DNA of 64,000 bases, taken from NCBI GenBank assembly GCA_035480055.1, contig DATIIB010000009.1:277068-341067 (forward strand), read 5' to 3'. A program made the translations under genes and the position numbers. This document shows positions 1 to 64,000 of the stretch, in pieces (positions within the stretch are counted from its first letter, which is position 1; the number at the start of each line of letters is the position of its first letter). The notes below the pieces were generated by a model. It was given only the letters and a program-made list of their open reading frames with translations. It did not search any database and had not been told where the DNA came from. Origin of the DNA: Candidatus Saccharimonadales bacterium (lineage in GTDB: Bacteria > Patescibacteriota > Saccharimonadia > Saccharimonadales > DASZAF01).

Positions 1-108
1 CCCATAATAACAAATGAGTATTTACGCTTGCTGTTAGTTTGCGGTTTTTTGCAAGTCATCCGGTAATATATGCTTTATTATACAAATGTAAAATCAGAAG
101 GAGACGAA

Positions 109-540
109 ATGGGTATACGTAACCCAGCACTCGACAAGCTCGACATCTTTATAGGCAAGTGGATTAACCATGGGCATGTGGTTGGGACGGACGAAGAGAT
201 TCTCACCAGCGATGTGTATGAATGGCTTCCTGGCAGACAGTTCGTACTGCACACGGCGTACGGCCGAGTGGGCGCGCGTGATGTGGGCGGTGTGGAGTTG
301 ATCGGCTACGATACAGCGGCCGAGATCTTTATCTCACATTTGTTTACAGATGGTGGCGAAATGCGGCAATCGAAGCTCACCTTCGACGGTGAGCACACAT
401 GCACTTGGCGCGCCAAAGAAACGGGTTGCACAGCAGAGTTTAGCGACGACGGTATGGTGCAAACAGCGCATCATGTGCGCCTGGATGAACACGGTGAATG
501 GGTGCCGTCGATGGAGGTCGTGTTGCGGAAGGTGAGGTAG
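109..540 (+). CDS. hypothetical small protein, DUF1579-like
   Basis: ORF 70..540. The internal ATG at 109 has AGGAG 7 nt upstream. The FIGKW..H N-terminal pattern resembles DUF1579-type proteins, but no catalytic motif was recognised. Confidence 0.55.
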   Translation: MGIRNPALDKLDIFIGKWINHGHVVGTDEEILTSDVYEWLPGRQFVLHTAYGRVGARDVGGVELIGYDTAAEIFISHLFTDGGEMRQSKLTFDGEHTCTWRAKETGCTAEFSDDGMVQTAHHVRLDEHGEWVPSMEVVLRKVR

Positions 541-574
541 GAATCGGGAACGTCAAATTTCTGAGGAACGTAAC

Positions 575-1195
575 TTAAGTTTTTACCACAATCGCCTCAC
601 CATCATGAAGAGCGATATGTGGCATATTTTTCTCTTCAAAATAGTCGACCACCTTATCAATAGCAGCCGATTCAGGATGGTCAGATTTGTAATGTGGCGC
701 TATCGATTTCTCGTAAAGCCCCAAGCCTTCCCAAACTACTTTAGGCTCATAACCCTCAGGCAATTGCTCGGGGTTATCTACCAATTCGATGCCTTCAAGA
801 GTTTTACCGGCAACAACCGCACCAGCACTGAATCCTCCGTAGACCAAACTGTCGCTTCGCACTAAATCAGGGGCGATCTGGTCGAAGCCGCTTTGGCGCA
901 GTGCGCGCCGGAGCGTAAAGGAGTTACCACCTACTACCCAAACGCCGCCATATTGTTGCAGTTTTGCCGCTAGTCCTGTGTGATCATTAAAGTAATCCCG
1001 CAGATCGAGGTCTTCACCTTCGAGCCCAAGTTCGGACAAAGAAGCAATTCCTTTTTTCAAATAGTCAGGCCTTTTAGCGGGGCCGAAGGTATCGGCAGCG
1101 TTCATAATAATCGCCACTTTCTTGTTTGCGCCAAAAAGTTCAGCAAATTTCGCAGGATCATTCCCAAGAAAGTATGAGGATAAATACAGCTTCAT
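575..1195 (-). CDS. peptidase S51 family protein (dipeptidase E-like)
   Basis: ORF 575..1249; likely start is MKLYLSS at 1195. GGNSF and GFSAGA (nucleophile Ser) motifs are typical of S51/PepE-like class I glutamine-amidotransferase-fold peptidases. Confidence 0.75.
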   Translation of the reverse strand: MKLYLSSYFLGNDPAKFAELFGANKKVAIIMNAADTFGPAKRPDYLKKGIASLSELGLEGEDLDLRDYFNDHTGLAAKLQQYGGVWVVGGNSFTLRRALRQSGFDQIAPDLVRSDSLVYGGFSAGAVVAGKTLEGIELVDNPEQLPEGYEPKVVWEGLGLYEKSIAPHYKSDHPESAAIDKVVDYFEEKNMPHIALHDGEAIVVKT

Positions 1196-1253
1196 AGAAG
1201 TAATTATATCAGGAGAATGAACTAACAATAAAGTTGGCGTAATGTACAAAACC

Positions 1254-1331
1254 TGGCGGGAGAAAAGGGATTCGAACTTTTTTGGAGCAAAAAAGACTAC
1301 AGTTCAATCTGTAGACTTTCCTATAATCTCA
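1254..1331 (-). pseudogene. tRNA-like remnant (T-arm and acceptor 3' end with CCA, long variable-arm-like hairpin, aberrant anticodon hairpin); probably non-functional
   Basis: The reverse complement ends ...GTTCGAATCCCTTTTCTCCCGCCA. Upstream lie an A/T-only 7 bp hairpin in the variable-arm position and a CTACAG/CTGTAG stem with a 6 nt loop ATTGAA. No 5' acceptor strand complementary to TTCTCCC and no D-arm are present. It abuts tRNA-Gln directly. Confidence 0.4.
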
Positions 1332-1406
1332 TGGCTGGGGCGGTAGGATTCGAACCTACGCATCCCGGGACCAAAACCCGGTGCCTTACCGCTTGGCTAC
1401 GCCCCA
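1332..1406 (-). tRNA. tRNA-Gln (anticodon UUG)
   Basis: Reverse complement: TGGGGCGTAGCCAAGCGGTAAGGCACCGGGTTTTGGTCCCGGGATGCGTAGGTTCGAATCCTACCGCCCCAGCCA. Clean cloverleaf with a 7 bp acceptor stem, anticodon loop TTTTGGT, T-loop GTTCGAATC and encoded CCA. Confidence 0.9.
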
Positions 1407-1442
1407 ACGCACGGGGAATTATACCACGATAACAGTGGTAGT

Positions 1443-2156
1443 TCAACGCTGCAAGGAGAGGAGGGCACCGATTCGCGTCAGGCGAACAGCGATTTTGGCG
1501 CTGCGCCTAGCGATGCTGGGTAGCGCTTCCTTTTGCTTTTTGAGCGCTCGGTATTTTTGCCACGCCACAACTCTCCAATAGAGGATAGTCCACATGATTG
1601 GCCGAAAGTAGAGAAACCGACCTCGGCGCTTTACAAACGCGGCGAATTTGTTGGATTCTTTGAAGGTGCCCAGTATTTGTTTGCCACTTTTGATCAGCAG
1701 CTTGTCGACCGTAGCAATGTCCTTGAGCAAATTTGCAGCCTTGTTTTCTTGCACGGTGTCGGCAAGCGCCAGGGGTAAATCGTAATTGATGTGCGCATTC
1801 GCGCCAAGCAACAACCCGATAAATTCCGGTCGAGAGGCAGCATCCTTGCCATCAATAGCCAAAGTCCACGCGGCAGGCAGCTGCGAGTCATTGCGAATAT
1901 ACGTGTTGATGGCCGCAAAATAGTAATTAGCAAAGCACACGCTAAAAGCTTCGATAAAAGCGGGATTTTTAAAACGCTGCGCCTGCGAGGCTTCGCTAAT
2001 CACCGTAGTCACCACCACGTAAGCTCTGTTGAACGTCGCCAGGTGGCGCAACGAGGTAGCGGGAAGACGCGCATCTAACATGCGGAGCGTGCGCAGCACC
2101 GCTTTGACCGACGTAATGCGGCGAGTATCAATTATAAGCGTGCGATCGTGGGCCAT
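1443..2156 (-). CDS. DUF5995 family protein
   Basis: 237 aa ORF. FANYYF, PAAW and GANAHINYDLPLAL match my recollection of the DUF5995 signature. Confidence 0.6.
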   Translation of the reverse strand: MAHDRTLIIDTRRITSVKAVLRTLRMLDARLPATSLRHLATFNRAYVVVTTVISEASQAQRFKNPAFIEAFSVCFANYYFAAINTYIRNDSQLPAAWTLAIDGKDAASRPEFIGLLLGANAHINYDLPLALADTVQENKAANLLKDIATVDKLLIKSGKQILGTFKESNKFAAFVKRRGRFLYFRPIMWTILYWRVVAWQKYRALKKQKEALPSIARRSAKIAVRLTRIGALLSLQR

Positions 2157-2164
2157 ACCTGCAA

Positions 2165-2596
2165 TTACCGATGATAGGGAAGTCCAGCGGTAATAGTACT
2201 GGCGCGGTAGAGTGCCTCGAGCATCACCACCATGGCCAAATCATGCGGGAGAGTGAGGTCGGAAAGTTTCCATAAACAATCGGCTCGCTGGCGGATGGCA
2301 TCACCAAAACCTTCTGGGCCACCGATCAAAAACACGATCTCAGACGTCCCATTGGTCGCAAGCGAATCCAACTGCTTGGCCAGTTGCGGGCTGGAAAATT
2401 CTTTACCCTCAAGGTCGAGCGGCATCAGGTAGGCGCGGTCGGCAGCATGCAGGAGCGAGGTATCGTTGGCATGTTTATCATCGATCCGCGTGGTGCGAAG
2501 CTGGTGAAAGCGGCCAAGGCGCTTGTAATATTCGTCCCAGCCGCGACGAGCGTAATCAAGTTTGGGTTCACCCACGGTGATAAAATGAAATCTCAT
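2165..2596 (-). CDS. rlmH: 23S rRNA (pseudouridine1915-N3)-methyltransferase RlmH
   Basis: ORF 2165..2623; likely start is MRFHFITVGEPK. SPOUT-type C-terminus IGGPEGF ... LSDLTLPHDLAMVVMLEALYRA. Confidence 0.85.
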   Translation of the reverse strand: MRFHFITVGEPKLDYARRGWDEYYKRLGRFHQLRTTRIDDKHANDTSLLHAADRAYLMPLDLEGKEFSSPQLAKQLDSLATNGTSEIVFLIGGPEGFGDAIRQRADCLWKLSDLTLPHDLAMVVMLEALYRASTITAGLPYHR

Positions 2597-2619
2597 AGTT
2601 TTAGTATACGGTATTGGTT

Positions 2620-3324
2620 TCAATATTGGTCGCGGGTATAGAAGTGGCTCTTTTCCTTAAAAGTAAGATTCTTGTTTTTGGCAGTGAGGTAGCCGTCTTT
2701 CATGCCCTCAAAAACTTTTTCTTGAGCTTGTACTTCTTCCAGACTCAACCAGGCGTTGCGGCCACCGTCAAAATGCTCGGCCAGTTCGCCGCGCGGATTA
2801 CTCCCATAGACGGTAAAGAAAATCTTGTCTTCGAGCAATTTGTTGCTCTCTTTATCGAAATCCAGCTTGTGGTAGATCGCTCTAAACTCCAGGTCAGCTT
2901 CCAGCCCAGTCTCTTCCATTAGTTCGCGCGCAGCGGCCTCGGTAATAGTTTCGCCCCAGCGGATTTTCCCGGTTGGTCGGCCCCAAAACCCATAGAATGG
3001 CTGCTTGAGTCGCTGCTGGTAGAGGAGGCGACCGTCTTGGTGCTCTATCAGCAAAAGCACGGCGACTTTTGGTTGTCGCTCCACCACGCGTTCGTCGGTG
3101 TCAAAACGGTTTGCATACTCTTTGCCTTCGATAGTCAGCTCGTAGTGGTTATCCGTGTTTTTGTGGATTAGCTGTTGCTCTAGCATCTTTTTTAAATGAA
3201 ACGCAAAGTGATCACTGCTGAGTTCGCTGGCCTTTTGCAATTCGGCAAAGCCAGCCGATGGGCGAAAGAGCAGCGCGTGTAAAATAGCCACTTGGGCTGG
3301 GTGCATGGTATCGTTGATGTTCAT
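2620..3324 (-). CDS. NUDIX hydrolase with N-terminal winged-helix domain
   Basis: 234 aa. N-terminal MarR/ArsR-like wHTH (AQVAILHALLFRPSAGFAELQK). Nudix box GKIRWGETITEAAARELMEETGL. Confidence 0.75.
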   Translation of the reverse strand: MNINDTMHPAQVAILHALLFRPSAGFAELQKASELSSDHFAFHLKKMLEQQLIHKNTDNHYELTIEGKEYANRFDTDERVVERQPKVAVLLLIEHQDGRLLYQQRLKQPFYGFWGRPTGKIRWGETITEAAARELMEETGLEADLEFRAIYHKLDFDKESNKLLEDKIFFTVYGSNPRGELAEHFDGGRNAWLSLEEVQAQEKVFEGMKDGYLTAKNKNLTFKEKSHFYTRDQY

Positions 3325-3384
3325 AAGTTCTCCTTTTGGCAGCAGTATGGCGCAGCCCGAGGCAAAAATCTAGTAAAGCTGGCT

Positions 3385-4356
3385 TCAGCGTTTCTCGGGG
3401 TGCACGCCAATGGTCACCCGATGCAGGTGTGGCACTAACGAACGCCAAGTCCAATGACGGCGCTGCGACACAGCGTACACACGCATAGTAACCGTGTAGG
3501 CTACCAGCGCATACAGAATGCCCAGCAAGACGTCAAAGACGTAATGTTCGCTCAGATACACCACGCCGAGCCACACCGAGATTGGATACACCGCCAACCA
3601 CCACACTCGCCGCCACGAAAATACTTTGGCCAAAAAGAGCAAAAAGAGCAGGGGATACGCCGCATGCAGTGATGGCACTGCCGCCACTTCGTTGGGTGAA
3701 AGTTTGCCGTATACTTCGGAAAAATTCTCCACGCCCATGGCCGCCCAAATATCACTCGAGATTCGCTGAATATGCGGAATAAAATGATTCTGCGAAGCCA
3801 TCCATGGCGGCGCGGCCGGGAAAAGTACGTACGTAATAAAAGCCGCAAACGAAAGCCCAACCAATGCAGCCACGAATGGCCAGTAAAGTTCGTCGCGTTT
3901 TTTCCAGATAATCACTGCCAGCACCACTGGCGCGACAAAGTGAATGGTGTACAAAAAATAAAAGTAAAAGTCATACCACATCACATGCCCATGCCACAGA
4001 TGCTGCTGCAGCCAAGCTGTGGGTAGTGTACCGCTACCAAGCCACGTGTCAAAGCTGATCATCTGCTGATAATGAACGGCATGGTTGAGGTTATCTGCCA
4101 AACCTCGGAATGAATCATACACCAACAACAACGCAATAAATGGCAAAAAGCGAATCACAAAAGCTTTGGCCTGGCCAAAGATCACAAAAAGGATAAACAG
4201 CGCGATAAACAAGGTATCTGGAGTCCAAAAAACCCTAAGGATCACAAAGACGTACAGCAATGCAGCCACCACAACCACGCGGGCCAGGAGCAACAAAGGA
4301 TGCGCCTTACCGAACGCAACAAGTCGAGTAACGAGTTGTTGCAAACGGCGGCGCAT
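3385..4356 (-). CDS. PAP2-superfamily integral membrane protein (PAP2_C/inositolphosphotransferase-like)
   Basis: 323 aa with multiple TM helices. PSLHAAYP motif and SEHYVFDVL near the C-terminus are typical of PAP2-like phosphatases/transferases. Confidence 0.65.
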   Translation of the reverse strand: MRRRLQQLVTRLVAFGKAHPLLLLARVVVVAALLYVFVILRVFWTPDTLFIALFILFVIFGQAKAFVIRFLPFIALLLVYDSFRGLADNLNHAVHYQQMISFDTWLGSGTLPTAWLQQHLWHGHVMWYDFYFYFLYTIHFVAPVVLAVIIWKKRDELYWPFVAALVGLSFAAFITYVLFPAAPPWMASQNHFIPHIQRISSDIWAAMGVENFSEVYGKLSPNEVAAVPSLHAAYPLLFLLFLAKVFSWRRVWWLAVYPISVWLGVVYLSEHYVFDVLLGILYALVAYTVTMRVYAVSQRRHWTWRSLVPHLHRVTIGVHPEKR

Positions 4357-4379
4357 CCGAGAATTAATCCGTATCGCTC

Positions 4380-5132
4380 TTAAGAGCGGGGAGCTTTTTT
4401 GTTGCGTGATTTGGGCTTACGATGTGTAGATTTTTTGGCTGCTGGCGCAGGTGTGTCTTCTTCGGGAACTGGCTCGTCTTCGGGTTCAAGTTCTTCGGTA
4501 GAGCTTTCGTCTTGGTCTTCGAACTCAAGCGGTCCTTGAGCTGCGCTTGCTTTAGTAGTCTTTTTGAGTGGGCGAGTGCCGATCATCGCGCCAATGGTTG
4601 CGACAACGACCAAGGCTACAAAGGCCGCGAATGACATCCCCATCAGTTGCGTTTCGCGCTTTTCGATTTCAGTCAGCGAACGCGCGACCATAATGAAGCC
4701 AGATTGTTTCCCACCAAAGTGCTTCATGACCACTGCGACGCGAACGTCTTTTTGTGGCTGCCAGGTAAAGCGCTGTTCTTTGCCTTTTTTGGCTGCGGTG
4801 AAGGTGCCGTCTGGAGGAACAGGGGAATTGTTGTCGAGTGACATGGTGCTGGTTTGGACTTTTTTGTTTTCGTCGGTGACGATCAAAAAGAGACCAAGAC
4901 TTTTACGTGGATCAACCGTGCTGCCACCACCAAGTTGGTCAGGCGACGCGCCTTGCTCGAGAGCATTCGAGATGTCCTCGGCATATTGCACTTGTGGATC
5001 ATTGGCGTTTTGGCGATAGTTCTGCTGTATCGCAACAGAGCCGAAGCCAACCACAATGGCGCTGGCAACCACTGCGAGCAACCAGTATTTAAAACGAATA
5101 GAGCTGAGGGAAGGGGTGCGTAATTTCTTCAT
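4380..5132 (-). CDS. hypothetical bitopic membrane protein with extracytoplasmic domain and charged C-terminal tail
   Basis: ORF 4380..5168; probable start is MKKLRTPS. Two hydrophobic segments flank a ~150 aa domain. The tail is acidic then Lys/Arg-rich. Confidence 0.55.
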   Translation of the reverse strand: MKKLRTPSLSSIRFKYWLLAVVASAIVVGFGSVAIQQNYRQNANDPQVQYAEDISNALEQGASPDQLGGGSTVDPRKSLGLFLIVTDENKKVQTSTMSLDNNSPVPPDGTFTAAKKGKEQRFTWQPQKDVRVAVVMKHFGGKQSGFIMVARSLTEIEKRETQLMGMSFAAFVALVVVATIGAMIGTRPLKKTTKASAAQGPLEFEDQDESSTEELEPEDEPVPEEDTPAPAAKKSTHRKPKSRNKKAPRS

Positions 5133-5208
5133 AGGATCAAGTATACCTCTTTTACCAGTGAGCCCCAACTGTTTGTATTTTACCAGAGGTTATGCGACCA
5201 TACTAAGC

Positions 5209-8200
5209 ATGAATGCACAAGCCTTTGACGCAGCTTTTGCCCAGCTCAACGACGCGCAACGTGAAGCGGTTGAGACCATTGATGGTCCAGTGCTGGTAGT
5301 GGCCGGACCAGGTACCGGCAAGACGCAACTGCTCAGTATGCGGGTGGCAAATATTTTGCGCCGCTCAGACGCGAGTGCGCATAACATCTTGTGTATGACT
5401 TTTACCGAAGATGCTGCGCACAATATGCGGGAGCGGTTGGCCGGTATCATCGGTCCAGCAGCCTATGACGTCGAGATTCAAACCTTTCACAGCTTTGGCG
5501 CCTCGGTGATTGCCAGGTACGGTGAGTACTTTTACCAAGGCATTGGCAGTCAGCCAATTGACGAGCTGGCTGGACATGAAATTTTTGAGAAGATCTTTCA
5601 AAAGCTGCCGCAAGACAATCCGCTGAGTGCGCAGTTTGAAAATGACTTTTTGTATCTGAAAGGTGCGCAGAGTGCAGTAGATAATTTTAAAACCGCTGGG
5701 CTGGCACCCACGGAAGTGCGAGCGATTGCCAAAAGTAATCTCGACTTTGCCGGGCATGCCAATCGGGCGGTGGCCGAGGCAATGCAAGGCTTTACGCGAA
5801 TTGATAAGAGCTCGCCAGAACGTTTCAAAAAGCTGCTGAGTTTGCTGCAAGCTCTCACGAGCCCTGACGCTTCGACGCCCTTGTTTGTCAAACCGCTGGC
5901 AACCATTGTGGTGGATGCGCTGCACGCCGCGCTTGAGCTGGTGGAGGCGCATGGCAAAACGACTCCGCTGACTGAGTTTAAAAACGCTTTTTTGGTCAGA
6001 AGCGCGGCTGGCGAGTGGCAGCTGAAAGACAGCGAAGCAAGCAAAAAGTTACTGGCTCTGGCAGACATTTATGAGCAATACTTGTTGCAACTCCGCGAGT
6101 CAAATCTGATTGACTTCAATGACATGATCACTCGAGTTGTGCACGCCTTAGAGACCTTTGATGAGCTGCGGCTTAATCTTCAAGAGCAGTATCAATACAT
6201 TTTGGTTGATGAATTTCAGGACACCAGTTTAGCTCAGCTGCGATTGGTTACCGCGCTCACCGACAATCCGGTGTTTGAAGGTCGCCCAAACATCTTAGCA
6301 GTGGGGGATGATGACCAAGCGATTTATAGTTTTCAAGGTGCAGAACTTTCGAACATCCTCAGCTTTCATGCCCAATACCAAGACGTAAAAGTAATCACGC
6401 TGACCGAAAACTATCGGTCGCGCCAAGCGGTTTTACAGGCTGCCAAGTTTGTGATTGAACAGTCCAGCGAGCGCTTGGTGGCTCAATTGCAAGGCGTTAC
6501 CAAAGATATCGTTGCTCGCAACGAGACCCTGCCTGAACCCACGATCGCTCATCATCGGTTTGCCAGCGCCGAACAGCAGCGTCAATGGGTGGCAGACCAA
6601 ATTGCCAAGCTTATCGCCGACGGCACATCGCCCAGCGACATTGCAGTCATTACCGCCAAACATAACGGTCTGCGCATGGTCGTCCCTTTCTTGGCCGCTG
6701 CGGGCATTCCTGTCCGTTACGACAAACGCGAAAATATTTTGGAAGTTCCGGCAATCGTTGAGTTACTCACCATGGCCCGTTTGACGGTGGCGCTTGCAGA
6801 CAATACTCAGATGATCGCCAATGCATTATTTCCGCAAGTACTCAGCTATGCGTGTTGGGGTCTTTCCACCAAACAGATTTGGCAGCTATACCTGCATAAC
6901 TACCGCAAGCGATCACCGTGGCTGGAGACCGCGTTGCAAAGTGGCGATAGCGAAATAGCCCGCATTGCAGAATTTTTTATTGCCCTGGGTACGCGCGCCA
7001 AAACGTCGTCGCTCGAAACCATGATCGATTATTTGGTGGGGAATGAAGCCGTGGGGATGCAGGCAGGCGATGGCGAGCAACTATCGCTGGAGCCTTCAAC
7101 TTTCATTAGTCCATTTAAAGCGTTCTACTTTAGCGACGAAAACCGGCGCTTCCAGCCAAATGATTATCTGGAACTGCTCTCGCATCTCCGATTTCTGCGT
7201 GAGCGACTGCGGGAATTCCGGGCCACCGAGCAGCTGACCCTCCAGGACATTGTAAAGTATGTTGCACTCGTGGAAGGCGCCGGCATCCAATTGGTGGACA
7301 CCACGCCGCACCGCGAAAAAACCGATGCAGTGAGTTTATACACCGCGCATTCGTCCAAAGGACTTGAATTCGGCAGCGTGTTCATTGTGGATGCCAACCA
7401 CGACATTTGGAACAGCAGCGGCAGCCCGCTCGGGAAGATTAGCATGCCTACCAACTTGCCGATTGAGCGCTCGGCCGGCAGCGAAGAAGAACGCCGACGC
7501 TTGTTGTACGTGGCCATGACTCGCGCCAAACATCGGTTAGTTATTACCGGCTTTCAGGCCAACAAACGCGGCAATGCGCCGCTCAAATATCTCACCGGCA
7601 GCGAAGAAGAATTACCCGCTGGGTTGTTTCCCACAGAGCACGACGCAAGCGAGCAATCGCCTCAAGAAGTGACGGCCGCGCTGACCACCAGCTGGCATGA
7701 CCGCCATCTTACCGCCCGCCTGCAACCATCTATGAAAGAGTTATTGCTCCCCACGCTCGAGAACTATCGGCTGAGCGTCACTCACTTGCAGCGCTTTTTG
7801 AACGTCGCAGATGGCGGCCCAGCTCAGTGGTTCTTGCAATGCTTGCTGCATTTTCCACAGGCCAGCACGCCCAACATGGCTTTTGGAAACGCGGTGCATG
7901 CCACGCTCGAAGCAGCCCAAAAGTCTTTCAAAAAGACCGGGGAGCGCCGCTCGATCGACGATTTGCTCACAGATTTTGCAGTTTCCTTGCATCAGTGCCG
8001 CCTTGACCAAGAGGCGGAAGCGCGGCTGCTCAGCTTTGGCAACAAAATTTTGCGCCACTATTTTGCAGCTCGTTACGCCGATTTTCGGCAAGAAGAGTTC
8101 TTTGAGTTTGACGTGAGCAGCCGCCAAGTAATTATCAGTGGTGCTAGACTGACCGGCAAGATCGACCGCATTACGCCACTTGGCGACAATGACGTGCGGG

Positions 8201-8565
8201 TGACCGACTTTAAAACCGGCAAGCCCATGCACTCCTGGGACACGCCCGATCCGCACCGCCAAATTCGCCTGCATCACTACAAGCAGCAACTGACTTTTTA
8301 TCGCCTCCTGCTGGAAGAGAGCAACGCCTTTGGGCCGCACACCAAGGTGATCGATACCGCAATCGAGTTTGTGCAACCAGACGCTTCGGGTGAATTAGTG
8401 CCACCCCTTACATTTATGCCCACCGACGATGATGTCGCGCGGCTTCGAGGAATCATTGCCGGCGCCTGGCGGGCCATAACTACTTTGGAATTTCCTGACA
8501 CCACCCAGTACGAGTCAACCTTGCAAGGCATTACTCAGTTTGAAACCGATCTTGCGGAAAGCTAG
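5209..8565 (+). CDS. UvrD/PcrA-family helicase fused to a C-terminal PD-(D/E)XK (RecB-like) nuclease
   Basis: ORF 5056..8565; ATG at 5209 gives MNAQAFDAAFAQLNDAQREAV. Walker A GPGTGKT, DEFQDT, YRS and TAHSSKGLEF helicase motifs. C-terminal GKIDRI...VTDFKTGKP...YKQQLTFY nuclease motifs. Confidence 0.85.
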   Translation: MNAQAFDAAFAQLNDAQREAVETIDGPVLVVAGPGTGKTQLLSMRVANILRRSDASAHNILCMTFTEDAAHNMRERLAGIIGPAAYDVEIQTFHSFGASVIARYGEYFYQGIGSQPIDELAGHEIFEKIFQKLPQDNPLSAQFENDFLYLKGAQSAVDNFKTAGLAPTEVRAIAKSNLDFAGHANRAVAEAMQGFTRIDKSSPERFKKLLSLLQALTSPDASTPLFVKPLATIVVDALHAALELVEAHGKTTPLTEFKNAFLVRSAAGEWQLKDSEASKKLLALADIYEQYLLQLRESNLIDFNDMITRVVHALETFDELRLNLQEQYQYILVDEFQDTSLAQLRLVTALTDNPVFEGRPNILAVGDDDQAIYSFQGAELSNILSFHAQYQDVKVITLTENYRSRQAVLQAAKFVIEQSSERLVAQLQGVTKDIVARNETLPEPTIAHHRFASAEQQRQWVADQIAKLIADGTSPSDIAVITAKHNGLRMVVPFLAAAGIPVRYDKRENILEVPAIVELLTMARLTVALADNTQMIANALFPQVLSYACWGLSTKQIWQLYLHNYRKRSPWLETALQSGDSEIARIAEFFIALGTRAKTSSLETMIDYLVGNEAVGMQAGDGEQLSLEPSTFISPFKAFYFSDENRRFQPNDYLELLSHLRFLRERLREFRATEQLTLQDIVKYVALVEGAGIQLVDTTPHREKTDAVSLYTAHSSKGLEFGSVFIVDANHDIWNSSGSPLGKISMPTNLPIERSAGSEEERRRLLYVAMTRAKHRLVITGFQANKRGNAPLKYLTGSEEELPAGLFPTEHDASEQSPQEVTAALTTSWHDRHLTARLQPSMKELLLPTLENYRLSVTHLQRFLNVADGGPAQWFLQCLLHFPQASTPNMAFGNAVHATLEAAQKSFKKTGERRSIDDLLTDFAVSLHQCRLDQEAEARLLSFGNKILRHYFAARYADFRQEEFFEFDVSSRQVIISGARLTGKIDRITPLGDNDVRVTDFKTGKPMHSWDTPDPHRQIRLHHYKQQLTFYRLLLEESNAFGPHTKVIDTAIEFVQPDASGELVPPLTFMPTDDDVARLRGIIAGAWRAITTLEFPDTTQYESTLQGITQFETDLAES

Positions 8566-8589
8566 ATTAAAGACAACGAACTGCGTATA

Positions 8590-9045
8590 GTGAGGATAGT
8601 GGAGCATTATCCAACCGACACGATATTTAGCCTCAAATACAGTCGGAAAATCGATACGTTTTTTATTTACCGCCCAAAAAATGACGAGGCACCGCCGGGG
8701 GAGCTCGCGTTTGTCTCGCTTGGAGGAGACGATTTCATTGTGTTCCTCAATGAAGCCCCGGGTGAACTGACTCTTATAGCCCACCGGGGCGACAACCAAT
8801 TTGCAATCGACACGCTCGCGCGTGTCGTTTTTGATAGGGAATACAAAACGCTGTGCAAGAAGTTTCGCGAGGAGACTGCACACCACAGACTGCTGCATCG
8901 ACAAGCTGAAATAGTGGTGCCGTTTAGCACCACACGGCGACGCCAAAGAATTGCGCTACATGCTTCATCGATACATGCCAGCCAAAACGTCAAAGATTTG
9001 CATGATCTTATTACGCTCCAGGCCAGACGGAGCAGAGAACCTTAG
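8590..9045 (+). CDS. hypothetical protein (strand assignment uncertain)
   Basis: 151 aa ORF with a GTG start. An alternative GTG at 8599 has GAGGA 5 nt upstream. Balanced, protein-like composition. Competing ORFs lie on the minus strand (8515..8946, 8667..8993). Confidence 0.4.
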   Translation: MRIVEHYPTDTIFSLKYSRKIDTFFIYRPKNDEAPPGELAFVSLGGDDFIVFLNEAPGELTLIAHRGDNQFAIDTLARVVFDREYKTLCKKFREETAHHRLLHRQAEIVVPFSTTRRRQRIALHASSIHASQNVKDLHDLITLQARRSREP

Positions 9046-9467
9046 CGCTCGCGGTGGCGGCGGCGCAAGTTGGCGACTTGCAAACGGACCTGAGCACGGT
9101 CGATCAACTGCTGCGCGTGGTCCAGCTCCACTTTGTCTTTGGCTTTGGCGCGCATATCAAGCGCCCGTTGCAACGCCTTTTGGGCTTCGGCTTCGTGGAT
9201 TTCGCTGGCGTGATCGGCTTCGTCCACCAAAATCCGTACGCCGGTGCTGGTAACCTCCACAATACCGCCTTCGGTCGCGAAGTGCTCCAGCTTGTCGTCA
9301 CCATCGGTGGCTTTTTGGCGTACGGTAATCACCCCGGGCACCGCCAAGCTCACCAATGGTTCATGGTGAGGAAGCACTGCAATCTGACCTGCCGCGGTGG
9401 GCAGGCTGACTTCGGCAATGTCTTGGTCAAATTTGACGCCAGTAAGGGTGATAAGTTGAAATTTCAT
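9042..9467 (-). CDS. atpC: F0F1 ATP synthase subunit epsilon
   Basis: 141 aa. The MKFQLITLTG...VLPHHEPLVS pattern and its position after atpD support the call. Confidence 0.9.
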   Translation of the reverse strand: MKFQLITLTGVKFDQDIAEVSLPTAAGQIAVLPHHEPLVSLAVPGVITVRQKATDGDDKLEHFATEGGIVEVTSTGVRILVDEADHASEIHEAEAQKALQRALDMRAKAKDKVELDHAQQLIDRAQVRLQVANLRRRHRER

Positions 9468-9475
9468 AAAAGTCT

Positions 9476-9742
9476 CTAGTTAGTTTGGCCGTCGTCTTCT
9501 TTCTCTCCGCGGTCACCATCGCTGTCGCCACCTTCGCCAGTTGGTGGGCCAGCTACGATTTCTTGAGGATGCTCGCTTCGCCACCAATCTTCATCTTCAT
9601 CCCAATCTTTTTTCTCGTCGCCACCAAGTGTAATCGGCCTTAAAGAAACTCCCAATGCCTCGGCAACTGCCGCACTGCCCATTACTGGCCGACTATCAAT
9701 TCGTGCCTCGTCTGCTTCTCGCTCAAGTACTAATTCGCTCAT
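9476..9742 (-). CDS. hypothetical highly acidic small protein encoded inside the atp operon
   Basis: 88 aa ORF between atpD and atpC, same strand. Strong RBS AGGGAGGGA 7 nt upstream of the ATG. Asp/Glu/Trp-rich segment DWDEDEDWWRSEHP. Confidence 0.6.
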   Translation of the reverse strand: MSELVLEREADEARIDSRPVMGSAAVAEALGVSLRPITLGGDEKKDWDEDEDWWRSEHPQEIVAGPPTGEGGDSDGDRGEKEDDGQTN

Positions 9743-9760
9743 AACTATCCCTCCCTTTTA

Positions 9761-12059
<2,299 letters not shown>

Positions 12060-12075
12060 GAGCCTTTATCCCGCC

Positions 12076-13626
12076 TTATTTCTTAGCCGCTTCCGGCTTA
12101 ACGGTAAAGGAATGGAGCGCTTTTTGGGCATGCTTGATGACGGTCGCCTTGAGTTCATCGGTTGGCTTGGCGCCTGTGTCGAGTTCTTTCATTGCAGCCT
12201 TTGCATCGGTAGCCAGGGCGTTCAGCAGTTCTTCCTGCGCATGCTTCACCTTGGTTGCGGGTACTTCGTCAAAGCCACCTTCGTTCGCTACCAACAAGCT
12301 GACCGTTTGTTCGGCCACGCTCAAGGGGTGATACTGAGTTTGCTTCAAAAGTTCGGTTAAACGTTGGCCACGTTCAATGCGCTGTTTGGTTTCTTCGTCC
12401 AGGTCGCTCGAAAACTGCGCAAAAGCTGCCAGCTCGCGGAACTGCGCCAGACTAATACGCAATCCACCAGCCACGCTCTTGACCGCCTTGGTCTGTGCAG
12501 CGCCACCCACACGCGACACACTGAGCCCTACCGAAATTGCAGGGCGAATACCTTGGTAAAAGAGGTTACTTTCCAAAAAGATTTGTCCATCGGTAATCGA
12601 GATAACGTTGGTTGGAATGTACGCGCTAATGTCACCAGCCTGCGTTTCGATCACCGGCAAAGCAGTCAGCGAACCAGCGCCCAGTTCATCAGACAACTTG
12701 GCAGCACGTTCCAGCAAACGCGAGTGCAGATAAAAGACATCACCGGGATATGCCTCGCGTCCTGGTGGACGGCGGAGCAAAAGCGACATCTGGCGATAGG
12801 CCACGGCGTGCTTGGAAAGGTCATCATACATAATCAGCGCGTGTTGCTTGTGGTCGCGGAAGTATTCGGCAATAGTGGTGCCTGCGTATGGCGCAAGATA
12901 GAGCAGGGGAGCGGGGTCATCTGGCGCAGTCGCCACCACAATGGTTTGGTCCATCACACCTTCGCGTTTTAGGCGTTCAATCAGCGCCGCAACCTTACTG
13001 CGTTTTTGGCCAACCGCCACGTACACGTTTATCACGCCGGTTTTTTGCTTGGCTTGGTTGATCATGGTATCGATTAAAATCGCGGTCTTACCGGTTTGGC
13101 GGTCGCCGATAATCAATTCGCGCTGGCCACGACCAATGGGAATCATGGCGTCGATAGCCATAATGCCGGTCATAAGGGGCTCGTGTACAGATTTGCGGTC
13201 CATCACGCCTGGCGCACGACGTTCAATTGGTCCAAACTCTTTAGCTTTGATTGGCCCTTGGCCATCCAACGGGCGACCAAGCGGATCAACCACGCGGCCA
13301 ATCATCTCAGGACCAACCGGCACTTCAAGCACCTTACCGCTCAAACGAGCTTTAGCGCCAGCCTCTACTTTGGCGTCGTCACCCAAAAGCACGGCACCAA
13401 TTTCGTCTTCCATCAGGTTGAGTGCAAAGGAAGTCACTGTGCCACCGTTGTTGGTCTCAATCTCGACCACTTCCGAAAAGCCACAGTCGCGAAGTCCATA
13501 AATCCAAGCCACACCGTCACCCACGCGGGTCACGATGCCAACTTTTTCGAGACCCCTGTCTTCGCGAAGCTCATGAATCGCGTTTTGGATGTCTTGAGAT
13601 AATTCTTTGATTGAAATGTCTGCCAT
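12076..13626 (-). CDS. atpA: F0F1 ATP synthase subunit alpha
   Basis: 516 aa. Walker A GDRQTGKT, plus conserved [17 protein letters not shown]. Confidence 0.97.
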
Positions 13627-13644
13627 AATTCTTTCTTTCGTCTC

Positions 13645-14040
13645 CTATGCTTGCTGCAGCCGTCTTAATTTCGCCCGAACCGATAGGTCAAGAGCTGCGT
13701 CTGGAGTCTGAACCTTCATGCCGCCCACCAATGTGGGGTCAATCTCGGTCGCCAGCTCCACCGCTTTAATATCATATGTTCTCTGTAAAAGATCTCGCAC
13801 TCGGATCAGTAATGCCTCGCTGAGTTCACGCGCGCTGGTTACGGTTGCAAACAGATGCACGTGGTCCTGGCTCAACTCGTACGCAACATCGCCGACCAAC
13901 ATTTCCACTTGGTCAGTCATCTTGCGGTCGAGTAAATACGCAGCCAGGCTGCGCGCCAGACGTTCCTTATTTTCTTTGGGATCAGCCAAACGAGCAGCAA
14001 CTACTTTTGCCAGACTGCGACGCGAGATCTTTTGGATCAT
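13645..14040 (-). CDS. atpH: F0F1 ATP synthase subunit delta (short, 131 aa)
   Basis: OSCP-like C-terminus IDPTLVGGMKVQTPDAALDLSVRAKLRRL. Operon position between atpF and atpA. Confidence 0.8.
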   Translation of the reverse strand: MIQKISRRSLAKVVAARLADPKENKERLARSLAAYLLDRKMTDQVEMLVGDVAYELSQDHVHLFATVTSARELSEALLIRVRDLLQRTYDIKAVELATEIDPTLVGGMKVQTPDAALDLSVRAKLRRLQQA

Positions 14041-14042
14041 AC

Positions 14043-14588
14043 TTAGGCCTGTTCCTTTTGAAGAGCCTTCAAAATCAAACTCTCATCTTTTTTGGCATCT
14101 AGTTTTTCACCAATAATTTCCTCAGTTGCCTGGGCGACCAGTTTGATGGTCTCGTCGCGCAGCGCTTGACGCGCTTTTTGTACATCGCTCTGCAACTGCG
14201 TTTGGGCGTCAGCGACAATCCGCTCGGCACGTTTACCAGCGCTCGCCTCGGCTTCGGCAATCATATTTTTGGCTTCTTGGTGGCTGCGCGACACAATATC
14301 ATCGGCTTCGGCCCGCGCTTTGGCCAAAAATTCGGCTGCGTGCGCTTCGGCCTTGCCAAGTGCCTCGTCTGCTTTTTTGGCATGGCTCAAGCCTTCTTCG
14401 ATCGTCTTGCGACGAGTCTCAATGGCTTTAATGAGCGGCGGATAGACGAACTTGCCCAACAACCACACCAAGATCAGGAATGATGCCGCTTGAACAACCA
14501 GCAACTTCCAATCAATACCCAGCGCACCCAAAATACCGCCGGATTCTCCGGCAGCTGCGACGCTCACAATGGGGGTTACAACACTCAT
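14043..14588 (-). CDS. atpF: F0F1 ATP synthase subunit B
   Basis: 181 aa with one N-terminal TM helix followed by a long charged helix. Operon position supports the call. Confidence 0.85.
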   Translation of the reverse strand: MSVVTPIVSVAAAGESGGILGALGIDWKLLVVQAASFLILVWLLGKFVYPPLIKAIETRRKTIEEGLSHAKKADEALGKAEAHAAEFLAKARAEADDIVSRSHQEAKNMIAEAEASAGKRAERIVADAQTQLQSDVQKARQALRDETIKLVAQATEEIIGEKLDAKKDESLILKALQKEQA

Positions 14589-14607
14589 TATGTATGTGCT
14601 TTATACC

Positions 14608-14823
14608 TTATTTAAGGAATTTAATAATCAGCGCAACCACCAAACCGATGATCGCCAGGGCGTCAACAAATGACATGGCCAAAATCATCAAGGTTCGGAT
14701 CTTGCCGAGTGCGTCAGGGTTGCGGCCAACCGCACCAACAGCAGCAGCTCCAACCAAGCCAAGCCCAATACCACACATCCCGGCACCAATTGCGTAGGTC
14801 AAACCAAATGCGAGTGAATCCAT
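14608..14823 (-). CDS. atpE: F0F1 ATP synthase subunit C
   Basis: 71 aa hairpin proteolipid with a GAAAVG...RNP loop and a C-terminal helix carrying the acidic residue (SFVDALAIIGLV). Confidence 0.9.
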   Translation of the reverse strand: MDSLAFGLTYAIGAGMCGIGLGLVGAAAVGAVGRNPDALGKIRTLMILAMSFVDALAIIGLVVALIIKFLK

Positions 14824-14868
14824 AAAATTTATATCTCCTTCTTACTTCTCTTATTACTAGTGTACCAA

Positions 14869-15711
14869 TTAACCACTGGTCGCTCCAGCTTCTTTAGGGG
14901 AAACAGTAGGGGTGGTTACGTCATCTTCGGGACCTTCATTGGCATGGTCTTCGTCGTGACCCGACGAACCCAGCGAAATAAAGACCACGGTCAGCATAAA
15001 GAATACATACGCCTGAACTGCGCCAACAAACAGTTCGAGCACCATAAATACAGGGAGAGCTAGCGGCGCGCCGTAGCTGGTAATATAGCTGATCACGCCC
15101 AGCAGCACTTCGCCGCCAAACACGTTTCCAAACAACCGCATGCTCAGCGCTGTGCCACGCGAAAACTCGGCCAAAAATTCCAGCATACCTTCAAAAGCGT
15201 GGGCGGGATCTTTCAGCGGATTGTGAATGTAGCGGCGCAAGTTGCCAAACAGGCCATGCTGGCGAATCGCATAGACCTGCACGGTGAGCATGCTGATAAT
15301 AGCCAAGGCAAACGTAAAGTTCATATCAGCCGCCAAGCCGCGGAAAAGTGGCTCACCGTGGTAGGTAATTGAGCCGACCCCTGGCACCAAGCCCAACCAG
15401 TTATTAAAGACGATCAAAAAAAAGAGAGTAATCGCCAGCGGCGCCAGGCGCTTAGCTTTTTGCACGCTGCCGGTTACTTCAACCACCGTCTCGTACATGG
15501 TTTCAAACATCCAGAGCACGGCGTGCATGGCCAGATTTCGTGAGCCACGCTTTACCGCAACAAGTGTGGATACCAAAATAAAAATGATCAGCGTGTAGCC
15601 AACCGCTCCGAGCAGCATAGAATTGGTGATGGGCACTGAGCCAACGTGAAAAATCGCTTCGGGAGCAATGCTGACATGTGGACCAGCGGCGGCAAAGTAA
15701 GAGGTACTCAT
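14869..15711 (-). CDS. atpB: F0F1 ATP synthase subunit A
   Basis: 280 aa polytopic protein. LSMRLFGNVFGGE motif contains the conserved Arg. Confidence 0.92.
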   Translation of the reverse strand: MSTSYFAAAGPHVSIAPEAIFHVGSVPITNSMLLGAVGYTLIIFILVSTLVAVKRGSRNLAMHAVLWMFETMYETVVEVTGSVQKAKRLAPLAITLFFLIVFNNWLGLVPGVGSITYHGEPLFRGLAADMNFTFALAIISMLTVQVYAIRQHGLFGNLRRYIHNPLKDPAHAFEGMLEFLAEFSRGTALSMRLFGNVFGGEVLLGVISYITSYGAPLALPVFMVLELFVGAVQAYVFFMLTVVFISLGSSGHDEDHANEGPEDDVTTPTVSPKEAGATSG

Positions 15712-15980
15712 CGTGTTTTATTCTCCATGGCGCCAACCTTTTGCAATTGGGCACGCACCAGCAGTATAGCAAGCCCAAACCCAAGCGCAACCGCAAATAA
15801 GGTCAGCCACGGCTTGGTGCCAAAATGCAGGTCAGCCCAAATGCCAAGCGCTGTGCACAAAATGACAGGGGTAAAGATTCGCCAAGTAGTATCAGCCAGC
15901 GTTACCAGAATCGCAATGGCCGCATGAGTATCATCCCCATGCGTGTCCGCGTCTTCTTTTGGTTGCTGTCCTTTGGTCAT
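15708..15980 (-). CDS. AtpZ/AtpI-family small membrane protein (ATP synthase protein I-like)
   Basis: 90 aa with two TM helices. It is the first gene of the atp operon and overlaps the atpB start by 4 nt. Confidence 0.7.
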   Translation of the reverse strand: MTKGQQPKEDADTHGDDTHAAIAILVTLADTTWRIFTPVILCTALGIWADLHFGTKPWLTLFAVALGFGLAILLVRAQLQKVGAMENKTR

Positions 15981-15988
15981 ATAGGGTC

Positions 15989-16017
15989 AATATACCACCA
16001 AACGCATATTTTAACAA
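15989..16017 (-). promoter_or_regulatory. putative sigma70-type promoter of the atp operon (TTGTTA-17-TATATT, TGg extended -10)
   Basis: Minus strand reads TTGTTAaaatatgcgtttggtggTATATTgaccctatATG. The -10 ends 8 nt before the atpZ ATG, which implies a leaderless or near-leaderless mRNA. Confidence 0.5.
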
Positions 16018-16044
16018 GGGTAGGGAGCACAAAAGCGCTGATGA

Positions 16045-16749
16045 TTACTCACCGGCTTTTCGCGGCACATAGTCCCTCGCGCTTGGCAGAGAACAAAAAG
16101 AGACAACATCTCCTTCGGCTACATCGAGCGGTCCGGTAAGAAGAGTCTCGATAATAGGCGTCCCCACATACCCGCGGCCATGCAAATCGGCAGCTGCTTT
16201 AAACTGCGCGCCCATCTCTGTTATTTGAGCGTGCGTCGCATCTGGGATCAGATCTTTAGCCATACGCTTTCCTGGATGCGTGCAGGCTGGATTGTAGCGA
16301 ACGATGTGAATGACCGCTCCCGCCATCTTGCCTGACTCTAATCGACCAACATGAGTGGAGTTAGGAATGTCATAAAAACTGGGGATTTTTTCTGTACCCT
16401 GAAATGCGGCAAAAACCACATTTATCCCCATACGCCGAGCCACAAAGACGAGCCGTTCCTCCCCGAATGTAGCCTTTGTCTCATCGCCATCAATCTCCAT
16501 CTCGTCCGCAATACCCTGCAAACTATCCGCATCAATCATGGAAACTTGCTCAAGGTTAGCAACCAACAGTCCCTTCGGCAGCCAGGGGAGTCGTGGACCC
16601 GCGGGTTTGGCTGCGCTGTGATGGCGCCGATCGCCAACAATGCCGGTTCTTTCCAGCTCAATTTCCTTGCGCGGAGTAGTCAGCCAATCATCGGCGCTCT
16701 CGGCTACCAAAAGTCCGGCAACTATTGCTGTAGGGTAGGTTTCAGCCAT
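16045..16749 (-). CDS. hypothetical protein, possibly MOSC-domain-like
   Basis: 234 aa. TGIVGDRRH and EQVSMIDADSL loosely resemble the MOSC GDRH...QVSL pattern. The assignment is weak. Confidence 0.4.
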   Translation of the reverse strand: MAETYPTAIVAGLLVAESADDWLTTPRKEIELERTGIVGDRRHHSAAKPAGPRLPWLPKGLLVANLEQVSMIDADSLQGIADEMEIDGDETKATFGEERLVFVARRMGINVVFAAFQGTEKIPSFYDIPNSTHVGRLESGKMAGAVIHIVRYNPACTHPGKRMAKDLIPDATHAQITEMGAQFKAAADLHGRGYVGTPIIETLLTGPLDVAEGDVVSFCSLPSARDYVPRKAGE

Positions 16750-16859
16750 AGTTTGGTTATACCATATCTCATTTTAATTTTTGATAGCGCGCATACATGC
16801 TATACTAAGTATAGTCACTCTCCCATAGCGTATAGTAGAAGAAAAAAGGAGCAACTCTC

Positions 16860-17108
16860 ATGGCCACGATTACAATTTACAGCACCCCAACTTGCGGTTT
16901 TTGCCACATGGAAAAAGAATGGTTAAAAGAAAAGGGCATCGCCTTTACCGCCAAAGATATCACCGTGGACGAAACCGCCTACAACGAAGCGCTGGAAAAG
17001 GCTGGCCAGCCGGTGGTGCCAATTACCGATATTGACGGCACCATTATTATTGGTTTTGACCGCCCCAAGTTAGAAACCAAACTCAAAGAAGTTGGCTTGC
17101 TCAAATAG
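16860..17108 (+). CDS. glutaredoxin-like protein (NrdH/YruB type)
   Basis: 82 aa. Redox motif CGFC near the N-terminus in a thioredoxin-fold pattern. RBS AAGGAG 9 nt upstream. Confidence 0.8.
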   Translation: MATITIYSTPTCGFCHMEKEWLKEKGIAFTAKDITVDETAYNEALEKAGQPVVPITDIDGTIIIGFDRPKLETKLKEVGLLK

Positions 17109-17114
17109 CGTCTT

Positions 17115-17705
17115 ATGGCTTTTGAGGATTACACAACCAAGCCGAGCGTTGTCATTGTCTACACCGGCAATAGCAAAGGCAAAACCAGCGCCAGTCTGGG
17201 CTTGATGTGCCGAGCGTTGGGCCGAGGTTGGAAGGTTGCGTATATCCAGTTTATTAAGGACTGGGAGGTGGGGGAGCACACCTTCATCCGCACTATTGAG
17301 CCACTTTTTAAGGACAAACTGACCTTTTATAAAGGTGGCAAAGGATTTTATAACGCTGGCGAACTGACCGGCCGCCAAGAAGATGGCAGCGTCAAACAAG
17401 CCAGCGAAGCCGAGCATCAGCAAAGCGCCGCCCAAACTCTGGAATTTGCCTTGCAGTGCGCCAAGAGTGGCGAGTACAACCTGGTTATTTGTGACGAAAT
17501 CAACAATGCCGTCAACGACGGCTTGCTTACCACTGCTCAACTTGCGCAGTTGCTTGATTCCCGCACTCCCGCGACTTCACTCTGTCTGACCGGCCGTAAC
17601 TTTCCGCCAAGCCTGTTACCAAAAGTGGACATCGCCACCAATATGGCCAAGATCAAACACCACTTTGACGACAAATACCTGGCCAACCAAGGTATTGATT
17701 ACTAA
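17115..17705 (+). CDS. cobO: cob(I)yrinic acid a,c-diamide / cob(I)alamin adenosyltransferase (CobO/BtuR family)
   Basis: 196 aa. P-loop-like YTGNSKGKTSASLGL, IQFIKD, LVICDEINNAV and LCLTGRN match the CobA/CobO family. Confidence 0.75.
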   Translation: MAFEDYTTKPSVVIVYTGNSKGKTSASLGLMCRALGRGWKVAYIQFIKDWEVGEHTFIRTIEPLFKDKLTFYKGGKGFYNAGELTGRQEDGSVKQASEAEHQQSAAQTLEFALQCAKSGEYNLVICDEINNAVNDGLLTTAQLAQLLDSRTPATSLCLTGRNFPPSLLPKVDIATNMAKIKHHFDDKYLANQGIDY

Positions 17706-17756
17706 AGTGTTGAATCTCCTTGAAAATTTTATTAACTGTAAGTAAGCTAGAGCCTG

Positions 17757-18194
17757 ATGTTTCGATACCGCAAGAATGAAAAAGTTGCCCGAACCGCGCA
17801 CCGCCCGACCAAATGTCCCTTTTGTCATCTTGAGGATAAAGTTCTTAACCCCCGCGAACGTCAGATTATCGAAGAGACCGCTCATGCTCGCGTCATGGAC
17901 GCATTGTATCCTTACGACTTGTGGGAATGGCGACAAGTTACCAGCCACCTGTTAATTGTTCCCAAGCGCCACATCGCACTGCTTGATGAGCTGACGCCAG
18001 AGGAACGCAGCGACATTATGGATTTGATGTGCAAATACGACACCCAAAACTACAGCGTGTACGCGCGTTCGCCAAGAAGTATTCAGCGCACGATCCCTGG
18101 TCACCAGCATACCCATCTTATTAAGACCAACGAGACCGCGATCAAAAAGGGTGCGATTTATATGGTGAAGCCGTACTTGCTGCGTAAATTCTAA
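17757..18194 (+). CDS. HIT family protein
   Basis: 145 aa. N-terminal CPFC, HLLIVPKRH, and histidine triad-like GHQHTHLI. Confidence 0.7.
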   Translation: MFRYRKNEKVARTAHRPTKCPFCHLEDKVLNPRERQIIEETAHARVMDALYPYDLWEWRQVTSHLLIVPKRHIALLDELTPEERSDIMDLMCKYDTQNYSVYARSPRSIQRTIPGHQHTHLIKTNETAIKKGAIYMVKPYLLRKF

Positions 18195-19852
18195 GCCTTA
18201 CCCAGACCCATTGCACGATCGTAACGGCTGAGGCGCAGACCGGGAGTTACAAGATCATCGATTGTCGCTTGCGCAGCCGCAGCCGCTTCTTTAGTGGTCG
18301 CTGCATGGAGTAATTCCTGTGCTTTGTCCCGAACCGCGGCAACTTTATACTCCAAAAATGTCTCCAGTATTACAGTACATGACGCCAAGAATGGTGCGCG
18401 AGCTGCTTCTATCTCTTCATAGCTAGGAACGTAAGGTGTATCATGTCGCCAGGCGTTTATCTTTCGACGATCATGCGCCTCTTTTTTATAGTGCTGCAAA
18501 AGGCGCGCGGCGGCATTCAGCTGCGGCGCATAATCGTATATGGTTGCCACAAATGGCGCCCTGGCATCTGCCGGCAATTCTTGGTAAGCCGCCCGAAAGG
18601 CAGCCGCTGGATTGATACCTTGCCACCCATATTTTTCTCTAAATGCTTGCCCGTCATCATCTGTCGGGAGGAATTGGAGCTCGCGTAGCATGGAATCGAT
18701 AACCCCTTCCAGACTTTCTGTATTGGTCGACCACGGAAATCCATCAACAATTATAGAAGGAACCGCCCGAAAGTTTTCGATCACTTCCTCTGCCGATGCG
18801 TTGCGCCACTCCTGCATCTGTTGGGCCAGCTCACCACCGATCATAGCAGCCGCTCCAAGGCCGGAGTGGAAAACTGCTTCCGGTGCGGTCAGTGTCCGCC
18901 GCCGCGCAAATTCTGCCTGGACAAGCATCTGCGATTTTGGAGCTGCGCGCACCAAAAAGTCACCGTCGCTATTAGTGGTGACAATATGATCACCATGCCT
19001 TTCGACTTGCGAAAGATACGGTTCGGCTACCGGTTCCTGGCCGCTGAACTGCGTCAGGCGATAGCGTTCCAGACCGGCTGCAGGCGCGTCACTGAGGATT
19101 CTACGTTGCGTATCAAAGTCTGGCCCCGCCTGCGCAAGCGCATGGTCAGTCGCCAACGTCCGCCGCTGCAAAAATATAGCTGTCAAATTGGCAAGGCCGG
19201 TAAGTAAGCGCGTTGGGTCAGCCGTTTTATTCAGTCTTTTGTCTGGATCTTGGGCATCTGCAATCTCGCAAAGCACAGGATGGGCGGCTTGCAGAAAATC
19301 TAGCCGTGCCTCATCGTCAGGCTGATCGGCCAGGACTGCATCAACAACGGCAGCGGGATTAATACTCTTCTGAAACCACAAAATCCTCTTGCTATCACGT
19401 TGGAGAAGCGAGAGCGTTTCAATAAACTCTTCTGTTGGGACAACTCCGCGCTCATGCGTCACAGCTTCCGGTAAGTTGTGAGGATTAAACCTATATTTCT
19501 CGTTGCGAATGAGGATGCGCTTTCCCGCTTCCCGTCCACCCTTTCTGTCTTCTTGTCTCAGCCATTCGGGATGATGCTCGGCCTCCAACCTCGGACTCCG
19601 ACCAACCATGTAAGCCTTAAGCGCCGCATTGGCTATAAAATTAGGGTGACGCTTCGCAAACCCCTCCATTCGTTCACGGCGATGCGCCTTACGCGCCATA
19701 CTTGTTGCGATCTTTCCAACTCGAGCTCGCGCTGCTTCAGACTCCGGATCGGTTGTCAGTAGAATCTCTGTACCTTCAGGAAAAGTGGTTATTTCAAAGT
19801 GGCCAACCACTTGGCGGTTGAGGTAGGGTTCAAATTCTTTGGAGTCGGTCAT
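18191..19852 (-). CDS. large hypothetical protein (orphan, no recognised domain)
   Basis: ORF 18191..19891. The ATG at 19852 (MTDSKEF) lies 10 nt downstream of TGTTATAAT (rc of 19863-19871). No TM segment or signal peptide was seen. Confidence 0.6.
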   Translation of the reverse strand: MTDSKEFEPYLNRQVVGHFEITTFPEGTEILLTTDPESEAARARVGKIATSMARKAHRRERMEGFAKRHPNFIANAALKAYMVGRSPRLEAEHHPEWLRQEDRKGGREAGKRILIRNEKYRFNPHNLPEAVTHERGVVPTEEFIETLSLLQRDSKRILWFQKSINPAAVVDAVLADQPDDEARLDFLQAAHPVLCEIADAQDPDKRLNKTADPTRLLTGLANLTAIFLQRRTLATDHALAQAGPDFDTQRRILSDAPAAGLERYRLTQFSGQEPVAEPYLSQVERHGDHIVTTNSDGDFLVRAAPKSQMLVQAEFARRRTLTAPEAVFHSGLGAAAMIGGELAQQMQEWRNASAEEVIENFRAVPSIIVDGFPWSTNTESLEGVIDSMLRELQFLPTDDDGQAFREKYGWQGINPAAAFRAAYQELPADARAPFVATIYDYAPQLNAAARLLQHYKKEAHDRRKINAWRHDTPYVPSYEEIEAARAPFLASCTVILETFLEYKVAAVRDKAQELLHAATTKEAAAAAQATIDDLVTPGLRLSRYDRAMGLGKA

Positions 19853-19971
19853 GTTATTCCATATTATAACACTTTTACTTGGTTTTGTCACTACCTGGAC
19901 TGCGGCTCAGCTTGCTTCCCTTCTTAATGTCCCTATAATAAGCAGTAACGACAACATTCTAAGGGGGGTAT

Positions 19972-20517
19972 ATGGCAAAAAGCACTGAACGACGAGCAAT
20001 CGACAAGGTTTTTATCTTGTTAGGAGTTATGGCAACGATTGCGCTCCTGGGAGCAAGTGCGCTTGGCTGGATTGGCTACCACTTCGCCACCACCAACGTG
20101 CGCAATGAACTCGGTGCCCAAAAAGTATACTTTCCGCCAAAGGGAAGCGCGGCCTTTGATCCAAAGGAGTTTCCTGACATCCAAAAATACGCCGGGCAGC
20201 TGGTGGACAATGGTCCCAAAGCGAAAGCCTATGCGAACGGCTTTATCGGGCGACACCTCGAAAAGGTAGCTGGCGGCAAAACGTATGCTGAAGTCAGCAC
20301 TCTGGCCATGAAAGATCCCACCAACACCGCGTTGCAACAGCAAAAAGCCACCCTGTTCCAGGGCGAAACGCTTCGAGGCTTGCTGCTCGGTGATGGCTAC
20401 GCCTATTGGACCTTTGGCATGCTCGCGCTATATGCCTCCGTCGCTGCATTAGCTGGTGCGGTGGTCATGTTGATTCTGGTATTACTCGGGCTGCGCCACT
20501 TGCGAAAATTGCGATAA
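19972..20517 (+). CDS. hypothetical membrane protein (N- and C-terminal TM helices)
   Basis: 181 aa. TATAAT promoter and AAGGGGGG RBS upstream. Two TM helices flank a soluble domain. Confidence 0.6.
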   Translation: MAKSTERRAIDKVFILLGVMATIALLGASALGWIGYHFATTNVRNELGAQKVYFPPKGSAAFDPKEFPDIQKYAGQLVDNGPKAKAYANGFIGRHLEKVAGGKTYAEVSTLAMKDPTNTALQQQKATLFQGETLRGLLLGDGYAYWTFGMLALYASVAALAGAVVMLILVLLGLRHLRKLR

Positions 20518-20536
20518 GGATTTTGCATGTATGTAA

Positions 20537-20563
20537 CTAGCACTCTTGGCATGAGAGTGCTAG
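20537..20563 (+). promoter_or_regulatory. CIRCE-like operator (HrcA-type inverted repeat) upstream of clpB
   Basis: CTAGCACTC-ttggcatga-GAGTGCTAG compared with the CIRCE consensus TTAGCACTC-N9-GAGTGCTAA. It is followed by TGgTATGAT (extended -10) and lies 39 nt upstream of the clpB ATG. Confidence 0.75.
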
Positions 20564-20601
20564 TTTTGGTATGATAGAAGCATAAGGGGACTCAGGGACA
20601 C

Positions 20602-23193
20602 ATGAAACCAGATAGCTTTACGCAACACGTTATGGAAGCGCTCAATGCCGCAGTCGAGTTGGCGGCCAGTCAGCGCCATCAAGAACTCACCGTGTGGCAT
20701 TTACTCCGTACATTAAGCGCGCAGACCGATACAGCATTTGTGGGTTTATTGCAGCGTAGCGGTGTTGAAATGCAAAAGTTCCAAGACTACATTGATGCAC
20801 AGCTCAAGGCACTACCCCACATTTCTGAACCACTCTCGCCCGAACAAGTTCGCCCCAGCAGCGAGCTCATCCATGTGCTCTATGGCGCTGAAAAAGAAAT
20901 GAAAGCCCTTGGCGATAGCTATGTCAGCACCGAGCATATTTTGCTTGCGGCGCTTGCAGATCATGTGCCAGCCGCGTTGTGGCAGCAGTTTCCACTGAAC
21001 GCCCAAGCGGTTCGCAATAATGTTGATAGCGTGAGAGGAGGAGCCAAAGTGAACGACCAAACGCCTGAAAACAAGATGAACACACTGCAAAAATACGGCC
21101 AAGACTTTACCGCCCTGGCGTCAGGCGGCAAACTTGATCCGGTCATTGGCCGCGACGAAGAAATCCGCCGCGTCATGCAAGTGCTCAGCCGTCGCACCAA
21201 AAATAATCCCGTCCTGATTGGCGAGCCAGGCGTGGGCAAAACAGCGATCGTCGAAGGCCTGGCGCAGCGCATCGTGAATGGCGATGTGCCAACCACACTC
21301 AAAAACAAACGGCTGGTCGCGCTCGAAATCGGCTCGCTGCTCGCTGGCGCCAAGTTCCGCGGCGAGTTCGAGGAACGTCTGAAAGCGGTGCTCGATGAAG
21401 TCGAAAAAAGCGACGGCCAGATCATTCTCTTTATCGATGAGCTCCACACCATTGTGGGTGCGGGCGGGGCAGAAGGGGCAGTCGACGCCGCCAATATGCT
21501 CAAGCCACTTCTGGCACGCGGCAAGCTTCACCTTATCGGCGCCACCACCCTCAATGAATACCGCCAGCAGATTGAAAAAGACGCAGCGCTTGAACGTCGT
21601 TTTCAACCCGTGTATGTCGAGCAGCCAAGCGTTGAGGATACGCTGACTATCCTTCGCGGGCTGCAGGAAAAGTACGAGGTGCATCACGGCGTAAAGATTA
21701 CCGACGACGCCCTGGTTGCGGCAGCACGGCTGAGTGATCGCTACATTACCGAGCGCTTTTTACCAGACAAAGCGGTGGACCTGATCGATGAAGCCACCTC
21801 TAGCCTCAAGATTGAAATCGATAGCATGCCAACCGAGTTGGATCGACTCAAGCGCCGCATCACGCAACTAGAGATCGAAAAAGCCAGCCTCGCCAAAGAT
21901 AAGTCCGATTCAGCCAAAGCGCGCAAAAAAGAGATCGACAGCGAGATCGCCAATCTTAAAGAAACCTCCAGCGGTATGGAACAACAGTGGCAGCGCGAGA
22001 AAGAATTGATTGATCAACTGAACGAAACTTCTGAAAAAATCGAGCAGCTTCGCACCGAGAGCGACAGTGCCGAACGTGCTGGTGACCTGGGCCGAGTAGC
22101 CGAGATTCAATATGGCGCGATCCCTGAGCTCGAAAAGAAGGCTGCCGACGTGCGCCAAAAGATCAATGCCATACCGGCCGACCAGCGTTTGCTCCGCGAA
22201 GAGGTCACGGCTGAGGATATCGCGGCAGTGGTCAGTCGGTGGACCGGCATTCCAACCACTCGGCTGATGGAAAGCGAATCGCACAAGCTCAGCCATCTTG
22301 AAGAAGAACTTGGCAAACGGGTGATTGGCCAGCAAGAAGCAATCACTGCGGTGGCCAACGCCATTCGCCGGTCGCGGGCTGGCATTGCTGATCGTAATCG
22401 GCCGATTGGCTCGTTCCTGTTTCTTGGACCAACTGGCGTTGGGAAGACCGAACTGTCTAAAGCCCTGGCCGAACAACTCTTTAATGACGAACGCGCCATG
22501 GTCCGCATCGACATGAGCGAATACATGGAACAACACGCTGTCGCACGGTTGATTGGGTCGCCACCAGGTTATGTGGGTTACGAACAAGGTGGGCAGCTCA
22601 CCGAAGCCGTTCGCCGCCGGCCCTATGCGGTTATTCTGTTTGATGAAATCGAAAAAGCGCACCCCGAGGTCTTTAATATTCTGCTGCAAGTCCTGGATGA
22701 CGGCCGCTTAACCGATGGCCAAGGCCGGACGGTTAACTTCACCAACACGATTATCATCATGACCAGCAATATGGGCAGCGAACTGATTCAGCAATGGGAC
22801 GGCAAGGACGAGAATGCACTGTATAGCCAGGTTATGGAAGCGGTGCGCAGCGAACTTCGCCCTGAATTTATCAACCGCATCGACGATATTGTGTTGTTTC
22901 ACCGCATCAGCAAAGAGTTGATGGCCAAGATTGTGGACATTCAACTGCGCACCACCGCTGAGCGACTAAAGGAGAACAAAAATATCACTTTGGAGGTCGA
23001 CGAAAACGTCGAGCACCTACTGGCCGAAGAGGGCTATGACCCGGCGTTTGGTGCTCGGCCGCTTGGACGACTCATTCAGCAGAAAATCCTTGACCCACTA
23101 GCCATGGAGATCGTAGACGGCAAAGTTACCGATGGTGATCACATCCGGGTAGAAATTGGGTCGAGCGAGATGATCGAGTTTGCCAAAAAATAG
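20602..23193 (+). CDS. clpB: ATP-dependent chaperone ClpB
   Basis: 863 aa. Two AAA+ modules (GEPGVGKT and GPTGVGKT) are separated by a long coiled-coil middle domain. Clp_N repeats at the N-terminus. Confidence 0.97.
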
Positions 23194-23230
23194 CCTCGAC
23201 CAAGCATAACCATTGTGTATAATAGCCAGC

Positions 23231-23800
23231 GTGAAACTGAAGAAACGTCAGATTCGATTGCTGGTAACGCTGCTGATTGCGGCCTTGGGTGCACTGAGTG
23301 TGCTCACCACGCCTGCCAAGCAACAAATTACCCAGGCTGTTCAAACCCAAAACCCCGGATTATACCAAGTGGATCACGCGGTGGATGGTGATACCATTGT
23401 GGTTAAAAGTGGCGACAAGACCGAGACCGTCCGCTTTATCGGCGTGGACACACCAGAAGAAAAAGACCGCCGCAAACCTGTTCAATGTTATGCGCAGCAA
23501 GCTGCTGATTTTACCAAGCAACAGGTTGAAAATCACCAAGTCCGGCTCGAGGCCGACTCGCAAGGCGACAATCGCGACCGCTACGGCCGAATGCTTCGAT
23601 ATGTCTACCTGAGTGATGGTACCTTGCTCAATAAAAAGCTAGTGGAAGACGGCTACGGCTTCGCCATGACCGGCTTTCCTTTTAGCAAAATGAGCGAGTT
23701 CCAGGCCGCTGGCCAGCAAGCCCAGGCCCAGCGCAAAGGCGCGTGGGGCAGTTGCACCATCAGCATGGCCACCGGCTATCCGCAAACCAACCCGCTCTAA
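23231..23800 (+). CDS. membrane-anchored/secreted thermonuclease (SNase-like)
   Basis: ORF 23213..23800. N-terminal hydrophobic anchor LLVTLLIAALGAL. DGDTIVV...VRFIGVDTPE...RYGRMLRYVY motifs of staphylococcal nuclease homologues. The start codon is uncertain (GTG 23231 or TTG 23213). Confidence 0.8.
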   Translation: MKLKKRQIRLLVTLLIAALGALSVLTTPAKQQITQAVQTQNPGLYQVDHAVDGDTIVVKSGDKTETVRFIGVDTPEEKDRRKPVQCYAQQAADFTKQQVENHQVRLEADSQGDNRDRYGRMLRYVYLSDGTLLNKKLVEDGYGFAMTGFPFSKMSEFQAAGQQAQAQRKGAWGSCTISMATGYPQTNPL

Positions 23801-24642
23801 CTGAGCGGACTTTTGCGCGGCGCGGGTCTGGCAAAAAGCATTTTGGTAAGCGAAAGCTGCTTGGTGCGGGGGTTATACCCTCGGTGAATGGCTCGCAAGG
23901 GTAGATGGGTGAGGATCAGAAGGCTCGCAATAAACACCGAACTGTGCAGCCGTTTAATATGGTGCACCTTATACGTGCGAATGTTGCCCATGGCATAGGT
24001 GTAAATATCTTTGAAAGAATCATCCAACCGGCGCGCCGACACAGCAACCACCAATCGGGGAGCATAAAAAACCTTTTGCCCAGCACGACGCAAATGGACC
24101 GCAATATCCAAATCTTCGTGCACGCCATTTCGCAAACATAGCGTGTCGCGTATCTGCCGCCAGGCGGTCGCTCGAATGGCCATATTGGAGCCGTTCAAAA
24201 AAGTGGCATCCTCTTTTTTAACCACGGTCAAAGCCCGAAGCACGCGATCCACTCTGTTAAAAAATGCCGGCAGATCATAATATCGGACAGCGCCAGTGGT
24301 GGCCACAATTGGCTCATGTGCGAAAATGCGGTGAAGCTCAGCGACCCAGCTGGGCGAGACGTGGGTATCAGCATCAATCCGCCCAATCACGTCGCCCGTT
24401 GCCGCATCAAAACCAGTGGTGCGTGCAAAAACAACGCCAGATTTGGGTTCGTTTAAAATGGTAATTGCATGCGTCTTGGCATAGTCGGCCAAAATATTAC
24501 CTGTGCCATCGGTTGAAGCATTATCTACAACAATAATCTCATCAGCAGGCACGGTCTGCGCTGCGAGCGCGTCCAAACAAGGAATAATTGCGTCCGCTTC
24601 ATTGTACACAGGAATAACGACAGAAACTTTCAGTTTGGGCAT
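23797..24642 (-). CDS. glycosyltransferase family 2 protein
   Basis: 281 aa. VSVVIPVYNE ... IIVVDNASTDGT ... DAD motif region. Confidence 0.85.
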   Translation of the reverse strand: MPKLKVSVVIPVYNEADAIIPCLDALAAQTVPADEIIVVDNASTDGTGNILADYAKTHAITILNEPKSGVVFARTTGFDAATGDVIGRIDADTHVSPSWVAELHRIFAHEPIVATTGAVRYYDLPAFFNRVDRVLRALTVVKKEDATFLNGSNMAIRATAWRQIRDTLCLRNGVHEDLDIAVHLRRAGQKVFYAPRLVVAVSARRLDDSFKDIYTYAMGNIRTYKVHHIKRLHSSVFIASLLILTHLPLRAIHRGYNPRTKQLSLTKMLFARPAPRKSPLS

Positions 24643-24681
24643 ACCTAAAGTAAGTATATACTAAGGGCAAGGTTTAGCAGT

Positions 24682-25788
24682 ATGAAGCACCAATTACACC
24701 CCAAACTCCATCGTTTTATGTTGAAGCTCCGTCGCATCTGGCGGTGGACAATGCACCACAAAAAGCGGATCTTGCTTATTATTCTGGCCCTTATCGCCGC
24801 CTGGTTTATCTTTGCCGTGAGCGTGGCCATGTGGTATCAACACAAACACCGTCATGACCGCTTTGAACCTGGCGTCAGTTTTTCGGAAAAGTATGCCAAA
24901 GAGCTCGGCGTGGATTGGCAAGCCAATTACACTGCGCTGCTGGATGATGCGGGCTTTAAATATGTCCGCCTGATGAGCTACTGGGACGATACCGAACCGC
25001 AGCCGGGTCAATACTCCTTTGGCGATTTGGATTGGCAAATGGATCAAGCTGCGAAGCGCGGGGTAAAAGTTACGCTGACCCTGGGTCGTCGCCAACCGCG
25101 TTGGCCAGAATGCCACCAGCCACAATGGGTTGACCAACTGAGCCAAGCGAATCAAGATATTGAGCTAATGAAGTTTCTTCACGCAGTTGTCGATCGCTAC
25201 AAAAACAATCCAGCCTTGGAAAGCTACCAGCTGGAAAACGAAATCGCTAACCGGCTATTTGCTCCGCAATGCCATACTTTTGAACGAGCAGTCCTGTGGC
25301 AAGAGTACAACACAGTCAAGCAACTCGATTCCAAGCATCCTCTTGTTATCAACGTCAGCAACCAATCTGGCATTCCGGTCCGCGGACCGATTGGTGACAA
25401 GGTCGGCTTTTCGATCTACAACATCGCTTTTGCCCGGTTCGGTCCATTCGGTTACTATTGGTCGTTCGGGTGGGTACCCGCTTGGTGGCATTCCTACCGC
25501 GCAGGTTTAATTGAGCTATTTGAACATAAATCAACCTTTATTCACGAGCTCCAAGCTGAACCATGGGGCCCAGCGGCAACCAAAGATTTGTCGCTGGAAG
25601 AGCAAAATCGCAGCATGAGCCCGGACCGTATTCGTCAGCAAGTGGCCTATGGCAAAAAAATCGGCATGGAACGCATGTACCTCTGGGGAGGCGAGTGGTG
25701 GTACTGGCGCAAGACGCAGTTTAATGATCCATCGCTGTGGGATACGGTGAAGCAGGTGACTGCTGAGCAGCAAAAGGGAAGCCGCTAA
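24682..25788 (+). CDS. membrane-anchored glycoside hydrolase, clan GH-A TIM barrel (GH42/GH5-like)
   Basis: 368 aa. N-terminal TM helix. W..TEPQPGQYSF..LDWQMD pattern and QLENE (acid/base Glu). The exact family was not determined. Confidence 0.6.
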   Translation: MKHQLHPKLHRFMLKLRRIWRWTMHHKKRILLIILALIAAWFIFAVSVAMWYQHKHRHDRFEPGVSFSEKYAKELGVDWQANYTALLDDAGFKYVRLMSYWDDTEPQPGQYSFGDLDWQMDQAAKRGVKVTLTLGRRQPRWPECHQPQWVDQLSQANQDIELMKFLHAVVDRYKNNPALESYQLENEIANRLFAPQCHTFERAVLWQEYNTVKQLDSKHPLVINVSNQSGIPVRGPIGDKVGFSIYNIAFARFGPFGYYWSFGWVPAWWHSYRAGLIELFEHKSTFIHELQAEPWGPAATKDLSLEEQNRSMSPDRIRQQVAYGKKIGMERMYLWGGEWWYWRKTQFNDPSLWDTVKQVTAEQQKGSR

Positions 25789-25801
25789 GAAGATTTTACT
25801 A

Positions 25802-25807
25802 TATAAT
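25802..25807 (+). promoter_or_regulatory. -10 box TATAAT 7 nt upstream of the nfo ATG (leaderless-type arrangement)
   Basis: ctaTATAATatcctctATG; there is no SD sequence between the box and the start codon. Confidence 0.45.
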
Positions 25808-25814
25808 ATCCTCT

Positions 25815-26657
25815 ATGCGATTAGGCGCCCACCTTTCCACTGCTGGTAATTTGCTCAAGCTGCCCGAACGCGCCCACGAGATGGGTTGTGAAGTGGTGCA
25901 GTTTTTTGCCGGCAGCCCCCGAACTTGGAAGCAAAAGGTTTACACCGTTGAAGAAGGCGAACAGTTTTTTGCAGCCTGCACGGCAAATAATATTACGCCG
26001 TTTATTCACATGCTGTATCTGACCAGTTACGGCACCACCAATAAAGAGCTGCGCCAAAAGTCGATCGATGGCCTGGGCAAAATGCTCATCACCGCCGATA
26101 CCCTCGGTTGCGTAGGTGTCATTACCCATCTTGGTTCACACAACGGCGACGGCGCTGAGAGCCGCGTCCAGGCCATGGCCGACGGGTTGGTCGAGGCAAT
26201 CACCCAAAGCGGCGAAGGCAAGAGCTTTGCCATTTTGGAAAATTCCGCTGGCGCCGGCGGCAATATGGGCAACAGTCTGGAAGAGCTGGCTGATATTTAT
26301 GAACGCACCGGCCGCCATCCACGCATTAAATTCTGTTTGGACACCGCGCATTTAATTGGCTCAGGGATTGAGTTCCGCACGCCTGAGGCACTCGAGGCTT
26401 TGCTTACCAAGTTCGATACCTTAATTGGGTTACAAAATCTTGTGGCGTTTCACCTGAATGATTCCAAAGCCGATCTTGGCAGCCGCAAAGATCGCCACGA
26501 AAACATCGGTTTGGGCTTTGTCGGCGACGCCGGCTTCAAACCGCTCCTGACACACCCCAAGCTCAAAGACATCGCTGGTATCGCCGAAGTGCCTGGCCTG
26601 GACAACAAGGGACCGGACAAGCCAAACCTTGATCGGTTGAAGAAGATCGCGAGCTAG
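25815..26657 (+). CDS. nfo: deoxyribonuclease IV (endonuclease IV)
   Basis: 280 aa Xyl-isomerase-like TIM barrel. MRLGAHLS start, VITHLGSH, ILENSAG, CLDTAHL and HLNDSK metal-binding motifs. Confidence 0.9.
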   Translation: MRLGAHLSTAGNLLKLPERAHEMGCEVVQFFAGSPRTWKQKVYTVEEGEQFFAACTANNITPFIHMLYLTSYGTTNKELRQKSIDGLGKMLITADTLGCVGVITHLGSHNGDGAESRVQAMADGLVEAITQSGEGKSFAILENSAGAGGNMGNSLEELADIYERTGRHPRIKFCLDTAHLIGSGIEFRTPEALEALLTKFDTLIGLQNLVAFHLNDSKADLGSRKDRHENIGLGFVGDAGFKPLLTHPKLKDIAGIAEVPGLDNKGPDKPNLDRLKKIAS

Positions 26658-26692
26658 GTCCACCGAAGACAGTTTTCGGGTACAATAGAATC

Positions 26693-27166
26693 ATGAAACA
26701 AGCAACCTTACTTTTCCTTGTCCAAGATGACCAAATTTTGCTCGCGATGAAAAAGCGTGGCTTTGGCGTTAATCGCTATAATGGCGTGGGCGGCAAGATT
26801 GAACCAGGTGAGTCGATCATGGAGGCTGCTATTCGCGAATGCCAGGAAGAAATTGGCGTCACCCCGATCGCCCCAATAAAGGTAGCCCGACTAACCTTTA
26901 AAAACCAGGAGGAAGAAGAGAAAGGCATGCTGGTGCATGTTTTTGTGGCGCATGAGTGGGAAGGGCAGCCCGAAGAAAGCGAAGAGATGGCGCCGGAATG
27001 GTTTTACATGGACATGATTCCATATGACAAAATGTGGACCGACGACGCGCACTGGCTGCCGCATGTTTTGGAAGGCAATGGCGTCATTGCCAGTTTCACT
27101 TTTGATAAAGATGACGAGATTCTGCAGCACGACCTTTCGGTAGTTGATGTCGAGCGCATAGAATGA
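26693..27166 (+). CDS. NUDIX hydrolase (MutT/8-oxo-dGTP diphosphatase-like)
   Basis: 157 aa. Nudix box GGKIEPGESIMEAAIRECQEEIGV. TACAAT lies 6 nt upstream of the ATG. Confidence 0.85.
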   Translation: MKQATLLFLVQDDQILLAMKKRGFGVNRYNGVGGKIEPGESIMEAAIRECQEEIGVTPIAPIKVARLTFKNQEEEEKGMLVHVFVAHEWEGQPEESEEMAPEWFYMDMIPYDKMWTDDAHWLPHVLEGNGVIASFTFDKDDEILQHDLSVVDVERIE

Positions 27167-27951
27167 AGCCGACCTATTGGCATACTCAGGATGCGGCAAT
27201 GCCGCTCTTTCCAAACATCGAATGGAGCAAGCCTGAGCAAAAAAGCTTGGCCGGCAAGCTGCTGATTGTTGGTGGCAACAAACTCGGCTTTGCGGCAGTC
27301 GCCGCGGCGTACGAAGCGGTACAGGCCGCCGGAATAGGGCAGTGCCGTGTGGTGCTACCAGATGTGTTAAAGAAAGCTCTTGTCTCTAGCACATTCGACT
27401 GCGTGTTTGCCGCCAGCAATCCTTCGGGAGGTTTCAGCAAAGAAGCGATCAATGAGCTCAAAGCCTACATGGCGTGGGCCGACGGTGTGTTATTCATTGG
27501 CGAAAGCGGACGCAATGCCGAAACAGCGATTGCCTACGAACAGCTCATGACTATCGACCGGCATATCGTGCTTACCCGCGATGCGCTTGACTTGGTGCGG
27601 CACCAAGCCAGCAGCTGGCTCGAAAATCCTCAATTATGCGCCATCGCCACCTTTGCGCAGCTGCAAAAGCTGTTCCAAGAAGTGCACTATCCCAAAATGC
27701 TGCTGTTCCGGATGCAGCTTGCCCAACTGGTGGAAGCGCTCCACAAATTTACGATTACTTATCCGGCCAAAATTGTCACGCTCCATCAAGGCCACTTACT
27801 GGTTGCGCATAATGGCGAGGTGAGCACCACGCCGTGCGAAGACAATCTGGTTATCTGGCGCGGGCTGATCGCCTCGCGCGCCGCAGTCTACCTGGTGCAG
27901 CACCCGCACCAACCATTCGAGGCGCTCAGCGCAGCGATGCTTCCCAAATAG
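27163..27951 (+). CDS. hypothetical protein, divergent YjeF_C / NAD(P)HX-dehydratase-like (carbohydrate kinase fold)
   Basis: 262 aa. GKLLIVGGNKLGFAAVAAAYEAVQAAGIG resembles the N-terminal signature of ADP-dependent NAD(P)HX dehydratases. The C-terminal GxGD motif was not seen. Confidence 0.4.
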   Translation: MKPTYWHTQDAAMPLFPNIEWSKPEQKSLAGKLLIVGGNKLGFAAVAAAYEAVQAAGIGQCRVVLPDVLKKALVSSTFDCVFAASNPSGGFSKEAINELKAYMAWADGVLFIGESGRNAETAIAYEQLMTIDRHIVLTRDALDLVRHQASSWLENPQLCAIATFAQLQKLFQEVHYPKMLLFRMQLAQLVEALHKFTITYPAKIVTLHQGHLLVAHNGEVSTTPCEDNLVIWRGLIASRAAVYLVQHPHQPFEALSAAMLPK

Positions 27952-28013
27952 CTACGAAGGGTCACTACGGGTACTATTTGCCATTGAGCCGACGGATTAA
28001 GCGCTACACAAAT

Positions 28014-28058
28014 CACCAATCTAAAACCAGGCCATGAAGACCTGGTTTTAGATTGGTG
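28014..28058. repeat. perfect 18 bp inverted repeat (hairpin) overlapping the 3' CCA end of tRNA-Leu; possible bidirectional terminator/processing hairpin
   Basis: CACCAATCTAAAACCAGG-ccatgaaga-CCTGGTTTTAGATTGGTG. The right arm includes TGGTG, the complement of the tRNA 3' end CACCA. Confidence 0.6.
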
Positions 28059-28140
28059 CCGGAGGAGGGACTTGAACCCTCACGAGCTAATGCTCACGGG
28101 ATTTTGAGTCCCGCGTGTCTGCCAATTCCACCACTCCGGC
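28054..28140 (-). tRNA. tRNA-Leu (anticodon CAA)
   Basis: Reverse complement: GCCGGAGTGGTGGAATTGGCAGACACGCGGGACTCAAAATCCCGTGAGCATTAGCTCGTGAGGGTTCAAGTCCCTCCTCCGGCACCA. Type II tRNA with a long variable arm and anticodon loop CTCAAAA. Confidence 0.9.
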
Positions 28141-28190
28141 ATGGCGTTTTATGACCCGTATTGTACACTATAAGAGACGATACTACCACC

Positions 28191-29444
28191 ATGAACAAGC
28201 GAGATTACTTTCTTCCCTCTCGGCCAACCCCCAAACGGCATCATCAGCCAGCGACGCATCAACAAGCCGCGGCTGATTATCTGCGCCAACAAGTAGCCCA
28301 AATTTATGGCGACGACGACACTCAGACGCCTGAGGTAAAGACAACGCTCGAGCAACCGGCGCAACATGCCTCGACCGCAGCGCCGCAAACCTATGCTCAC
28401 ACGTATCAGGCCGAAAGCAAGCCCTACGATTGGCAAACCTACCACACTGCCTGGCAAAATTATTACCGACAGTATTACGAACGTTATTATCTGCAGCAAG
28501 CCAGTCAACAGCGTCAAATCGCTGCTCCTGCTGAATCTGCTGCGCCACAGCCAGCTCAAACTGCCGAGGCCAAACCTCAACCCATCCAATCCAATCCTTA
28601 CGAAACGATCTCCCAAACCCTCGGTGGCAGCGTTACCCCAGAAGCAACTACGGGCAATCAAAAGGCGGTCCAAGCGCTCAAAACAAAATTGCTCGGCACA
28701 GTAGGGGAGCGAGCCAAAAAAGCCAAAGCCAGCCCGCATTTTATGCCACTCATTACCGCCATCGTGGTGGGCTTGCTCTTTTTGTTTCTGCAGTTCAACC
28801 GAACCTTGGTGGCTCAAGCCAAATATTTCATCAGCCCAGGCACGCTCACCAACGACAGTAGCTCGATTATTATCAACCCGAGCACCGTGGCGAGCGTAGG
28901 CCAAGACCCGCGGATCATCATTCCCAAAATCAATGTGGATGTGCCGGTAGTTTACGACGAGCCTTCGTACGACGATAAAAAAATCCAGAAAGCCTTGCAA
29001 CGCGGCGTTGTCCATTATGGCACCTCTGCCGTACCTGGGCAGTCGGGCAATGACGTGATTGTGGGCCACTCCAGCAATGACTTGTTCGACCCAGGCGGCT
29101 ATAAATTTGCGTTTGTACTGATTGATCACCTCAACAATGGCGATATCTTTATGCTCAACTACCAGGGGAAGCGGTACGTGTACAAGGTGTACAACAAAGC
29201 GGTTATCTCGCCGACCGATTTCTCGTTAATTAATATCAATCCCGATAAACCGGTCGTCACGTTGATCACCTGCACGCCTCCTGGCACTGCGCTGAAGCGT
29301 CTCGTCGTCCAGGCGGAGCAGATTAGCCCTGATCCCGATCAGAGCCAAGTCGCCAGCTCTACGCCGCCACAGGCTGCTTCGCTGCCGTCCACTATTCCGG
29401 GCAACTCACCAACACTTTTAGAGCGATTTAAGAAGTTGTTTTAA
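28191..29444 (+). CDS. sortase (class E-like) with long N-terminal low-complexity extension
   Basis: ORF 28161..29444; likely start is MNKRDYF. TM helix LITAIVVGLLFLFL. Catalytic motifs VIVGHSS and TLITCTPPG, and R in LKRLVV. Confidence 0.85.
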   Translation: MNKRDYFLPSRPTPKRHHQPATHQQAAADYLRQQVAQIYGDDDTQTPEVKTTLEQPAQHASTAAPQTYAHTYQAESKPYDWQTYHTAWQNYYRQYYERYYLQQASQQRQIAAPAESAAPQPAQTAEAKPQPIQSNPYETISQTLGGSVTPEATTGNQKAVQALKTKLLGTVGERAKKAKASPHFMPLITAIVVGLLFLFLQFNRTLVAQAKYFISPGTLTNDSSSIIINPSTVASVGQDPRIIIPKINVDVPVVYDEPSYDDKKIQKALQRGVVHYGTSAVPGQSGNDVIVGHSSNDLFDPGGYKFAFVLIDHLNNGDIFMLNYQGKRYVYKVYNKAVISPTDFSLININPDKPVVTLITCTPPGTALKRLVVQAEQISPDPDQSQVASSTPPQAASLPSTIPGNSPTLLERFKKLF

Positions 29445-29476
29445 CCTTACATCGTTAACTTATTGAGTGGTTACGA

Positions 29477-29856
29477 TCCTCCCTTCCTCCATCTCCACGG
29501 GTCCTGTCCCCATCCTCCCACACACTCCTCACCCTTCCGTTTCCCAAAAGCAACGTAACCGTTTACTTCGTAAGCCGACATTGCTTTTGGGAGCCCTCGG
29601 AAGAGTGATGGCTGTCCTCGTTGTTGGTAATAGCGATATGTCTGTTGTTTGGAAATGGATCCTTAATAATCTTATCGCTCTACCGAGCGGAGGACAGTCC
29701 GCAACCACCTCCCATTCCAAGAGACTGTGTGAACACTCCCAAAGGGAGTGGATCTCTGTCTCAGGAATGGGATGGTGGTGAGGAGCGACCTGGGAAGATA
29801 GGCGAATCAGGGGGAGGAACCCGTGGAGATGGAGGGATGGTGAGGAGCGTGGAGGA
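29477..29856 (+). ncRNA. candidate large structured RNA of unknown class (long closing stem plus three long hairpins)
   Basis: 428 nt gap between convergent genes. By-eye pairings:
- 29486-29502 with 29819-29835 (17 bp, perfect).
- 29477-29482 with 29851-29856.
- 29525-29533 with 29777-29785.
- 29542-29553 with 29581-29592 (12 bp).
- 29610-29619 with 29690-29699.
- 29632-29638 with 29673-29679.
- 29705-29718 with 29764-29778.
- 29734-29740 with 29744-29750.
Internal G-U pairs (29485/29836, 29562/29574, 29611/29698) are only compatible with the plus strand. Confidence 0.55.
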
Positions 29857-29872
29857 ATAAGGTAAACGGGAG

Positions 29873-31357
29873 CTACTTCTTTACGACCTTCAAACTCGTT
29901 GAAGTAAGGCTATACGGCCGCGTGGTGCTGCTGCCAGCCGGCGCTTTAAAGATCGTGTACAATGTATCGCTGTCTTCGCTAAGAAGGGGATCAAGGCTCG
30001 GATCGGCACGCACCAGTGCCTGCTGATTGGTGCCATCAAAATCCCACACCTGTAGCTGATCGCCAATAACGCCCGCAATATGGAATGCGTCCAGCCAGGT
30101 CACAGGGAATTTATCATTGAGCGAATTGACTGTGTAACCAAACTTTTGTTGCTCATAAAAATCGTATATCCCCAGCTGCGTGCCTTGCTGCAGGAGCAAG
30201 AAGCGACTATCACCATTAAACTTCACCACATTTGGAGCGATCCCCGAAAACTGGGCGAAAGGATGCTGGCGATTGGCGGCATTGTCGATATCCTGATAAA
30301 TAGTGGTCGTTTGCTTGGTACGATCCGCAATAACGTAGTAATTATGGCCATCAAATTCGCTGTAATTGACCGTGATATCCTCGGCCGCTGGAACCAGCTG
30401 CAAGATAGTATCTTTGTCTTTGATGCGCATGCCCACTTCTTGTTGCTGCGCTGCGCTACTATCAGTTGTAGCCTTCAGGCGATGAAAAATGATAGTGCTA
30501 TCACCAAATAGCTCAAACTGCTCCACACCTGTCATTAGCGCGCCAGAGACCGTATTGGCGCCTATATCAAAGCGACGCAACACATCTTTGGTCCTGGCAT
30601 AAATAATGTTGGTATTGCCACCGCTAAAATGCGCATCATCAATGGTTAGGTCGAATTTTTTGCTCAGGTTTATCGCTTCACTCGGCTTGCTGCGGTCGAC
30701 GTGCAAGTATTCGGTAACGTTGCCATTCACATGCTTGATCAAAAACTGTTTGGAATCGAGTGACCATTCCACGAATTGGAGCTGGCCAAGTTGCCCATTA
30801 ACCTGCGTCAATTCAGTATCTGGAATGGTAAGCGTGGTGCTTTGGGTTTTGGCAGGATCTTTGACATCCACCAGCTCCAGCTTGTCTTTGTCCTGACCAC
30901 CAGGATTAACCAGCAGCCAACGTTTATCAGGCGAGATACGGGCAAAGCTGACTGCCTCGTAATCTTTGACCACTTTGGTCTCGAGGTTGGTAGGAATCAA
31001 ACGTGGATAATTAATCCAATGGACATGACCGGCCACAATATCGATCTGCTTTTGCCATGAACGATAGCCATCTTGATCCATCTCAATGCTATAGCTGCCG
31101 GCTGGAAGCGTTTGTTTGTCTGGAGTTAGGCTTTTATACGTTTTGCCATTTATTTTATAGTGCGCGTCCACTGGATGAGCCGCCAGCTGCAGTAGCCCTT
31201 CGCGAATAACACCATGCTGCGTCCGGTCAAAACGATAGCCCATGGCAAGCATAATGACAAGGGTAGTAAGCCCGAGAGTCGCCATGGTCATAATGCCGTA
31301 GGTGAAAAAACGGATTGCTCTTTTAAAACGCTTGGATTGAAAGTCAATTTGCAACAT
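29873..31357 (-). CDS. PEGA domain-containing membrane protein with C-terminal beta-propeller-like region
   Basis: 494 aa. N-terminal TM helix, then a PEGA-like segment (AHYKINGKTYKSLTPDKQTLPAGSYSIEMDQDGYRSWQKQIDI), then a repetitive beta-rich region. Confidence 0.7.
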   Translation of the reverse strand: MLQIDFQSKRFKRAIRFFTYGIMTMATLGLTTLVIMLAMGYRFDRTQHGVIREGLLQLAAHPVDAHYKINGKTYKSLTPDKQTLPAGSYSIEMDQDGYRSWQKQIDIVAGHVHWINYPRLIPTNLETKVVKDYEAVSFARISPDKRWLLVNPGGQDKDKLELVDVKDPAKTQSTTLTIPDTELTQVNGQLGQLQFVEWSLDSKQFLIKHVNGNVTEYLHVDRSKPSEAINLSKKFDLTIDDAHFSGGNTNIIYARTKDVLRRFDIGANTVSGALMTGVEQFELFGDSTIIFHRLKATTDSSAAQQQEVGMRIKDKDTILQLVPAAEDITVNYSEFDGHNYYVIADRTKQTTTIYQDIDNAANRQHPFAQFSGIAPNVVKFNGDSRFLLLQQGTQLGIYDFYEQQKFGYTVNSLNDKFPVTWLDAFHIAGVIGDQLQVWDFDGTNQQALVRADPSLDPLLSEDSDTLYTIFKAPAGSSTTRPYSLTSTSLKVVKK

Positions 31358-31465
31358 AATGAAAGTACTTCAAATTATAACGCACTTCGCTCTTGCAAGG
31401 GAGAGTAAATCCTTCTACCATAGGGCATAGCATAAGCACAAACAGTAGGCAGGGTAAAAAAGCGA

Positions 31466-32599
31466 ATGAAACAATCACACCAGAACCTTATTGTCATCAA
31501 TGGTCGCACCTACGACGCACGTTCTGGATTGATTGTAAAAAACGCCGCTCCTACGACGCAAAAAGTTTTTAGCGATGTCGCACGAGTTGCAACGCAGCAG
31601 AAGTTGCCCACTGCATCTTTAATCCAACGCCGCAGTGACGGCAAAGTTGTCACTGGCGCGCCAGTAAGTACCTCGCACCTGGCCACTCGCCAGCATGTTG
31701 CTGCCAAAGCGGTGCACCGTGCGCCGCAAAAAACCCACACCCTCCTTCGCAGTGGCTTGCGCCGCCCGCAAGTAGATATTACTCCGCACAAAGCAGCGGC
31801 ACATCCTCGAGTCGGCGAGCGGAATGCTGCGCAAATTGCTCGTGAAGTTCGCTCCCAATCGATCGCAAAACCGCAGAGCGTCAGTCGTTTTTCTGCCACA
31901 CCTGCTCCGGTGCAGCCGCCAGCGGCGCCCAAAGAGCCTGCTGCCAAGCCATCGATTGCCTTAGCACAGCTGCAGCATCAGCGACTTCAAGCCACTCAAG
32001 CTCGTCAAGCCGAGCAACATCAGTCAGCGCTCACCGGCACAGAACTCAAAGAGCACCTCATTCAAGAACGCATTGCCGAGGCACCCGCCACTCGAGAAGA
32101 TAAATTCCAAGCGCACCAAAGCCGACTTAACTCTTTTTTTGCTAAGCAGCCGCGTTTACTAACCGCAGTTGCGGGCGCAGTCGGTGTATTGTTGCTGATC
32201 GGCTATGTGACCTACCTTAACTTGCCAGGTATTTCCATGCGAGTAGCCGCAAATCGAGCCGGCTTTGCAGCCACCATGCCAGGCTACAAACCTTCTGGCT
32301 ACAGCTTGAGTGGTCCTGTGGCGTATTCGCCTGGGCAGATTAGCCTCAAATTTGCGAGCAATACTAGCGCAAACAAATACAACCTCACCCAAAAGCAATC
32401 CGGATGGGACAGTCAGGCGCTTCTCGACAACTACGTCTCCAAGCAAACCGATAATTATTTGACCTACCAAGAAAAAGGCCTGACCATTTACATGTACGAC
32501 GGCAAGGCTGCTTGGGTAAACGGCGGCGTGTGGTACAGCATTGACGGCAACGCTAATTTATCCAGCGACCAGATCCTGAACATCGCGACAAGCATGTAG
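31466..32599 (+). CDS. hypothetical membrane-anchored protein with DUF4367-like C-terminal domain
   Basis: 377 aa. Basic/Ala-Pro-rich N-terminal half, TM helix LLTAVAGAVGVLLLIGYV, and C-terminal ...AAWVNGGVWYSIDGNANLSSDQILNIATSM typical of DUF4367. Confidence 0.6.
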   Translation: MKQSHQNLIVINGRTYDARSGLIVKNAAPTTQKVFSDVARVATQQKLPTASLIQRRSDGKVVTGAPVSTSHLATRQHVAAKAVHRAPQKTHTLLRSGLRRPQVDITPHKAAAHPRVGERNAAQIAREVRSQSIAKPQSVSRFSATPAPVQPPAAPKEPAAKPSIALAQLQHQRLQATQARQAEQHQSALTGTELKEHLIQERIAEAPATREDKFQAHQSRLNSFFAKQPRLLTAVAGAVGVLLLIGYVTYLNLPGISMRVAANRAGFAATMPGYKPSGYSLSGPVAYSPGQISLKFASNTSANKYNLTQKQSGWDSQALLDNYVSKQTDNYLTYQEKGLTIYMYDGKAAWVNGGVWYSIDGNANLSSDQILNIATSM

Positions 32600-32656
32600 C
32601 GACGCACGACCGACTACTTGCCATTTCCCCTGTAAAACTCTACACTTTAAAGAATT

Positions 32657-34072
32657 ATGACCGTCCGTACTCGCTTTGCTCCTAGTCCAACCGGCGCGCT
32701 CCACAGCGGAGTTGTCCGTACCGCTTTATTTTCTTGGCTGCTCGCCAAGCAAAACGGCGGGCAGTTTTTGCTGCGCATTGAAGACACTGACCAAAAGCGC
32801 GAAGTCGCTGGCGGCACCGAAAACATCAAAGAAAGCTTGCGCTGGCTTGGGCTTGATTGGGATGAAGGCCCCGACATTGGCGGCCCTTACGCGCCCTACA
32901 TTCAATCTCAACGCCTCGATATTTACAAAAAATATGCGCAGGAATTAGTGGACAAAGGCTTGGCCTACGCCGACCCATACTCGACAGAAGAGTTACAGGC
33001 CTTGCGTGAAAAAGCCCAAGCCGAGAAGCGTCCGTTTCTGTACCGCGACCATCGTCCCGAAAACCCACCGGCCTGGGACGGCAGCCAAGCCTTACGAATC
33101 AAACTTGAGCCCAAAGCTTGGAGCTGGCAAGATGCTGTGATGGGGGAGGTGAAGCTAGGTCCAGAAATGATCGATGATTATATCATCATCAAAGCCGACG
33201 GCTTTCCCACCTACAACTTTTGTCACATCATCGACGACCATATTATGCAGATTTCGCACGTCATGCGCAGTCAAGAATTTATCAGCAGCGTGCCAAAATT
33301 CTTGGCCACTCACGAGCTGCTCGGTTGGGAATCACCCATCAACGCGATTCTACCGCAAGTGATGGACGAAACCGGCAAGCGCAAACTCAGCAAACGAAGT
33401 GGCGCCAAAGCGGTCTTGGAATATCGCGACATGGGTATTTTGCCCAGCGCGATGCTGAACTTTCTTGCCCGCATTGGCTGGAATGACGGAACTGAACAAG
33501 AGATTTACACCGTTGACGAACTGATTGCCAAATTCGATTTGCACCGCGTGCAAAAGAGCGGAGGCATTTTTGACGAGCAGCAACTGCTGTGGCTGAATGG
33601 TCATCACATCCGCCGCCTGAGCCTGGACGAACTCTTTACTAAAGTGGCCTCCTTTTGGCCAGCAAGCGCCGCAAACTACGACGATGCCTACAAAAAGTCA
33701 GTCCTGGCCCTGGTTCAGGAACGGCTTAAATTCTTTGCCGAATTGCCAGAGTTGACCGAGTTTTTCTTTAGCGAGCCCACACCCAACGAAGCAGTTTTTT
33801 TGCAGTCCAAACAAACCAAAAAGGTGAACGAGAAAGACCGCCGACGTATCTTACAGGCCGCCCTCGAAGCGCTGCAGCAAAGCGACTTCAGCGAGGCAGA
33901 CCTCGAGAATCGGCTGCGCGAGCTGGTGGAAAAACTCGAATCCAAACCAGGCATTGTCTTTGGCCTGATCCGCATTGCCATCACCGGCTCGACCATCGCA
34001 CCGGGACTGTTTGAAACCATGCGCGTGCTCGGCCGTGACCGCGTGCTGCAACGCATGCAATCTTGGCTCTAG
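32657..34072 (+). CDS. gltX: glutamate--tRNA ligase
   Basis: 471 aa. RTRFAPSPTGALHSG (HIGH region), RIEDTD and KLSKRSG (KMSKS). Confidence 0.95.
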   Translation: MTVRTRFAPSPTGALHSGVVRTALFSWLLAKQNGGQFLLRIEDTDQKREVAGGTENIKESLRWLGLDWDEGPDIGGPYAPYIQSQRLDIYKKYAQELVDKGLAYADPYSTEELQALREKAQAEKRPFLYRDHRPENPPAWDGSQALRIKLEPKAWSWQDAVMGEVKLGPEMIDDYIIIKADGFPTYNFCHIIDDHIMQISHVMRSQEFISSVPKFLATHELLGWESPINAILPQVMDETGKRKLSKRSGAKAVLEYRDMGILPSAMLNFLARIGWNDGTEQEIYTVDELIAKFDLHRVQKSGGIFDEQQLLWLNGHHIRRLSLDELFTKVASFWPASAANYDDAYKKSVLALVQERLKFFAELPELTEFFFSEPTPNEAVFLQSKQTKKVNEKDRRRILQAALEALQQSDFSEADLENRLRELVEKLESKPGIVFGLIRIAITGSTIAPGLFETMRVLGRDRVLQRMQSWL

Positions 34073-34121
34073 GCTGGACATAGTCTAGCTCATATTCCCA
34101 GTCAAAGATGTTATACTGCTT

Positions 34122-35246
34122 ATGTATATGTTTCGACGCCGCCTCTACGCTGGCCAATCCTTTGGACATTCCCATCGAGTCCGAAGCTGGATCCGGCACC
34201 ACAAAAAAATTGCCATCCCTGGCGCAGTCATTTTCGTGCTGCTGCTCGGTGTGGGCGGCTTTGCGGTTTTTAAACTGACGCACAAAAAAGCCCCACCCGC
34301 GGCGCCGGTTGCTAAGAAAGAAACACCGAAACCCGCAGCAGCTCCGGCACCACTGGTCTACCATTCACCGCTGACTGGTTTGGAAGTTACCAAAGATCAA
34401 AGTGAACGCCCAGTCACCGGCATTATGATCGAAAACAGCCCAGACGCCAGGCCACAATCTGGCATGATCGACGCTGGCGTGGTGTTTGAAGCCATTGCCG
34501 AAGGCGGTATCACCAGGTTCTTAACTTTATTCCAAGAAAAAGGCCCGACGCTGGTTGGCCCAGTTCGCAGCGTACGCTCATATTACGTTGACTGGCTCGG
34601 CGCATTCGATGCCGGTATTGCTCATGTTGGCGGCAGTGCCGCGGCTCTGCAAACCGTACGCGGTGGGGGATTTAAAGATCTGGACCAATTCTTTAATGGC
34701 GGGTACTACTGGCGAGCTACTGACCGTTACGCGCCGCACAATGTCTACACCAGCTTTGAAAAACTGAATGCGCTCAACCAAGCCAAAGGCTACACGCATA
34801 GCAACTTTACCGGTTTTCCGCGCAAAGCCGAAGCGGCCTCTGCCACGCCAAACGCGACTAAAATCCAGATTAATATCTCCAGTGGGCTGTACGATTCCAC
34901 CTATGCGTACGACAAATCATCCAACACGTACCTCCGCAGCGAAGGTGGCGCGCCGCACATTGACCGCGAGAGCAAGCAGCAGCTTCACCCCAAAGTGGTG
35001 ATCGCCATGAAGGTCCAAGAATCGACGGTGCTCGAAGACGGCTACCGCGAAAACATCAATGCTATCGGCAATGGCGACTGTTGGGTTTTTCAAGACGGCA
35101 ACGTCCAACATGGCACCTGGCAGAAAGCCGGAATACATGACCAGATCATCTTTAAAGATGATAACAACAGCTCTCTCAAACTCAACCCAGGACAAACCTG
35201 GATTGCGGCAGTACCCAATGCGCAATCGGTAACGTGGCAGCCATGA
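34122..35246 (+). CDS. DUF3048 domain-containing protein (YerB-like)
   Basis: 374 aa. N-terminal TM helix. PVTGIMIENSPDARPQSGMIDAGVVFEAIAEGGITRFLTLF matches the DUF3048 signature. Confidence 0.8.
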   Translation: MYMFRRRLYAGQSFGHSHRVRSWIRHHKKIAIPGAVIFVLLLGVGGFAVFKLTHKKAPPAAPVAKKETPKPAAAPAPLVYHSPLTGLEVTKDQSERPVTGIMIENSPDARPQSGMIDAGVVFEAIAEGGITRFLTLFQEKGPTLVGPVRSVRSYYVDWLGAFDAGIAHVGGSAAALQTVRGGGFKDLDQFFNGGYYWRATDRYAPHNVYTSFEKLNALNQAKGYTHSNFTGFPRKAEAASATPNATKIQINISSGLYDSTYAYDKSSNTYLRSEGGAPHIDRESKQQLHPKVVIAMKVQESTVLEDGYRENINAIGNGDCWVFQDGNVQHGTWQKAGIHDQIIFKDDNNSSLKLNPGQTWIAAVPNAQSVTWQP

Positions 35247-36799
35247 TTAGGGAATTCCTTCGTCGCTTCGAGATCAATGCTACCGCCAGCATCATTATCT
35301 TTCAGACCGTGCTGGCTGGCCTGACGGCGCTCATTCTGCTGACATTTTTGCGCGACGAAGACGATCCAGTTACCATTATTCTTACCGCTCTTGGTCTGGG
35401 GTTAGCGATCGAAATTGTCATGGCACCCATTTTTGTCCGCGTGCTCGGACGCCCATTCCGGATTCTGGCGCAGGCCATTATGCACGTGGCCAAAGAATCA
35501 TCAGACACGCCGCCGCCCAATGTCAACAATCCCAACGACGAACGCAGTGGACTTAAATCGATCGTTCAAACCATTTACGAATTGGTGGCCACCATTCCCA
35601 CCACCCCTCAAGGCGATGTCAACTTTGCCGATGCCAGCACTTTTGCATTGCCGCTGCTCGAAAAATTGCCCGTGGGTATTTTGGTGTTTAACCGCCAAGA
35701 GCAACTGGTTTACGCCAACCAGCTGAGCACTGAGCTTTTTTCTGCCTTCTCCGAAGCCAATGCGGTGCACAATTTGCAAGATGTGCACCTCTTTTTCCCA
35801 GAGTACGACAGCCTCGCAACATGGCTCACCAAATGCCGCCAAGATAAAATCCAGGACATGCGCCTATGGCAGCGGGTGGGAAGCAAACCGCTCAGCGAAG
35901 GCGAAGAGGATCGAAAGCTGTTCGACGTCATCGCCCATTACAACAAACACGAATCGCACCAGATCGAAACCATCCTGATCGTTATTGACCGCACCCAAGA
36001 ATATGTCGGCGACGAAGAAGCCATGGACTTTATCGCCTTGGCGGCGCACGAACTTCGCGGGCCAATCACCATTATCCGCGGCTACCTGGATGTGCTCGAG
36101 CAAGAATTGGATCAAAAAATTAGCGCAGACGAACGCATGATGATGGAACGCCTGCTCGTTTCGGCTGCCCAACTGTCTGGCTATATCAATAATATTCTGA
36201 ATGTCGCTCGCTTTGACCGCAACCACTTGCAGCTCCACTTGCGCGAAGAAAACTGGGCGCAGCTGATGTTGGCCAGCTATCTACCAGATCTGGAAATGCG
36301 TGCTCGCGCTCATAATCGCCACCTTACGGTCAAGATTCCAGACAATTTGCCGACCGTTGCTGCCGATGGCATTAGTCTGCAAGAAGTGGTCACCAACCTG
36401 GTAGACAATGCGATCAAATACAGCAAGGACGGCGGGGAGATCATTATCACCGCATACCTTGACGGCGATTTTGTAGAAACCACCGTGCAAGACTTTGGCA
36501 TCGGCATTCCAGAATCAGTGGTGCCACGCCTCTTTACCAAGTTTTATCGTTCGCATCGGAGCCGCCAACAGGTGACGGGTACCGGACTCGGGTTATACCT
36601 ATGCAAGGCCATTATGGAATCGCATGGTGGAAGCATCTGGGTTAGGTCAGCGGAAGGGGAGGGCAGTGTCTTTGGCTTCCGCTTGCCCACCTACGCCTCG
36701 GTTGCGACCACGATGCAAAAAGACGATAATAGTAACGAAGCAATGATAATTAAGGGGTCACATGGCTGGATCAAAAACCATTCTTATTATCGAAGATGA
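35243..36799 (+). CDS. sensor histidine kinase
   Basis: ORF 35234..36799. The ATG at 35243 overlaps the upstream stop (ATGA). H-box AAHELRGPIT, N-box NLVDNAIKYS, and G-boxes DFGIGIP and GTGLGL. Confidence 0.9.
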   Translation: MIREFLRRFEINATASIIIFQTVLAGLTALILLTFLRDEDDPVTIILTALGLGLAIEIVMAPIFVRVLGRPFRILAQAIMHVAKESSDTPPPNVNNPNDERSGLKSIVQTIYELVATIPTTPQGDVNFADASTFALPLLEKLPVGILVFNRQEQLVYANQLSTELFSAFSEANAVHNLQDVHLFFPEYDSLATWLTKCRQDKIQDMRLWQRVGSKPLSEGEEDRKLFDVIAHYNKHESHQIETILIVIDRTQEYVGDEEAMDFIALAAHELRGPITIIRGYLDVLEQELDQKISADERMMMERLLVSAAQLSGYINNILNVARFDRNHLQLHLREENWAQLMLASYLPDLEMRARAHNRHLTVKIPDNLPTVAADGISLQEVVTNLVDNAIKYSKDGGEIIITAYLDGDFVETTVQDFGIGIPESVVPRLFTKFYRSHRSRQQVTGTGLGLYLCKAIMESHGGSIWVRSAEGEGSVFGFRLPTYASVATTMQKDDNSNEAMIIKGSHGWIKNHSYYRR

Positions 36800-37178
36800 T
36801 CGCTTTATCAGCGAAATGTACGCGCGAAGTCTCCGCCACGCTGGCTACGCGGTAGATGTGGCGGTTACCGGTCAGGACGGTATTAATGCCGCGTTGCAAA
36901 AGCGCTACGACGTTATTTTGCTCGATATTATGCTACCCGAGAAGCAAGGCAAGGAAGTATTGCAAGAGTTAAAGAGCTACAACGCGCCCACTTTGACCGA
37001 CACGCGCATTATCATCATGACCAACTTCGACCAAGATGAACTGTCGCGTTCGCTCATGCAAAGCCAAGCCGATGGCTATTTAATTAAGGCCGACATTACT
37101 CCACGCAAATTGGTGGACATCATTAATTCGCTTTTTACCGCGCCACCTGCTGCGCCGACGCCAGCACCGTCCCAGTAA
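36762..37178 (+). CDS. stand-alone response regulator receiver protein (CheY-like)
   Basis: 138 aa. ILIIEDD, LLDIMLP and K in YLIKAD. No output domain, only a Pro/Ala tail. AAGGGG RBS upstream. Confidence 0.85.
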   Translation: MAGSKTILIIEDDRFISEMYARSLRHAGYAVDVAVTGQDGINAALQKRYDVILLDIMLPEKQGKEVLQELKSYNAPTLTDTRIIIMTNFDQDELSRSLMQSQADGYLIKADITPRKLVDIINSLFTAPPAAPTPAPSQ

Positions 37179-37857
37179 ACTTCGCACCTTCCAGGTAGTT
37201 TTGGAGGTTTTCGATCGAGCCATTCATCACAACCACTTTGGTGTGCAGTTCTGCAGCTTTTTTGGCGGCGATTGGGTCAAATGGCGTACTCAGCCCAGGC
37301 GTCCACACCTCGCCAACCATACCGCGATAGGTCTCCCAGTCCAAATGGTCGAGGGGTTTGGCGTCTTTGGCAAGCTTGGGATCTTTGTCATACACCTGCG
37401 TAATGTTACTGAGGTTAATCACCGTAGCCACTTTATAATCTTCAGCCAAGAGCACCGCAATGTAATCTGTTGACCAGCCAGGTTTCCAGCCAGCAGCAAC
37501 CACCACTGGCTCACTAATTTTTTGTATCACATTAAAGTCCTTGATGATGCGCGGGTAGGCGATATCACGAAAAATCGTTCGTACCAAATGTGCATTCAAG
37601 CGAGTACTATGGATTCCCAACCAATCCAAATCATCGGCGGGCAGCTCATGCCCAACGACTTCTTGGCCAGCTTGTTGATACTCCCGCGCGGTATAGCCGC
37701 CGCCAGTCACCAGAAAAAACTGGCGCTGAGGATGCGCAGCAAGCTGCTCGCGAATCAGCTCACCAAAACTACTTAAAAAGGCGGTATCAATACCGCCCGG
37801 AGGAACAATTAATGAGCCGCCGACAGATATAATGAATCGTTCTTTGGACTCGTGCAT
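37135..37857 (-). CDS. pyrH: UMP kinase (amino-acid kinase family, archaeal-like short form)
   Basis: 240 aa. FIISVGGSL, LVTGGGYTAREY and a pattern consistent with uridylate kinase. Its last 44 nt overlap the convergent receiver gene. Confidence 0.75.
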   Translation of the reverse strand: MHESKERFIISVGGSLIVPPGGIDTAFLSSFGELIREQLAAHPQRQFFLVTGGGYTAREYQQAGQEVVGHELPADDLDWLGIHSTRLNAHLVRTIFRDIAYPRIIKDFNVIQKISEPVVVAAGWKPGWSTDYIAVLLAEDYKVATVINLSNITQVYDKDPKLAKDAKPLDHLDWETYRGMVGEVWTPGLSTPFDPIAAKKAAELHTKVVVMNGSIENLQNYLEGAKFTGTVLASAQQVAR

Positions 37858-37865
37858 TGCTTTGC

Positions 37866-37894
37866 ATTGTAGGGGAGTGTCGAAAGTTTATCAA
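37866..37894 (-). promoter_or_regulatory. near-consensus promoter of pyrH (TTGATA-17-TACAAT)
   Basis: Minus strand reads cTTGATAaactttcgacactccccTACAATgcaaagcaATG. The -10 ends 8 nt before the start codon. Confidence 0.6.
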
Positions 37895-37920
37895 GAGCTA
37901 TGAGCAGCATCGAGCAGCTC

Positions 37921-39864
37921 CTATGTACCACGCACCTTCAGCGCACCTCTCAAATCTCTTTCAAGCTGCGCTTTTTCTTCATTATTTTTTGGTTGGTGAG
38001 CTTGCGCATACTCTACAAGCTGCCTCATTCGATCTGGGTGGTAAAAATAGAATATATCATTAATCTTGTCGAGACGTCTAAACGCACCTGCAGCAAGAAG
38101 CGTTTCGGGACTCTTTTTGTAGAGTGCCACGGAATCAGCCAGGTCTTCTGCTGCAGCCGCGAGAGGCTCTTCTTTGTGCTTCAAGCTAACGTAATCGGTC
38201 ACGTGCACTTCCTCTTGCATAGCGATATCACGCCATTCACGTAACCACCGTAATGGGAGGGTATTCCGATGCGCATAATGAGTCACCTCATGGTCAAGAA
38301 CTTGGGCTGCCTCCTTAGTGCTTTCCAGTACCATCAGTATCTTCGCAAGTTCATGATACCCGCCGCGCTCATATTCTTCCCGCTCCTCTGCGAGCAACGG
38401 ATCTGTGCTGATTATAATGCCCTCTTCCTTTGTGCTATACTTGCCTGCGGTTTTCGTCCTTGAACCGAGCGGACCTTTCTCGGCAAAGTCACCTATGGGT
38501 TCGGTAAAACGTACTTTAGTCATTCCGCGCACTAGCTCGGGAGGGAAGCCGTCAGGATAGGTATGTAGCCTTTGTTTTATCCATTCGTGTGGATCGGCAA
38601 TGCCAAGATCCCTAGTTGCAAACTCGCTGCCTTCAACATGCAGTGGACCTTGCGCGATCAGGGCTTCCATAGCTTCTTCATCTTTTTGATCCACTTCTTC
38701 AAAAATCGTTGCAACATGTCGCTTAAAGGCATCTGCTATCTGCTGCGGAGTGTCTTTGCCTTCTGAACCATCGAGGCCAAGTTGACGGAAAGGAATTGCT
38801 AACTTTGGAAATTGTACAACTGCGCCGATAACACTACTATTGAGGGCATCTCTTCGACCTTTGCTCAAGAAGTTAAACACCGTTTTCGAAGTGAGATTAT
38901 CCCATTTTTTTGTAGCACCAAGCAAGTTGTTGTCGGGTAGCCACTGCTCTTGAGATTTTGGAATTTTTCGTTCCGATAAGTCCTCTCCTTTAGCAAGAAG
39001 TTGGCCTCTTTCCTGAAAACCTTCCTTCCATTTACGAGCGCTGCTGAGCGCACCGATATCAAGATTAGGTGGTGTATTACCAGCCATAATACTCCAAAGC
39101 GAGTAGGAACTCTCATGATAAGGAGGCTGCGCCGATGGCGAAGGATCCAAGCAAGTAGCGATGACTGCATCCCAATCAACCGTCTGCGCAAGTTCTTCTC
39201 GCAAAGCTACTAGCTCTTTTCCCGCAAGCTCCTGAGCTCGTTCGGCAAGCCTGTCTCCTTCACCCATGAGCGGAATTATTTCCCGCACATCAGCTTCCAC
39301 TCTATCAAAAAGCTCTTGGCCAATTGCCTGCGGCAAAATGTCTAACAGCTTCATTCGCGTTTCGCTTAGCGGCTCGTTCACCTGCGAAATTTCTAATTGC
39401 TCACTTGCTTCTTCATACGCATTTGAGGCATCCCCCAACTCTTTATAGATTTTCTCCTGAAGAATCTCTATCCTTTCGTCATTCACTGTCTGTTGTAATA
39501 GAACAGCATCAAAAGTCTCGACCTCATGAACGTCTTCAACGACCTCAGGCGCTGGATCTTCTTGCGTTTCGTTTTGAGTGTCACTAAGTTTGGATTCTAA
39601 CTCGGCCAGCGCATCATGCCTTTCAACTGGGGGAGGGGCTTCATCTCCTTGATCAACTGCCACATCACTGGTCACTGGAGCATCTTCCTCCAGCACAAAT
39701 TCAACCGGAAGCGTGGTCCTTGCATGAGCCGCCCTTAATTCCGCCTGCGTATCAGCCGCGGACGGCTGCGTTTCATGCGTATCATCAGCTCCAGATACGG
39801 CTTCGCCTGAATCACCATGCCTATCAGAGCCTTCGGTTATACCTTGCATTTCAAAAGGGGGCAT
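37921..39864 (-). CDS. large acidic hypothetical protein with C-terminal HExxH metallopeptidase-like motif
   Basis: 647 aa. The first ~120 aa are Asp/Glu-rich and look disordered. HEVTHYAHRN is followed about 50 aa later by AAEDLADSVALY, which is reminiscent of M34/ATLF-like zinc peptidase domains. No signal peptide was seen. Confidence 0.6.
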   Translation of the reverse strand: MPPFEMQGITEGSDRHGDSGEAVSGADDTHETQPSAADTQAELRAAHARTTLPVEFVLEEDAPVTSDVAVDQGDEAPPPVERHDALAELESKLSDTQNETQEDPAPEVVEDVHEVETFDAVLLQQTVNDERIEILQEKIYKELGDASNAYEEASEQLEISQVNEPLSETRMKLLDILPQAIGQELFDRVEADVREIIPLMGEGDRLAERAQELAGKELVALREELAQTVDWDAVIATCLDPSPSAQPPYHESSYSLWSIMAGNTPPNLDIGALSSARKWKEGFQERGQLLAKGEDLSERKIPKSQEQWLPDNNLLGATKKWDNLTSKTVFNFLSKGRRDALNSSVIGAVVQFPKLAIPFRQLGLDGSEGKDTPQQIADAFKRHVATIFEEVDQKDEEAMEALIAQGPLHVEGSEFATRDLGIADPHEWIKQRLHTYPDGFPPELVRGMTKVRFTEPIGDFAEKGPLGSRTKTAGKYSTKEEGIIISTDPLLAEEREEYERGGYHELAKILMVLESTKEAAQVLDHEVTHYAHRNTLPLRWLREWRDIAMQEEVHVTDYVSLKHKEEPLAAAAEDLADSVALYKKSPETLLAAGAFRRLDKINDIFYFYHPDRMRQLVEYAQAHQPKNNEEKAQLERDLRGALKVRGT

Positions 39865-39958
39865 TGCACTTAATTTATAGGATATTACGCCTCACTATAC
39901 CACACCTCCTCCGTAGACTCTCCAGAGGTTTTATGGTAATATATCGGGGTTCACAGAC

Positions 39959-40033
39959 GGCCCCATCGTCTAGTGGTTAGGACACCAGGTTCTCATCCTG
40001 GCAACCGGAGTTCGACTCTCCGTGGGGTCACCA
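39959..40033 (+). tRNA. tRNA-Glu (anticodon CUC)
   Basis: GGCCCCATCGTCTAGTGGTTAGGACACCAGGTTCTCATCCTGGCAACCGGAGTTCGACTCTCCGTGGGGTCACCA. Anticodon loop TTCTCAT. TGgTAATAT extended -10 lies 16 nt upstream. Confidence 0.9.
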
Positions 40034-40046
40034 AATAAGAAATACT

Positions 40047-40068
40047 AGGCACTTCGGTGCCTTTTTTC
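40047..40068 (+). terminator. rho-independent terminator after tRNA-Glu
   Basis: AGGCAC-TTCG-GTGCCT followed by TTTTTT. Confidence 0.8.
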
Positions 40069-40069
40069 G

Positions 40070-40346
40070 TGTCTAGTAATCTATAAATCGATGATAATTT
40101 GGTCGTGTTAACTTTTCCATTTTGGTGTATTAGAATCTCACCTGGAAATATCAATTGTTGACACGTCTCTCTGGTATCGGGGTCTAAGTCAAGCCAGTTC
40201 GCTGGCAGGCTGCCCATAAAATCAGCCACGAATCGTGCAAACTTGTCCACGCCAGCATCTATGGACTGGATGGCAGCAAGTCGGTCTTCGAGCTGTACCT
40301 TTTGCGATTCCAGCTGTTCTAGCTGCTTCTCAAGTTCCTTACGCAT
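40070..40346 (-). pseudogene. C-terminal remnant of a serine recombinase (large resolvase/invertase-type)
   Basis: ORF 39993..40346. A coiled-coil segment KELEKQLEQLESQKVQLEDRLAAI is followed by ...QQLIFPGEILIHQNGKVNTTKL, which resembles the tails of CPR serine recombinases. No catalytic N-terminal domain is present and stop codons lie upstream. The ORF tail runs antisense through the terminator and tRNA-Glu, so that part is artefactual. Confidence 0.45.
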
Positions 40347-40447
40347 GGCATCGCTAGTGGTGCGTCAGACGTCGGTGTGTACGATCTTACACCCTCGTCC
40401 TTGATTTCAGCGCGCTATGCTTGTATCGTTGAAAGGACTCTGGCAGG

Positions 40448-41179
40448 ATGAATAAAAGGATTTTTTCTATGAATGCTCTACACGAATTCCAGACTGGCAG
40501 TGGCGATCGGATAGCTCCTACTTCGTTGGAACGCCCCGGAGACTTCTATGATCATGCTGCTGCTCTTCTTGAAGAAGCAGGACCACAAGTTTTTGAGGAA
40601 GTAGTGCCGAAGTTAGAGAGTTATGAGGGCAAGTGGCATCCGCTTGGCTTCATGGCGTATAAATTGGGTTCAATCGCTGGAGTAGGTGCACTCAGGTTAG
40701 ACATATGGCCGGAAGGATTACGGCACGAATCGCCTAGGGGGCCGAAGATTCATGATCATGCCTGGCATCTTGCTTCACTGGTGAATGGCGAATACACAGA
40801 TGTTCTTTATGATGTTGAGGAAGTTGGCAAAGTGACTTCTGAGGAAGAGAGGAATGCTCGCGATCTACTTCGTGTATATAGCCCTCGTCTTTCGGCTGCG
40901 GTTACCTCCGCCGCGCTTTGTACTGATGGTACTTGCGCCCGCGCTACCGCAGTGGAAAATAGACGAGTTACTACTGGGAACATGCACACGATCGATGTGG
41001 GCGTATTCCATATAACAGATATTCCACTCGGTAAGAGGGCGGCGACAGTGCTCATAGAATCACCCATAATCAATACCGCGACCCGTATACTTATGGATAC
41101 AGCAGGTGAGCCACTAACTAACCCTAAACGTGAGATTACTCCTGATGAGGCAGCTTACGCGAAAGCACAAATACTATAG
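40448..41179 (+). CDS. hypothetical protein, cupin/cysteine-dioxygenase-like
   Basis: 243 aa. LRLDIWPEG...PKIHDHAWHLASLVNGEY resembles the CDO-type cupin metal-binding strand. Confidence 0.45.
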   Translation: MNKRIFSMNALHEFQTGSGDRIAPTSLERPGDFYDHAAALLEEAGPQVFEEVVPKLESYEGKWHPLGFMAYKLGSIAGVGALRLDIWPEGLRHESPRGPKIHDHAWHLASLVNGEYTDVLYDVEEVGKVTSEEERNARDLLRVYSPRLSAAVTSAALCTDGTCARATAVENRRVTTGNMHTIDVGVFHITDIPLGKRAATVLIESPIINTATRILMDTAGEPLTNPKREITPDEAAYAKAQIL

Positions 41180-41821
41180 ATGGATATGAAAAAACCAAGC
41201 TGGATTATCTTTGATGTTGGCGGCGTGCTCCTCGATTGGCGCGCGAGTTCCGACGCGGTCGCGAAACAATTAGGTGTTACTCATAGTGAATTATTTGATG
41301 TACTCTATGACCAAACCGCGCAGATGAGCATTGGAGCTAAGATGACTGTCGGGGCGATATCCGCTGAAGAAGGATGGACGGAAATACTTAAGCGTTTGGG
41401 TAAAACCCAGTTCAGTACTTCTGATATTCTCAATCAGTGGTTTGCGACAGAATATTGGTTCCCTGCTTCACTTGCATTGGTTGGTGATCTCCACCGAGCT
41501 GGCTACAAACTAGCAATTATGAGTAACTCATGGCTCGGCCTTACCCATCCCGAAAAACGCAGTGCCTTTCCGCAGGAGTTGCAGTATTTTACACACATCT
41601 TTGATTCCTCAATCGACAAGGTCAAAAAGCCTGCCCCAGAATTCTACGAAGTTGTTGAGGTAGGAACTAAAAAGAATGGAAGCGAACTATTACTGGTCGA
41701 TGATGACCAGAAGAACCTAACAACCGCTACGAGCAGGCAATGGCAGACGTTTCTTTTTGAGAGTGACGTTGCTGAACAAGGAGAGGCGGCAGTCCGGCAG
41801 CTTCGGGGCAGGTTGTTGTGA
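41180..41821 (+). CDS. HAD family hydrolase
   Basis: 213 aa. Motif I IIFDVGGVL, motif II MSNS and motif IV LLVDDDQKN. Confidence 0.8.
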   Translation: MDMKKPSWIIFDVGGVLLDWRASSDAVAKQLGVTHSELFDVLYDQTAQMSIGAKMTVGAISAEEGWTEILKRLGKTQFSTSDILNQWFATEYWFPASLALVGDLHRAGYKLAIMSNSWLGLTHPEKRSAFPQELQYFTHIFDSSIDKVKKPAPEFYEVVEVGTKKNGSELLLVDDDQKNLTTATSRQWQTFLFESDVAEQGEAAVRQLRGRLL

Positions 41822-41857
41822 GGTTGAGGGCTTAAGATAAATGGTAAGCTATAGTTA

Positions 41858-42484
41858 GTGAAAATATTTCTCGCCTCTTGTCTTCAGGATGGTGCGATTA
41901 GGCAAAAAGAACGCATCGCAGCACTTGAGAGATTACTTAAGGCTAAAGGACATTCAGTTGCAGTCTACATCTACGATTTGCATGAGGTGAATGAAGAGCC
42001 TGCCTTTGGCGAACTCTCAGAAGCTATTTTAAAGTGCGACGTATATATCGCAGAGATGAGCCTTCCTAGCCAAACACTTGGTTTTCAGATTGCTTTTGCG
42101 CTTAACAATACCTTAGCTTGCCTCTATCTTTTCGATGAGCAGACGCAAGGTATGCCCGCTACTTCGCTAGCGCAACATCCGTCGCGGTTGCTCAAGTTTG
42201 TAGCATACAATTCTCAGAATGTATCTCGTAAGCTTGATGCTTTCCTCTCTTATGCTGAAAAGCAGATGAGCACAAAGCGAACAAGCTTTATGAGTACCAA
42301 GTGTATTGATGAATATTTGGCAAGAGAATCAGCAAGATTGGGGGTGCACAAAGCCGAGTTAATCCGCCAGATCCTCTTTAAAGAAAAGGGGGCGTTCAAC
42401 CCAGTCTGCTGCCACTTTGGGTGCGCGTGCAAAAACCGTCCAGTGCATACCGGTAACTGTGTGGCCGTCGCTGAGCAAAAGTAA
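41858..42484 (+). CDS. nucleoside 2-deoxyribosyltransferase-like domain fused to a ribbon-helix-helix segment
   Basis: 208 aa with a GTG start. MKIFLAS...CDVYIAEMSLPSQTLGFQIAFAL follows the NDT-like Rossmann pattern, with Gln at the usual Glu position. C-terminal KRTSFMSTKCIDEYLARESARLGVHKAELIRQIL is RHH-like. The last ~30 codons read antisense through the ogt remnant and are probably not native. Confidence 0.45.
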   Translation: MKIFLASCLQDGAIRQKERIAALERLLKAKGHSVAVYIYDLHEVNEEPAFGELSEAILKCDVYIAEMSLPSQTLGFQIAFALNNTLACLYLFDEQTQGMPATSLAQHPSRLLKFVAYNSQNVSRKLDAFLSYAEKQMSTKRTSFMSTKCIDEYLARESARLGVHKAELIRQILFKEKGAFNPVCCHFGCACKNRPVHTGNCVAVAEQK

Positions 42485-42523
42485 ACTGCCAGCCGGCGTA
42501 GGGACGCATGTGTAATACTGCAT
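42359..42523 (-). pseudogene. ogt: truncated ogt (methylated-DNA--protein-cysteine methyltransferase, N-terminal 54 aa only)
   Basis: MQYYTCVPTPAGSLLLLSDGHTVTGMHWTVFARAPKVAADWVERPLFFKEDLAD* matches the MGMT N-terminal domain. The DNA-binding/PCHRV active-site domain is absent. The ATG lies 3 nt after the ada-alkA stop. Confidence 0.65.
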
Positions 42524-42525
42524 AT

Positions 42526-43926
42526 TTATTTGCCTCCTTGTTCTTCTAACGATTTCCACAACAACATGGTGGCGTAGCTTCGCCAAGGCCGCCAGGTAAG
42601 GGCTCTTGCTTCTAGTTGCCGAGGGGTTTGGCGCTCGCCAGGGACTAAGGCTTTCTGCAGCCCAAGATCGCCAGCTGGAAAAGCGTCTGGCCAATGCAAC
42701 ACGCGCATGCGCAAATATTCCGCGGTCCAGGGCCCAATGCCTGGAATAGCAATAAGATTCTCGTAAAAAAGTTGTGGATCTGATTCGTCCAATTGCAGCG
42801 CACCGGATTGGACCGCGTTTCCCAAGCTCCATATGGTAGCTGCTCTTTTATGCGGGAATCCGAGCGCCGCAATAGCTTCTGGGGTGCTGCCAGAAATAGC
42901 AGCAGCCGTTATTCCAATACTTTCTGCAACTCGCCGCATGAGGGTAGTCGCTCCAGCAACGCTGACTTGCTGGCCGATAACCGCTCTCAGCAGCGTTTCG
43001 AATGAGTCCCAACAGCCAGGGACGCGTAAACCTGGATACTTAGCCACGAGCCGGCTCAAAAGAGGATCGGCCGCTAAAGCTGTCTCGATGCTCACTGGAT
43101 TGGCATCGAGGTCAAACAACCGGCGGGTTTTGGCTAATATCGCATGCGCCTGACGAGATAACTCCAGGGGGAGGCGAACGGTGAGATAGCTCTTGTCGGG
43201 CACATTGGTTATGATAATTTCTCGGCCATCCACAAGGCGATGGTACGTCTGGCCATCCACCCATTCATCTGGAGTGGCTCGTTTCTGCAAGAATTGCAGT
43301 AGGGCAGTCCAGCCAAATGGCGGCCGATAGTCGGCACGCAACATCAAAGGTTGAGCAGACTTATGGACATGGGTTTCACGGCGGAGCCGCTCGGGCGTAA
43401 ACCCGTACGCTTTTTTCATAGTAATGGTCAAACGTCCGGGACTCCCAAAACCGACCGAGTACGCAATATGGGTAATTGGCAAAGATGAATCCTGCAGCAA
43501 TTGTTTGGCAAACAGTAGGCGCCGTGTGGTCAGGAAAGCCTTGGGCTCCAGGCCAAAACGCTGCACAAAAAGCCGCCGCAAGTGTCGTTCGCTTACGTTG
43601 AAGCGACGCGCTACTTCAGAAAGTGTCTCATCGGCCAGCAATGTTTCTTCGATGTGCGAAGCCAACCGGTCTGCCAGTGAATCAGCTACCCCATTTATGT
43701 GAGCCGGTGCGTGTTCTGGCCGGCACCGCAAGCAAGGACGGTAGCCGGCTTTCTCGGCTTCCGCGGCTGAGGAAACAAAAGTGCAATTGGCTTGCTTGGG
43801 AACGATGGCCGGACAAATGGGTCGACAATAAATGCCCGTCGACTTTACGCAGGTAAAAAAGACGCCATCAAACCGTCGATCGTGCGAGAGTACCGCTTGA
43901 TAACATGTTGGAGCTGATAAATCCAT
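42526..43926 (-). CDS. Ada-type methylphosphotriester sensor / AraC regulator fused to AlkA DNA-3-methyladenine glycosylase II
   Basis: ORF 42526..44253; true start is MDLSAPTCY at 43926. Ada Zn domain FFTCVKSTGIYCRPICPA...RPCLRCRPE, AraC HTH, AlkA_N, and HhH-GPD (IPGIGPWTAEYLRMRVL). Confidence 0.88.
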   Translation of the reverse strand: MDLSAPTCYQAVLSHDRRFDGVFFTCVKSTGIYCRPICPAIVPKQANCTFVSSAAEAEKAGYRPCLRCRPEHAPAHINGVADSLADRLASHIEETLLADETLSEVARRFNVSERHLRRLFVQRFGLEPKAFLTTRRLLFAKQLLQDSSLPITHIAYSVGFGSPGRLTITMKKAYGFTPERLRRETHVHKSAQPLMLRADYRPPFGWTALLQFLQKRATPDEWVDGQTYHRLVDGREIIITNVPDKSYLTVRLPLELSRQAHAILAKTRRLFDLDANPVSIETALAADPLLSRLVAKYPGLRVPGCWDSFETLLRAVIGQQVSVAGATTLMRRVAESIGITAAAISGSTPEAIAALGFPHKRAATIWSLGNAVQSGALQLDESDPQLFYENLIAIPGIGPWTAEYLRMRVLHWPDAFPAGDLGLQKALVPGERQTPRQLEARALTWRPWRSYATMLLWKSLEEQGGK

Positions 43927-44014
43927 ATCTCTACAATAGCATGAGTAACAGATTGCATACTGCGTTTTCGGACATGAACAAGCGCAAGCTGGGACATGCG
44001 TGTAGAATAGGCAT

Positions 44015-44326
44015 ATGGCAACAAAAATTTCTGATGGCACCGTGCATAAAATGCCGGCCGATTTGCGTAGAGCCCTCCTGGCTGCGCCAAAAGCACTGAC
44101 AGCTTGGGAAGATATCACCCCGCTCGCGCGTAACGAGTGGCTCTGTTGGGTGACAACCGTCAAACAGCAAGCCACCCGCAAAGAACACGTGGAACGAACG
44201 GTGAGTGAACTCATAGAAGGAAAGCGCCGACCATGTTGCTGGGTTGGGTGCATTCATCGCACCGATAAGGCTATTAGCCCATCGGTAAAATGGGTGCTGA
44301 GTAAGCGCTCTAAAAAGCTCTCTTGA
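44015..44326 (+). CDS. YdeI/OmpD-associated family protein
   Basis: 103 aa. PADLRRALLAAPKALTAWEDITPLARNEWLCWV matches the YdeI/DUF1801-type C-terminal family. Confidence 0.75.
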   Translation: MATKISDGTVHKMPADLRRALLAAPKALTAWEDITPLARNEWLCWVTTVKQQATRKEHVERTVSELIEGKRRPCCWVGCIHRTDKAISPSVKWVLSKRSKKLS

Positions 44327-44372
44327 GCACTCGAGTTGCAAATGCCTCATCTCCTTGTTAAGATGTTACGCT

Positions 44373-45635
44373 ATGATAGATACTTTGCCCGCTGATCGCA
44401 TTGCTGCCTCTACGTTATGGCCAGATGCGCTTCCAATTTCACGCGAGGAAACCCTGAGGCGAGCTACTCAAAGTGATGTTCCGACCATCATAGGCATGCG
44501 CCAAGAAGCGAGTCAAGTATTAAGCGGAATGCCTGGCACGAACAGGCAATGGCAAGATGGCACCTTTTATAGTGGGGCCGAGGATGAGAGCTTCCGAACA
44601 GTAGTACAAGAAGGCATTCAGCGCGGGCATACCTATATCGTAGAGCGCCTCGGTGAGGCGGCAGCTACCTTTACCGCAAGCTTTCAGGGAGAGGAATTTT
44701 TGTGGCCAGAGGACGGCGTGTCAGCATTATACTTGAGCCGCTTGATGCGCCGCGGTTTTGGCGAAAGAAAATTTTCAGGCATAGGGGAGACTGCGCTTGG
44801 AGCAGCTCATAATATGGCTCGCCGTCTGGGAATGCAAGTAATTCGATTGTCTGCTTGGGAAGGCAATAAAGGACAAGCAGAATACTATGAGGCCCAAGGA
44901 TTTTCACGAGTTAAGGGACCGCGGTTTGGATCTTATCCGGCCACGCAACTGATGCAGCGTGCAGTAAAATATAATAGTTTTGCCAACTTTGACTCTAGAT
45001 TTGCCAAGTCTGTAGAAGATACAATTAACTCCGTTCCTACCAGTTTTCACTCTTATTACCCGATTAACGCGTGTGTTGGAGAGTGGAAACGAGGAGAGAT
45101 ACCCGTCTTATTAGCTCCTTCGGTACTACGCAATCGTCTATATGACCATGATGGTACGCCTCGTGAAGGTCTCACAGATTACCTGACGCCTGACGAGTAT
45201 GTAAGTCTGGCAAAAACTTTCGGGCATGGCGCGTTACTGTGTATGATTACCCCAGACCAATCACTGCAGGTTGTTCGTTCCGAAGCTCCGATCATCTCAG
45301 AGAGAAACTTACGCGATACTATCAATGGAGGTCTTGCGCCATATAACCCCAATATTCCACTCAAGTTTTACGGTAGGTTTATCATAGGGGGAGGGGAATC
45401 ATACATTATTCTCCCAGACGATGGATCGCGTGTTGTCTGGCCAAACAGTCCCAACTTGAGAATCTTTGACCTAAGTAAAGACGGCATACGCCGTGAACGC
45501 GGAGAGCCGATCCATGAGCAAGATTATGGATGGTGCCAGGCGAGTCTCCGTTTTCTAGCCACCAACGCTAATAATGGCTATTACTATCTTCCACCGGAGA
45601 CGATGACACACGGCGAGATAACGCTGGTTGATTGA
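44373..45635 (+). CDS. GNAT-like N-acetyltransferase domain fused to an uncharacterised C-terminal domain
   Basis: ORF 44355..45635 (ATG at 44373). The N-terminal ~190 aa show a GNAT-like pattern (RRGFGERKFSGIGETALGAAHNMARRLG). The C-terminal ~230 aa have no recognised motif. Confidence 0.55.
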   Translation: MIDTLPADRIAASTLWPDALPISREETLRRATQSDVPTIIGMRQEASQVLSGMPGTNRQWQDGTFYSGAEDESFRTVVQEGIQRGHTYIVERLGEAAATFTASFQGEEFLWPEDGVSALYLSRLMRRGFGERKFSGIGETALGAAHNMARRLGMQVIRLSAWEGNKGQAEYYEAQGFSRVKGPRFGSYPATQLMQRAVKYNSFANFDSRFAKSVEDTINSVPTSFHSYYPINACVGEWKRGEIPVLLAPSVLRNRLYDHDGTPREGLTDYLTPDEYVSLAKTFGHGALLCMITPDQSLQVVRSEAPIISERNLRDTINGGLAPYNPNIPLKFYGRFIIGGGESYIILPDDGSRVVWPNSPNLRIFDLSKDGIRRERGEPIHEQDYGWCQASLRFLATNANNGYYYLPPETMTHGEITLVD

Positions 45636-45644
45636 TACCCCTTG

Positions 45645-45863
45645 CTAACTTGCCGCGCCACTTTCCTGCGCTGCGCCTTCTTTATACTGTTTATCTTCTT
45701 CTTTAACGCTCTGCCAGGTGCTCATAATATTTTGGATTGCTTGATCGGTAGTGATACCCTTGGCGCTGTCGGTTTCGACCGCTTTTTTGATATCATCAAC
45801 CACTAAGTTATCGTCGTCGCCCATTTTGTCATATGGTTTTCCACATCCACATTGTAAACACAT
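45645..45863 (-). CDS. hypothetical small acidic protein with N-terminal CxxCxC motif
   Basis: 72 aa. MCLQCGCGKPYD followed by an acidic helical region. Confidence 0.5.
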   Translation of the reverse strand: MCLQCGCGKPYDKMGDDDNLVVDDIKKAVETDSAKGITTDQAIQNIMSTWQSVKEEDKQYKEGAAQESGAAS

Positions 45864-45972
45864 ATCGCGCTCCTTGCTTAGTATTGCTATGTCTCAATTA
45901 TATATCGCCTGCAAGCCTCCAGGCGGTATAACATGCTTTTGTTTACCCCAGACCTCTGCTATCCTTAAATGA

Positions 45973-46452
45973 ATGGGCAGGCTACCTATACCAGGACAGG
46001 ATTCAGGCACATGGGGAAATATTCTCAACGATTTTCTCAGCCAAACGTTGCAGACGGATGGCACACTTAAGGACGGCATTGTCTCGACGGTCAAGCTTGA
46101 TTCGACGGTTCAAGCGCAGCTGACAACGATCACCAACATCTCGCAGGTAACTGCAACAACTCAGGCAGGCACTACCTATACCTTGGCGCTGGCCGATGCG
46201 GCCACTGCCGTCGAACTCAGCTCCGCCAGTGCGGTCACCGTGACTGTGCCGCCAAATAGTTCGGTGGCTTTCCCGGTTGGAACGGTTATTGAATTACTGC
46301 AGTATGGGTCAGGCACGGTCACCATTGCCCCTGGTGCTGGCGTTACTATTCGGTCTGCAAACAACTTGCTCTCGGCTCGTACTCAATACTCAACGTTATC
46401 ACTGCGCAAGCGGGCAACGAACGAGTGGGTGCTGGCCGGGGACTTGGCATGA
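45973..46452 (+). CDS. hypothetical protein with phage tail-fibre-like N-terminal motif
   Basis: 159 aa. LPIPGQDSGTWGNILNDFL resembles the conserved N-terminal motif of actinophage tail-fibre/minor tail proteins. Thr/Ala/Val-rich beta region. Confidence 0.55.
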   Translation: MGRLPIPGQDSGTWGNILNDFLSQTLQTDGTLKDGIVSTVKLDSTVQAQLTTITNISQVTATTQAGTTYTLALADAATAVELSSASAVTVTVPPNSSVAFPVGTVIELLQYGSGTVTIAPGAGVTIRSANNLLSARTQYSTLSLRKRATNEWVLAGDLA

Positions 46453-47981
46453 TAGGCATCCATAGCAGCCGGCGAATGGCGATCTCTGAACCGGTGCTGC
46501 GGCCTTTGGCTGCTGGCGTTCGGGCTAGCCGTCGCCGCGTTGGTTATTTGGGTTCTGAAGCAGCTTTGACCGTCCTTACCAATGGCGACCCATTGCCGGG
46601 TGGCTGGTCAGCTGTCTGGGACACAGGCTCGCTGGTGGTGAACGGCAACAATGTAGTCATCGATCATTACCTGATTCACGGCTCAGTGGTTTTTCAGGGC
46701 AACAACCCAACCATGACCAATTGTCGAGTGTATTCCAACCCAGGCGATTTTTTTGGCGTAACCATCAATGGGGCAGGGCACGGGGTACTGACCATTTCGG
46801 ACACCAGTGTCATAGGCGATGCCAGCAGTGGCACCGCGCAGGTCAATGGCATTTCGTCGGATTCCGGTTTGATTGCTCGGCGCTGCGACGTGTCGGGAAC
46901 AGGGGATGGCATTCATTTGGTGTCGCAGGCCAGTCAGACCGACGCGATTATTTCGCAGTGTTATGTGCACGACCTCGCATTCGTGGATGAATCGCAACAC
47001 TGTGATGGCATACAGATATTTAATAATACCGGCACGGCAAGCTTCTTTACTGTCGAGCATTGCCGCGTTGAGCAAACACTTTCGACAATTGGCACACCGC
47101 TAAACTCTGCGATGACCTGCGGCACGCCGACCAACGATACAACTCCGCTTGCCACGCCGATCATCAATAATAATCATTTTGAATCTGGCTTGTATCACTT
47201 GCGGCTCAATTACCGTTTGCACAATGGGACCATCACTAATAACGACTTTGGTCCACAATACACCGGCGAATTTGGCATTGTGGATGTCGTTGTGCCAATG
47301 GCAACTTGGAGCAATAACCTCAACTCTGCAGGCGGAACCATTGGTAATCCGAACCCGCTCACCACGCCCGTGGTCAAAGAAGCCATCCAGACTCCCGATA
47401 GCGTCACCACTGCGCAAACGCTTTCTACCACTGCGGGTACAACCTTGGCCGGCGACACCTTGTTGATAATTTATTACAACGATAACAACACCGCACCGCA
47501 GGCCACCAGCACTGCGGGAACGTTAACGCAAATTGGCACCGACGCAGTAGATGGCAACGGCAGCGGCGTCCTTCGGGCATACACCGTGCCAGTGGCAACC
47601 AGCGGAAGTAAGAGCGTGACTTTCCCGGCCTCAAGCGGATTTGATGTCATGGGAGCTGTGCTGGTGTTAAGCGGGCAAATGGAAGTTGAAGGCTTTGTGA
47701 AGACGGCCATCGTCAGCTCAGACACCAACTTTACCATGCCGACCACAACCTTTGCCGGCAGCAAGAACTTGCTAGTAAATCTTGAGATTAGTCGTAGCAC
47801 ATTTGACCTCAGCGGCTCAGGGCTTACCACGCGCGCTGATCCAAAAGCGCCGCCATTCTCGGCGCTCAACGTCAGCAGCGCGGCAATGACCTCGTCGGGA
47901 ACAACGCCAACGTACCATTACACCACCAGCATTTCGGCCAAACCAGGCATGGTGGTGTTTGGATTACAATTCCTGCGATAA
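46449..47981 (+). CDS. right-handed parallel beta-helix repeat protein (pectate-lyase fold, depolymerase-like)
   Basis: ORF 46425..47981. The ATG at 46449 overlaps the upstream stop (ATGA). Repeating NNVVIDHYLIHG.. / NCRVYS.. / ISDTSVIGD.. / RCDVSGTGDGIH.. rungs. Confidence 0.65.
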   Translation: MIGIHSSRRMAISEPVLRPLAAGVRASRRRVGYLGSEAALTVLTNGDPLPGGWSAVWDTGSLVVNGNNVVIDHYLIHGSVVFQGNNPTMTNCRVYSNPGDFFGVTINGAGHGVLTISDTSVIGDASSGTAQVNGISSDSGLIARRCDVSGTGDGIHLVSQASQTDAIISQCYVHDLAFVDESQHCDGIQIFNNTGTASFFTVEHCRVEQTLSTIGTPLNSAMTCGTPTNDTTPLATPIINNNHFESGLYHLRLNYRLHNGTITNNDFGPQYTGEFGIVDVVVPMATWSNNLNSAGGTIGNPNPLTTPVVKEAIQTPDSVTTAQTLSTTAGTTLAGDTLLIIYYNDNNTAPQATSTAGTLTQIGTDAVDGNGSGVLRAYTVPVATSGSKSVTFPASSGFDVMGAVLVLSGQMEVEGFVKTAIVSSDTNFTMPTTTFAGSKNLLVNLEISRSTFDLSGSGLTTRADPKAPPFSALNVSSAAMTSSGTTPTYHYTTSISAKPGMVVFGLQFLR

Positions 47982-48036
47982 CATGTAGCATTTTTGGGTG
48001 TGTTTGGGGTGCCAGTGTTGTATACTTTTAGCTAAG

Positions 48037-49092
48037 ATGGGCAGTACCAAAACACACAAATCATCTCGCCAAAAAATATCTTTCAGGCACCGACATGCCA
48101 GGTTTTTTAAATGGGTAGGGGGCTTTTTGGGCTTCATAGTGATACTGTTCCTGGCCCTCTGGATCGCTTTTAAGGTGAGTCCGTGGCCTGAATCGTTATT
48201 GATTCGTCAAGGCTTTGACAAAAACAACGCCAAGACTGCCAAGGCCTTAACGAAGCACGTTCCCGCAGGTGTCACCCAAATAGAAGACCAGCACTACCGC
48301 ACACATGACCGCGACGCAACCTTGGATGTCTTTTACCCAGAGCACACCGCTACACAACTTCCCACAATCGTCTGGGTGCACGGCGGGGCATGGGTAGCAG
48401 GCAACAAGAATGATGTTGATAGCTACATGGAGATTCTGGCTTCGCATGGCTTTACCACTGTCAGTGTTAATTACACTTTGGCGCCCGAAAAACAATATCC
48501 CACGCCCATAATTCAGCTCAACGACGCATTGAACTACCTTATCCAAAACGCCCAAAGGCTCCACGTCGACAACGGCCGCATTGTCCTCGCTGGTGATTCT
48601 GCAGGCTCACAAATTACCGCGCAAATGGCAAACATCATCACCAGCCCATCTTACGCCAACGAGATTGGCATCCAGCCACATCTTCCAGCCAACGATCTAA
48701 AGGGCGTATTGCTGAACTGTGGCGCATACGATTTGGCCTTGCCTGATTACAATGGCGTGTTTGGGAAGTTCCTGCACACTGTGCTATGGGCCTACTCGGG
48801 CACCAAAAACTTCCTGAACGATCCAAAGCTCAAAACCGCTTCAGTGGCCAACTACGTCACACCGCATTTCCCACCAGCCTTTATTACCGCTGGCAATATC
48901 GATCCGCTCCTCGCGCAATCCACCGAGTTTGCCCAAAGACTGCAAGCCCAGGGCGTGCCAACCACCACACTTTTCTATCCTGCCAGCCATCAGCCTGAGC
49001 TCAATCATGAGTACCAGTTCGACCTCGACACCACCGACGGCCAACACGCGTTGCAGCAGATGGTGAGCTTTGTGCAGCAGCGGACGCAGTAA
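48037..49092 (+). CDS. alpha/beta hydrolase (esterase/lipase, HSL-like fold-3 family)
   Basis: ORF 47998..49092. TM anchor, VWVHGGAW oxyanion motif and nucleophile elbow GDSAGS. Confidence 0.8.
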   Translation: MGSTKTHKSSRQKISFRHRHARFFKWVGGFLGFIVILFLALWIAFKVSPWPESLLIRQGFDKNNAKTAKALTKHVPAGVTQIEDQHYRTHDRDATLDVFYPEHTATQLPTIVWVHGGAWVAGNKNDVDSYMEILASHGFTTVSVNYTLAPEKQYPTPIIQLNDALNYLIQNAQRLHVDNGRIVLAGDSAGSQITAQMANIITSPSYANEIGIQPHLPANDLKGVLLNCGAYDLALPDYNGVFGKFLHTVLWAYSGTKNFLNDPKLKTASVANYVTPHFPPAFITAGNIDPLLAQSTEFAQRLQAQGVPTTTLFYPASHQPELNHEYQFDLDTTDGQHALQQMVSFVQQRTQ

Positions 49093-49201
49093 TGTTAGCC
49101 CTGGCATCCACCTGAGACTGTTGTACAATTAATGTCATGAGTTTAGTTATTTCGGTGGTCGGAAATACCTACCTACACAACGTAAACGACTCCGGGCACG
49201 A

Positions 49202-50503
49202 ATGAGCGCGGTCGCGCAACCTGGCCCTTCGTTGACTATTGCCACACAGCGGCAGCTGTCTATTGTGAATCTTTTTTCGGCACTCGCGTTTCTGTCTTTA
49301 GCTCTCTTTGGCTTGTTAGAGATTTACGCCGAGCACAAACAGCAACTTGGCCTGATTGAACTGGCAGGCAGTGGAGCGGTTGCCTTGAATGTCATAGGAC
49401 TTCGAGTCACTCGCAACGTTGATCTGGCCCGCGACCTTTTATTGCTCTCGATTCTGTCTTTTTTGCTCGTGATGCTCGTGAGCGGCGGCACTCAGGGAAC
49501 CGGCATTTTTTGGTATTTTGTGTTCCCGGTGAGCGCTTTTTTTCTGGCTGGCAAAAAGCGGGGTGCCTATTGGATGCTCGCGTTAGTCAGCGCCACGTTG
49601 GTGCTGGGTGGTTTGGCAAGCCAGCATAAAATTGTCGTTCCGTATAGTTTTGTGGTTGTTCGCCAGCTCATGGTCAGTGTGTCAATCGTGGCCATTGGTA
49701 TTTACGCGTATGAACAAGCGCGCGAGAAAGCCGAGCAGCAAATATATAAAGAACGTATCGCGCTCGACACCGCCAAGAACGAATTTTTGGCGCTCGCTTC
49801 ACACCAGCTGCGAACGCCAATTTCGGCAATCTCCTGGTTTACCGAAATGCTCTTGCACGGCGATGCCGGCACACTCAACGATACACAGCAAGACTATATT
49901 ACTCAGGTCTACCAAAGTAATCAGCGCTCAGCTGCGATTGTGGATGCGATCATTACCGTGTCCAGCCTTCAGACCGGCACGCTGGCCACGCATCTTGAGC
50001 CGATAGACCTGGTGGTATTGTGTCGGCGAGTCGTCCGTGACCAAAAGAAGGGCATGCCGCAAGCCGAAGAGGTTCATATTACCGAGCATTACACTCCCAA
50101 CCTACCAACCGTACATGGCGATGCTGCGCTGATGCGCATTATTGTAAAAAATCTATTCTCCAACGCGCTCAAATACACGCCCTCTGGCGGTAACGTCACA
50201 GTGACGGTAGATAAAGTCAAGGATGCGCTGACGGTCACAAGCCGCGGTAGTTTGCGCATTACCGTGGCCGACACCGGATATGGCATTCCCAAAAGTCAGC
50301 AACCTAAAATCTTTGCCAAGCTTTTTCGGGCAACCAACATCAAGGCCAAAGACACCGATGGAACTGGCTTAGGGCTGTACATTGTCAAAGCCATTCTGAC
50401 CCAAGTCGGTGGCCGAATCAGTTTTGTGTCTGAAGAAAATAAGGGCAGTACATTCACCGTGTTACTCCCGCTTGAAGGAATGCATCCGAAAGGTAAAAAA
50501 TAA
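49202..50503 (+). CDS. membrane sensor histidine kinase (polytopic N-terminal domain)
   Basis: 433 aa with ~5-6 TM helices. H-box LASHQLRTPISAI, N-box NLFSNALKYT, DTGYGIP and GTGLGL. Confidence 0.9.
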   Translation: MSAVAQPGPSLTIATQRQLSIVNLFSALAFLSLALFGLLEIYAEHKQQLGLIELAGSGAVALNVIGLRVTRNVDLARDLLLLSILSFLLVMLVSGGTQGTGIFWYFVFPVSAFFLAGKKRGAYWMLALVSATLVLGGLASQHKIVVPYSFVVVRQLMVSVSIVAIGIYAYEQAREKAEQQIYKERIALDTAKNEFLALASHQLRTPISAISWFTEMLLHGDAGTLNDTQQDYITQVYQSNQRSAAIVDAIITVSSLQTGTLATHLEPIDLVVLCRRVVRDQKKGMPQAEEVHITEHYTPNLPTVHGDAALMRIIVKNLFSNALKYTPSGGNVTVTVDKVKDALTVTSRGSLRITVADTGYGIPKSQQPKIFAKLFRATNIKAKDTDGTGLGLYIVKAILTQVGGRISFVSEENKGSTFTVLLPLEGMHPKGKK

Positions 50504-50505
50504 CT

Positions 50506-52419
50506 ATGACACATATTATTAGAGACTCATCACTCAACCTCAAACTCATCGCGAGCTTTTTATGTATCGCGGTGCTCTTTAGCGGCGCAGGCTACTACGA
50601 AGTCGGGGCGATACGGCATTTTAATGCACTGTTTGTGGATTTGATTGACAATGATTTCGCACGGCTCAACGCCCTTGAAGATGTGGAACTTTCCAGTGTT
50701 AAACTGCGCAACGAACGAGGCGATTATCAACGAGTAGTAACTTCTCATGGAGCCGATGCCGCGGCGCAAAAAGCAGCAGTGCTTACTCAGGCTAACGACC
50801 TTAAAAGCAAACTGCAGGCCTACCTTGAGTTGATCAAGACTGATAATCCCAACGTTTCTGCCCAAACTATCGCCACCATTACCGACCAAAGCAACACCAT
50901 TATCAAAGATACGCTGGCAATTGTGAACGGAGACACCACGACCAAAACTCAGAACGACCTGACCGCTGCGCAAACAGAGGCCAGCCAAGCGATTGCGACC
51001 GCCATAGTGGCAGATAAACGTGGCGCGGATCGCGAAGACAGCAACATTGACCACACGGTGCGTAATCTCAACTGGTCGATCCTGGGCTTGGCAATCCTTC
51101 CGCCGATCTTTGCTGTGGTAATTGGCGCCAGCATTGCTGCCTGGCTTTCGCGGTCACTTGCACGGCTGCGGGCAGCGGCAAACCGCATTGCCAATGGCGA
51201 CTTTACACAAACCATTCCGGCAACTGGTCATGACGAGATAGGGGAGCTTGGTGCATCATTTAACCGCATGGCCGAGCGGCTCAAAGATTCCTACCACCGA
51301 CTCGCACTCGAAAAACAGCGCGACGCAGCCATGCTCGAAAGCATGGGTGAGGGAATGATTGCCACCGACAGCCACGGCACGATTGTGGCGGTCAATAAGG
51401 TAGCAGCGCAATTACTTAATTTTACTGATGTGAATGCTGCCGTCGGCAAGCCTATCCACCACGTGTACGAACTGTACGACCTGGATGACAAAGCCAGCAA
51501 GCCATTACCTGCCGAGCAGCGGCCCAGCTTTATGGCGCTCTCCAGCGGCAAACAAGTGGAAAACGTGTTTGGGTTTTATGCCCCTGATAAAAGAAAACAT
51601 CAGCTCAACATCACCGCCAACCCTGTAAAGCTCGACGGCCAAGTGGTCGGCGTGATCACCATCCTCCGCGATGTCACCAAAGAAAAAGAGGTGGATCGCA
51701 TGAAGACAGAATTCATTTCACTGGCTTCACACCAGCTGCGGACTCCGCTCTCGGCTATCAAATGGTTTAGCGAGATGTTGGTTTCGGGCGATGCCGGCCA
51801 ATTGCAACCCGAGCAACTTGATTTTGCCAAAAACATTGCCGACTCGACCGAACGCATGATCGCGCTGGTAAACGCCTTGCTCAATATTTCGCGGATTGAA
51901 TCGGGCCGGATTATGGTTGACCCGAAGCCGACTGATCTCCGAGAATTAGTCAGCGGCATCACCAATGACCTTAAAGCCAAGACCGAAGAAAAACAGCAAA
52001 CGTTGATCATCAGCGTACATGAAGATCTCCCAAAGATTAACCTCGATCCGCGCTTGATCGGACAGGTCTATCTCAACCTACTTACCAACGCCGTTAAGTA
52101 CACGCCCAAAGGCGGTGAAATCTCGGTGTTTATCTCTAAAAAAGGCGATGATGTCATCTCTCAGGTTACTGATAATGGCTACGGCATTCCCAAAGATCAG
52201 CAAGGGCGAATCTTTGAGAAGTTCTTCCGTGCCGCCAATGCAGTTAAGGTGGAAACCGATGGCACGGGGCTGGGATTATACCTCATTAAAGCCGTTATTG
52301 AATCTTCCGGCGGTAAAATTTGGTTCAAAAGCGAAGAAGGGAAGGGTACCACCTTTTGGTTTAGCATTCCTTTAAGCGGCATGCAGCGCAAGGAAGGGGA
52401 GGTGACTCTGGATGCATAA
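50506..52419 (+). CDS. sensor histidine kinase with extracytoplasmic domain, HAMP and PAS
   Basis: 637 aa. Two TM helices, HAMP (RIANGDFTQTIPATGHDEIGELGASFNRMAERL), a PAS-like segment, H-box LASHQLRTPLSAI and an HATPase_c domain. The H-box region is paralogous to that of 49202..50503. Confidence 0.9.
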   Translation: MTHIIRDSSLNLKLIASFLCIAVLFSGAGYYEVGAIRHFNALFVDLIDNDFARLNALEDVELSSVKLRNERGDYQRVVTSHGADAAAQKAAVLTQANDLKSKLQAYLELIKTDNPNVSAQTIATITDQSNTIIKDTLAIVNGDTTTKTQNDLTAAQTEASQAIATAIVADKRGADREDSNIDHTVRNLNWSILGLAILPPIFAVVIGASIAAWLSRSLARLRAAANRIANGDFTQTIPATGHDEIGELGASFNRMAERLKDSYHRLALEKQRDAAMLESMGEGMIATDSHGTIVAVNKVAAQLLNFTDVNAAVGKPIHHVYELYDLDDKASKPLPAEQRPSFMALSSGKQVENVFGFYAPDKRKHQLNITANPVKLDGQVVGVITILRDVTKEKEVDRMKTEFISLASHQLRTPLSAIKWFSEMLVSGDAGQLQPEQLDFAKNIADSTERMIALVNALLNISRIESGRIMVDPKPTDLRELVSGITNDLKAKTEEKQQTLIISVHEDLPKINLDPRLIGQVYLNLLTNAVKYTPKGGEISVFISKKGDDVISQVTDNGYGIPKDQQGRIFEKFFRAANAVKVETDGTGLGLYLIKAVIESSGGKIWFKSEEGKGTTFWFSIPLSGMQRKEGEVTLDA

Positions 52420-52443
52420 TAAAGAAGTAGAGGAGAATGAAGT

Positions 52444-53241
52444 ATGAAACGAGGGCAGACCATATTTCTGGCCGCAATAGTGATTGCCATCATTGTTGGA
52501 GTAGTAGTAACCTTATTGCCAGTGCCTGCGGCATGGCAGGGAAGTTCGGCTGAATTCCATTTTCCTGTGGCAGCTTATTCAAGTATGGCCTGTTTGCACA
52601 TTGGCGCGGTGCTGCTTTTTCTGATGGGCCTTAGCGTCTACAAAGCACAGCTGCGCCGAGCATACGTAATGATTTCCATCGGCATTGTGGCAGTGGCCCT
52701 TGGCACCTTGCAGATCTCGCTGCTCAGCGGACTTGACGCTCTCGACAGCGGCTGGTCGAAAAATGGCGGCGCGGTTGTGCCATTTGTGCTCTCGAGTTTA
52801 TTACTTTATTTAGGGATTCGTTCGTTCGCCAAACTTGTAGGGCTGCGTAACCTCTTTACTCGATCTGGTATCGTACTGCCTGTGGTTATTGTGCTTTGTG
52901 GCGCGACCGCCTTTTTGCCGCATGTTCATGTAACCACCACCGAGATAGGCTTTGATGTTGGCAGCGGGATTAGCACATGGGATGCTTTGCTGACCTTGGT
53001 CTCGCTGCTCCTTATGCTGCAAGTCAGAAAGCACATCGGTGCGCACTACACGCAGGCCATGACCTGGCTGGTTCTGCCGCTTTTTACCAGCTTCTTGATA
53101 TTAACTGTTGAACTCGTCCATAGCTTTTTCGCCACCAGCACTACGGATTTGCTGAGCACAATGGTCACCGCATCGACCATTATCTCTGGTCTCCTGTGGC
53201 TGCGTGCGGGCTATGCATTTGCCCAAACAACGGAGTATTAA
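52444..53241 (+). CDS. hypothetical polytopic membrane protein (~7 TM)
   Basis: 265 aa with GAGGAG RBS. Hydrophobic helices throughout and no recognised family. Confidence 0.6.
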   Translation: MKRGQTIFLAAIVIAIIVGVVVTLLPVPAAWQGSSAEFHFPVAAYSSMACLHIGAVLLFLMGLSVYKAQLRRAYVMISIGIVAVALGTLQISLLSGLDALDSGWSKNGGAVVPFVLSSLLLYLGIRSFAKLVGLRNLFTRSGIVLPVVIVLCGATAFLPHVHVTTTEIGFDVGSGISTWDALLTLVSLLLMLQVRKHIGAHYTQAMTWLVLPLFTSFLILTVELVHSFFATSTTDLLSTMVTASTIISGLLWLRAGYAFAQTTEY

Positions 53242-53244
53242 GCC

Positions 53245-53589
53245 ATGTCATTTTTGAAATCCCTATTTGGGCAACAACCAGCCACAGCCACCCAGGTGCG
53301 CAGCGTACTAGACATGGTGGCGCTGACCGCCAGTTTAGCCTCGAACCCTACGGAGATCGATCCGCTACTCGACAAAATGCGGGCGATTACGGCCAACTTG
53401 GCACCTGGCCAAGCGCCCTCGCCGCGCGACACCGAGGCCTTGCTCGCCATCTACCTTCAGCTTGAGCAGTATATGACGACCAAAGAGCCACTTCGTACCT
53501 TTACCAAAGAGGAATTGCGGAGCCGGTTGACCTTGGAGCTCCGCCAACAGCTCGAGACGTTCGAAACTAACTCAAAGAGAGGAGCCTAG
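53245..53589 (+). CDS. hypothetical small helical protein
   Basis: 114 aa, starting 4 nt after the upstream stop. No motif recognised. Confidence 0.5.
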   Translation: MSFLKSLFGQQPATATQVRSVLDMVALTASLASNPTEIDPLLDKMRAITANLAPGQAPSPRDTEALLAIYLQLEQYMTTKEPLRTFTKEELRSRLTLELRQQLETFETNSKRGA

Positions 53590-53604
53590 CGCTGCCAGCG
53601 GCAA

Positions 53605-53613
53605 TGCTACAAT
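53605..53613 (+). promoter_or_regulatory. extended -10 promoter TGcTACAAT 6 nt upstream of the receiver gene ATG (leaderless-type)
   Basis: gcaaTGCTACAATacgtatATG. Confidence 0.5.
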
Positions 53614-53619
53614 ACGTAT

Positions 53620-54027
53620 ATGTCAAAAGAACACCCTACAATTATGGTCGTAGAGGACGAAACACTCCTCCTTCAAGCAATCACCAAAAAACTGAAGCTT
53701 TCCGGTATGGATGTGCTGTCCTGCGCCAGCGGGCAACAGGCAGTCGACTACCTGGGGAATCTGGACGAACTGCCCGACGCGATTTGGCTCGACTACTATC
53801 TTAAAGATATGAACGGCCTGGCCTTCATGCAGGAACTCAAGCAAAATCCTAAATGGGCAGACCTCCCGGTACTGGTAGTCAGTAACTCCGCAAGCCCAGA
53901 CAAAGTAAGCAACATGCTGGGGCTGGGAGCAAAAAAATATATCCTTAAAGCCGAATATCGTCTGGACGAAATCATTGCCATGATTCGCGACTTCATTAAC
54001 GATAGCACCCCGCCAACCGAGCAGTAG
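53620..54027 (+). CDS. stand-alone response regulator receiver protein (CheY-like)
   Basis: 135 aa. IMVVEDE, WLDYYLKDMNG and K in YILKAEY. No output domain. Confidence 0.85.
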   Translation: MSKEHPTIMVVEDETLLLQAITKKLKLSGMDVLSCASGQQAVDYLGNLDELPDAIWLDYYLKDMNGLAFMQELKQNPKWADLPVLVVSNSASPDKVSNMLGLGAKKYILKAEYRLDEIIAMIRDFINDSTPPTEQ

Positions 54028-54066
54028 CCAGGTCTATGCTACAATAAAAAGAACAAGGGAAGAGAT

Positions 54067-54432
54067 ATGCCTGATACTCAGAAACGCGTCTTAGTTGTAG
54101 AAGATGAGAAGCCGCTTGCTCATGCGTTAGAGTTAAAGCTGCAGCATGAAGGCTTTAGCGTAACCCTCGCAAGCAACGGGCAAGAATGCATCGATCTTCT
54201 TCATACACAATGGTTTGACGTGCTGTTGCTCGACCTGATTATGCCTGTGCTGGATGGCTTTCAAGTACTGGAGCGTCTAAAAACCATGTCTCCCAAGCCA
54301 GCCATTTTTGTGCTTTCCAACCTCAGCCAACATGAAGACGAACAACGTGTCCTCCAGCTTGGAGCCCGCAAGTTCTTTATCAAATCCGACACTCCCTTGA
54401 CCGCCATTGTTGAAGAAATTAAGAAAACGTAA
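54067..54432 (+). CDS. stand-alone response regulator receiver protein (CheY-like)
   Basis: 121 aa. VLVVEDE, LLDLIMPVLDG and FFIKSD. TGcTACAAT promoter and AAGGGAAGAG RBS upstream. Confidence 0.85.
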   Translation: MPDTQKRVLVVEDEKPLAHALELKLQHEGFSVTLASNGQECIDLLHTQWFDVLLLDLIMPVLDGFQVLERLKTMSPKPAIFVLSNLSQHEDEQRVLQLGARKFFIKSDTPLTAIVEEIKKT

Positions 54433-54455
54433 GAGCCATACGAGTGGGTGGGGCC

Positions 54456-56111
54456 ATGTATCCGAGTATCGACAAAATCAAGGCAGTTCTCCTCAAGGGA
54501 AGTTACATTTCCGAATCTGATAGCAACGCTGCCGAAAAAGCGTCGCATGATAGCCTGAGCTATATCGATTATCTCATTCGCTCCGAGCTTTTGAGCAAAT
54601 CGCTGCTGGGCCAAGCCTTGGCTGAAGATTATAAGCTCTCGTTTGCCGATCTCGAAGCTCATCCTATCTCTAAGGAAAACCTGGCGCTCATTCCCGAAGA
54701 AACCGCCCGAACATTGCGAGTGGTGGTGGTAAAAAGCACCGACGATAGCGTTCTGCTGGCGACCGACACACCCGAAGGAGTGACCGCCCAAAAGCTTCGA
54801 CCGTTCTTTGGCACTAAAAAATTATTGTTAGCTTACACGCTGCCAGAGTATATTAACGCCAGCTTTGCCTTGTACGAACAACCACTGGCCACGCGATTCT
54901 CGCGCATTATCGAAAGCAGCAACCGCGTCGCACCCGAAATTGTCGACGAAATCGTGAAAGACGCCATCTCGTTCCGAGCGTCTGATATTCACTTTGAACC
55001 CCAGGCTGATACTGTGATCGTCCGTTTCCGCGTTGATGGCACGCTGCGCGAAGCCGGCACTTTGCCCAAAGAGTATTACGATAACATTCTTAACCGAGTG
55101 AAGGTTGAGAGCGGCATGCGCATTGACGAGCACCAAGCAGCCCAAGATGGTGCCATCCAACGGCACGGCGAAGGCTATAGCACCGACCTGCGCGTCTCAC
55201 TGGTGCCCACGGTCAATGGCGAGAAGGTTGTCATGCGAGTGCTCAGCTCGTACATCCAAAGCCTTAATCTTTCCGACATTGGCCTGGATAATGCGCACCG
55301 CGAAATGGTTGAAGCCTATGCCTCCAAACCATTTGGGATGATTCTGACCACCGGCCCAACCGGCTCAGGAAAAACCACCACCTTGTACGCGCTCTTAAAA
55401 CTGCTCAACCGCTCGAACGTCAACGTCACAACCATTGAAGATCCGGTGGAATATAAGATGGCGGGCGTGAACCAGATTCAAGTTCGTGAGCAAACCAACA
55501 TGACCTTTGCCAAAGGCTTGCGGGCGATCGTGCGCCAAGATCCCGATATTATTCTGGTGGGGGAGATTCGTGACCGCGAAACTGCGGAGATTTCGGTCAA
55601 TGCGGCGCTGACCGGGCACATTCTGCTTTCTACTTTTCATGCCAACGATGCCGCAACCGCCATTCCGCGCTTGGTCGAAATGGGCATTGAACCTTTCTTG
55701 CTCGCCTCAACGCTTGAGGTGGTTATTGCCCAACGACTGGTGCGCAAAATATGCAGCAATTGCCGCCACAGCATTCCAGCTAGCGAAGCGCTGAAGAGTG
55801 TCAAAGCGCCGGGCGTGGACCTGACGCAGTATCTCCATCCCACTGACACCGTGTATGCCGGGAAAGGCTGCAATGTCTGCAGCGGGTCAGGGTATCAAGG
55901 GCGCATGGCGTTATTCCAATTCATTGAGATCACCCCCGAGATGCAAGAGCTCATTCTTCATGAACCCTCCACGCGCGAAATCGAAACCCTGGCTCGCACC
56001 CAAGGAAGCGTCCCAATGTTTGACGATGGCTTACAAAAGGTCAGAAATGGCATCACCACCATCAGCGAAGTTATCCGCGTCGTGCCACCACCTAAGGACA
56101 AAAAAACCTGA
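54456..56111 (+). CDS. pilB: type IV pilus assembly ATPase PilB (GspE family)
   Basis: ORF 54444..56111. Walker A GPTGSGKTT, Asp box, Walker B ILVGEIRD, His box and a tetracysteine motif CSNC...CNVC. Confidence 0.92.
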   Translation: MYPSIDKIKAVLLKGSYISESDSNAAEKASHDSLSYIDYLIRSELLSKSLLGQALAEDYKLSFADLEAHPISKENLALIPEETARTLRVVVVKSTDDSVLLATDTPEGVTAQKLRPFFGTKKLLLAYTLPEYINASFALYEQPLATRFSRIIESSNRVAPEIVDEIVKDAISFRASDIHFEPQADTVIVRFRVDGTLREAGTLPKEYYDNILNRVKVESGMRIDEHQAAQDGAIQRHGEGYSTDLRVSLVPTVNGEKVVMRVLSSYIQSLNLSDIGLDNAHREMVEAYASKPFGMILTTGPTGSGKTTTLYALLKLLNRSNVNVTTIEDPVEYKMAGVNQIQVREQTNMTFAKGLRAIVRQDPDIILVGEIRDRETAEISVNAALTGHILLSTFHANDAATAIPRLVEMGIEPFLLASTLEVVIAQRLVRKICSNCRHSIPASEALKSVKAPGVDLTQYLHPTDTVYAGKGCNVCSGSGYQGRMALFQFIEITPEMQELILHEPSTREIETLARTQGSVPMFDDGLQKVRNGITTISEVIRVVPPPKDKKT

Positions 56112-57217
56112 TGCCGCGTCCAGCCACAGCCCCGGTCAAAACTGCTGCCAAAAAGCCACACAAGCGTCACTTGGCATTTAAAGAGCGCGAGTATTTTAGC
56201 GAGAACTTGGCATTACTCATCAAGTCAGCGGTGCCAATTGGCGAAGCGCTCGAAGCGCTTGCCACCACTACCCACAACAAAGGCATGAAAAAAACGCTGG
56301 CTGCAATGCAAAACGACATTGAGGTAGGTTACTCGCTGGCCGATGCCCTGGAACGGTCGGGGATTGTCAGCAGCCAAACGCTGGCGCTCGTGCGACTGGG
56401 CGAGCATTCTGGACATTTGGTAGAAAATCTCCAGCTAGCTGCGCAACAAGAAGAGAAGCGCCATACCTTTCGGGCCAAAGTTCGATCAGCCTTGATTTAC
56501 CCAGCTTTTGTTTTAAGCCTAACCGTGCTGGTGGGGCTAGGCGTTGCCTGGTTCTTGCTGCCGCGACTGGCTAACACTTTTTCACAGCTGAGTGTCAAAC
56601 TGCCCTTTATCTCACGACTTTTAATTAACTTCGGCATCTTTTTAAAAGCGCATGGGCTGATTGCCGTGCCATTATTTATTGCCGCATGTATTGGCCTGGC
56701 CTATCTGCTCTTTGGGTTCCGTTACACTAAAAGTATTGGCCAACGGCTGCTCTTTGCGCTGCCCGGTATTGGAAAATTGATGCACGAAATTGAGATTGCC
56801 CAGTTTGGCTATCTGCTGGGTACCTTGCTTGAAGCTGGGCTGCCTATTACTCAAGCGCTCATTTTGCTCGCTCATGCCAGTACAGCCGATCAATACCAGC
56901 GTTTGCACCAGTATCTGGCTCAGGCGCTTGATGACGGCTACAGCTTTAAAGATAGCCTCGGCAATTACAAACCAAGCAACAAACTGCTCCCGCCAGCGGT
57001 GCAGCAGATGATTATTGCCGGAGAGCGATCAGGGTCACTCTCCGAAGTGCTGCTGACCGTGGGACGAACCTACGAGCAAAAAGCCGACATTACCACCGAA
57101 AATCTGGAAGTCATCCTGGAACCAATCATGTTAGTGATCGTTTGGATTGGCGTGATGTTGGTGGCTATTGCGGTCATCATTCCTATTTATAGCTTGGTCG
57201 GGGGACTCAACAAATGA
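56111..57217 (+). CDS. pilC: type IV pilus platform protein PilC (GspF family)
   Basis: 368 aa with two T2SSF repeats and three TM helices. Its start overlaps the pilB stop. Confidence 0.9.
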   Translation: MPRPATAPVKTAAKKPHKRHLAFKEREYFSENLALLIKSAVPIGEALEALATTTHNKGMKKTLAAMQNDIEVGYSLADALERSGIVSSQTLALVRLGEHSGHLVENLQLAAQQEEKRHTFRAKVRSALIYPAFVLSLTVLVGLGVAWFLLPRLANTFSQLSVKLPFISRLLINFGIFLKAHGLIAVPLFIAACIGLAYLLFGFRYTKSIGQRLLFALPGIGKLMHEIEIAQFGYLLGTLLEAGLPITQALILLAHASTADQYQRLHQYLAQALDDGYSFKDSLGNYKPSNKLLPPAVQQMIIAGERSGSLSEVLLTVGRTYEQKADITTENLEVILEPIMLVIVWIGVMLVAIAVIIPIYSLVGGLNK

Positions 57218-57651
57218 ACCGCGCAGACGGATTCACCCTTATTGAAGTCTTGTTGTCGGTGACGATCATCGGCATGCTGGTTGGTATTTCGGTGCCGGTG
57301 TACGAATCGTTTGTTCGCCGCAACGATCTTGACCTGACCGCGCAGGTTATAAGCGCCACTCTGCGGCGTGCCGAAACCTACGCGCGGGCCGTTAATGGCG
57401 ACAATGCCTGGAGCGTCGAGATTCAAGCATCCACCGTGACGCTTTTTCAGGGCACCAGCTTTGCCTCGCGCAATACAGCTTACGATGAAACACTCAGCAT
57501 TCCTAACTCCATCACTCCCAGCGGGCTGAGCGAGATACAATTTGCCAAATTCAGTGCCGCGCCCAATGCCACCGGGAGCATCACGCTTTCAAGCACCACT
57601 AATTCCACAAGGACGATTACAGTCAATGCTAAAGGAACGGTCGATTATTAG
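57214..57651 (+). CDS. prepilin-type minor pilin (GspH/FimT-like)
   Basis: 145 aa. N-terminal cleavage/methylation motif G-FTLIEVLLSVTIIGML. Confidence 0.8.
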   Translation: MNRADGFTLIEVLLSVTIIGMLVGISVPVYESFVRRNDLDLTAQVISATLRRAETYARAVNGDNAWSVEIQASTVTLFQGTSFASRNTAYDETLSIPNSITPSGLSEIQFAKFSAAPNATGSITLSSTTNSTRTITVNAKGTVDY

Positions 57652-59518
57652 TCCAGATTCTTCACCGGCATCGCAACGCGGCTTCTCGATAGTGGAAGTG
57701 CTGCTGGCTGCCACTGTGTTTGGCTTTCTGGTAACTGGGTTGATTGGCGCAGTGGTCTATGGCCGAAGTTCAACCGCTAATTCGGGTGACCATATTCGGG
57801 CTAATTTACTCGCTGAAGAAGGCATTGAAGCCACCCGTAACATTGGCGCTGCCTCATATGCCAACCTGGTGGATACGAGCGGCGCAAGCTCCAATGTGGG
57901 CGATACTACTGTGGAAGGAGGCAGTGACTCTAACGCTAATGGGACTAGCGCGCTCAAGGTAACGACTGGAGCATCGAGCGGCACAGTCTCGCTGCTTTCT
58001 GCGTACATTAAGACTATCGATGCCACGAATTCTCATGTGCAGATGGCGCTCTATGCCGATTCCAGCGGCACCCCTGGCGCGCGATTGGCAGTAAGTTCGG
58101 TCCAAACCGCTGTAGCCAACAGCTGGAACACTTTTTCAATTTCTAGCGTCACTGTAACGGCAAGCACCACCTATTGGATCGCCATAAGCGAAGATGGAAC
58201 TACTCAATTTGCAGATGGTGGTGCAACTGGCAGTGTGGCAGCCTACCACGCGCCGGGCGGGTATCCGGCACCAGACCCCTTTGGTCAAACTGGAAACCAA
58301 ACAACAGACAAACCTTCTTTTTATATGACAGTCGGCAGTGGTGGAAGTTATGGTTTGGCGCAATCCGGCGGCAGCTGGGCGTTTACGGGTACCTCCGACA
58401 CGGCAGATATCTTTACCCGCAAGATTACCATTACCACCAGCAGCACCAATCGCAAAACCGTCACCAGTACCGTCACCTGGCCTGAGCCGGGCGGAACAAC
58501 CGGGACAGTCACGCTCACGGCCGAACTTACCAACTGGGCGGCAGCAACCAAGCTATGGACCAATGCCGTAGTGGCAGGCAGCGCCAACCCTGCGACCGCC
58601 GGAGTGCGAGTGGCTACGCAAGGCAACTACGCGTACGAAGTCCTTAATGGCTCCACCAACAACTTTGTAATCCTTAACATTTCCAACCCAGCTTCACCAA
58701 GCGTCGTAAGCACTACTTCGTTTAGCGGCACTCCTACCAACATCTTTGTCAGCGGTAACTATGCGTATGTGACCACCAGCACCAACACAACTTCGCTTGA
58801 GATTATCGACATCACCACGCCGGCCACGCCAGTTCTTAAATCAAGCGTCAGTATGACGGGCGCGGTAGCCGCGCTGGGTGTTTTTGTCAGTGGCAATTAC
58901 GCGTATGTTGCGCGCGCATCCAGCATCACCACCGGCGCCAATGAGTTTACTATCGTGAACGTCAGCAGCCCCACAGCCCCAAGCGTGGTCGGCGGCTATA
59001 ACAACGATATCCAAATGAACGAAGTGTATGTCTCGGGCAACTATGCCTACGTTGCCACCAGCTCCACCAGCGCCGAAATGTTGGTGATTAACGTCACCAC
59101 CCCAGCCAGTCCCACGCTCGCCGCCACCTATAATCCATCCACTCCAAACATTGCAGCACTTACCGTCACTGGTTATGGAAGTACCGTGTTATTGGGAATG
59201 AGCACCACGCTCGATGCCATTAATGTCGCAACGCCGACCGCTCCCGCCCGGCTGGGCACCTTTACCGCCGCGGGCACCATTCAAGATATCGATGTGGACA
59301 TCACTAATAAATATGCTTTCCTAAGCACCACCAGCACCACAGGGGAATTCCAGGTTGTAAACGTCACCACTCCAGCCAGTATGACCCTGGCCAAAACCGT
59401 TGATGTCAGCGGCACCACCAGCACCGTCAACGGCATTGCCTACAATAAATCCCTCGACATTGTCACCGGCAGCAGCCTCTCCACGACGCAACGTTTCTTA
59501 ACCTTTACGAGGAATTAG
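57626..59518 (+). CDS. large pilin-like protein with LVIVD-type beta-propeller repeats (putative tip adhesin)
   Basis: ORF 57542..59518. The ATG at 57626 gives MLKERSI...QRGFSIVEVLLAATVFGFLV (a prepilin-like N-terminus). The C-terminal half has about 6 repeats of SGNYAYV.TS......L.I.(D/N)(I/V)T.PA.P. Confidence 0.75.
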   Translation: MLKERSIISPDSSPASQRGFSIVEVLLAATVFGFLVTGLIGAVVYGRSSTANSGDHIRANLLAEEGIEATRNIGAASYANLVDTSGASSNVGDTTVEGGSDSNANGTSALKVTTGASSGTVSLLSAYIKTIDATNSHVQMALYADSSGTPGARLAVSSVQTAVANSWNTFSISSVTVTASTTYWIAISEDGTTQFADGGATGSVAAYHAPGGYPAPDPFGQTGNQTTDKPSFYMTVGSGGSYGLAQSGGSWAFTGTSDTADIFTRKITITTSSTNRKTVTSTVTWPEPGGTTGTVTLTAELTNWAAATKLWTNAVVAGSANPATAGVRVATQGNYAYEVLNGSTNNFVILNISNPASPSVVSTTSFSGTPTNIFVSGNYAYVTTSTNTTSLEIIDITTPATPVLKSSVSMTGAVAALGVFVSGNYAYVARASSITTGANEFTIVNVSSPTAPSVVGGYNNDIQMNEVYVSGNYAYVATSSTSAEMLVINVTTPASPTLAATYNPSTPNIAALTVTGYGSTVLLGMSTTLDAINVATPTAPARLGTFTAAGTIQDIDVDITNKYAFLSTTSTTGEFQVVNVTTPASMTLAKTVDVSGTTSTVNGIAYNKSLDIVTGSSLSTTQRFLTFTRN

Positions 59519-59519
59519 C

Positions 59520-60041
59520 ATGAGAGAGAGCGACGTATCATCGCAAGCTGGCTACACACTTCTTGAATTGCTGTTGTACGTTGCGATCGTCGGCAGCTTG
59601 CTCACTTCTGTGACCTATTTCTTTGGCGTGGCAGTGGATGCCAGAGTCAAAAATCAGACCATTTCTGAAGTCAACGAGCAGGGGACCGCTGCCATGGATT
59701 ACCTCACCCAAACCATCCGCAATGCAACCGCCATCAGCGCACCGGCAGCAGCAGCCAGTGCCTCCGCACTGACCGTCACTGTGCCAACTGGTAGTTTGAG
59801 CCCGACCATCTTTAATCTCAGCGGCACCAGCGCCCTTCAAGTCCAAGAGGGGAGCGGCGGACAAATACCGCTGACCAGCAATGATGTCACCATCTCCGGG
59901 CTCACCTTTACCAATCTCACCAAATCAGGCACCAGCGGCACCGTGCAGGTGAAGTTTACCGTTTCCCGAGTGAATCCCAGCAGCCGTAACGAATACGATT
60001 ACCAAAAAACCTTCACCAGTTCCGCGGAGATAGGCTGGTGA
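59520..60041 (+). CDS. prepilin-type minor pilin (PilW/GspJ-like)
   Basis: 173 aa. QAGYTLLELLLYVAIVGSLL N-terminal motif. Confidence 0.75.
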   Translation: MRESDVSSQAGYTLLELLLYVAIVGSLLTSVTYFFGVAVDARVKNQTISEVNEQGTAAMDYLTQTIRNATAISAPAAAASASALTVTVPTGSLSPTIFNLSGTSALQVQEGSGGQIPLTSNDVTISGLTFTNLTKSGTSGTVQVKFTVSRVNPSSRNEYDYQKTFTSSAEIGW

Positions 60042-60439
60042 TGAATAACCGCCGAACCCACGAATCAGGATACATTGCGTTGCTCGCCGTGCTCATCATC
60101 GGAGCGGCAACCACGGCCATTGCTTTAGTGCTTCTGACCACCGGCACCAATAGCCAGCGCAGTGGACTGATCGAGCAACAATCCAAACAGGCCCGCGCAT
60201 TAGCCACTGCGTGTGCGCATGAAGCCCTCCAACAAATCCATGACAATATCGCTTTTGCTGGCACAAACTCACTCTCGCTGGGGCAGGGGAGTTGCACTTA
60301 TACCGTCACTGTAACTGCCGGAACCACACGGACTATTACCACAACTGGAACGGTCGGCAGCGTTGTCAAAAAGGTACAAGCGTATGTTACAATTGGGACA
60401 TCAAGCATAAGCATTACTTCTTGGCAAGAGGTAAGCTGA
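60038..60439 (+). CDS. PilX-like minor pilin / pilus assembly protein
   Basis: 133 aa. ESGYIALLAVLIIGAATTAIALVLL is a hydrophobic N-terminus without a canonical G/F-E site, as in the PilX_N family. Confidence 0.6.
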   Translation: MMNNRRTHESGYIALLAVLIIGAATTAIALVLLTTGTNSQRSGLIEQQSKQARALATACAHEALQQIHDNIAFAGTNSLSLGQGSCTYTVTVTAGTTRTITTTGTVGSVVKKVQAYVTIGTSSISITSWQEVS

Positions 60440-60472
60440 TGATAATAGTACTAAAAGAAAGGGTTGGGCCGT

Positions 60473-60934
60473 ATGTTAAGCATTAAAAACATGAAGCAAG
60501 CAGGATTTACGCTGCTGGAAGTCTTGCTGGTAGTTGCAATTATCGCAATTTTGGCAGGTATCGTTATAATCGCAATTAATCCTGGGAAAAACCTTGGTGA
60601 CACGCGTAACTCTCAGCGATCGGCTGACGTAAATACCATTCTTAACGGTACCTACCAGTATTCGTTAGACAACAACGGAACGCTTCCTGCAGGAATTACT
60701 ACAACAGCAACCGAAGTTTGCGCAACTGGTGCGGCAAGCTGTACCGGACTTGTTGACCTTAGTGCGCTGACCACAAGCGGTAAGTACCTTGTGTCGATTC
60801 CCAAAGATCCACAATGTGCCACTGTGTGTGCAACCAATGGCGCTGGATACAAGATCGCCAAAGACGCCAACGGGCGCTTGATCGTCAATGCGCCATATGC
60901 TGAACAGGGCAAGACTATCTCGGTGACTAAGTAG
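60473..60934 (+). CDS. type IV major pilin candidate (PilA-like)
   Basis: ORF 60464..60934. The leader ends ...MKQAG|FTLLEVLLVVAIIAILAGIVIIAINP. Four Cys in the C-terminal half could form disulfide pairs. The start is ambiguous (60473 or 60491). Confidence 0.85.
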   Translation: MLSIKNMKQAGFTLLEVLLVVAIIAILAGIVIIAINPGKNLGDTRNSQRSADVNTILNGTYQYSLDNNGTLPAGITTTATEVCATGAASCTGLVDLSALTTSGKYLVSIPKDPQCATVCATNGAGYKIAKDANGRLIVNAPYAEQGKTISVTK

Positions 60935-60945
60935 GATAGGACACT

Positions 60946-61086
60946 ATGGCAAACGCTCCAAAAACTGGCCGCACCCGCACCTCCAAAGCGGGGCGGCCCG
61001 CAAATCAATCTACTACTTGGATGATTTGGCTATTCACTACGCTCAGCTTAGTTTTTCTGGCGCTGATTGTGTGGCGATACCGTTAA
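60946..61086 (+). CDS. unlisted small ORF: 46 aa basic N-terminus plus single TM helix
   Basis: My own translation: MANAPKTGRTRTSKAGRPANQSTTWMIWLFTTLSLVFLALIVWRYR*. It is below the 60 aa cutoff of the ORF track. A weak AGGA lies upstream. Confidence 0.4.
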   Translation: MANAPKTGRTRTSKAGRPANQSTTWMIWLFTTLSLVFLALIVWRYR

Positions 61087-61117
61087 ACTCCCGTCAGGGC
61101 AAAGGAGGGCATCCCTA

Positions 61118-61528
61118 ATGGCAAAAACGAGTACATTTGATATGCGAGTGCGGGGTCAGTTAATCATGCTGACCGCCGCATTTCTGCTTGGCATGGGCGT
61201 GAACCTTACGGGGCTCCCGTCGGAAGTGAGTGGGACAGCCAAGACTGCAACGTCGATTTTTCTGGGGTTGCATGCGTTCATCGCCTTAGGTCTACTGATA
61301 GGCGCAGCGCTGACTGTGCGCCAAGCCAGGCAGTTCGGCACTGATTATATTCAAAAAGCTTGGATTGCCGCAACGCTGGTGGTCTTGACCATTATTTCCG
61401 GCGTGCTCACTATTGGGCTTGATAGTAATTGGTGGTCATATGCAATGGCAGTTGGGTTTATCGCTTCGTTTGTCATCTATGGGCGACTATATCTACAAGT
61501 TTTTATATCTCACCATAATTCTAAGTGA
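61118..61528 (+). CDS. hypothetical membrane protein (4 TM)
   Basis: ORF 61067..61528. The ATG at 61118 has AAGGAGGG 8 nt upstream. Confidence 0.6.
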   Translation: MAKTSTFDMRVRGQLIMLTAAFLLGMGVNLTGLPSEVSGTAKTATSIFLGLHAFIALGLLIGAALTVRQARQFGTDYIQKAWIAATLVVLTIISGVLTIGLDSNWWSYAMAVGFIASFVIYGRLYLQVFISHHNSK

Positions 61529-61590
61529 TATACTTATATACGCATTGACTACATATTTAGGGTTTTCACTCAACGTTCCTCTTTACAACA

Positions 61591-62613
61591 ATGCTTCGCT
61601 TCATTTGGTCTGAACCTTCACCGCTTTACTCCGGCCGCGGTGGCTCGGAGAACTATACCATTGGGCAAGTGCGCGAGCTGCAGCGCCGCGGCATTGCAGC
61701 CGAAATCGTCACTGTCGGCCATGGCAAACATGATGGACGAGATTGCCTTCCTGATATCTCGTTTCGTGATGTCGACAGCATTGATGACCTTGCCAAGCTG
61801 GATGGCACGCTTATTTTTGTGTACACGCCACACCCTGTGCAGACCCGCAATCCTTCCTTTACCATCCTGCATGCGCCGCCAACCGTGAAGATGAAACAGC
61901 CCAAGTCACACTTTGTCGAGTCGGCAAAATACACTCGATTCCTCACTAACAGCAAGTTCATGCAAAAAGTATGGGGCGATTATTTGGGCATTAAGCCAAA
62001 CGCTTTTTCGATCGTTTCGCCATTTGCTGATCCGTGCTTTGGCCAAGTGCCGCGTCCTGCTACAAAGCGTAAAGAAGTAAATGTCCTTTACGGCGGACGA
62101 TTACACATAGAGAAGGGGATATATACATTATTAGAAGCTTTGCATCACGATATCCTTAGTACGGGATATCGTTTTTCGATTACCACCGCGGGTAATCAGA
62201 CGCCAGACGGTAAGCTGATCGAAGATTTTGCGCGGCATCATCCATTGATCAATATTATTCCCGCTCGCACGACACCACCCAAAATGGCACAGTTATTTAC
62301 CGAACACGATATTGTGGTAATGCCCTCCAACCACAAGTACTGGCATGAAGCCTTTGGCATGCTCTCAGTTGAGGCGCAGCATGCGGGATGCCGAGTAGTG
62401 GCCAGTAACGATGGCGGACTTCCTGAGACCGATTGTGGCAGCTTGAGCTTATTCGAACCTGGCAACTCCTATGCGCTTGCAAAAGCCATTCAGGCTGCGG
62501 CCAAAGCAGGACCGGTCTCGATTGCCGACCGCATTCGCGCCACCACGCACTTCACTCTTTCGGCGTCTGTAGATGCTTTGCTCGGAGTCCTCAAAGTTCA
62601 TGCGGCAGTATAA
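61591..62613 (+). CDS. glycosyltransferase family 4 (GT-B, GT1/GT4-like)
   Basis: 340 aa. N-terminal GRGGSENY, and C-terminal E..FGMLSVEAQHAGCRVVASNDGGLPE signature. Confidence 0.8.
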   Translation: MLRFIWSEPSPLYSGRGGSENYTIGQVRELQRRGIAAEIVTVGHGKHDGRDCLPDISFRDVDSIDDLAKLDGTLIFVYTPHPVQTRNPSFTILHAPPTVKMKQPKSHFVESAKYTRFLTNSKFMQKVWGDYLGIKPNAFSIVSPFADPCFGQVPRPATKRKEVNVLYGGRLHIEKGIYTLLEALHHDILSTGYRFSITTAGNQTPDGKLIEDFARHHPLINIIPARTTPPKMAQLFTEHDIVVMPSNHKYWHEAFGMLSVEAQHAGCRVVASNDGGLPETDCGSLSLFEPGNSYALAKAIQAAAKAGPVSIADRIRATTHFTLSASVDALLGVLKVHAAV

Positions 62614-62619
62614 CCAACC

Positions 62620-62628
62620 TGGTATCAT
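62620..62628 (+). promoter_or_regulatory. extended -10 promoter TGgTATCAT 6 nt upstream of the GH13 ATG (leaderless-type)
   Basis: ccTGGTATCATacagatATG. Confidence 0.5.
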
Positions 62629-62634
62629 ACAGAT

Positions 62635-64000
62635 ATGACTTCGTCGTCGCACTGGTTTCGCAGCGCAGTAGTGTATCAAATTTACATCCGCAGTTTTTTT
62701 GACGCCAGTGATGACGGTGTTGGAGATCTTGCTGGAGTCATCCAAAAACTAGATTACTTACGCGGTGGTCCAGATTCGCTCAATATCGACGCCATTTGGC
62801 TGTCACCGTTTTACCCGTCGCCCATGGCCGATTACGGCTACGACGTCAGCAACTACCGCGATGTTGATCCGCAATTTGGCACACTCAGCACCTTTCGCGA
62901 GCTTCTGGCTCAGGCGCACGATCGTGGCCTTAAGGTATTGGTAGACTTTGTGCCAAATCACTCTTCGGATGAACACCCCTGGTTCAAAGTATCCCGTCAA
63001 TCGCGCCATAACCCCAAACGCGATTGGTATATTTGGCGCGACCCCAAGGCTGATGGTTCGCCGCCCACCAACTGGCTCAGCGTGTTTGGTGGATCGGCAT
63101 GGGAACTTGATCCGCAGACTGGGCAATATTATCTCCATAGCTTTTTGTCTAAACAACCCGATCTGAACTGGGCGAATCCAGAAGTCCGCGCCGCCATGAA
63201 AGAAGTTATGCGTTTCTGGCTTGATCTTGGCGTTGACGGCCTACGCGTCGATGCCGTGGACTGGCTGTCCAAAGATCTTGACCCGCTCGCTGATGACCCG
63301 TTAGACCCTGCATACGACCCTGCAACGCAAAAACCTTACTACAGTCTCCGACATCTCCACAGCAAAAAGGGGAGTCAGGAATTTACATACCTCCGCGAAA
63401 TGGCCGAGGTGATCGAGAGCTACCCCGAACGATTTATGATCACCGAAATGCACACTCATCAATGGGACGATGCCAAAACCTACCGCAACTTTTACACCAA
63501 GGTTGACCCGGCGGTCAGTGCGCCGTTTAATTTTGAAGGGATTTTTTCACCCTGGACCGCCAAAAGTTTTAAAGATTTTATTAATGACTTCCAAAAACTG
63601 CTCAAAGGCGACGATGTCCCGGTTTATTGCCTTGGCAATCACGACAAGTCCCGACTCGCCAGCCGCATTGGACGCCGCGCGGCACGAACCGCCGCGGTCT
63701 TGCTGCTGACATTGCCCGGAATGCCAGTCATCTACAATGGCGACGAACTGGGTATGGTCGATGGCGAGATGCGCCGCGAGGAAAAAGAAGATCGAACCCC
63801 AGAACGCACGCCGTTTCCCTGGAACGATCACCCCCAAGCCGGTTTTACCAGTGGCACACCATGGCTACCCGTTACTCCTGAATATCCGCGGCTCAATGCG
63901 GCCACGCAGCTGGCGGAACCGTCATCGCTGCTGACGCTCTACCGTAGATTACTCGACCTACGACACCATTCTGAAGCCTTGCAACATGGCCGACATCAGT
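62635..64000 (+). CDS. alpha-amylase family glycoside hydrolase, GH13 (alpha-glucosidase / oligo-1,6-glucosidase / trehalose-synthase-like), 3'-truncated by the window edge
   Basis: Not in the ORF track because there is no stop before the window end. My own translation from ATG 62635: MTSSSHWFRSAVVYQIYIRSFFDASDDGVGDL...AIWLSPFYPSPMADYGYDVSNYRDVDPQFG...VLVDFVPNHSSDEHPWF...GVDGLRVDAVDW...GNHDKSR...PVIYNGDELGM. These are GH13 regions I, II and IV. Confidence 0.9.
   Translation, partial: MTSSSHWFRSAVVYQIYIRSFFDASDDGVGDLAGVIQKLDYLRGGPDSLNIDAIWLSPFYPSPMADYGYDVSNYRDVDPQFGTLSTFRELLAQAHDRGLKVLVDFVPNHSSDEHPWFKVSRQSRHNPKRDWYIWRDPKADGSPPTNWLSVFGGSAWELDPQTGQYYLHSFLSKQPDLNWANPEVRAAMKEVMRFWLDLGVDGLRVDAVDWLSKDLDPLADDPLDPAYDPATQKPYYSLRHLHSKKGSQEFTYLREMAEVIESYPERFMITEMHTHQWDDAKTYRNFYTKVDPAVSAPFNFEGIFSPWTAKSFKDFINDFQKLLKGDDVPVYCLGNHDKSRLASRIGRRAARTAAVLLLTLPGMPVIYNGDELGMVDGEMRREEKEDRTPERTPFPWNDHPQAGFTSGTPWLPVTPEYPRLNAATQLAEPSSLLTLYRRLLDLRHHSEALQHGRHQ

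Follow-up and report, generated by a model that had tools for sequence, protein, structure and literature searches.

The window analysed here, a stretch of 64,000 nucleotides from a Candidatus Saccharimonadales bacterium, carries a sortase gene and a PEGA-domain gene that are convergent, their stop codons being separated by an intergenic gap of 428 nt (29445-29872). The sortase gene (28161-29444, plus strand; PF04203, E 1.8e-25) directs its 3' end toward this gap, whereas the PEGA-domain gene (29873-31357; PF08308) is encoded on the minus strand. The gap is made of a single nested palindrome organised around a four-way junction, and this element occupies the full space from one stop codon to the other. 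Besides these features, an Rfam scan of the window reports three tRNAs and no other RNA.

The sequence of the gap is identical in the assembly GCA_964479845.1 and in a contig of the Logan collection (L021), and the element is therefore not an artefact of assembly. GCA_964479845.1 is also 100% identical to the window over the overlaps that were fetched, i.e. 20.2, 12.4 and 12.2 kb.

The original prediction was that this gap folds almost completely, and the computed structure bears this out. The minimum free energy (MFE) of the plus strand of 29445-29872 is -210.2 kcal/mol, against -143.4 +/- 5.5 kcal/mol for dinucleotide shuffles (z -12.2), and 73% of the 428 nt are base-paired. Among 595 sliding windows of 428 nt taken across the 64 kb (mean -129 +/- 14), the element region is the most extreme (-207.5, i.e. 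5.5 SD), and the other large gaps of the 64 kb display no unusual structure (z near 0). This genome also has an 18-bp perfect hairpin at 28014-28058.

The palindrome is closed by a long stem, P1, whose 5' arm (29452-29530) is C/T-rich and whose 3' arm (29780-29869) is G/A-rich. It includes a perfect inverted repeat of 17 bp (29486-29502/29819-29835), which had been located exactly and is lengthened in the MFE structure to a core helix of 19 bp (29484-29502/29819-29837). Outer helices pair 29459-29464 with 29856-29861 in the MFE structure, and the palindrome reaches outward to 29452/29869, only 3 nt short of the PEGA stop codon, so that the whole gap is filled. Further inward, a helix had been proposed between 29525-29533 and 29777-29785; the MFE structure retains 29525-29530/29780-29785, but the remainder competes with the base of hairpin 3.

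P1 closes a four-way junction with nearly no linker residues between the three long hairpins that it carries, all of which had been predicted at these positions and are present in the MFE structure. Hairpin 1 (29534-29603, 70 nt) contains the helix 29541-29553/29581-29593 and an inner hairpin at 29561-29575. Hairpin 2 (29605-29702, 98 nt) is built from three successive helices, 29610-29619/29690-29699, 29624-29629/29681-29686 and 29632-29638/29673-29679. Hairpin 3 (29704-29779, 76 nt) comprises 29 pairs and contains the helices 29704-29718/29764-29779, 29721-29725/29758-29762 and 29734-29740/29744-29750.

Considered as DNA, this first copy of the element (copy 1) carries terminal inverted repeats whose arms (29481-29511/29810-29840, 31 nt) are 81% complementary, the pairing extending to 29452/29869. 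Its extent can be given approximately as 29465-29861, the left limit being the onset of similarity to the second copy described below and the right limit the outer end of the inverted repeat. It also has an internal direct repeat on the plus strand, ATGGGATGGTGGTGAGGAGCG (29767-29787), whose second copy (29829-29849) is 81% identical to the first; the pair flanks the inner part of the 3' arm. Repeats resembling Shine-Dalgarno and anti-Shine-Dalgarno motifs had been described in both arms. The 3' arm does contain five of them, GGAGG at 29813, 29831 and 29851 and GAGGAG at 29780 and 29842, but the 5' arm harbours CCTCC three times (29478, 29486 and 29514) and not four. These runs are simply the two strands of polypyrimidine/polypurine helices, and nothing was observed that speaks either for or against an SD/anti-SD mimic.

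Three G-U pairs within the helices had been taken as an argument for a plus-strand transcript. This argument fails, since the MFE of the minus strand is close to that of the plus strand (-206.8 kcal/mol, z -9.8) and the numbers of G-U pairs are similar (12 on the plus strand and 10 on the minus strand); the fold thus carries no strand signal. Such equal folding of both strands is expected of a DNA palindrome. Furthermore, a consensus scan, whose consensus may not suit this phylum, found no sigma-70-like promoter near copy 1, while a terminator scan of the element detected no intrinsic terminator. On both strands, the closing stem lacks a T-run behind it.

The scans against Rfam agree with the original prediction that the element belongs to no known RNA family. 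Neither the gathering threshold nor E values up to 10 provided any credible match for copy 1, nor did E values up to 5 for the second copy; the best matches obtained at permissive E values are spurious lncRNA or miRNA models with scores far under their thresholds. RNase P, considered on account of a GGAGGACAGUCC string, was rejected for lack of a covariance-model match, this string being the 3' strand of hairpin 2.

A protein-coding function is practically negligible as an explanation. Open reading frames are indeed present, those considered on the plus strand being a 104-aa ORF starting with GTG (29467-29781) and a 79-aa ORF (29621-29860), and a gene caller made a partial ORF at a contig end and a 203-aa ORF over the second copy. 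However, the 104-aa ORF had already been judged implausible in composition, and neither ORF has a Pfam match or a homologue among 5.8 billion proteins. The region can therefore be described, as had been predicted, as both non-coding and extremely structured. When a 113-codon open frame of the minus strand was used as a query against 1.84 billion representative proteins, the only related "protein" was P0043 (E 3.9e-5, 59% identity over 41 residues), which is the 203-aa ORF mentioned above, situated in GCA_964479845.1 on contig 1, in the interval from dnaA to dnaN. P0043 is a spurious ORF, lying in the opposite strand's frame and running on through the DnaA boxes of oriC. Three other matches of the same search (P0041, P0042 and P0044) were discarded as spurious, being low-complexity repeat proteins. 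Moreover, what the two copies share is the palindrome, i.e. a constraint on pairing and not on a reading frame.

Underneath P0043 lies a diverged second copy of the element (copy 2; L091 5009-5356, minus strand), located in the dnaA-dnaN gap and beginning at the base that follows the dnaA stop codon. The main block of homology (29664-29787, corresponding to L091 5150-5027) covers 125 aligned positions with 79% identity (E 9e-26). It includes a 42-nt core (29720-29761), AGAGACTGTGTGAACACTCCCAAAGGGAGTGGATCTCTGTCT, that is identical in both copies. This core is the apical part of hairpin 3 and takes in the asymmetric internal loop. A second block, shared by the arms (29479-29519, corresponding to L091 5337-5291), covers 47 nt with 81% identity and contains an identical run of 15 nt, TCTCCACGGGTCCTG (29492-29506). 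Both copies abut stop codons, copy 1 lying between two of them and copy 2 directly after that of dnaA, and both have the same orientation relative to the gene entering on the hairpin-3 side (PEGA and dnaA, respectively). The Logan contig L021 ends at 29732, and the copies first differ 31 nt further on, at 29762. A break at this distance would be expected if the core common to both copies interrupted an assembly graph whose k-mer size we take to be 31.

The location of copy 2 raises the question of a role at the DNA level, as a cruciform or single-strand hairpin site involved in replication or recombination. Indeed, copy 2 is bordered on one side by the dnaA stop codon and on the other by the rest of the dnaA-dnaN spacer, where clustered DnaA boxes and an AT-rich stretch occur (L091 5414-5610). 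DnaA boxes are also clustered upstream of dnaA, and equivalent hairpins can form on both strands. However, no DnaA box lies within either copy, none are enriched around copy 1, and no GC-skew switch occurs at copy 1, which led to the rejection of a DnaA-box link or of a replication terminus or origin at this site. The dnaA-dnaN spacer is also simply a tolerant site without coding function. A role of this kind is thus highly improbable.

Although both copies carry related sequences, their architectures are unlike. In copy 2, which as a whole has a z of -7, hairpin 2 is degenerate (z -1.3), with conservation limited to its 3' strand. In place of hairpin 1 stands one whose sequence differs (hairpin 1') but whose base, CCC(T)AAAA/TTTT(A)GGG, is similar. 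Directly after hairpin 1' comes the partner of the 5' arm, so that the arm and hairpin 1' constitute a closed unit, and the closing stem of copy 2 is a short one enclosing only this hairpin. The module formed by hairpins 2 and 3 is therefore found in tandem after the arm/hairpin 1' unit in copy 2, whereas it is nested inside the closing stem in copy 1. Copy 2 as a whole is devoid of terminal inverted repeats, its inverted repeat closing only the arm/hairpin 1' sub-module. The two loci thus hold the same palindromic modules put together in different ways.

Hairpin 3 displays a quite different pattern of divergence. Whereas about 30% of the positions of the 125-nt block differ between the copies outside the 42-nt apex, none of the 29 pairs of this hairpin is broken: three are affected by compensatory double changes and one has passed from G-C to G-U. 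The compensatory changes lie in the lower stem, the apex and its asymmetric internal loop being invariant. This covariation is seen only between two paralogous copies and only in hairpin 3. The pairing of this hairpin is thus preserved between the copies, whereas the whole architecture is not.

It is a serious, if somewhat doubtful, possibility that both loci belong to a family of structured RNAs restricted to this lineage and comprising two or more paralogous loci. Its members would be ncRNA genes in their own right or else 3'-UTR elements acting in cis on the genes that they abut. The functional module, which binds a protein, would then be hairpin 3 with its unchanging apex and internal loop; copy 1 would represent the intact state, and copy 2 would have decayed or be a variant. 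The extremely stable multi-branched fold of both copies, the maintenance of hairpin 3, the low copy number, unlike that of classical REP or MITE families, the lack of any Rfam match and the common orientation of both copies relative to PEGA and dnaA are all consistent with such a family. However, compensatory changes are also found in DNA palindromes and in hairpins recognised by transposases, the architecture differs between the copies (with hairpin 2 degenerate and the closing stem restricted to hairpin 1' in copy 2), the G-U pairs indicate no preferred strand, and neither promoter nor terminator was detected near copy 1. As described below, the element is also absent from the syntenic site in every relative and from all the related DNA that was searched. 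A more specific version is rather improbable: an undescribed, lineage-restricted family of large structured RNAs whose 42-nt apex, with the internal loop, would be a specific protein-recognition module. The functional RNA would then be the complete four-way-junction form, as in copy 1, and could for instance regulate the abutting genes, dnaA among them, as an antisense or 3'-UTR element.

Of the syntenic loci retrieved, which came from about 60 contigs, about 30 distinct Saccharimonadales sequences had a readable gap, the closest PEGA homologues sharing 67-68% protein identity. The convergent arrangement of the PEGA and sortase genes is kept across the order but the content of the gap is not. 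The element is absent from the gap of all these approximately 30 related loci. In most relatives, the gap measures 0-38 nt (34 nt in L003, one of the nearest). In others, it carries unrelated genes, encoding orphan proteins of 530 and 233 aa, a 118-aa protein, a pentapeptide-repeat protein or a methyltransferase. Some relatives have unrelated structured sequences at this place, such as a 132-nt gap with a 24-bp perfect stem (L054, z -9.5) and another structured gap (L048, z -4.1). Two kinds of candidate counterparts were examined and rejected: a gap of similar size (435 nt, L024) contains a real 118-aa gene and is unstructured (z -1.9), and the G-rich gap tails of L056 and L061, alike by eye, show no significant similarity with nhmmer. 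Searches of 0.5-0.9 Mb of related DNA with blastn, nhmmer and a covariance model of hairpin 3 did not find the element either. Therefore, the sortase/PEGA gap is a hypervariable site, of which the element is a lineage-specific occupant. The idea of a conserved RNA gene does not survive this comparison, as the syntenic regions of the approximately 30 relatives provide neither the element nor covariation.

These comparisons also bear on the possibility that the palindrome arose in place as a giant terminator working in both directions, or as a stabiliser of 3' ends, its C-rich arms being perhaps Rho loading sites. The element spans the distance from stop codon to stop codon, the ~120 nt directly behind the stop codon are rich in C and poor in G whichever strand is read, and the long hairpins found in the gap of some relatives (L054 and L048), as well as the 18-bp hairpin found elsewhere in this genome, would fit with such a function. 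However, the existence of a homologous copy at dnaA-dnaN contradicts an origin in place. Furthermore, no U-tract follows the hairpin on either strand, most relatives manage with very short gaps, and about 400 nt with three inner hairpins far exceed what termination needs. This explanation is thus decidedly improbable.

Further copies were sought at several scales. The 64-kb window contains no other copy according to a pattern search allowing mismatches and to short-word blastn, and no third copy was found in a further 27 kb of the genome, including about 17 kb obtained by walking outward from the ends of the window. Altogether, about 92 kb were covered, i.e. roughly a tenth of the 952 kb contained in three contigs of this genome. 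In GTDB representative genomes, a degenerate 20-mer of the closing stem retrieved 14 single unrelated matches, none in Saccharimonadales. A 22-mer from the junction between hairpins 2 and 3 had 0 matches in JGI metagenomes, and three patterns searched in IMG/VR gave only chance matches for one of them and none for the two others; these exact-pattern scans of GTDB, JGI and IMG/VR used segments less conserved than the 42-nt core. A blastn search of phage and plasmid collections also yielded no match.

Traces of mobility were also sought around both copies. Only chance-level matches that could suggest a target-site duplication were found at copy 1, such as TTACGA at 29471 and 29881, which does not abut the ends, and none was found at copy 2; the boundaries of the element are uncertain by about 10 nt. 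Across the ~92 kb, the Pfam matches obtained for gene calls and for the larger ORFs examined include neither a transposase nor an integrase, and no RAYT gene is present in this DNA.

Globally, the initial proposal of a single-copy novel ncRNA gene retains its structure and its lack of Rfam match but is undermined by the second copy and by the absence from relatives, i.e., at least in part, by findings that the prediction itself had named as refuting it. Many dispersed copies flanked by target-site duplications had been named as the mark of a MITE. The two copies do lie on different contigs, but they lack such duplications and no more are found in ~92 kb. The explanation that is held here with moderate confidence is that the gap harbours a member of a family of intergenic palindromic repeats that is modular and low in copy number, similar in kind to MITEs, BIMEs or BOX elements. 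On this reading, the family is specific to this Saccharimonadales lineage and consists of non-coding DNA made of hairpin modules. This reading follows from the second, rearranged copy, the absence from relatives, the equal folding of both strands, the lack of transcription signals and the positions against stop codons, sites adjacent to stop codons being typical safe sites for palindromic repeats. Several points nonetheless speak against it, namely that only two copies are known, that no target-site duplication was found, nor any transposase in the ~92 kb, and that copy 2 lacks terminal inverted repeats. In addition, an invariant 42-nt apex associated with compensatory changes in the stem is a signature also expected of a functional RNA.

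If the element is such a repeat, it would have arrived in the hypervariable gap between the convergent sortase and PEGA genes. Its hairpin modules may have spread or been rearranged through transposition in trans, or else palindromes may have recombined or exchanged templates with one another, and the invariant apex may be the part recognised by a mobilising protein or a recent patch of gene conversion. As both copies abut the 3' ends of genes, read-through transcripts from either flanking gene would fold into a very stable hairpin. Such a hairpin would block convergent read-through and 3' exonucleases, as described for REP/BIME sequences and further palindromic repeats, which would make a role as a transcription barrier plausible. 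Any effect of this type would be a by-product or an exaptation and not the reason why the sequence exists.

Among known systems, BIMEs and REP clusters of Enterobacteria and Pseudomonas are mosaics of palindromic units mobilised by RAYT transposases, with side effects that include the stabilisation of upstream mRNA and the attenuation of read-through. The element resembles them in consisting of extragenic palindromic modules that occur in different orders at different loci, with hairpins kept by compensatory changes, and in its location at gene 3' ends and between convergent genes. However, REP units are 20-40 nt long and present in hundreds of copies, whereas the modules of the element reach 70-100 nt and only two copies are known. 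Furthermore, no GTAG-type guide tetranucleotide, RAYT gene or sequence similarity was identified for it.

MITEs, exemplified by the Correia elements of Neisseria, ERIC/IRU, Nezha and the Rickettsia palindromic elements, provide a second comparison. Like them, the element is short (~400 nt, MITEs being smaller than ~600 bp) and non-coding, and either strand can form a long hairpin. In copy 1, its terminal inverted repeats are long and imperfect, and its two copies are dispersed in one genome while the orthologous sites of relatives lack it. It departs from MITEs in lacking a target-site duplication, a parent IS or transposase in the DNA covered and, in copy 2, terminal inverted repeats of the whole unit, as well as in its very low copy number. 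Its three inner hairpins would also be unusual for a simple MITE and suggest nesting.

The BOX elements of Streptococcus pneumoniae (boxA-boxB-boxC) are likewise intergenic and modular, with a variable arrangement of modules and a stable predicted structure. However, they exceed 100 copies per genome and have defined A, B and C modules, whereas the sequence of the element is unrelated and its Rfam scans gave no match. As for the large ncRNAs recorded in Rfam (RNase P, tmRNA, 6S, SRP, OLE, GOLLD, ROOL, HEARO/omega RNA and raiA), they share with the element their size range and a junction of multiple helices. Unlike them, it matches no family and is not conserved in relatives; its reverse strand folds equally well and its junction is lost in copy 2.

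Saccharibacteria and other CPR bacteria have very small and compact genomes, and a literature search retrieved no description of MITE-like or palindromic repeat families from these bacteria. The present repeats are notable mainly for their occurrence in a streamlined CPR genome, where they would not be expected, and for the position of one copy between dnaA and oriC. If the repeat reading is right, selfish or structural repeats would persist even in such a genome, here as a 400-nt nested palindrome, and the sortase/PEGA gap would be an insertion hot spot. The case also illustrates that such repeats become spurious proteins through gene callers, as P0043 did, and break the contigs of assemblers. 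It also cautions against inferring an RNA gene from an extreme predicted RNA structure, since each strand of a DNA palindrome produces this signal equally. If hairpin 3 were nevertheless an RNA or protein-recognition module, it would offer a route to a new mobilisation or regulatory system in this phylum.

Logan contig L021, assembled independently from SRR9179560 and identical to the window sequence, stops at window 29732, within the loop of hairpin 3 of the nested palindrome that lies between the convergent sortase and PEGA-domain genes. This end is located exactly one 31-mer ahead of the first difference (29762) between the palindrome (copy 1) and its diverged copy from the dnaA-dnaN gap (copy 2), as would be expected if a repeat had broken the assembly graph, whose k we take to be 31. 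Elsewhere in the window, CAYZNG010000002.1, from another assembly of the same genome, ends at window 40033, 3 nt past the tRNA gene 39959-40030, and the window's own assembly runs on beyond this point. This contig end may point to a repeat at the tRNA gene, or to a variable region there.

In the dnaA locus that carries copy 2 (L091, from GCA_964479845.1), the oriC of the source genome appears to be bipartite, on both sides of dnaA (L091 3396-3589 and 5414-5610). The rnpA-dnaA gap displays five DnaA-box-like sites and the dnaA-dnaN gap three, together with an AT-rich stretch; 12 DnaA boxes were found in this locus versus 1.9 expected. P0043, the 203-aa 'protein' predicted across the dnaA-dnaN spacer, is a spurious ORF.

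An inverted repeat at window 28014-28058, with 18 perfectly paired bases on each side of a 9-nt loop, directly adjoins and touches the tRNA gene 28057-28140 (minus strand); it is included in a 209-nt gap with a folding z of about -6 and probably acts as a terminator. Among 428-nt stretches, 46118-46652 (plus strand, -175.8 kcal/mol) ranks second in the window for stability; it lies inside ORFs, and its stability results from its high G+C content (0.58), its z being only -1.8.

Across Saccharimonadales, the convergent PEGA-sortase gap is hypervariable, ranging from 0 to 1625 nt. In five relatives it carries unrelated cargo genes, encoding a 530-aa orphan (L001 2225-3817), a 233-aa orphan (L022 11527-12228), a 118-aa protein (L024 11505-11861), a pentapeptide-repeat protein (L047 7476-8117) and a methyltransferase (L005 5591-6337), none of which matches any PADLOC defence model. 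The 490-nt gap of L056 (1747-2236) harbours tandem GGTACC(G/C)AG repeats and, adjoining the PEGA stop codon, a tail rich in G and A; its folding is moderately stable (z -3.9), and its similarity to the window element is not significant. In a distant relative, the gap contains a 132-nt element (L054 5662-5793), unrelated to that of the window, in which a perfect 24-bp closing stem encloses two small hairpins (-68.4 kcal/mol, z -9.5). The PEGA/sortase gap may be a recurrent site of long hairpins in the order.
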